A DNA stretch of 63,622 nt, counting the filler, from Stramenopiles sp. TOSAG23-2 (lineage: Eukaryota), in the NCBI GenBank assembly GCA_900128395.1. It is 30 parts of 30 records of this genome, joined end to end, with 100 filler letters (N's around TTAATTAATTAA, not from the genome) between each part and the next. Parts side by side here need not be neighbours in the genome. Positions count along the whole stretch, not along the records: positions 12,806 to 14,835 come from LT652100.1; 29 more parts are not named here. One strand, 5' to 3'. Numbering within the stretch: position 1 is the stretch's first letter; each line of letters opens with the position of its first letter. Below the pieces are notes generated by a model. It was given only the letters and a program-made list of their open reading frames with translations. It did no database searches and was not told the DNA's origin. The translations under genes were made by a program, and so were the position numbers. Positions 1-63,622 of this stretch are shown one piece after another.

Positions 1-10
1 TGACAAAATC

Positions 11-1453
11 CTATTTAGACATACGTGTATTCGGTTGTAACAGTAAATTGTATAAGATCTTATTCCATGCATCAACTGGTCCGCCTGGCAAACAAAAATG
101 AAGACAATTAGTGTGTCCATAAAATTCAACTGGATGATTACCCCGCCTCTGTGTACTCATTTCAGTTATATCCATTATTTCTAGTTTATAAGAAATGGCT
201 TTTGATTCTTCTCTCCATAACTTATCCCATTCTTCAAATTTATTCCAGTGCTGATGTAAAGGTCCAGACGATTTATCTTTAATTTTGTCTTTTAAACATT
301 CATAACTACCCGGTATATTAGTTCTATAAATAAGTCTTCCGTAGAAATATTCTGAAAAATAATGTAGTACATGTTGAACCAAATCTTTATGAATGCCACC
401 ATGAAATCCAGCATTAAAAATTAGTATATCATCTTTGCCTAAATTTTTATGTCTTATTTGCCGTATCCATGGGATTTCCATTTCATGATAGTGTAAATCT
501 TCAATATACCCAGCCGCATCACCATCAGCATCATTCTCAGAATCTTCTATATCAGCATCCCCATCTACAACATGTTGTATCAGAACCCTATTAATTTTAT
601 GGATTCTACCATCAATCAGCCCAGATACTTCACTGACTAGGTGATTGCTTCGCAGGAAATATATCCTACCTCCACCATTTAATGCGACAACGCCAACTTT
701 TTTCATACTATAAATTTTTGGTAGCTTGTGAAATGTTGCATCAAGTTCCTCCTGCGCATATTCTGACTCTACAACGTCTACGTTAGTTTTACCTAATAAG
801 CAAATAAGTGAGTCGTACATATGTAGCAGAGTTGAATCACCAACAAAATATAACCAACGCCCAGCCGGTCTCTCTTCCGACTTTGCTAAGTATTTAGCTA
901 GCTTCTCACCATTGAGATCTTCTAATTTGCAATCATGCGGCAACCAATTCCATTCTACACTTTCTTGAGCAATACGTTTTAAAGTTGTATCATTTATTCG
1001 CTCACAAAACGGTAATGTTTGACTGTAGTGATCTATATCAGGCATTCGAAGAGATGACAAACGCATCGAACAATCATAATTAGCGTACGTTTCAGCTGGT
1101 CGATCACTAGTTTGATTCAATAAACTTATGTGCTTCTTCACATTTAGATCTTGTACCCAAGATCCATGCGTTAAGTCGCAAAAGTCCGACGAGGAGGAGG
1201 GGATAGAAAAACTCTTGGATCTAAGTGTACTTGCTGATACTAAAGATGAAAAAACACTGTTATTATTGTTGACATACCAAAAATTGTTACACGAAAAGAA
1301 CAAGAACAACAATGAGGAGGAGGGGATAGAAAAACTCTTGGATCTAAGTGTACTTGCTGATACTAAAGATGAAAAAACACTGTTATTATTGTTGACATAC
1401 CAAAAATTGTTACACGAAAAGAACAAGAACAACAATAATAATGTGAAAGCCAT
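11..1453 (-). CDS. Trichome birefringence-like (TBL/PC-esterase, SGNH-type) polysaccharide O-acyltransferase/esterase
   Basis: Hydrophobic N-terminus MAFTLLLLFLFF; TBL motifs CDLTHGSWV and WNWLPHDCKL; FVGDS; C-terminal NCLHFCLPGGPVDAWN. The start may instead be 1477. Confidence 0.85.
   Translation of the reverse strand: MAFTLLLLFLFFSCNNFWYVNNNNSVFSSLVSASTLRSKSFSIPSSSLLFLFFSCNNFWYVNNNNSVFSSLVSASTLRSKSFSIPSSSSDFCDLTHGSWVQDLNVKKHISLLNQTSDRPAETYANYDCSMRLSSLRMPDIDHYSQTLPFCERINDTTLKRIAQESVEWNWLPHDCKLEDLNGEKLAKYLAKSEERPAGRWLYFVGDSTLLHMYDSLICLLGKTNVDVVESEYAQEELDATFHKLPKIYSMKKVGVVALNGGGRIYFLRSNHLVSEVSGLIDGRIHKINRVLIQHVVDGDADIEDSENDADGDAAGYIEDLHYHEMEIPWIRQIRHKNLGKDDILIFNAGFHGGIHKDLVQHVLHYFSEYFYGRLIYRTNIPGSYECLKDKIKDKSSGPLHQHWNKFEEWDKLWREESKAISYKLEIMDITEMSTQRRGNHPVEFYGHTNCLHFCLPGGPVDAWNKILYNLLLQPNTRMSK
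1191..1436. repeat. Exact 123-bp tandem duplication, in frame within the TBL gene
   Basis: 1191-1313 is identical to 1314-1436. Confidence 0.95.
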
Positions 1454-1641
1454 ATTATTGAAACCACAAAAAAGCATCTTTGCTTTAAGATATCTACAAG
1501 ATCTATATAAACAATTGATATGTATATATATATATATATTATATACACACACACAGTGCATTTGTAACTTGGTTTTCTTTGGAATAGTTTAATATATATA
1601 TACTGACTATTGTTGTTTTTGTTGTATACCTTTTAATTGTC

Positions 1642-1957
1642 TTTAGTATATTTTAAGAATACACTCATTTGATAGAGAAAAACAAGTAACAGGCGGCTAT
1701 TATAACACAGACACAAAGACAACAGACAGGGGAAACAGAAGAAACTTCTTTTCTTTTTTTAATTACTGTCGTGTATTTAATACATTTATACGTACGAGTT
1801 TTAGTATATTTTAAGAATACACTCATTTGATAGAGAAAAACAAGTAACAGGCGGCTATTATAACACAGACACAAAGACAACAGACAGGGGAAACAGAAGA
1901 AACTTCTTTTCTTTTTTTAATTACTGTCGTGTATTTAATACATTTATACGTACGAGT
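1642..1957. repeat. Exact 158-bp tandem duplication
   Basis: 1642-1799 is repeated at 1800-1957. Confidence 0.95.
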
Positions 1958-2038
1958 ATAATATATATATACGAATATTTAAGATAGATTAAGGAGCATA
2001 ATTTAAAATTGCAGATTTTATTCGCTGTTTTACACGAT

Positions 2039-2138
2039 NNNNNNNNNNNNNNNNNNNNNNNNNNNNNNNNNNNNNNNNNNNNTTAATTAATTAANNNNNN
2101 NNNNNNNNNNNNNNNNNNNNNNNNNNNNNNNNNNNNNN
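2039..2138. other. Artificial contig-joining spacer (first of 29)
   Basis: 44 N + TTAATTAATTAA (stops in all six frames) + 44 N. Further copies start at 4175, 6310, 8443, 10575, 12706, 14836, 16965, 19092, 21219, 23346, 25473, 27598, 29723, 31846, 33969, 36092, 38214, 40335, 42456, 44577, 46697, 48816, 50934, 53052, 55169, 57285, 59398 and 61511. Plain scaffold gaps lie at 16095-16166 and 40079-40108. Confidence 0.99.
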
Positions 2139-3653
2139 TGGCCAAAACATTCAAATTTAGACATAGGAGTTTTGGTGTACTTCCACTGGAAAAGTAGTAG
2201 TCTATAGTCTATTTGAATCTATTTTCTGGCTTGCTTGGATTGTATTAGGGTAAGCCAAAGAAATGTATGTAAATATATAGGTAAAGTTAAACAACTGTAT
2301 ATTGTAGCAAGTACAGTAAACATATCACCGGAATTTCTGTACGGTACAGTTTAAGTTTTCCGGTCCACCTATTTAATTTATCCACACGTAACATTTTCGA
2401 AAATATGTATATCTATGGCTATGAAATAATATCACTTAACCATGTAAATGTAACAATATTACCTGTATGGTATGCCAGAAATCCGAAATAAGTATAAAAT
2501 TTCTACAGTATAAGTCTTATTAGTATTAGGTGTGGTGCAACAATGGTAATTGTAAAATGAAAATATCCGATATAGATGATGTAGTATTAAGGTAGCATTA
2601 AATTTTATATATAAAAGTAGTGGTGTAAATAGGGTCATAATTAAATATGGCGTTTTGAAACATTTTAAACGTAATGGTGTGATGATGGGTTGATCGTGTT
2701 GACAGTAGGTTATGTTGGGATTTAATCCCAACATAACCTAAAAATAAACCATATGTGAAAACAATAATATATTGGAAACATAGTGGATAGTATTGTTATA
2801 GGTATGCTAAGTACAAATTATAGACAATTTGATAGGTATTTGTTGTAATAAAATAGTTTGCGAAAATATATATTTATTATTACATAATTTGTGGTACAGA
2901 ATTATTGAAGGTATGTATCATTCTTTGTACAAAGCATATATCAAAGTGTCTTTGGATATATATATAATAAGTGACGTATATTGTTATATTTATAAAACAC
3001 GATAACATTAAATAATAATATGAAGGTGTTTGGTTTGTTTGTATTCATATTTTTATGTTTCCAAGCGTATCCATTGGAGTCGAAATTAAATGGAACAATA
3101 ATTGGTGAATTAAACCACCGTTACCGGGACAAGAAGTCGGAGGATAGGAACTTAAAGGAGTTGAATGAAATTGTAGAGAAGAAGGTGGGATTGAGGGAGG
3201 AAGATATATATATTTTTTTTTTTGTGCATTTATTCATTTTTTTTTTGATGGACTGGACATTTTTTTCTTTCATTATTCCCTATAAACTTTGCTTTAAAAA
3301 ACGTTAAGTAGTGTAGTATATACTGAAATAGTTAAATTCCTATAAACAAATATAGACATTTGCGAAAATAGAATTTGCAAAATAGGTATAGAGAATAGGG
3401 TTCATGGAATGCAAGTACTTACATATAGTATACTACATAATTGACTAATCCTATTAAATCTAACGGCTTTTTCAAATACAGGGGAATACCATTAAAATCC
3501 ACGTATTATTTGTTGAAAAAATAAAAAATAATAAAAATAATAATAATATATATTTGTATTATTAGAATATAAATAACAAATATCTTTTACATCTAGAACT
3601 TTATATTGTCAATCTGGTTATACAATACTTCTGTATGCCTAAGTTGTTACAAA

Positions 3654-4085
3654 ATGCCTTCAAAAACAATACGGAAAGCAAAATGGGCTGATCGACCAAA
3701 TTTTGTCGACAAGCCAATTGTTATAACCTTTGATACATATTTAGGTAATAATAAATCAGCCACGAACATTATTAAATTCATCAAGAACATTGCGGCATCT
3801 AGAAAATGCAACGATGTTGGCATATTCAAGTTTAGTGGGGTCGTTGACCAATGGAATGAGCGGTGCAATATTGCGCTGCTGCATATGTTGAAAAGGAAAC
3901 AAAATATATTTTCACTAAATTTTCCTGAAGGTGAAGTCGGGCATAAAAATGCAAATCCGGTAATAACGTTTGTGAAAAAATTATTGGAAAAGGATAAAGA
4001 TGGTAAATTACACCTTTACTCCACCAGGTTAGTATTAACTTGGTTTGGAGATGTTGGAGATTTGGAACCGAGCATATACTGTTGA
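3654..4085 (+). CDS. Hypothetical protein, possibly frameshifted and continuing to the contig end
   Basis: ORF MPSKTIRKAKW... with globular composition; a second frame is open from about 4045 to 4174. Confidence 0.45.
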   Translation: MPSKTIRKAKWADRPNFVDKPIVITFDTYLGNNKSATNIIKFIKNIAASRKCNDVGIFKFSGVVDQWNERCNIALLHMLKRKQNIFSLNFPEGEVGHKNANPVITFVKKLLEKDKDGKLHLYSTRLVLTWFGDVGDLEPSIYC

Positions 4086-4274
4086 TGGTACCTTTAAATA
4101 CAAACACCATGATATTCAATATTATGAATCATTGAAAAAAATAACTAATTTACGTGATAAAAAACAAGTAACAGNNNNNNNNNNNNNNNNNNNNNNNNNN
4201 NNNNNNNNNNNNNNNNNNTTAATTAATTAANNNNNNNNNNNNNNNNNNNNNNNNNNNNNNNNNNNNNNNNNNNN

Positions 4275-4998
4275 TCGGCACTTGGACGATTGCATAATAA
4301 TGCACTTCGTGACGTACCACTTTCATCAAGTTGCACCAACAATATTAGAATTAAATATTAATGAAAATAATGCACAAACACCAAAAATTGTATTTTTAGG
4401 TATTGATGGTAGTGGCAAATCAACTATTATAACATGGTTAGAGCGTTCAGAGCTAGGAGAATCAAATCATGATACATTTTATAATCCAATACCAAAACCA
4501 TCATCACATTCAAGTACAGTAACAAATGCAAATAATGTCAATGTTGTGAATTGTTTAAATAATCAAATATTATTAATTGATGTGCCAGGAAATCCATCAC
4601 AACGTAAATATTCATGGATAAATTTAGCATCCAAGCCAGGAGTGATCATGATTGTATATGTTATAGATCAATGTGATGTATTACGATATCCAGTTGCAAG
4701 ACAAGAATTACTAACATTGATTGAAAACTTAAATGTAAATAATGTACAATGTAGTATATCGATTGTTATAAATAATAAAGTTGGTGATAATAATAATGAT
4801 GATGATGGTGAAGATGATGATAATGCAATGATTGTCAATAAAAACGAATTGAAACAATTATTAAATGATGTAAATAAAGTTATTGGTAGTAATAGCAAAC
4901 GTATAATAACAATGTCAACTATAAATAATGCAACAGATGTACAAAATTTAGCTGTTAATTTATACCCAACCATGCAAGAAAGGATAAATATTGAGTAA
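4275..4998 (+). CDS. Divergent Arf/Arl-family small GTPase, 5' truncated
   Basis: KIVFLGIDGSGKST P-loop, LLIDVPG (G3), IVYVID, IVINNK (degenerate G4). Confidence 0.8.
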
Positions 4999-5229
4999 AA
5001 GGAAAAGATATGATGTGATGATGAATTTATACGAAGCGTAAAAAGTAAATTTATTAAATTAAATTATTATAAAACTTATTATATATGGCAGCCAATATAT
5101 TTATAGATAGATTACAGGGAACATACGAAGTTCGTAGTTTATAAGCTCTCTCAAAAAAATCCGCGCTGTGTGTGTACGTATAACCACACGGCCGCGTACT
5201 CTCCACACATTTTAATCTTTTCTGTTCAA

Positions 5230-6201
5230 TCAATCATCTCCTCTTCCTTTCAAACACAAAGCCAATAGACTCATTCTAACATACATTCCATTTTCCATTT
5301 GTCGAAAATATGCTGCACGTGGATCAGAATCAACATCTTCATGTATTTCACCAACACGTGGCAATGGATGCATTATAATCATATTTTCCTTTGCAATTGA
5401 TAATGTTGCTTTATTTATATCAAATGTACCTTTAACTTTTAAATAATCTTCTTGAGTTTCAAAACGTTCTTTTTGTACACGTGTTACATATAAAACATCT
5501 GCTTCTTTTAACACATCACTTAAATTTTCATGTTCAGTAAATTCAAGTCTCTTTTGTACTTCCTCCTTTATATATTCAGGCATTTTCAAAGATTCGGGAG
5601 ATACAAATCGTAATTTAACATCATAATTCATTAACAAACGTGCCAATGAATGTACTGTACGTCCATTTTTTAAATCACCTAATAAGACAATAGTTAATCC
5701 ATCTACTTTTCCATCCATTTCATTTTGTATGGTATAAAAATCAAGTAATGCTTGTGTTGGATGCTCACCAACGCCATCACCAGCATTTAACAATGGTTTT
5801 TTTAAATACTTCGCAACACCAGGTACACTACCTTTTTCTGGATGTCGTAAAACAGTAATATCACCATAACATTCTAAACAACGCAATGTGTCTTGTAATG
5901 TTTCACCTTTTTTGGAGGATGAATACGATGGCAATATACGTACAGTTGTTCCACCTAAACGTTGCATTGCAGTTTCAAATGAGCACATAGTCCGTGTAGA
6001 TGGCTCAAAGAAGACATTGTTTAAAATTTTACCTTTCAATAAATCACAACCACCACTAGTTGCAACCATTGCTCTCATTGCATTGGTTACCTTGCACATA
6101 TCATTTAATCTTTCCCGATCAAATTGATTATATGATAATATATTCATATTACGCCATTTCGTATTTGTGGTTGATATTTCAGCATTAATTGAAGCGCTCA
6201 T
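5230..6201 (-). CDS. pyrB: Aspartate carbamoyltransferase, CAD/URA2-type; possibly the last exon of a longer gene
   Basis: FFEPSTRT, KGETLQDT, NAGDGVGEHPTQALLD, GDLKNGRTVHSL, MHPLPR, DPRAAYFRQ. Confidence 0.97.
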   Translation of the reverse strand: MSASINAEISTTNTKWRNMNILSYNQFDRERLNDMCKVTNAMRAMVATSGGCDLLKGKILNNVFFEPSTRTMCSFETAMQRLGGTTVRILPSYSSSKKGETLQDTLRCLECYGDITVLRHPEKGSVPGVAKYLKKPLLNAGDGVGEHPTQALLDFYTIQNEMDGKVDGLTIVLLGDLKNGRTVHSLARLLMNYDVKLRFVSPESLKMPEYIKEEVQKRLEFTEHENLSDVLKEADVLYVTRVQKERFETQEDYLKVKGTFDINKATLSIAKENMIIMHPLPRVGEIHEDVDSDPRAAYFRQMENGMYVRMSLLALCLKGRGDD

Positions 6202-6409
6202 TCTTCAAAAAAAAAAAATTATTATTATGAAATGAATGTTCTTGTTTTAAAAGACAACAGAGAATGTTATAAAAAAATCGCATCTGCTCATTGCTTCATA
6301 CCTCTTCAGNNNNNNNNNNNNNNNNNNNNNNNNNNNNNNNNNNNNNNNNNNNNTTAATTAATTAANNNNNNNNNNNNNNNNNNNNNNNNNNNNNNNNNNN
6401 NNNNNNNNN

Positions 6410-6647
6410 GTTATTTATTTATATCCCTGTGAACAACACCTGCTCGATATAGCATACTTCGTTGTATATTTGGTATGTGTAATTAACACATTTCTAAAAT
6501 ATCACAATGGTATTTTGTACTTGATTGTATTGTTTTGATAGGAATTATGTCTTGATATTTTAGAAATGTGTTAATTACACATACCAAATATGCAACGAAG
6601 TATGCTATATCGAGCAGGTGTTGTTCACAGGGATATAAATAAATAAC
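6410..6647. repeat. Inverted repeat with 95-bp arms and a 48-nt loop
   Basis: 6410-6504 is the reverse complement of 6553-6647 with one mismatch. Confidence 0.95.
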
Positions 6648-7063
6648 TTGGGTTGTTAGTTTTATTTAAATTTGAATTTGAATCTGTATAGAGGATGATA
6701 TGTGTGATATATGTGTATTATTTTATACTTAAATTAACAACACTACAGTTTTATTATCCTATCAAACAAACTTGTCTCCAAAATCTTATGCTGTACTAAA
6801 ATGTAGTCTTATAGTCTCTATATAAATTGAGTTAGCAGGTAAATAGTATGATTTATGACATGAATTTAAAAAAAACGAGGAGCTCATACGCTATTTTTCG
6901 TGAATTAGTCCACGGCGTGTATAATAGGCTTTTTTTTCACATAACTATAATATATAAAACATATATTATACTACGTATGAATAAAAAAATATAAATATAT
7001 ACACATATAGATATAGATGAAAACAAACAGAAAAAAGAAAAAGACGAAAAAAAGATCAAAAAG

Positions 7064-8038
7064 ATGCCGTCAATCAACGCAGATCAAGTACCAAAACATG
7101 AACATATCAACTTTTGTGGGGAAACGTATAGGATTTCCCCAAAAATGATACGTAATTCAAATCCATATAAACCAAAAGCATTATTATTGTTTGGATTAAA
7201 ATGGATTATTATTACATTAACATGTGTCTATTTCACTGAATATAATGTATATAAAACAATTGGTATTGCAATTTTAATGTTTTATGGATATACAATTTTC
7301 TTACTTACGACAATTACATTGATTGCATGTGGTGGAAAAAAATATACTTCATGGATGGCTGGTACAATGGTACCTAAAATTATGAAACAAACTGATATAC
7401 GTTTTGGAAAAGTACGAGAAGAATTATTATTAAATTTATCTGGCAAAGTTTTAGATTTTGGTGCTGGCGGCGGTGCATACCTTCGTTATTCATTTAAACA
7501 TATTGGAAATGTTACAGAATATGTATGTCTTGAACCAAATAAAAATTGTCATGATAAAATTCGTATTGAATATGAAAAATGTTTAGCAAATTATTTAAAA
7601 GATGCATCTACAACAAAACCAAATATTGCAAATACTGTAATTCCAAAACTACAAATTGAAAGTAAATTTTTACAACAATATGTGAATGATATTTCCGAAG
7701 AAGAAAATTTTGATTGGATTATATTAGGCAATGTTTTATGTGAAGTACCAGAACCAAATAAGATATTACGTTTATTGGATAAATTATTGAAACCTGGTGG
7801 TATGGTATATTTTTCAGAACACGTTCGTGATGAAGATGGTACATTTCGTGCATTTTTGCAAGATTTTTTAGCACCATGGTGGCAATTCGCATCCGACGGA
7901 TGTGTTTGCAATCGTAAAACATTACATACCATTAAAGAAAATACATCATGGAAAATACAAAATTGGACGTTCTTTAGTGGAGCATTTTTATGGACATCGA
8001 AATTTGAAGTTGGCATTGCACATAAACCATTGGATTGA
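7064..8038 (+). CDS. Membrane-anchored SAM-dependent methyltransferase, METTL7/TMT1-like
   Basis: Two N-terminal hydrophobic segments; VLDFGAGGG, LEPN, VLCEVPEP, LLKPGG, FSEHV, DGCVCNR. Confidence 0.9.
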   Translation: MPSINADQVPKHEHINFCGETYRISPKMIRNSNPYKPKALLLFGLKWIIITLTCVYFTEYNVYKTIGIAILMFYGYTIFLLTTITLIACGGKKYTSWMAGTMVPKIMKQTDIRFGKVREELLLNLSGKVLDFGAGGGAYLRYSFKHIGNVTEYVCLEPNKNCHDKIRIEYEKCLANYLKDASTTKPNIANTVIPKLQIESKFLQQYVNDISEEENFDWIILGNVLCEVPEPNKILRLLDKLLKPGGMVYFSEHVRDEDGTFRAFLQDFLAPWWQFASDGCVCNRKTLHTIKENTSWKIQNWTFFSGAFLWTSKFEVGIAHKPLD

Positions 8039-8664
8039 GATGTTAATATATATTATAGTACATATTAGAGTGCGTGTTTTCAATTTGTTACAAGCTTATT
8101 GTATCCCAATGGGGCCTGTGAGCAAAACTGCCCGGGTGACATAGGAGAGAATATGTAGATTTAAGTATCATTAATAGTACTCTATAAGATAACCCCCTTT
8201 GTGTCAGTGCTAGAGTGGACAGATAATCCTTATTTTTACCTTATTAGTAGATTAAGTATATGAAATATGCACTTAGATGTATTCCTATCAAGTGAGATCG
8301 AAAATGGATATATTACCTGACTTTTATCCGTAATGCTATTACTATGCTATTTGAAAATGGTATACATGCGTATAAAACATGTATGTGAACAATGTTTACA
8401 TCAATACAACGCATCACATATCATATTTAGATACATACAAACNNNNNNNNNNNNNNNNNNNNNNNNNNNNNNNNNNNNNNNNNNNNTTAATTAATTAANN
8501 NNNNNNNNNNNNNNNNNNNNNNNNNNNNNNNNNNNNNNNNNNCTCTACGAAGTAATATAAAATATTTTATACGAAGGTTCGTATCATAGTATCATAGCAG
8601 TTGCATTATATATTTAAAATTTTTAAATATAGAGTTCTCTTTTCTACGAATATAATATTTTTAA

Positions 8665-10430
8665 TTAAGTCTCATAAAACGGTATTCCATTTACGCTTAA
8701 AAAATCATTTGCAGTTTTTGAAGGATCTGGTTGCAATAATTGTTTGCACGTATTTTGATCAATTGGATTAGGTGATATAGGTGGGGAGCGAGCATCATTT
8801 CTCAATGGTGGTACATCACCTGTTTGAATTAACCAATTCATTAACTTTGTTTTTAATTCATTACGAAGTACAATATATTTTTCGATAGGACTATTATATA
8901 GATTTTCTAATTCCCTAGGATCCTTTGTAAGATCATAAAGCTCTGAAATACCTAATGGTCGATACACCAATTTTGCTGTTAAATTGCGTATCATAACCCA
9001 TTTTGGAGATCCTGTGCCATTATTTGACATTTCTTCCTGCGCTCGGGGCCAATACATACCTTTTGGATTATCGGGTACATGATCACTACCACCAGGAAAC
9101 AATTCACTATGGAAAAAGAAACCACCTTCACTATATACAAAGCGAGACATAGCTTCCTCCTCCTCTTTGTTAGGATCGTTTGATAACAATGGCAACAACG
9201 ACTTTGCAAAACGTACAAAATCAGTTTTGATCCCAGCAAGGTCAATCATAGTTTCCATTATATCAGCAGTTTGTACTGGAGCCTTGATAACATTATTTTT
9301 TTTTCCGCCAGGAATACGCGCAAACAATGGTACCCTGTATGGAGCGTAGCATATGAATGAGTTTGTATGAATGAGTTTGTAAGCATATGAATGTTAGAGA
9401 GTATTTTTGGGTTTAGCGGAATAGAAGTTACTTACCTTGTTAAAATATCATCTGCTCCACCAGGCCACTTTTCGATTAGTCCATAATCGCCACCAAAATC
9501 TCCATGATCTGACGATGCAAAAACAGCTGTATTGTCCTCAAATCCACTCTCTTTTAAACCTTTTAATAATATACCAAACGTATAATCGGTATAACTTATC
9601 ATTTCTAAATACGACTTTTGTATCTCATACATTGTATCTTCATTTAAATAAGTTAAATTTCGATAATGTCTGATTCCATCTGCATTTGAATGGTACTTTG
9701 GTTTTCCTTTTATTCCAGATGGGCGTAATTTGACGTGTTTTTTTATTTCATCAATGGTCCATTTATTTTTAAAATCTTTCGGTGCACCATATGGCGGATG
9801 CCCTCCACGTGTCGGGAGAAATATTACAAAAGGTTCAGGTGGATTTGAATTTAAAAACTCAATTGCTTTCAAAACCGCTTTTAAATCTCCATTTGTTGGA
9901 TCATTCGAACTTTTGGATCCACCTGTTGATAACATTGACCAGTAACCAGATTCTCCAAATTCATATGCATTCTTTCCGCTATCATAGCCAATATCATTTT
10001 CCCACTCTGACACAGATAAATTGAAGGCAGCCTGAGACAAAGCATCATTTTTCCCATACCAACTGACGTGATAACCTGATTCTTTTAATAATCTAAAATA
10101 ATTTTCTTCATATGCACGAACTAAATGAATTTGAGTTCTATGACCAAGTGTATGCATATAACGTCCAGTCATCATTGTACATCTGCTTGGGCTACATTGT
10201 GTATGCATTACATGTGCCTGTTCAAATCTAGTTCCTTCTTTTCCAAACGCTTGAAAGTTTGGTGTAAGATTGGGTACAGTATTTCCATAACTATTAAATG
10301 ATTCTGCTCTTAGCGTGTCGGGAAAGAAAAAAATTAGATTTGGTCTTTTTTCATTCAGATTTTTTTTCCCATGGCAAACAATAATAAATTTGAATATAAA
10401 GGTTATGAACAAGAATTTACGTACAGACAT
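8665..10430 (-). CDS. Secreted formylglycine-dependent sulfatase, two exons (10430-9436 and 9334-8665)
   Basis: Signal peptide; RPNLIFFFPDTLR, CSPSR, SDHGDFGG, ELYDLTKDPRELENL. A 101-nt GTAAGT...CAG intron at 9435-9335 restores ILTRVPLFARIPG. Confidence 0.95.
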
Positions 10431-10966
10431 TATCTTGTTGGTTTGATTGCAATTTCAATTAACTTTTTTTCTAATGATTTACTTTTACTCTCTCCACAAT
10501 TGTATATATGTAGAAGTTTATTATTATTATTATTATGTTTATGATTTACTTTTACTCTCTCCACTAACTAGGCCNNNNNNNNNNNNNNNNNNNNNNNNNN
10601 NNNNNNNNNNNNNNNNNNTTAATTAATTAANNNNNNNNNNNNNNNNNNNNNNNNNNNNNNNNNNNNNNNNNNNNAATAAACCATTTTATAATGAATTTTT
10701 AAAATACCTGCTGCTTCAATGGTAGAAACACTTGCACAATATTAAGGTAATATAAAATGCCAGAAAAAGATTGCCGGCTTTGCCGGCAGCGCTTCTTGTT
10801 GTTCTTCTCAGTTTGTTGTTGAGCTTGTTCTAGACTTGTTGATGAAACACATATCACATATCACACTGCAAAAGCACAAAATAAGAAAAACAAACAAAAA
10901 ACAACAACAAAAGAAAAGTGAAAAGAAATATAAAAAGACATAAAGGTTTTGTCTGACATATAGAAA

Positions 10967-11710
10967 ATGATGGATCTTGATACTAGGACTAACAATCATA
11001 GCTTTCACAATAATTTACCACTTGTTTTTAATTGCACTGCTTGCCAAGCAGCTGCAAAAGAAGTAAATGGCCTTGAAATAAATGATAACTATTGCCATAT
11101 GTTTACGTATAAAAGATGCAATAACTGGGGATTTATTAATTCTGAATTTGCTGCCTTTAAAGAGACTGGAATGGATAACATCGGAATCTCTAGCAATGGC
11201 AAATTGATAAAGATGTCTAGAAAGTATGGGTTTCAATGTTCCCATTTAAACGGTGAAGTACTACTGTACAATGTATTAACTAACAAAACACTTGTTATTA
11301 TAACAATGGTGCCAGGTAGAAATTGCTCCGATACTAAGAAGGTTGGTGATGGTACTGATATCTGTAATACTTCCTTTGACTCTGCTCTGGACAATAGTAC
11401 TAATGCTTTATTTGATATTACTACTAATGATGATGATGATTTTGGTACTGCCACAGTTGATGATACTTCTTTGGACAATATTAATACTACTAGTGATGAT
11501 AGTAATAATATTGGTTGGCTTTATATATTTATCAATTTAGTATTGATATTTGGTGTATATTTTGGCTTTCATTGGTTGGTGATGGAAGAAGAAAAGGAGG
11601 AAGAAATCAAACAACCATCAGAGAATGGATCTCATGGTAGTTGGGTATTAATGGTTATAGATATAACTGCAGCTTTGGTTGGTATCAGTATGGTATGTAT
11701 TGGTTTATAA
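10967..11710 (+). CDS. Hypothetical membrane protein with Cys-containing N-terminal region, D/T-rich stalk and two C-terminal hydrophobic helices
   Basis: 247-aa ORF; hydrophobic segments IGWLYIFINLVLIFGVYFGF and WVLMVIDITAALVGISMVCIGL. Confidence 0.6.
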   Translation: MMDLDTRTNNHSFHNNLPLVFNCTACQAAAKEVNGLEINDNYCHMFTYKRCNNWGFINSEFAAFKETGMDNIGISSNGKLIKMSRKYGFQCSHLNGEVLLYNVLTNKTLVIITMVPGRNCSDTKKVGDGTDICNTSFDSALDNSTNALFDITTNDDDDFGTATVDDTSLDNINTTSDDSNNIGWLYIFINLVLIFGVYFGFHWLVMEEEKEEEIKQPSENGSHGSWVLMVIDITAALVGISMVCIGL

Positions 11711-12012
11711 AAAAATGGTAAAAAAATATAACACAAAAGATAATATATATATATGTCTTGCTTGGACCTTGGATATATATATGTGTGTGTATATGATATG
11801 TAAATAAATTAGTAAAAAAATGAAAAATAAAAAATTGAAAATTTTGAAAAATAAAAAAAATAAAAAAAACGTGTGGTGTGTGTCTTAAAAAAAATAAAAA
11901 AATTCCTGTGTGTGTAAAATGTAAAATGTTAAAAAAATAATAAATAATTCGCGGGACACAAAAGAACAAGCACTCCCCACTTCCCACTCCCCTGACAACA
12001 CTCTCTCATTTC

Positions 12013-12705
12013 TCATTGAAACCATCTCATTGTACCTTTCATATGTGGTACATGTTCAGGTAATACATGTTTCCATTTTGATATTGATTTACTTTTCCTC
12101 AAAGACCTATCAGTAAATGCATCAAATTCATCTTTATATTTATTAAATGCTTCACGTCCATAATTTTTAAAATATACTAATAATTTTAACATATGTTGAA
12201 TGTACTCATTATCACGTTCAATACGGAAAATAGAAACTCCACGTGTTGCATTATATGATACATACCAACCACACGTACCTATGCAAACATATATAAAAAA
12301 TATATAAAATTTTGTTAGAGATAAAACCACAACTATAGTAGAGAAGAAAAGTGTTTTATCATACGACTTTATTGAATACTTACAATATGGACCGGTACAT
12401 AATATTTCCATTTGCAATTGTGGTATATGATATGCTGGTATACATTTAATTGATGGTTTATCAATAATAGTAAATCGACCACCTTTATTATTATTAAATG
12501 GTCGTCGCCATCCTCCACTACTACCACCACTTTTATTATCAGCATATGGACAAGAACATTTGACCTCGACAATTTGCAATTCACCATTTTTCAATACAAG
12601 TGTACCATCTGGACTTGCACCAATTAATGGTAAATCATCTAATGAAACATCATAAACATCTTTCACATTTTCTAAAATGGTTTCCGATAATAAACAACCA
12701 GTTTC
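12013..12705 (-). CDS. YqaJ/lambda-exonuclease-like PD-(D/E)XK nuclease, 5' truncated, with a probable 105-nt intron (12383-12279)
   Basis: ETG...IGASPDG...VEVKC...YHIPQLQMEI...IFRIERD; GTAAGT donor and TAG acceptor bracket an out-of-character 35-codon insert. Confidence 0.88.
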   Translation of the reverse strand, partial: ETGCLLSETILENVKDVYDVSLDDLPLIGASPDGTLVLKNGELQIVEVKCSCPYADNKSGGSSGGWRRPFNNNKGGRFTIIDKPSIKCIPAYHIPQLQMEILCTGPYCKYSIKSYDKTLFFSTIVVVLSLTKFYIFFIYVCIGTCGWYVSYNATRGVSIFRIERDNEYIQHMLKLLVYFKNYGREAFNKYKDEFDAFTDRSLRKSKSISKWKHVLPEHVPHMKGTMRWFQ

Positions 12706-12805
12706 NNNNNNNNNNNNNNNNNNNNNNNNNNNNNNNNNNNNNNNNNNNNTTAATTAATTAANNNNNNNNNNNNNNNNNNNNNNNNNNNNNNNNNNNNNNN
12801 NNNNN

Positions 12806-14031
12806 AATCTATTGATAAAGAAGCAAAATCATTTTGGCCAAATATATGTTGTAAAGAACGCCGAGATACAACATTGGAAGTTTGTGAAGACTCAGATAAA
12901 AAAATTGAACGTGAAAATATTATACCATTTGCATTATCACAAGGTGGAAATTACAGTCGTCATAATTTATACGTAGAAGTGACCGACACGATTAAATATA
13001 AAGGTTATTTACATCAAGGTATGATTAAGTTATTGGATTCGCTTAAATTAATTCGTAATAACAAGAAACAAAACGCAAAAGAAAAGGTTGACAATTTCTT
13101 TAATGGTGTTTCCTTATGTGGTCCACGAATTTTGGATGCTCCTGGAAACCCGGAAAATAAATTATGTGAATTGTTTGTTCCATATAAACATGCAATGAGA
13201 AACTTTTACAGTTTAATTGAAAATCTGTACATGCAACCAATGCCAATCCAGACCTCATCGTCATTTTTAGAAACCATGGAGAAATCGTTACGTAAACGTT
13301 CAGCTGTCAAACGCATAGGTAAAAATAATATGCAACAAGTGATGCAAATGAAACCAAAATCAGAGGAAGCAACATGTGCTGGCGGCTCGAAATGGCCATC
13401 AGAGCTGAAGCAGAAGAAAACTGTGTTTTGTAGTGGCTACAACCATTTAGATTTAAGTGATACGAATATAAAAAATGTGGCTGTGCATTATTTGAAAAAT
13501 GACATTGTTTATAACAATACAAAAATGTTTCGTTTGTCCAAGCAGCTTCGGTATCAAGTAACAGACACCTCCTGCCCTGCGCCATTGTTCACCCCAAAAG
13601 ATATTTCTATCCAGCGGGTTGCAATGGATACGTTAGGCAACGAAACGGAATGGGTTGCCGTAGTAAATTTAAATACGCAAGATAAAAATGGGTATTTACA
13701 AAGTGAATTGCCATATTGCGAGTCAAAACCGTATCTGATTGGTGCAAAAACAATCGTTAAAGCCTATGTGGATAATGACAATGATTGTAATGGGCTGGTC
13801 GATTATGAGAAATGTAAAGATAATTGTGTTAAAGAATGTAGTTTTGGAAAAACTACAGAATTCTCATCGTATTGTGACACAAGTTGTGAAAATAAGTTAA
13901 AAAAATTGAAAGACAAACACCACAAACATTATTCCAAAGACGTGGTGGTGACGGGAACGCAATATACAGTGACGAGTTCACATGTTATTAGGAGGAGGCG
14001 ACTGTTGCAAAATCGGAATAGTGGGTGCTAA
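12806..14031 (+). CDS. C-terminal part of a Cys-rich, probably secreted protein ending in RRRRLLQNRNSGC
   Basis: Frame is open from the contig start; many spaced cysteines. Confidence 0.75.
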
Positions 14032-14146
14032 ATTTTGTTCCTGATAACTCGTGCATAATTTATTTTATATGTGTGCACGCTCTTGTATAAAAATAAGAAC
14101 AAAAGTTAAAAGATAATTTAAATTTCTAGGCTCAAGGTTCTTTATA

Positions 14147-14835
14147 TTACCAACGACAATCTCCCCCATCATAATTACATTCTTTCGCCGTACAAGTTTC
14201 ATCGCAAATACCGTCACCCGATACTTTTCTACTCCAACATGTTTTTGAACACAACGGTTTGCAATCTAATGACTTGTCAGTATTACATGCTATATTTCCC
14301 GAAAAATATGATTCTATTTTATTGTTTCCGATTAATTGTTTTAAATCCTCATTAACATTTGTAATATTATTATCTCTAGCATCTAAATATTGCAAACCTT
14401 TGAACTCCGACAAATACAATGGGAGTGACTTCAAATTGCAACGAGCAACACCTAGGTGTGCCAGACTATCTTTAAGGGATTCATCTGGAAATTGTATTAG
14501 GTCATTGCCATTCAAATACAAAAAGGCGAGACTGGGAAATTGCTTTTTATCAAATCGAGTGTTTATGGTAATTTTATTTTCTCCAAGGTGAAGGTATGTC
14601 AATGAAGGCAAACTAATGCTAGAATGAGGTATTTTCATTCCTACATTATTGAATAATGCAACCCCATCGACATTTGGATGCTCCCACAACGATTCTTCAT
14701 TGTACCTAGTAATATTATTATACATCAAATGCAATTTATTCAATTTTTCCCACTTCCGAACATTCACATTAAACTCCTCCAACCGGTTGAACGATATCTC
14801 AACATCCACCATCTCCGTCAACTGCTCCATTCTCA
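14147..14835 (-). CDS. LRR + C-terminal LNR (Lin-12/Notch repeat) protein, 5' truncated; paralogue of 32245-33968
   Basis: LxxLxLxxN repeats; ends CSKTCWSRKVSGDGICDETCTAKECNYDGGDC. Confidence 0.9.
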
Positions 14836-14935
14836 NNNNNNNNNNNNNNNNNNNNNNNNNNNNNNNNNNNNNNNNNNNNTTAATTAATTAANNNNNNNNN
14901 NNNNNNNNNNNNNNNNNNNNNNNNNNNNNNNNNNN

Positions 14936-16094
14936 CATATCATTACTTAGTCAGTGAATTTTTCATGATTGCACCATTAAGCATTACGCATGATTTGTTT
15001 TTTAAACTTAGTAAAAGGGAACAAGCTGATTTAATATGGGAATATTTATTTGTGAAGCGTTTGCCAATTTCAGAAGCCCAACTTGGTGTATTAACAACGT
15101 TACAAATGTTAGGTTTGGAAGATTATATAAAAAGTAAAGATTTGAATGCAATACGAACATGGTATGCAAAGCAAGATCCATATCAATATGCTCGTCGTGT
15201 GTTTAAAATTGCAGGTGTGAAATATGCCGTCATGACAAATGTTCCATTTGATGAAGATGAAGCAAAATATTTCCGTAGCGATGATAATGGTGGTGATGAT
15301 AACAATAATATTAGCAGCAATAAATATCCTATCCCAACATTTTTAAAAACGGCATTACGTATCGATCCTTTATTAAAAGGTGATTGGGGAACCATTTGTA
15401 AATGTTTAACTTTGGAAAAATTACCGCATGATATAGAAGGATGCAAAGAATATTTACGAATATGGGCACGTAGAATCAAACCAATGTATTTAATGGCAAG
15501 TACACCAGCTGATTTTCAATATGGTCCACATGACAAACCACGGCAGGAAGGATGGCCATCTGCAACAGAATTAATTGATGATGTGATGATAGTCATAGCG
15601 AAAGAATTAAATTTACCATTAGCAATGAAAATTGGTCCATGGAGGGGTATGTCACCTGATTTGAATCCATGTGGCGGCGGCGATGGTGTAGTAGTAGCAG
15701 ATGTAAAACCTTTGCGTGAGTTATGCTTTAAAAATCCAGATGTGAAATTTCTAGCAACCTTTCTTTCACGAGTAAATCAACATGAAGTGTGTGTATTGGC
15801 GCAAAAATTTCGTAATTTACATTTATATGGTTGTTGGTGGTATTTAAACAATCCAAGTATTATTGAGGAAATGACGAAAATGCGTGTGGAAATGTTAGGA
15901 ACTGCATTTACGGCACAACATAGTGATTGTAGAATATTAGATCAATTAATGTATAAGTGGAAACATAGTAGAAAAGTTATTAGCAATGTATTAGTAGAAT
16001 ACTATTTAAAATTATATAAAGTTGGTTGGTCATTAACGCAACATGATATAGTAACAGATGTGAATCGATTTTTAGGTGGTAGCTTTGAAGAATT
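14936..16094 (+). CDS. uxaC: Uronate (glucuronate) isomerase, Bacillus halodurans-type amidohydrolase fold; partial
   Basis: YHYLVSEF, VMTNVPFD, LRIDPLL, KFLATFLSRVNQHE, GCWWYLNNPS, QHSDCRILDQLMYKWKHSR. Confidence 0.9.
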
Positions 16095-16570
16095 NNNNNN
16101 NNNNNNNNNNNNNNNNNNNNNNNNNNNNNNNNNNNNNNNNNNNNNNNNNNNNNNNNNNNNNNNNNNTAAATGATTTTATTAATATGATATTTGTTCGCAG
16201 AGTCTACCGTGTTTGTAATAATTTTGAGAAAGTAAAAAATAAAAAATATTTATTTTTTATAATATAATATAATATATTATATGCATATATATTAAAAAAA
16301 AGAAAAAAAAAGTCAATTTTTTTATACGACACACACTTCATTTTAATAAAAATACGGTTTGTATGGGGATACTAAAATAAAAAGTCAAGAAGATTGAGAG
16401 TCAAGTCTAACATCTCAATCATCATTTTCTACCAAAGAAATAATACACTAATATTTTCTCCATCATCAGTAATTGCATAATTATATAGAACACCAGTTAA
16501 TATTTTTCCATTATCAGTAAATTAAATAAATATTATTATAATATCATTATCTAGAGGTCATCTATATATT

Positions 16571-16964
16571 TTAATTAGTTGAAGTTGCATGATATGTTTT
16601 CTTTTTCTTATGTTTGAGCAATTTTTTTCTATGTTTTTTACTTTGTAAATGTTCATTCATTTGTTTTGCATCGTTACATTTTAAATCATTACATATTACA
16701 CATATAAATTGATCATCATTTCTACGTTGATATAAAATATTATTGTAGTTGTTGCCATCTTTTATTATTGTTCTATCATTTGAATTTTTATCATCTTTTA
16801 TATCTAGATGATTGTTTTCTAGAAAAGTATATTGATTTTTTACATTTAATTCATGATATAATTTTTCAGCAAATGATACCGAACGATGCAATCCAGATTT
16901 ACAGCCAATACCTATACATATAGTATTGTTGTTGTTGTTTATACAATTATTATTGTTATTATTA
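16571..16964 (-). CDS. RapZ C-terminal-like domain followed by a U1/matrin-type C2H2 zinc finger, 5' truncated
   Basis: Extending the listed ORF upstream gives TICIGIGCKSGLHRSVSFAEKL...HLDI, then CVICNDLKCNDAKQMNEHLQSKKHRK. Confidence 0.75.
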
Positions 16965-17935
16965 NNNNNNNNNNNNNNNNNNNNNNNNNNNNNNNNNNNN
17001 NNNNNNNNTTAATTAATTAANNNNNNNNNNNNNNNNNNNNNNNNNNNNNNNNNNNNNNNNNNNNTTTCCTTCATTTCAATTTTCAAACTTTCATAATCGA
17101 GGAGTGTAAATAGAGATATATGTTTCTTGCCGCCATATTGATTGATTTTGCTGGTGGTTTGCGTGCGTGTGAATTGATGAATTTCAAACTAGGTTTACAT
17201 GATATGTGCATCGTAATAACATATAGTAGGGGAATAGCATTAGAAACCATAATTTGAACATGAAAAAATGTGTGCACATTTTGGTACTTATTGGTGTAAA
17301 TGGGTCCGACAATGCGAAAGTTACCTTCTGCAGGCAAAGATTAAAGGATTAGTGTTCCAAAAAAAGAATTTTAAAACGGCAAATAAAAGTATCGCACAAA
17401 AGTTATTACTATTATTATTAGGAACATTCGAGTCTTCGGTAACACCATTAGTATCAACATTGCCTTCAGTAGCATTAACATTGGGCTTACACGTTAACAA
17501 TGTGACCTTCGTGACAGGATTTTCGACTACCGGATGGTTGTAGGAGTCACGATTCCCCCATGTTGAACGAAATAAAGATTGATGTTCTTCAATCGTCATC
17601 ATTTTATTTTCTAAGGTAGTTTTAACTTTCAATAAATAATTTTGTAAATAATCATTAAATGCTTTATTTTTTTTCGACGGTCGACATTTATTTATTCCAA
17701 AATTACAACCGGAACCGCTACGGTCGAAATAATAGTTGTCGTTATTATTATTATTATTATTTGATAATGATAATGATGACTGCTTCTTCTCCTTTGGTCA
17801 TACTCTTTGCCTCTGACATCATCTTTGTGTTGGGGTTACTATTTGTATTATTTGCTCTTTGTTTTTTACTTTGGTTTGGATTATCGTTTGCCAAAGGTCA
17901 TTTGTTATTGTTTTGACATGTTGAAGTCATCATCA

Positions 17936-18504
17936 TCATGTTGTTGTTGTTAAAAAGGAACAACAATGTATGGCAATGAAAGCATTACATGAGAAAAGAA
18001 AAAAAGAGAAAGCAGAAAAAGACAAACAGAATGAACAATACACAAACAGCAAGTGAAAGGGCCAATATTGTTTGCTTATTTGCGCACAGTGAATGGCACA
18101 GAGTATTCCATCAATAAAGATGCCTGCAAAGAACTTGGGTTGCTGCAAGATGATCATGAAGCCTAAAATGGTGATGCTGCATTTACAAACAAAGAACTCA
18201 AGAAATTGAAAGATGTTGGTTTTGTATGGGATGTAGTTCAATTTAATTTTGACAAACATTTCAAAGTGTTACAAGAATGGAAAACAAAAAATGGAAAACA
18301 TCAAGTCATGATCGTACAGCGCTTCATTGTATTAGTAGTAATAAACAAGAAGAAAAATATACAATTGAATATGATGATGGACAGAAAGAAACAATAAATC
18401 TTGGTGATTGGTGTCATAATCTAAGAAGAAAAAGGACTAAAAATGGTGTGATGCAAATACACACACAACATTATTACAAACACAAAACCTCTCAATATGA
18501 ATAA
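17936..18504 (+). pseudogene. Degenerate helicase-associated (HA) domain repeats
   Basis: ELKKLKDVGFVWD, FDKHFKVLQEWKTKNGKHQV and NLGDWCHNLR, split over different frames with stops. Confidence 0.6.
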
Positions 18505-19191
18505 TAATTCACTAATTTGCAAAACAACAAGGTATGGGGCAGCCATATGCATGGCTGTTCCCATTGGCTATATCCCAATTCCAATAATGCCTAGAACTGC
18601 ATATGATATATGGAGAAGAATCTCCTTTGAAGGTAAGTACTCTATATTTTGGCACTGTATAATGAATGAAATGAACTTATAATTATACTGAAAATTTTTT
18701 TACCATGCCACAGCACCTTTTAATACCAACATAGAGATAGCATTGACGGCACACAAAAAACAAAAGAAAAACACAAAAATTGATTTGAATTTATTCTTCT
18801 AGCTCTATCGCCTTTTCCTATACATGGACACACCATTGCAATTTTTTTTGAATATCAAAATAACCATTTCTAAATTTGAAATTATAACGTAGGACTATTG
18901 ATAAATACATACCTGAAAATAATAATTGAATAATATATGTATATCTATCTATATATCTGTAATAGAGAGAGATAGAACAGTCATACATACATATATATAT
19001 ATATATACATACAAGATATATTTTGTTGATAATAGTGTGTGTGTGTGCAAGAACAAGGACGAATATGTATACATCCAATGAAGGTGGGGGANNNNNNNNN
19101 NNNNNNNNNNNNNNNNNNNNNNNNNNNNNNNNNNNTTAATTAATTAANNNNNNNNNNNNNNNNNNNNNNNNNNNNNNNNNNNNNNNNNNNN

Positions 19192-20540
19192 AAAATGTAA
19201 CACGTGGAAATTTAGCCAAGAAAAAAGATTTATTAAATATATTTGGGACAAGTGATTCTGAAAAAGTTTGCTTACAAATTTTAAAGCATGGTAAATTACA
19301 AGTGAGTAGTAAAGAAAGACAAGTAGAAATTGAAACGATGTTTAAAGATATTGCTCGTATAGTGACTGAGAAATGTATCAATACGCACACGAAGAAACCA
19401 TTTACTGTTTCAACGATTGAACGTGCAATGAAAGACACTTTACATTATGCAGTGAAACCATCAAAAAATACAAAGCAACAAGCTTTGATTGTTATACAAC
19501 AATTAAAAGAGCATTTACCAATTGAACGTGCACAGATGAAAATACAATTTACGCTATCTATTAAATTATTAAAACAATTGAAAAGAGATATGGCTAAATA
19601 CAATTTAGTATATCTTGAAGAAGAGTTTTCAGGTGCAAATTGTACTGTGACATGTAATATAAATCCTGGTGCATATCGATCCTTGGATGAAACATTGAAA
19701 AGTTTTTATAAATATAATCATTTACATGTAAGTGAAATTGATGTGTTGAGCATGGCGACTACTGCTACAGATGATACTCACACTGTTAGTAATAATAACA
19801 AGAACGTGGAAGAAGAAGATAAATTAACAGATGGATTTGTGAAACTTGATTTAAATGATAATGATGTTGGTACACTTACATTTCCATTGAAAAAAGATAT
19901 CCCATCATCATCATCATCATCTTCTTCTACTACAAATAAAACTGATTTTAGTGATGTAATTGAAAGTTATAACAATGATGTAAAGAATAATAATTTTGAT
20001 ACATTTAATAATACAGATACAACAACAATAACTGGTAATGCTACTGATGGAAATGTCGTTAATGACAATGTTGAACAAACGATTATCAAGAATAACAACG
20101 ATTACAGTAATAATTATAATAACAATAATAAAAAGAAAAAGAAGAAGAAGAAGAAAAATAAGCGAAGGAATAGAAATATGGAAGATCAAGTAATGGACGA
20201 TATGATAAATAATGATAAAGGCGATTTGAAAAAAGAAGAAACTGAATTGGAAGTTATTGATTTATGTGGTTATACATATGAAGCACATCGTGGTGGTTGG
20301 TTACTACGACCACCATCTGAAGCAGATATTGCAATAACAACAACAACATCATCTGATGGTACAAAAAATTTAATCGATCCAGCGGAAGAATTGAAAAGGA
20401 TAAGAAGAAATGAAAAAAATTCATGGAAATTATTTGGTGAGAAAGAAAAACCAGGTTTATGGAATCAAAAATTACAAGGATGGTTAATACAAAAAAAATT
20501 TGAAGATCGGTTGGAGTTGTTAGGTGCAATCAGAGTGTAA
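19192..20540 (+). CDS. SBDS: Ribosome maturation factor SBDS/Sdo1, 5' truncated, with long C-terminal extension
   Basis: NVTRGNLAKKKDLLNIFGT, ILKHGKLQVSSKER, IERAMKD, KNTKQQAL, LPIERAQM, INPGAYR. Confidence 0.95.
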
Positions 20541-20764
20541 AAAATTTTGTGAAAGGGGGTGTAACAATATGCGCTGAGAGATGTAAAAGCTGTTTTGTGT
20601 CAAATATTCCGTGTATATCATAGTTCGTACGTACAAGGAGAGAAAAAATATTCAATATCTCTAGATATGATGTGTATTTTTTACGTTCGTATTAAAATTC
20701 GTACCGATTATTCGTGTGTGTAAACACATATTTTAAAATCTCTACGAAACTTTTAGACTCTCTT

Positions 20765-21073
20765 TCAACTTCTTGATTCTTTAATCGTTTGTCTTAATTT
20801 TCTTTTATCGCCATTTTTAATCTTATTTCTACTACCTAATTTTCTACTACGACCTTGCTTCTTCTTTCTTACAATTGCTGCACGAACACGTTCTTTAATT
20901 TTCTCGTCTGCTTCTAAACGTTTTTTTTTTGCCCTCTTAAAGATAGTCTCTTCTGATTCTTCCACCATTTCTTCTTCTTCTTCTTCATCACTGCTACTAT
21001 CACTATCCCCGAAAATATTTTCAATTTCCGATAAATTTTCTTCAATTTCTTGTTCTTCTTTTCTGGTCGTCAT
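20765..21073 (-). CDS. Small acidic/basic protein, possibly nucleolar
   Basis: 102-aa ORF with E/D-rich N-terminal half and K/R-rich C-terminal half. Confidence 0.6.
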   Translation of the reverse strand: MTTRKEEQEIEENLSEIENIFGDSDSSSDEEEEEEMVEESEETIFKRAKKKRLEADEKIKERVRAAIVRKKKQGRSRKLGSRNKIKNGDKRKLRQTIKESRS

Positions 21074-21589
21074 TGTTAATAATAATTATACCAACAATTG
21101 CTTCTCATAAATAATAATAGTTGTTAAAATATGTGAATAATGATTGCTTCAACGATATTTATAACATTATATTGTAATATAAGTGTAAAATACACGAAGA
21201 AATCAAAGCCAATAAATANNNNNNNNNNNNNNNNNNNNNNNNNNNNNNNNNNNNNNNNNNNNTTAATTAATTAANNNNNNNNNNNNNNNNNNNNNNNNNN
21301 NNNNNNNNNNNNNNNNNNTTGAGCATATTACTTTAACACGAGAAGTGTAAAAATATTATAACTTAGATTTTAACCATCATAATATCATAACACACACACC
21401 CTTACACATACGTCATATACTTCTCATTAAACCGTATATATAGAAGATAGATCTAGATATAAAACGCACACATGTGAGGATGCGAGGCAAATATTTTTTT
21501 AATAATGTGCATCTTCCATTGATAAATATGCTTCAGTAAATTTCCTTGAATATATTTTCAAATTTGAAGGTGAGTTGTAATGAAATTTA

Positions 21590-22141
21590 TCATCCTGCAC
21601 TAAAACCATCATGATTGGTACCACAATTTTGCGTATGGCGTGTGTTCAAAACAATTTCTTTAATACGCCGACGATAGTCATCTTGAGTGGACGATGTAAT
21701 TTCATGCGTTGAATCATCAGTACCATCCAAATCCTTATAATCGTCATTGGTTGCGATTGTACGTCCACGTAATTGTGTTACAATGAAATTTTCATTACAG
21801 ACACGTATACCATCACCAACTTTTAACTCATTTTTTTGTAAACCACTACGTGCAAACGTGATAGTGTTTGTGTTAATTCTGATGACACCTGGTTCGGAAA
21901 GTTGTTTGTACGAGTTATCTTCACGATCCCCGTCCATGTTCAAATCACCTTGCGGTGTTGTCGTAAATGCATATCCCATATCGCATTGTTTGTCGGAGCA
22001 ATCTGCAGACATCCATCCACGATTACAGTTGCATTGGTCAAATGCTTCACAGTCTCCATGACCTGAACATGCATTTGGACATTCTGCATTTACATGTGCA
22101 ATCGTTGCAATTGCTAATAATACAAGAATGTATTTCATCAT
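21590..22141 (-). CDS. Secreted EGF/tenascin-like protein, Sig1/Ocm tubular-mastigoneme family-like; appears C-terminally incomplete
   Basis: Signal peptide, then ECPNACSGHGDC...CNCNRGWMSADCSDKQC...PQGDLNMDG. Confidence 0.75.
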   Translation of the reverse strand: MMKYILVLLAIATIAHVNAECPNACSGHGDCEAFDQCNCNRGWMSADCSDKQCDMGYAFTTTPQGDLNMDGDREDNSYKQLSEPGVIRINTNTITFARSGLQKNELKVGDGIRVCNENFIVTQLRGRTIATNDDYKDLDGTDDSTHEITSSTQDDYRRRIKEIVLNTRHTQNCGTNHDGFSAG

Positions 22142-22363
22142 TGTTTCGTATTTGTTGTTGTTGTTATAATATAGATTATTAATTAATATATATATATTTT
22201 TTTTCTTTTCTTTTCTTTAATGTGTGTGTGTATATTAGATGTGTGTGTGTGTATTACATATATGTATATGTTTTTATGTATGTATGTTTTTCCTAATACT
22301 ATTTACCTGTATTATTAACATCTTATGCCTTTTCTCTTGCAAATGAACGAAGGTGGCTGGCAT

Positions 22364-22767
22364 GACATATAGCATACACACAGCATTGCTTTTTGCAAGA
22401 GCATAAAAAATATTAAAAAAAGCGTTTTTTCAATCGTATTCACCTTGTAATCTTTATAACGAGATTCTTTTATGTTTTTTTTTTGGATGAAATAAATCAA
22501 CGCTGATTGGTTAAAAACATATTCGTGCCGTTGGATTTGCCAATTAGCTTGACACAGCATTATGTAGCATAGACACAAGGGAGTGTGTTTCGCAAATCCA
22601 ACGGCACGAATATGTTTTTAACCAATCAGATTGATTTATTTCATCCAAAAAAAAACACAAAAGAATTTCTCGTTATAAAGATTACAAGGTGAATACGATT
22701 GAAAAAACGCTTTTTTTGATATTTTTTATGATCTGCAAAAAGCAATGCTGTATGTATGCTATATGTC
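22364..22767. repeat. Long imperfect inverted repeat with arms of about 177 bp and a 51-nt loop
   Basis: 22364-22540 pairs with 22592-22767, with several substitutions and small indels. Confidence 0.95.
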
Positions 22768-22866
22768 TAATATATCCAATTTACAATTTTCCCTTAACGT
22801 AATTTACATGGACATACCATTACAAAGTGCCAAAAGCCAAACACACACAAAGTATATGTACATACC

Positions 22867-22895
22867 ATACAAACATATATACAGACATACATACA

Positions 22896-22941
<46 letters not shown>

Positions 22942-22950
22942 CACATATAT
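22867..22950. repeat. (ACAT)n/(AT)n microsatellite
   Basis: Runs of acat followed by at. Confidence 0.9.
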
Positions 22951-47886: not shown

Positions 47887-48815
47887 TTACTCTTCAACTT
47901 TTCCATCTTCTTTTGATTCATCGCCTTCCCCACCTTTTAATCCACCAAGTGATTTCAATCTATAAATTTCACTTAGTATTTTTCTAAATTCAATCCATGC
48001 TGCATTTACATTTTTCATTGTGGTATCATCTTGTGCTAATCCGATAACTGACTTCACTTCTTCGTATAATTCTCTAGCTTTTGATACATCGAGATCTGTC
48101 ACGGTTCTAGATTTCTTTTGTCGCCCACCTGCTTTGGTCATTGATGGTGGTGCTGGTATAGCAATTTGATCTAAATCGTCCAATGTGATTGGTATTGAAT
48201 TATCATACGGACGCCATGCTTGATCTAATAAATTCAACATTTGCTGAGGATCTGTTTTTGGTATTACTAAACCTTTAACAGATCCTTTTGTATGCCACTC
48301 ACCAGATTCTTGTTTTGCACTATTTTCAGTGCTTTGCTCATATGCTTTACGTAACATAGCACTTTCATCAATCATTCGTGAAGCTCTTGAATCCATATTA
48401 TCATTTGAAGATACTTGCATACCAAAGTCTTGCACTACTTTCACAAATGCATCAACATTTATGCCTTCATGACTGTTGTCTCTACCAGATAAATTCACTG
48501 CTTGACGATACATTACTGTAATCAATTCATCACTAAAATCTGGAGGTGTCTTCATATGTTTACTATGCATTAGACTATAAAATTCATCAAATGTCAATAC
48601 ATTATCTAAATCAACATCGCCAGCTCTAAATAACTTTCTTAATTCAACTTCTCTGTTTTCTTGCAATTCAGACCATTCATTTAAAAGTACACTTAACGCT
48701 TTATCTGTATCAATTGCACCATCTGTATTTACTAATTCTCGAATCCGCATTGTTATAATTGCTAATTTCTCCTGAGACATGCCTAACCCATAATCACCAT
48801 CGCCATCACCGTCAC
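47887..48815 (-). CDS. EF-hand protein, C-terminal part
   Basis: LFRAGDVDLDNVLTFDEF and a second degenerate EF-hand, GINVDAF. Confidence 0.85.
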
Positions 48816-48915
48816 NNNNNNNNNNNNNNNNNNNNNNNNNNNNNNNNNNNNNNNNNNNNTTAATTAATTAANNNNNNNNNNNNNNNNNNNNNNNNNNNNN
48901 NNNNNNNNNNNNNNN

Positions 48916-49127
48916 ATTTTTTCTTGTACGAATACTCAATATGTGTGTTCTTTTTTTTTTTATTAATAATAATATTTTTATATTTTTATAAATAAAAATA
49001 TAAAAATAAGTGATGGTAAAATATAAATATTTTTAAAAATAAAAAAAAGTAAATTCTTTTAATCTCGGTATTATACTCTTACGACGAATGTCCACCACAC
49101 ATATTGAGTATTCGTACAAGAAAAAAT
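48916..49127. repeat. Perfect 32-bp inverted repeat with a 148-nt spacer
   Basis: 48916-48947 is the reverse complement of 49096-49127. Confidence 0.92.
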
Positions 49128-49207
49128 ATTAATTTACGTACATTATGATATAATATATAATATATATATTCTTACTTCGTATATCATTTTTTATGAATTA
49201 GACTTCT

Positions 49208-50933
49208 TCATCGTTTCCCTCTGGATGATTTACCTCTTCCACCACGTCCTCTTCCACCACGTCCTCTTCCACCACGTCCTCTACCGCCGCGTCCTCTTCC
49301 ACCGCGTCCTCTACCACCTCCACCTCTGCCCCGACCACTACTATTTCCATTCGTTTGCTTGTTGTTACTATTACTATTTTTACTTTTACCACCTTTTCCA
49401 CCACGACTATTAGTATTGTTTCCACCTCCGCGTCCACCTCTACCTTTTTTACCACGATTTGATTTATTATTACTATTTTTATTATTGTTGTTGCTAGTAT
49501 TAGTATTATTTGTATTATTGCTACTTTTATAATTATTTTTCTTATTGTTATTCCTATTGTTGTTGTTGTTGCTAGGTTTCTGTCTATTATTATTAGAAGA
49601 TCGACTATTATTATTATTATTATGACCACTATCATTGCGATTATTATTGTTATTATAATTATTATTATTTGTAGTTCCAGATTTCTTACTATTATTACGA
49701 GACGAAGAAGATCTAAATTTGTTTGGAAATTTAAGCTTTAAAATATCCATAACGTTTGGTGCGACTTCATCAATTTGTTTCACAATGGTCCATTGATTTG
49801 GTGGCAATGATATATGATTCATATCAGTACAACGTAATGGTTCATTGATATCAAACATATACAATGTTCCAATTAACGCTGGTTTGACCCCTTCAATTTG
49901 TGATTTTAAATAACTCATGCCAGATTTGGATTTACCCATTTGCATTAAGCTCATCCCCATCATACCACCATCTTGGCAACCAGCAAGATAACTAAATAAA
50001 CCTTCGTCAGCTGCTAAACGTGCAATTGTACCATTTAAATCTTCAACAGTAAATGCTAACATAACACCATGATTATTTTTCTTATTACCTTCTACTATTT
50101 CCATATTTTGTATTTTTAAAGGTATTTGTGTGTTTTTTTTCGTTTTCACAGTTTTTAAATCTTCAAAAAGCGATATGAAATCTGGCAAAGCATTTAAATT
50201 TAAACGTTCACTTGCTTCAATAGCCTCTTCTACTTTTTGTTCAACTGATTTCTTTTTCTCATGTTGTTTTTTAACATTGTTGCTTTTATATCCACCCCCT
50301 CGATTTTGTTCCCTTTCCAATGCTTCTGCTTTTAATTGCTCAGCAGTTTTACGAGCAAATCCACCACTAACCATCTGTGTCAATGATGGACCATTGTAAT
50401 TTGATTTTGGTGGTTTAAATACTATTTCTTCAGCAGATGATGATGATTGTGGTGCTTTTGGTGGTAGTAGTAGTTGTTGATTTTGCTCGCCTTTCTTTAA
50501 TTTTTTGGAATTATTATTATTATTATTATTATTGATGGATGATTTTTTACTACTATTGGTAGCTTTCATTTTTTTCACGCCAATTTCAAATGGTGGTGGT
50601 CCACCACCTCGTTTACCTACAATCGATATCCCAGCACGTTTCGCTGCATCCATTTGTTCTTTTAATTTCCATGATTCAATTAAATCGCTTACTTCACCCC
50701 CTAATATCTTAATATTTTGTGAATTCAATAATAATTTTCCATTTCGAACAAATATATTGCCAAGTAATAACACTTTTGTACCTGGCGGTGTTGATAAATT
50801 GATTTTTTTCAACGATTCATATTCTACACCAGTTACTTTCAAAATTGAATCTGTCATCGTTACACGTAACATTCGACTGCCGCCACCATCACCATGTTGG
50901 TTATAGGTTGGCTGTGAGATATTATCCTATGTA
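49208..50933 (-). CDS. TDRD3/RMI1-type N-terminal OB-fold protein with C-terminal RGG repeats, 5' truncated
   Basis: RMLRVTMTD...GVEY...TPPGTKVLL...NGKLLL...LGGEVSDL...GPPPF; (RGRGG)n tail. Confidence 0.88.
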
Positions 50934-51033
50934 NNNNNNNNNNNNNNNNNNNNNNNNNNNNNNNNNNNNNNNNNNNNTTAATTAATTAANNNNNNNNNNN
51001 NNNNNNNNNNNNNNNNNNNNNNNNNNNNNNNNN

Positions 51034-52013
51034 GTACCATTCCAGTACCTAAACCATCACATGGACAAGTTTTAGTACGTGTGGTTGCTGCACCAGTAAA
51101 TCCATCTGATTATGGTAAATGGGCAAGGCCATCTGAAAATGATAAACCAAGTATTGCTGGTCTTGAAGGGTCAGGTGTAGTCGTAGCATCAGGTGGTGGA
51201 TATACAGCAAATGGTATGATTGGAAAAAATATTGGTTTTGTAAATGTTAAAAATGGTGGAACATATCAACAATATGTTATTGTCGATGCAAGTTTTGGGG
51301 CGTTTCCATTACCATCGACATTAAAATGTGAAGATGCTGCGTCACATTTTGTAAATCCATATACTGCATGCGGTTTTATTGATACAGTTCGTAAACGTCA
51401 TACTGGTAATAGCTCTAATGTTGGATTTGTTCATACAGCAGCATGTTCCCAACTTGGACAAATGTTAATTAAATTAGCAAAAGAAGAAAATGTAACATTA
51501 ATCAATGTTGTACGTAGAAAAGAACAAGTTGATATATTAACAAAGATAGGTGCAGAAAATATTATTAATACAAGTGATGCGGATTGGAAAGAACAACTTG
51601 GAAATAAAATGAAAGAATTAGGTATTAATGTTACCTTTGATGCTATCAGTGGGGAAATGTCTGGTATTTTAACCGGGTTACTACCAAATGGAGGAACACA
51701 CTTTGCATATGGAACATTGGGTGGACGTACGTGTGAAGGTGTTTTAATGACTGATTTAAGTTATAATAAAAAAAAATTTGAAGGATGGTTATTAACAAAT
51801 TGGATATTAGAACATGGTAAAGGTTTATCAACATTAATGCGTATTAATGCTGCAACGAAAACAGTACATCGTGGTTTAGAAAATAATGGATGGAGTTCTT
51901 CGAAATATTTGGATTGTAAATTAGACAATATGTGGGAAATGTTTCTTGATATGAAAATGAAAAGTGGGTTTACCGGAAAGAAGTTGCGAATACGATTTGA
52001 TCAAGAAGAATAG
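51034..52013 (+). CDS. MDR-superfamily NAD(P)H oxidoreductase (quinone/enoyl reductase-like), 5' truncated
   Basis: AAPVNPSD, GLEGSGVVV, FVNPYTA, HTAACSQLGQML, INVVRR. Confidence 0.92.
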
Positions 52014-52197
52014 AGAGAGGGGAGTGAGGAGAGGGGAAAAAATACGGTTTGTACGTTCGTACTCGTGGGAAATGTTTCTTGATATGAAAATGAAAAGTGG
52101 GTTTACCGGAAAGAAGTTGCGAATACGATTTGATCAAGAAGAATAGAGAGAGGGGAGTGAGGAGAGGGGAAAAAATACGGTTTGTACGTTCGTACTC
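51932..52197. repeat. Exact 133-bp tandem duplication of the MDR gene 3' end
   Basis: 51932-52064 is repeated from 52065. Confidence 0.93.
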
Positions 52198-52290
52198 TGC
52201 TAAAAAAAATGTTTTTTTATTATATTTTTTTTAAATAAAAATTTTTTATAAAGAGTTATTTTTACCCCCTTTTCTTTCTTTTTACGTAAT

Positions 52291-53051
52291 TTACAAATCA
52301 TCTCTTGGATATTGAAATGGTAATGTTCTAAACTCCTGATCAATCCATTTATTTCTTAATGGATTGTTTGATGGGGATGTACTTTGTTTCATAAATGATA
52401 TTGGTGCTATGTTCCCACCTGTATCTTTTGCATTTGCTAATTGGGATAAAAAGAAAATTATATTACCACTTGGATCATCAACAAAATATAACCATTTAGC
52501 AAATTGAAATGATGTATTTTCACGTAATTTTGGTTTAAAAATATGTTCACGTACATATAATAATTCATAAAAATTTAAATCATTTGATAATGGCCTTGCA
52601 TATAATAATCCATCTTGATTTGTATTTAATTTAATAATAAATACACCATATGCTGGATGACGATATGTACCAACATATCGTTGTAATGATGATGATGGTG
52701 ATTGTAATAATTTTTTTCTTCTTGTTAATCGTTGTCGTCGTCTTTGTCGTTGTTGTTGTCGACCAGCAATTGGATTATTATGATTACCATTTTCTTCTTC
52801 TTCTTCTTCCTCTTCCATTATTATTCTATTATTATTACTATTATAATTATTATTGAATAATTCACTTGATTCTAATAACATACGTTGATGTAATTCACCA
52901 GTATTATCATTATTAAAAAAAATGGTATTAATAATTTCTCGAATAGCGAATACTACATTAGCAGCACCATTATATTTATTATCAATCGCAAAAATGCCAA
53001 ATTCAAGATCTGGTATTAATAATATAAATGATGAAAAACCATACATAGCAC
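52291..53051 (-). CDS. C-terminal part of a beta-lactamase-like serine hydrolase (DUF3471-like tail)
   Basis: YGFSSFILLIPDLEFGIFAIDN and YVGTYRHPAYG. Confidence 0.7.
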
Positions 53052-53774
53052 NNNNNNNNNNNNNNNNNNNNNNNNNNNNNNNNNNNNNNNNNNNNTTAAT
53101 TAATTAANNNNNNNNNNNNNNNNNNNNNNNNNNNNNNNNNNNNNNNNNNNNGTATATTTTGTATAAGTTCTTCTATTTACGTGTTATTTGAAATTATTAT
53201 AAGAATTATTGAATAATATATATAATATATATATGAAATATTATATCAATCTTTTTTTTGTTGTGCGTGCATCACCTGCTGTGCTTGTATGTTGTTGATT
53301 TCCAGGAGGATTTCAGTAGTGATCATTGATACTTGATACAGTGCATGTGGCAACATCTATTTGTATACTAACAAGTATCATAGTATATATATAATAGAGC
53401 GTTTCCTAGTTATAATATACAGTACAGAAAATCTCTATTTCTGCCTTTTATTTTCCCGGCCAATCTTGCAATAGATCTATAATACCAGGTAGACGACTAT
53501 AATTCGGCTAATGTGGAAAAAACGGCTGATTTCATGATGTCCACATCTCTGGGATCTCGTTGATGTTTCATGTGTACAGTATACTGTATGTGACGAGCAT
53601 CTATACTGCACGACAGTTACCACCAAGGCAATAATAATAATATTTATATTAAACGTAATATCATGTACAAATATATATATATATATATATAATACACAAA
53701 TAGACTGGTTACACACATATAATATTATATATATATATATATATATATTTGAAACAAATTTTCGTTTAAACAAT

Positions 53775-55003
53775 TTGTTTTTATATTACGATCAAAATTT
53801 TGAGAACTCTTTGATAACTTCAACGACGCAATTATACAAATGGCCCTCACAAGTGATACAAAAAGGCACAAGTGATAGCGTTGCTACGCAGCAAACTGAA
53901 AAAAAATCTATATCATCTTTAATTTACAATCCAGCATTTCATCAATTAGTTAGTGCGGAGACAGATACAGGGAAGAAACCACTAGTTTGGAACATTGAAA
54001 CAGGTGCATTGATGACTGCGTTTGCTGATCTTCATGACCAGTCACCAATTACAGCAATGGAATTTGATAAAGGATCACGAAGGTTAATTACTGGGACACA
54101 TAATGGAGACAAAGTACTAGTATGGAATTTTGGAAATTCTAGGTTATTAAAAAAGCTGGTAAAAGTTCCGCAGAAAAAAGCAATTGAGGAGGAAGAAAAA
54201 CAAGAGATGCATAGCGTTTTAAAAAATCAGCTGCAACAAGCATCCATGTACATGCCAGGTAGCTCATACATAAGTTTAGATGGGAATGAGGATGAAGATG
54301 ATTTAGAAGAGCGAAGTGCGAAATTAGGAAGCCTTTCCCATGGATCATGGCAAATGAGTACGCGTAAAACCATGATGCACTCATTAGACAATCGGGGCAA
54401 TAGGGATAGTAGCTCAATGACGAGATTCCAAAAATTAGAACCCGGCATACCTCATTGTCGATGTATTTGTTGGATTTAGAACGTGAACATGAATTGGAAC
54501 TATTTCAAAAATTACATGAAAGCTATGAAAATTCCGAGGAGAAAGATGAAAGAAGAAACACGTATATTTCCACGTTGATGGATACGGAGGACCAAGGCAA
54601 TGAAATTGATGCAGATGAGGAGGAAGAGAATAATGTCAAACTGAAGGATGGTGATAATAAAATTGAACAATTGATGCTTGCTGAAAAAATACAACCGTTA
54701 AACGCTTTGATTGAAAAAGATGCCGATGCAAGAAACATGATTGAAACTTCGAAGCAAAAATATGGAAAAAAATATGTACGGACTCCTTTTGATATAAATA
54801 GTATTTCAACACCAAAATTATATGCAATACGCCAAGACAGGCGAAGAAAATTTGATCCTGTAGAAATTCCAAGTAGACTGGAAGATCTCGAAGTGAAAAA
54901 AGGTGAAAAGATAAGCTTAAGCGAAACATTTCGAAATAGAAGGAAAAAGGGAAAGAATAAGGTGGACAAATTTGAGCTCTTTAGTAGGCAAATTTTCTCT
55001 TAA
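53775..55003 (+). CDS. WD40 protein fragment (WDR64/WDR49-like); two abutting ORFs, gene structure uncertain
   Basis: IYNPAFHQLVS, VWNIETG, ITAMEFDKGSRRLITG, VWNFGN; frame change near 54460. Confidence 0.65.
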
Positions 55004-55603
55004 AAACATCACAGTGCGTATTTTTTTAAAATACTTACACTCGTACGAAGTTTCGTATCATATATATTATTAATGTATTTTATACGCGTACATCATATCA
55101 ATATTAAAATATTTTTTAATCGTCACTGGAAGACCATCTAAAGCCACATGTTTTACATTTATATTTGGNNNNNNNNNNNNNNNNNNNNNNNNNNNNNNNN
55201 NNNNNNNNNNNNTTAATTAATTAANNNNNNNNNNNNNNNNNNNNNNNNNNNNNNNNNNNNNNNNNNNNGGAAATTAGACCCAACGAACCTCACAGAGTGA
55301 AGACGGACACTTGTCCTAGAAAATTTCGTCAGGTTTTGAAGATTGTTTCACGTCGTTCGACGTCTATGATTTCAAATGATACACAATCACAATCACAACA
55401 CTCGCCTTCGCAGTGCTATTGATTGTTTTTATTGTATGGTTGTGGATGAGAATAATAAACTCTTCTTCCAGATACGTAGTTTATTATAATACTAAGAGAC
55501 CAGCTGCTCTATAGAAATGAACCAAATGGGTATTACACAATTCTTATTATGTACGATAAAAATCCTTCGCCGGCAACAATGCAAGAGTGTTTCATTTAGA
55601 TTT

Positions 55604-56602
55604 CTATAACTCGACGTTGTTACTAAAAGGGGGCCATTTCTTAATGGCTTGGTTAATAGCTTGTACTAAAGCACCTGCCGATTTCGCTTCAATTATATTT
55701 GTCTCACCTATCCGACGCCATAAATCGTATGATTGTGATAGATTGTCACAAACTAAAAATGGGTAAACAATATTCGTTCCTTCAAAATATGATGCGAGCA
55801 TCGGACTGCCACCGGGCACAGCCACCATTATCCGAGCTACTGAGTGGATCGCCACCTGTAGTGTATTATAATCGTAGTCAGAGTATTCCATAATTAGCTC
55901 ATTGAAGTCTTTAACATTTTGATGCCGATTAATTAATTCTTTGTTTGCCACTAGTGCTTCTGCAAGAGTGGGGATTTTCTCTTTCCGAGTGAACTGTTCT
56001 TCCCTAAAATGGTGTTCATCAAAATCTATTGTATAAGATTGAATGCTGCGATCAGCATGGCCGATGTAGATGACTGTATAATTTTGGAGCATGTCTAAGA
56101 TGTCTGATAAAACACTGGTACTTATACTTGGTAGAGTTTTTTCTTTCCCACATGCCCCAGTTGCCTTGTTGTGGATAATTACTAATGGTCGAAGATGATG
56201 AAACTCCGTTGTATCTAAGACTTTACGGAGAAGTGGTGGTTCCCACATTCTGTAGTCCAAAATTCCCAAGTTTATGTTGTAATTTATACCTGATTTTGTT
56301 GAAACGGATAATGCAGTTCCAATTCTTTTCTGTGGTGTAATGCGCTCAAATTTGTGTTGTGCAAAATGATAAAAACATTCCATGCCCTTGAACGACCTTA
56401 CTAATTTTAGTTTGCCTATTTTGTTTAAATAATTAGCATATGGAACTAGCAAGGCAATTTCGTATGTAAATTCCGTAATAGCTTCGACAATAATTGAATT
56501 ATTTGGACTGTTGTGAACTTCAGATATAACGTCTGAAACAGTGGAAGCAAAAAAAACGCACAGGGTGATGGTGCGGAAAGTATGAACATGCATTTTTGTC
56601 AT
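55604..56602 (-). CDS. Putative glycosyltransferase-like protein with an N-terminal signal/anchor
   Basis: EFTYEIALLVPYANYL, WEPP, PLVIIHNK, YNTLQV, VAVPGGSPMLASYF.GTNI; family resemblance from memory. Confidence 0.6.
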   Translation of the reverse strand: MTKMHVHTFRTITLCVFFASTVSDVISEVHNSPNNSIIVEAITEFTYEIALLVPYANYLNKIGKLKLVRSFKGMECFYHFAQHKFERITPQKRIGTALSVSTKSGINYNINLGILDYRMWEPPLLRKVLDTTEFHHLRPLVIIHNKATGACGKEKTLPSISTSVLSDILDMLQNYTVIYIGHADRSIQSYTIDFDEHHFREEQFTRKEKIPTLAEALVANKELINRHQNVKDFNELIMEYSDYDYNTLQVAIHSVARIMVAVPGGSPMLASYFEGTNIVYPFLVCDNLSQSYDLWRRIGETNIIEAKSAGALVQAINQAIKKWPPFSNNVEL

Positions 56603-57384
56603 TTGAAGAACAAATACGAGTATTCAGATACATATTGTATTCACCAGACTGGGTGATATTTACTAGCGGTGTGTCTATAGATTCCCAGTTTGAGCAAAAA
56701 TAACCATTTTCGTTGGGTACTGATGTTTCTTTTTTATAAAGTGACCTTTTTGTATCCTTTTTAACTACAGCTGCGTCGTCATTTCTACACCGTCTTCCAC
56801 TACTATATCTGCACCATTTTCGCTTTAGACCCTCTTTTTTCTGTCCCGGTATCTGGCGTAAACGCGAAGCTCTATACTTTTTTTTCTGGAAAATACCACC
56901 ATATCGTGCATCAATAAAATCCATCACACCCATCATGAACTCACTAGAATGCATCTTTGTTACGCCAGCCCGTTCTTCGTACTGGCCAAGTAGCCCCTCG
57001 ATGCCACCGACTCCCAAACATGCGTCCATGGTTCCAAAGGAGTGGTCTAAATAGGCCGGCGGGCCAAATCTAAAGTTCCCGCAGTTTCCAGTTTGGTGAA
57101 CGTTAGGCTACCATTTACTAAGGTTTTTTTGGCACTTAAACAAGCGCAACATATCGCCCTGGTCGGTGGAAGTTAGTAGTGCAGAAATGGTCTTACCTTT
57201 GCGAAGTACAAAAAAAAAACTTTTGCAATTATGCCATTGCAAAGTTGACCCACTCCACAATGTTGTTGATGCAAATCAAATGGTNNNNNNNNNNNNNNNN
57301 NNNNNNNNNNNNNNNNNNNNNNNNNNNNTTAATTAATTAANNNNNNNNNNNNNNNNNNNNNNNNNNNNNNNNNNNNNNNNNNNN

Positions 57385-57435
57385 AGAGAATACAGTAAAA
57401 CTTGTCCATCTTGTCGTATTTGCCTTGATGGTTAA
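57385..57435 (+). CDS. C-terminal end of a RING-finger protein
   Basis: REYSKTCPSCRICLDG followed by a stop. Confidence 0.6.
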   Translation, partial: REYSKTCPSCRICLDG

Positions 57436-57654
57436 ATATAAATGCATTTTATAAAAAATGAAATATTTTATTAATATTTATAAATTTGATATTTATTTTT
57501 ATAATATAAGTTATTTTTTAAACGATAAAATTAGGTGGTAAACCGGTTATTTGCCTACAAAAACTCAACGTAAAGGAACGGCACGGCGCCGAATGATTTA
57601 AGTAAAGTCTCTTTCTCCCTCTATATGTTTCTATATACGTATAAAACACTTTCT

Positions 57655-58593
57655 TTATCTTTCCATCTCCATCTCCTCTGGTTGCCCGGCAGCTTCCAAA
57701 ATACTTTTAAAACCGCCACGTTTCATTGTATATTTTCTTCCTGCATCAATCATTGCAACTCCAGTAAGTGGTTGAGCTGGAGCACAGGAACAGCATTTGC
57801 AACTTACTGGCAATCCACGATAAAACATCGGTAATATGGATACTAATGCTGGTGCATGTTTGGTTGGATCATTCATTTTTACCGTATATCGTATAGGTTG
57901 ACGCTGTGGGAAACAGCAGCAACAATCAATACGAAGAAGTTGGTGAATTTCACCTACTTCATTTTTACCATCTGGAGTCACCAATGTCTCTTTCAAAACG
58001 ATAAAATTGTTATTAGTACACCATGCACAACAATCCATACAAAAGGCAACACATTCGCCGCAAGGTGCGCATAGAAAAAAGCAACAATTGATGCATGTTA
58101 CCTTTTTCCGAATTGCATAAACAGCATTTTTGTCGGCATCATAGAAATTCTGAATGGTTCGTTCCCCACATGGGCAACAACAATTCTTACACCGCACACA
58201 ACACCCTTGCGCAACAGTCTGTCCAGTTGAATATCCAATTAATGTTTTTTCACCATTTTCAACATATTTGATGTGCCAATGATCTCTGCAACATGGGGGT
58301 CCACACGTACAATTGTTGTAGTACACCAACTCTTTGTTGCCCTTTGCTGTGTATTTAAACCATTGCTTCCACCAGCAAAAACTCATATAACATTGTTCTT
58401 TACAATTTGGTGGATTCAACATATACGGTTCACCATTGTATAAAATACTTTCTTCCATATCTAGTTTCCACTGATTTTGCTCTGGAGCTACAGATGTTTG
58501 TGCGACTGGAAGTGGGTTTACGACCATAGCCCCACTAATGCTGCTTTTACGACCCGACCTTCTTCTATTTGGTAATTCATAATTATCTGACAT
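57655..58593 (-). CDS. Cys-rich phospholipid scramblase-like protein
   Basis: Multiple CC clusters, IGY, YAIRK, EVGEIHQ; beta-rich scramblase/tubby-like pattern. Confidence 0.6.
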   Translation of the reverse strand: MSDNYELPNRRRSGRKSSISGAMVVNPLPVAQTSVAPEQNQWKLDMEESILYNGEPYMLNPPNCKEQCYMSFCWWKQWFKYTAKGNKELVYYNNCTCGPPCCRDHWHIKYVENGEKTLIGYSTGQTVAQGCCVRCKNCCCPCGERTIQNFYDADKNAVYAIRKKVTCINCCFFLCAPCGECVAFCMDCCAWCTNNNFIVLKETLVTPDGKNEVGEIHQLLRIDCCCCFPQRQPIRYTVKMNDPTKHAPALVSILPMFYRGLPVSCKCCSCAPAQPLTGVAMIDAGRKYTMKRGGFKSILEAAGQPEEMEMER

Positions 58594-59062
58594 GTTGTAA
58601 ATATATATATTAGCATATATATGTATGCATACGTAAATGTATGTATTATATATATATATATATCATCTTGTTTGTTTTTTTATTGTTCTCTTTTATTATT
58701 ATTAATTATTATTATTATTATTGCATATTGCACTATAATTATTATTATACTGGTATTTATAGTTATATTATTATTACAATAACTTATTATTAATATTATT
58801 ACCAGGTACCAGGTATTATTAGCGCCGCTTAACAAAACTTACACTTTCAACTTAAGAAAGAGGAAAGGCTGTAATGCTATAATGTAATGGCCATTTTTGT
58901 ATTTTTTTTATATGAATATCCAATTTTCTTCAAATATTCGTCCGCATTTGACAAACCTGGTCCATTGTATTCACCTGCTAACGTGGTATACACTACATAG
59001 CACGGTAATGGTATTACTATATTATCTATGTTTATTTGTCAAAATCGAGAATCCATTTCGTA

Positions 59063-59131
59063 CTTATGATTTATATGATCTTATGATTTATATGATCTTA
59101 TGATTTATATGATCTTATGATTTATATGATC
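59063..59131. repeat. 17-bp tandem repeat (CTTATGATTTATATGAT)x4
   Basis: Four exact copies. Confidence 0.95.
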
Positions 59132-59170
59132 CCGATTTTCGGTACAAATTTGTTAGTAATATACTTAAAC

Positions 59171-59397
59171 ACTTAAACACTATGTTTAACTGTTTAACTA
59201 TCAAATACACAAATTAATCCAAAACAATCACACTCGAAATTTATTGAGTTCATCGCTGCGCGCTCATTATTTAATACATGTTAATGTATGATTTATGATG
59301 GGCTGTAGGCTGTAGCAGGGAAGAACGAAAGGAATCGAGTATGAAAACCTGAAAACCGATTAATTTGTGTATTTGATAGGTAATATAGTGTTTAAGT
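59171..59397. repeat. Imperfect inverted repeat
   Basis: ACTTAAACACTAT and CTATCAAATACACAAATTAATC (59171-59219) are mirrored at 59358-59397. Confidence 0.85.
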
Positions 59398-59497
59398 NNN
59401 NNNNNNNNNNNNNNNNNNNNNNNNNNNNNNNNNNNNNNNNNTTAATTAATTAANNNNNNNNNNNNNNNNNNNNNNNNNNNNNNNNNNNNNNNNNNNN

Positions 59498-61510
59498 TAA
59501 TTTCCTTCTCCATCTTCGTTTTAATCTCTCCATTCTCCTCTTTCAATCGTTCAATTTCCTCCTTCAATCTACGAACTTCATTTATGGTACATTTTTCTTC
59601 GTCGGCCTCAATGTCAATTCCTTTCTTCTTAATAGCTTTTAATGATATAACACGTTCTCTATCAATTGCATCGTCTTCTAATGGGTTATTTGTCCATTTT
59701 ACATCAACAGATTGTAACCAAATTCTAAAATCTCGTCGAAAACACCATTTACAACATCTCCATCGAGAAAGCCGTAAACACACCTGTTTAAGCCCACCTG
59801 CCAATTTTTCTCTCTTTTCCATCCAAGCAAACCAGACACATGCAACCAAGCCGCAAATGAAGCAAATTATATTCAATATTAAGACTATCACCTCAAATAT
59901 TAGGCTCATAACAATATTAGGATTTACATTATCACCTGATTGAAGTCTACTACCGTACGGATAAACAATAAAGACCCCACCTATCCATATAGTTAAGAAA
60001 GAACAAGCTAACATCAATATCTCTAAACGTGTCAACGTCTTCGTTTGAAACGGTTGAACCAAGATGGTATGTACCAGCACCCCACCAACGATACCAATTG
60101 CTAATAGCACCTGTAGGTCATCCACAAATATTCCTACAAGCACAAGCAACACTTTTCGTATCATCACAGTAACTTCATGCAAGTAATGTTTGCGATTGTA
60201 TCCATCATATAGTAAACCAAGCCTGGTTTGTGTTCTAGGTTCGTCTAATGTATTCCTAAATTTACGTAGCAGAAAGAACGTGAAGAAAGGTATGCCAAAC
60301 ACATAAATGATAATACATGGAATACCTACACGGGTCTGCCACCATACATGATTGCTGTCGGAACATTTCACTTCTGGGTCTACTGAAAAATACAAATCAT
60401 TCGAATTGGATGCTGTTTTGCGTACAGCATTTTCTTGCTGAAAATCCGTTTTAAGCCGTTGGCATTTAAATAAAAGCATGGTACGCTGCGTAATGGAAGG
60501 ATAAAATAAATATAAAAACAAAACAATTGTTCCTAATAATTTGGATTTTCTTTCCTTCTTCTTATAGTACCGACGACCACAGGTATGCCACCCGACGATG
60601 GCACACAAAATCACAAACGGTGGTAGCAATGCAAATCCTAACGTTTTATAATATTCCAGTCGTGCGATGGAGTACGATTGAAACACACATCGTACATCTA
60701 GATACGAATATCCAACTGATGATACCATTCCTTGTAGCCGAAACAGTTCTATGTAGGTATGTGGCCAAGGAATATTCATTGATAATATTAATGAACTTAA
60801 TTGCAAGTAGGATATGAAAATTTTTCGAGCACCCTTGGAGTTTTGAAAGGCTCCTTTGCGTTTGATAACAAGACCCCATAGTAGAAACCACATAAAAAAT
60901 ATGATGCCAATGAGGACAAGCGCCAACAACACTATACTTACAGTTGTGTCAGCACATTTAATGCATTTACCTTTGCCACGGCGTGTCCATCCTGGTAAAC
61001 AATCTGCGCAAATGACGGAATTATTGCGATGTCCCAAGGTCGCGTTGCATCCAATTGCTACATCGACTGCTTGCTGGCATTTCCGAGCCTCGTAATCGTT
61101 CTGGTTGATAACACCTAAACACGCACATGCGTGGAAACAACGTGCAAATGTTGGAGGGTCAGAATCGGGAAATCTCCAATAACCCATTTTTGTTTTAATG
61201 TCATCTTTTGAAATGGCAGCCTCGCATTCGCCGCCAAATGGGCAAGGCTCACACACGCTATCTCTCGCATCTTCAACAACGGCTTTTAAATATGTCCCAG
61301 CAGAACAACTACGTGGGCATGATTTAGTTATATCATCATCTTGCGATGCAATAACTCCTTCTTGTAAATTCCAACGACCAGATGGACATTTTTGACATGC
61401 CGTTGTAACGGAGGATTGGCCAGACAGAACACCAACCCTAGATATTGGGCATTTCAAACATGCACGTAATATATCACTGCGTTTATTTAACGATACAGCA
61501 TTTCCATATC
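59498..61510 (-). CDS. Large receptor-like protein: Cys-rich (ephrin-receptor-like/GCC2_GCC3) ectodomain plus multi-pass membrane region; partial at both ends
   Basis: CQKCPSG, CEPCPFGGEC, GYWR, CADCLPGW, KIFISYLQL, LFYPSIT, LGLLYDGY, VQPF. Confidence 0.88.
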
Positions 61511-61610
61511 NNNNNNNNNNNNNNNNNNNNNNNNNNNNNNNNNNNNNNNNNNNNTTAATTAATTAANNNNNNNNNNNNNNNNNNNNNNNNNNNNNNNNNN
61601 NNNNNNNNNN

Positions 61611-63622
61611 GAAAATAAAAAAAAACGTAATTACGAGAGATTTCCCTTTCAATTTCTTAAGCGCCCGTTAGATCCTCGAAAAAAAATATTAAACCATATT
61701 ACAGATGCCGTTCCAGGTAGTGTTGCAGATAATGATGAAGAAGAAAAACGTGATAAAAAACTAGATTGGATTGTTAATTTTTTAAAAAGACGTTTAGATT
61801 ATAGCCCAACTCCAAATATTTATATTGAGGGAAAGAATGATCAATTCATGAAAGTATTTAAAGCTGCTATTTTTGTTGCATATCTTTCTAGTAATGCATC
61901 TGCTGGCTTTGAAACAGAAATTGAGTCAAATGAAAAAAATGATATAGTAGGTGAAGATGAAAGCAGCGATGATGATGGTGATGAAGGTGGCCACTATCAT
62001 AAAAAGACATATAAAAGGAAAGTGACATCCAAAAAAGAAAAAGATGCTTTCCGACTTATGTTACGGCTATATTCTGCTGAATTAGGTATAATGTTTTTAA
62101 ATGGTTTAGATATATTTAAACCGATGGATGATGGTGAAGGGCAAATATCGTATGATGTAATAAAAAAAGAACAAGAATTTAACGAAAACTTAACAAAGTT
62201 AACAACGCAACTAAAAAGTGAAACTGATCCATCTACAATTAAACAAATAGAAATTCATTACGAGCATTTGAAAATCATTTCAAAAGTTAGTGATGTGTTA
62301 GGATCAGCTATTGGATATGAATTGCACGGTAGCGAATTTGTTAAACGTTTACGAAGTGCAAATGTAATTGAAAGTACTTCTAAAATAGAGAATGAAATCA
62401 TCACCCGTAATAGCACTGTTAGAGGATTTGAGACAACAATACGTGAAAATATAAGCAAAGTAGATCATCTAAAAGCGTTAGAATCTATTTCAAAGACGAA
62501 GAATAACAAGTATATAAATCTTGCCAACAATCTTCAAAAGACAATAGATAACATGGAAATTGAACTGAAACGACAAACAGAAAGTTTGAAGCAACATATT
62601 AATAAATTGGAGGAAATAAGACAAAAGCGGAAAGAAAACCAAGACGAATTTCCAAGGAATGCATTTACACCATTCTCATATTATGAGTTGAAATATACTG
62701 ATAGGTGGGAATCGCTTGAGCAAGATGATCCACGTTTGCAAGTAATAAGCTATGATCAGATGATTTTAAGTAGCAATGAGTTAAAAAAAAAAGAAAATGT
62801 TGAAAATTTAATACAATTATTTGATCAAGTTAACGGTAAAACTGCAAATACGGAAGGTCATAAGACGAGTGAAGCAGATAAAATTGAAAGTGTCATATCG
62901 TTACAAGTATGGGAAAGAGTAATAACACGAATGCTTTTACAGCTATATGAAGTGCGCCGCTTTAAAAAAATATCCCAAATCGATACATTAGAGAAGTGGT
63001 GGGAGGATCGCAAAGAAGCATCGGAAAAATTAAAACTTGATGTAGACAAATTTGAAAATGAAAATAGTAACAAATTTGATCAATTTCAAACTACATTTGA
63101 AACCAATCGAACATTGTATTCCGAAAAACATGCGTATGACTCTGATTTCCTAAAATGGATGAAAATGGTATTGCCAAATAAATCTAATGAGTCGTCATAT
63201 GAAGGAAAAGTTCTTATAGTATCAAATATGGATCCGAAATTAACTAAATGTCAAGATATTGTTGATTTATTTACACGATACGGCACGATTTTACATGTAC
63301 ATATTGAGGAAGATAACAAAAATGCGAAAGTTTGTATGCAAAACTGGAAGGAATTAGAGAAAATTATGACACTGTACAATACAAAAGGCACGCGCAAAGT
63401 ATTTTCTTTAAGTGGAAGAAAATTAAATATTAAGAAAATGAACATTGAATCTGAGAAAAGATTCTTAAATAATGTTGGTAGAAATTTCGATGATTTTTTA
63501 AAAAATAGAATAGACAATCATGAGACTATTATGAAAGCATTAATAGAGGAAGTGAACGATTTAATTCATCAGAGGGCGTATTGGGTATCGAAAAATGGCC
63601 ACAAGCAATTAGGACTTATTGA
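61611..63622 (+). CDS. Internal fragment of a large protein with coiled coil and RRM-like domain; absent from the ORF track
   Basis: The frame from 61611 (ENKKKRNYERFPFQFL...) appears open across the contig; RRM-like VLIVSNMD...LFTRYGTILHVHI...AKVCM...LSGRKLNI at about 63210-63435. Confidence 0.8.

Follow-up and report, generated by a model that had tools for sequence, protein, structure and literature searches.

Conversion of short segments between paralogues is exemplified by the LRR resistance genes of plants and by the homology blocks of Plasmodium var genes. The MSG genes of Pneumocystis include donor copies that have no promoter of their own; these are brought to a single site of expression, and recombination joins the parts at a conserved recombination junction element (CRJE). 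A third kind of conserved stretch is found in the NBS-LRR genes of plants, where the sequence coding for the P-loop motif is targeted by miR482/2118. A general account of interlocus (non-allelic) gene conversion and concerted evolution in multigene families is given in PMC3924837, and the CRJE of the Pneumocystis MSG genes is treated in PMC2743713 and PMC5676039.

The gene family investigated here has features in common with each of these systems. As in interlocus conversion, a short segment was near-identical among paralogues whose flanks had diverged, ancestry was mosaic, trees depended on the segment from which they were reconstructed and exchange was tied to the best-conserved stretch. Like the CRJE, this segment is a short nucleotide-conserved element at the border between the constant and variable parts of a putative surface protein. 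Like the miR482/2118 targets, it covers a conserved protein motif of a receptor family; the conservation extends to synonymous sites, and the stretch could offer a single nucleotide target for the entire family, although at ~170 nt it is far longer than one target site. The best reading of the data, to which we assign a probability of about 0.6, is homology-driven interlocus gene conversion together with ectopic recombination. The pattern is that of familiar multigene-family evolution and not a new kind of system.

Two paralogues and their protein family

The stretch of DNA analysed (the window; 63,622 bases, GC content 31.6 %) comprised 30 contigs of 2012–2038 nt each, sorted by length. All 30 were joined by artificial spacers of the same design, as exemplified by the spacer between contigs 7 and 8 (positions 14836–14935), which consists of N44, TTAATTAATTAA and N44. 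Two other runs of N, at 16095–16166 (72 N, contig 8) and 40079–40108 (30 N, contig 19), were scaffold gaps and not 44-N spacers.

Only two members of the family were present in the window, gene A in contig 7 (12806–14835) and gene B in contig 16 (31946–33968), both of them on the minus strand. Gene A (14147–14835) is represented by its 3′ part only, comprising the last 228 codons, which encode LRRs, an LNR and the stop codon; it is truncated by the contig end within the family-wide island described below. Gene B (32245–33963) forms a single open frame of 572 codons and encodes, in order, a multi-helix membrane domain, a cysteine-rich cap, LRRs and a C-terminal LNR, with ~58 N-terminal codons absent where the contig ends. 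The two proteins were 57 % identical over 228 aa. Both scored above the curated Pfam cut-offs: gene B matched LRR_4 (37.9 bits, cut-off 27), LRR_8 (32.2, cut-off 27) and the LNR model Notch (29.2, cut-off 21.2), and gene A matched LRR_8 (45.9), LRR_4 (38.3) and Notch (32.2).

An AlphaFold model (mean pLDDT 90.5) contained a bundle of long helices extending to about residue 270, after which came the cysteine-rich part, the strands of the LRRs and finally the LNR; the last membrane helix in the model was H244–270. When the whole model was used as the query in Foldseek, the matches were mostly LRR proteins, with LRRC8A chains among them (E ~1e-7). The predicted architecture resembles that of the LRRC8 volume-regulated anion channel subunits in possessing an N-terminal helical membrane domain followed by C-terminal LRRs. 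It differs from them in that just the LRR part appears to superpose (TM-scores of 0.19–0.27 and rmsd of 30–38 Å over long alignments, with the whole model as query) and in the addition of a cysteine-rich cap and an LNR. As modelled, the likeness to LRRC8 would therefore lie in the order of the parts, and no homology is claimed. The presence of the cysteine-rich cap and the LNR suggests that the LRRs of this family face outwards.

A protein search identified 75 relatives at E ≤ 1e-3 among 3564 candidates, many of which were full-length, with 46–67 % identity. Scanning of metagenome contigs gave 171 pattern matches, which resolved to 37 related loci, including 22 with the prefix JACLAC01, seven with JACKZZ01 and five with Ga0099797. 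Twenty of these loci, together with genes A and B, formed a core subfamily of 22 sequences that carry the motif of the block described below, whereas the other 17 loci possessed a different motif (GPL..LP) and showed no nucleotide similarity at the block position. At locus L013, the 3′ end of a second family member (L013:5–568) was found ~1.7 kb upstream of a full gene and on the same strand, indicating that at least some members are arranged in tandem. Narrow word searches of the literature found no report on LRR-LNR families in stramenopiles or MAST-4, and both the family and its host lineage are apparently undescribed. The family is a large one, made up of membrane proteins of uncultured, AT-rich marine protists.

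A nucleotide-conserved island at the domain junction

A first-pass annotation of the window had reported a near-identical block in two otherwise diverged LRR-LNR paralogues, and this was borne out. The copies in gene A (14771–14834, minus strand; codons for RMEQLTEMVDVEISFNRLEEF, the last coding bases ahead of the contig end) and in gene B (32872–32935, minus strand; residues 344–364) matched at 61 of 64 nt, and the block motif PPRMEQLTEMVDFEISFNRL was present in the family consensus. The identity extended to synonymous positions, as had also been claimed: when only conserved amino acids with degenerate codons were counted, 16 of 17 codons were identical within the first 22 aligned codons of A and B, compared with 52 of 108 within the remaining 204. 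Exactly two exact occurrences of the terminal 28 nt of the block were found in the window, and this match was absent from all 100 dinucleotide-preserving shuffles. On the basis of the shuffles and the codon counts, chance was rejected as the source of the block identity. An ungapped repeat search widened the pair to 166 nt (14669–14834 and 32770–32935) at 76 % identity.

Comparison across the family revealed that the 64 nt block is the core of a wider island; the conservation reported for the block held, but the conserved stretch is longer, at ~170 nt. In gene B this island occupies 32839–33009 (minus strand; residues 319–375), and in gene A the portion present covers 14738–14835 (minus strand; residues 344–375 in B numbering). 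The island is rich in G at third codon positions (G3). It separates the multi-helix membrane domain from the variable LRR-LNR ectodomain and codes for the first LRRs, directly after the cysteine-rich cap.

Among 226 pairs of sequences that were less than 80 % identical, mean nucleotide identity was 73.6 % in residues 336–368, compared with 60.3 % outside the junction region (residues 1–325 plus 379–572) and 58.4 % in the C-terminal part. The excess of synonymous identity over the expectation from codon usage was 0.18 in the block and 0.15 in residues 319–375, against 0.10 in residues 31–318 and 0.06 in residues 376–572. This agrees with the lower synonymous divergence across paralogues that the first-pass annotation had anticipated, with the family average for the island (0.15–0.18) being just moderately higher than that for the membrane domain (0.10–0.15). 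When 21-codon windows were ranked by synonymous excess, 12 of the best 15 started at residues 328–348, and the window corresponding to the 64 nt block itself ranked 16th of 552. Exact matches of at least 20 nt, scored in 168 diverged pairs, were densest at residues 346–375 (means of 17.9 and 13.1 pairs) and almost absent after residue 376 (0–1.4 pairs). Paralogues were more alike in the island than in its flanks, synonymous sites included, and each of them retained private variants inside it.

Lesser islands of identity were detected at residues 1–30 (with exact matches at 16–30) and 76–90. The former corresponds to 33874–33963 (minus strand) in gene B and adjoins the end of contig 16; residues 1–20 of gene B were 100 % identical to locus L008 and 77 % identical to L015, its closest relative.

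The codon make-up of the block was confirmed to be atypical. GC3 of the long frames in the window was 0.21, and GAG (relative use 0.21), CAG (0.16), ACG (0.17), TCG (0.10) and CGG (0.07) were all rare in the window; mean relative codon use was 0.28 in the block, compared with 0.48 in the rest of gene A. GC3 reached the maximum for the gene, 0.67, at residues 341–351 (mean 0.37), and no GC3 peak was seen at the island in the distant subfamily. In 12 homogenised members, G3 was 0.49 for the island as a whole and 0.55 for the block, compared with 0.28 in the upstream and 0.15 in the downstream flank, whilst the corresponding value for C at third positions (C3) was 0.09 in the island versus 0.14. 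The third-position enrichment is thus of G alone and is strand-specific. GC-biased gene conversion is expected to raise both G and C. As G3 was elevated while C3 was not, conversion alone fails to explain the composition of the island, which in this respect is unlike the usual outcome of GC-biased conversion, and GC-biased conversion was rejected as the full cause of the codon bias. The strong/weak asymmetry between gene B and L015 within the island was small (21 vs 14).

This G-specific bias keeps constraint at the nucleotide or codon level a live rival or co-factor, in agreement with the second option of the first-pass annotation, which was a regulatory target at the nucleotide level. Selection on the nucleotide or codon sequence would then be the main cause of the identity, with recombination incidental. 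The cluster of rare G-ending codons might slow translation once the cysteine-rich cap has emerged; alternatively, the island might act across the family as a site recognised by a small RNA or by some RNA-binding protein. Besides the rarity of the block codons and an enrichment on one strand that biased conversion does not predict, the recurrence of the same codons across both deep clades of the family and the start of the island ~50 codons past the last modelled membrane helix are in keeping with such constraint. A mere lead from a different organism, the brown alga Ectocarpus, is the enrichment for LNR-domain proteins reported among predicted miRNA targets (9 of 31, P 1.6e-3; PMC3874173). As the main cause of the identity, constraint nevertheless seems unlikely. 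Six of the 22 core members (L012, L015, L017, L018, L023 and L036) lacked the G-rich codons (GC3 0.16–0.39), and the 171 nt island of gene B folded as RNA no better than shuffled sequences (z +1.18; 176 of 200 shuffles folded at least as well). Under constraint, moreover, close relatives should differ least in the island, but gene B differed from L015 and L017 more there than in either flank, and the incongruent flank trees reported below would be left unexplained.

Assembly of the contig end and of the island

Contig 7 ends at 14835, one base beyond the block, as had been noted previously. Contigs of four public runs (X1–X4, of which X3 was from seawater and X4 from polyA RNA) were aligned to 13800–14835. 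One X2 contig spanned 14450–14822 with zero differences, a stretch that takes in the three block positions specific to A, and an X1 contig was exact over 14608–14775. The independently built X2 contig confirms the A-specific positions, and the block in gene A is therefore its own sequence; the chimeric misjoin with the other paralogue at the end of contig 7, which would have undermined the first-pass annotation, was unsupported. Gene B was the fit for further contigs of X1 and X2 that had 11 differences over 14736–14834, another with four differences over 14790–14830 represents a third copy, and several from both runs end inside the block. The break at 14835 is explained by the halting of short-read assemblers at sequence common to several paralogues.

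The block had been described as a high-copy sequence, but the number of copies appeared modest, with just two or three distinct contigs at ≥85 % identity on the block in X1 and X2, the two source-like runs. Summed depth on the block was 9–11 in X1 and 7–10 in X2, compared with 5.3 and 3.1, respectively, beside it (two or three contigs), values that rest on contigs, from which copy number cannot be derived. In X4, eight contigs lay over 14803, with a summed depth of 38–42 versus 0–7 in the rest of gene A; these may derive from several organisms.

A contig from X3 showed two differences from gene A in 624 nt (14147–14770) and then seven in the 64 nt of the block; at six of these seven sites, X3 had A or T opposite a G or C of the window. 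The contig extends upstream with codons for NCNLTTLPPG, indicating that gene A goes on past the contig end. The X3 contig was considered unreliable as proof of recent conversion in gene A, since contigs assembled from metagenomes may pass from one paralogue to another where the two have a word in common.

Two other pile-ups of contigs were observed in the aligned region. At 13905–13974 (plus strand), the 3′ end of a 385-codon frame (12874–14031) for which no Pfam match was found, contigs of all four runs accumulated at ≥85 % identity, with summed depths of 419–460 in X1 and 529–644 in X4, compared with 2–21 alongside, and with up to 13 X4 contigs per position. The C-terminal tail of this frame looks like another multi-copy, nucleotide-conserved block. 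A second, narrower pile-up, consisting of contigs of other family members, occurred at 14360–14394 in gene A, over the codons of the YLDARDNNI repeat (summed depth 250 in X1 and 95 in X2; aligned pieces of 41–45 nt with five differences each).

The identity, the mosaics or the contig end might instead be products of assembly, if paralogues in unevenly amplified short-read data had been joined into chimeras, collapsed in bubbles or altered by read correction. All of the sources were short-read assemblies, the two contig ends that cut family genes (contigs 7 and 16) both fall in family-shared sequence, contigs from X1 and X2 stop inside the block and the X3 contig could have switched paralogue. 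The window also contained four perfect (100 %) tandem duplications within 2 kb contigs, at 1191–1436, 1642–1957, 42739–43018 and 51932–52197, with units of 123, 158, 140 and 133 nt, respectively; these may be artefacts of assembly or amplification and bear on the trust that can be placed in the assembly. Such an artefactual origin is, however, very improbable in view of the confirmed A-specific positions, the private variants of each paralogue and the location of the island in the interior of contigs of 20–57 kb. In addition, the mosaic protein of the L001 type recurred in another source as a full-length match at 91 %, and the clusters of the L013 and L006 proteins contained two and seven further full-length members, respectively, from other sources. 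L015 and the island consensus have no long exact words in common across the tract, which makes a chimeric path for gene B unlikely.

Ancestry on either side of the island

Phylogenetic trees were reconstructed separately for the upstream (residues 31–315) and downstream (residues 379–572) flanks. The upstream tree was split into groups of 9 and 11 rows with support of 100/100, whereas the downstream tree united L001 with L010 (100/99) and L008 with L013 and L014 (99/99) across this split. The sister of L001 was L008 in the upstream tree (100/99) and L010 in the downstream tree (100/99). AU tests, in which the groups were chosen after the trees had been seen, rejected the groupings of the other half (p 1.1e-6, 1.6e-79, 1.2e-4 and 4.7e-40). 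The tree of the island itself grouped nine rows drawn from both deep clades (92/93), and the AU test for the grouping of gene B with L015 and L017 on the 171 island columns was marginal (p 0.058).

The best single breakpoints in seven informative triplets were located at residues 294–296, 341, 361–369, 363–368, 367–368, 381–382 and 395–396; in the eighth triplet, that of L003, no breakpoint stood out clearly (chi-square 8.8). When distance matrices of neighbouring 50-codon segments were compared, their correlation was 0.8–0.94 through the membrane domain, with a dip to 0.44 near residue 260–265, and reached its global minimum of 0.17–0.27 at cuts 370–395, which correspond to the 3′ edge of the island. 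Strong incongruence between the flanks was accordingly found together with breakpoints clustered at the junction. The incongruence to the left and right of the block for which the first-pass annotation had proposed a test was thus observed, with AU p values from 1e-4 to 1e-79 and breakpoints assigned to residues 294–396 in six of seven triplets.

Gene B is itself a mosaic. It differed from L015, which with L017 is its closest relative, by 7.0 % in residues 29–318, 24.6 % in residues 319–375, 17.3 % in residues 376–535 and 38.7 % in residues 536–572; these close relatives differed more in the island than in the upstream or the downstream flank. Within residues 339–365, all 16 consecutive informative sites placed gene B with L008 against L015 (a result reached in 0 of 10000 permutations). 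Gene B was allied with distant paralogues in the island, whereas beyond the island its closest relatives were its allies. This pattern could equally have arisen in the line of L015 and L017, through local replacement or a burst of changes there. Both L015 and L017 carry a GTAAGT..TAG interruption of ~80 nt at codon 332 (L015:2614–2694 and L017:1701–1787) that gene B lacks, as do most other members. Its absence is in keeping with acquisition of the tract by gene B from an intronless paralogue, although the replacement could have taken place in the L015/L017 line. Interruptions elsewhere, near residues 73–80 and 144–147, were seen in L016 and L036.

Under the preferred reading of interlocus conversion with ectopic recombination, the strongly conserved protein motif at the island would keep paralogues sufficiently alike in nucleotide sequence to recombine homologously. 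Non-allelic conversion between loci would repeatedly overwrite the island and hold it near identity while the flanks drift, and exchanges starting in the island would tend to stop at its 3′ edge, where identity collapses. The outcome over evolutionary time would be the re-assortment of membrane-domain and LRR-LNR ectodomain lineages. The recombination or gene-conversion anchor proposed in the first-pass annotation is in this form the best-supported reading, the island being a homogenised segment at which domain lineages have been re-assorted. The data show the homogenisation, the mosaic ancestry and the location of the breakpoints, whereas the molecular mechanism (conversion or crossover) is an inference. 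As all of the DNA belonged to several organisms and had been assembled from short reads of single cells or metagenomes, we also infer exchange within one genome rather than having seen it.

The position of the island between the more constant and the variable parts, and the breakpoints at its 3′ edge, would also be compatible with a programmed or high-frequency cassette system, in which the island is the junction where a constant membrane domain is fitted with silent or alternative LRR-LNR cassettes. At L032, a 5′-truncated LRR-LNR copy (L032:3109–3822) starts at the block-homologous position, ~45 nt past the stop codon of an upstream full gene, to which it is 92.6 % identical over 680 nt. A set of 11 near-identical proteins, drawn from several assemblies, had 12 variable columns, of which seven fell within the 32 residues immediately beyond the block and four in the LNR, a clustering that fits tract-like polymorphism. 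L032, however, belongs to the distant subfamily that has no nucleotide island, and its truncated copy could be an assembly duplication. In 33 of the 37 loci the match was one uninterrupted frame that included its own membrane-domain part, so that, unlike the situation in Pneumocystis, nearly every copy is a complete gene. No expression site, array of promoterless donor copies or switching was seen among the 37 loci, and in place of the many truncated donors of a CRJE-type system there was the single copy at L032. Proteins of 227 aa that start at MEQ, on contigs of 911–1430 nt, are explained by contig breaks. Finally, the re-assorted halves were 10–30 % distant from their nearest sampled relatives, which indicates old events and not rapid switching. 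We consider a cassette system of this kind highly improbable.

It is likewise very unlikely that the island is a dedicated junction element, in which the G-rich, rare-codon sequence is under selection as a homology anchor or as a structure-prone initiation site. If it were, exchange of ectodomains would be frequent enough to diversify a surface receptor repertoire within populations, and a free-living marine flagellate would possess a CRJE-like system, perhaps linked to the recognition of prey or partners. The first-pass annotation had regarded the block as the best candidate for an undescribed diversification system. Nothing was found that points to one: the pattern is as expected from ordinary conversion and ectopic recombination, identity islands are also present at residues 1–30 and 76–90 of gene B, and most of the loci are uninterrupted frames.

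What this picture leaves unexplained is the composition of the island, with its rare codons and its enrichment in G alone. A practical warning also follows, in that the island breaks short-read contigs and can mislead trees of whole genes. For the biology of these protists, the results describe a surface-receptor-like family assembled from modules with separate histories, namely a membrane domain and a variable LRR-LNR ectodomain, and exchange at the junction between them is a concrete route by which such cells could make new receptor combinations.
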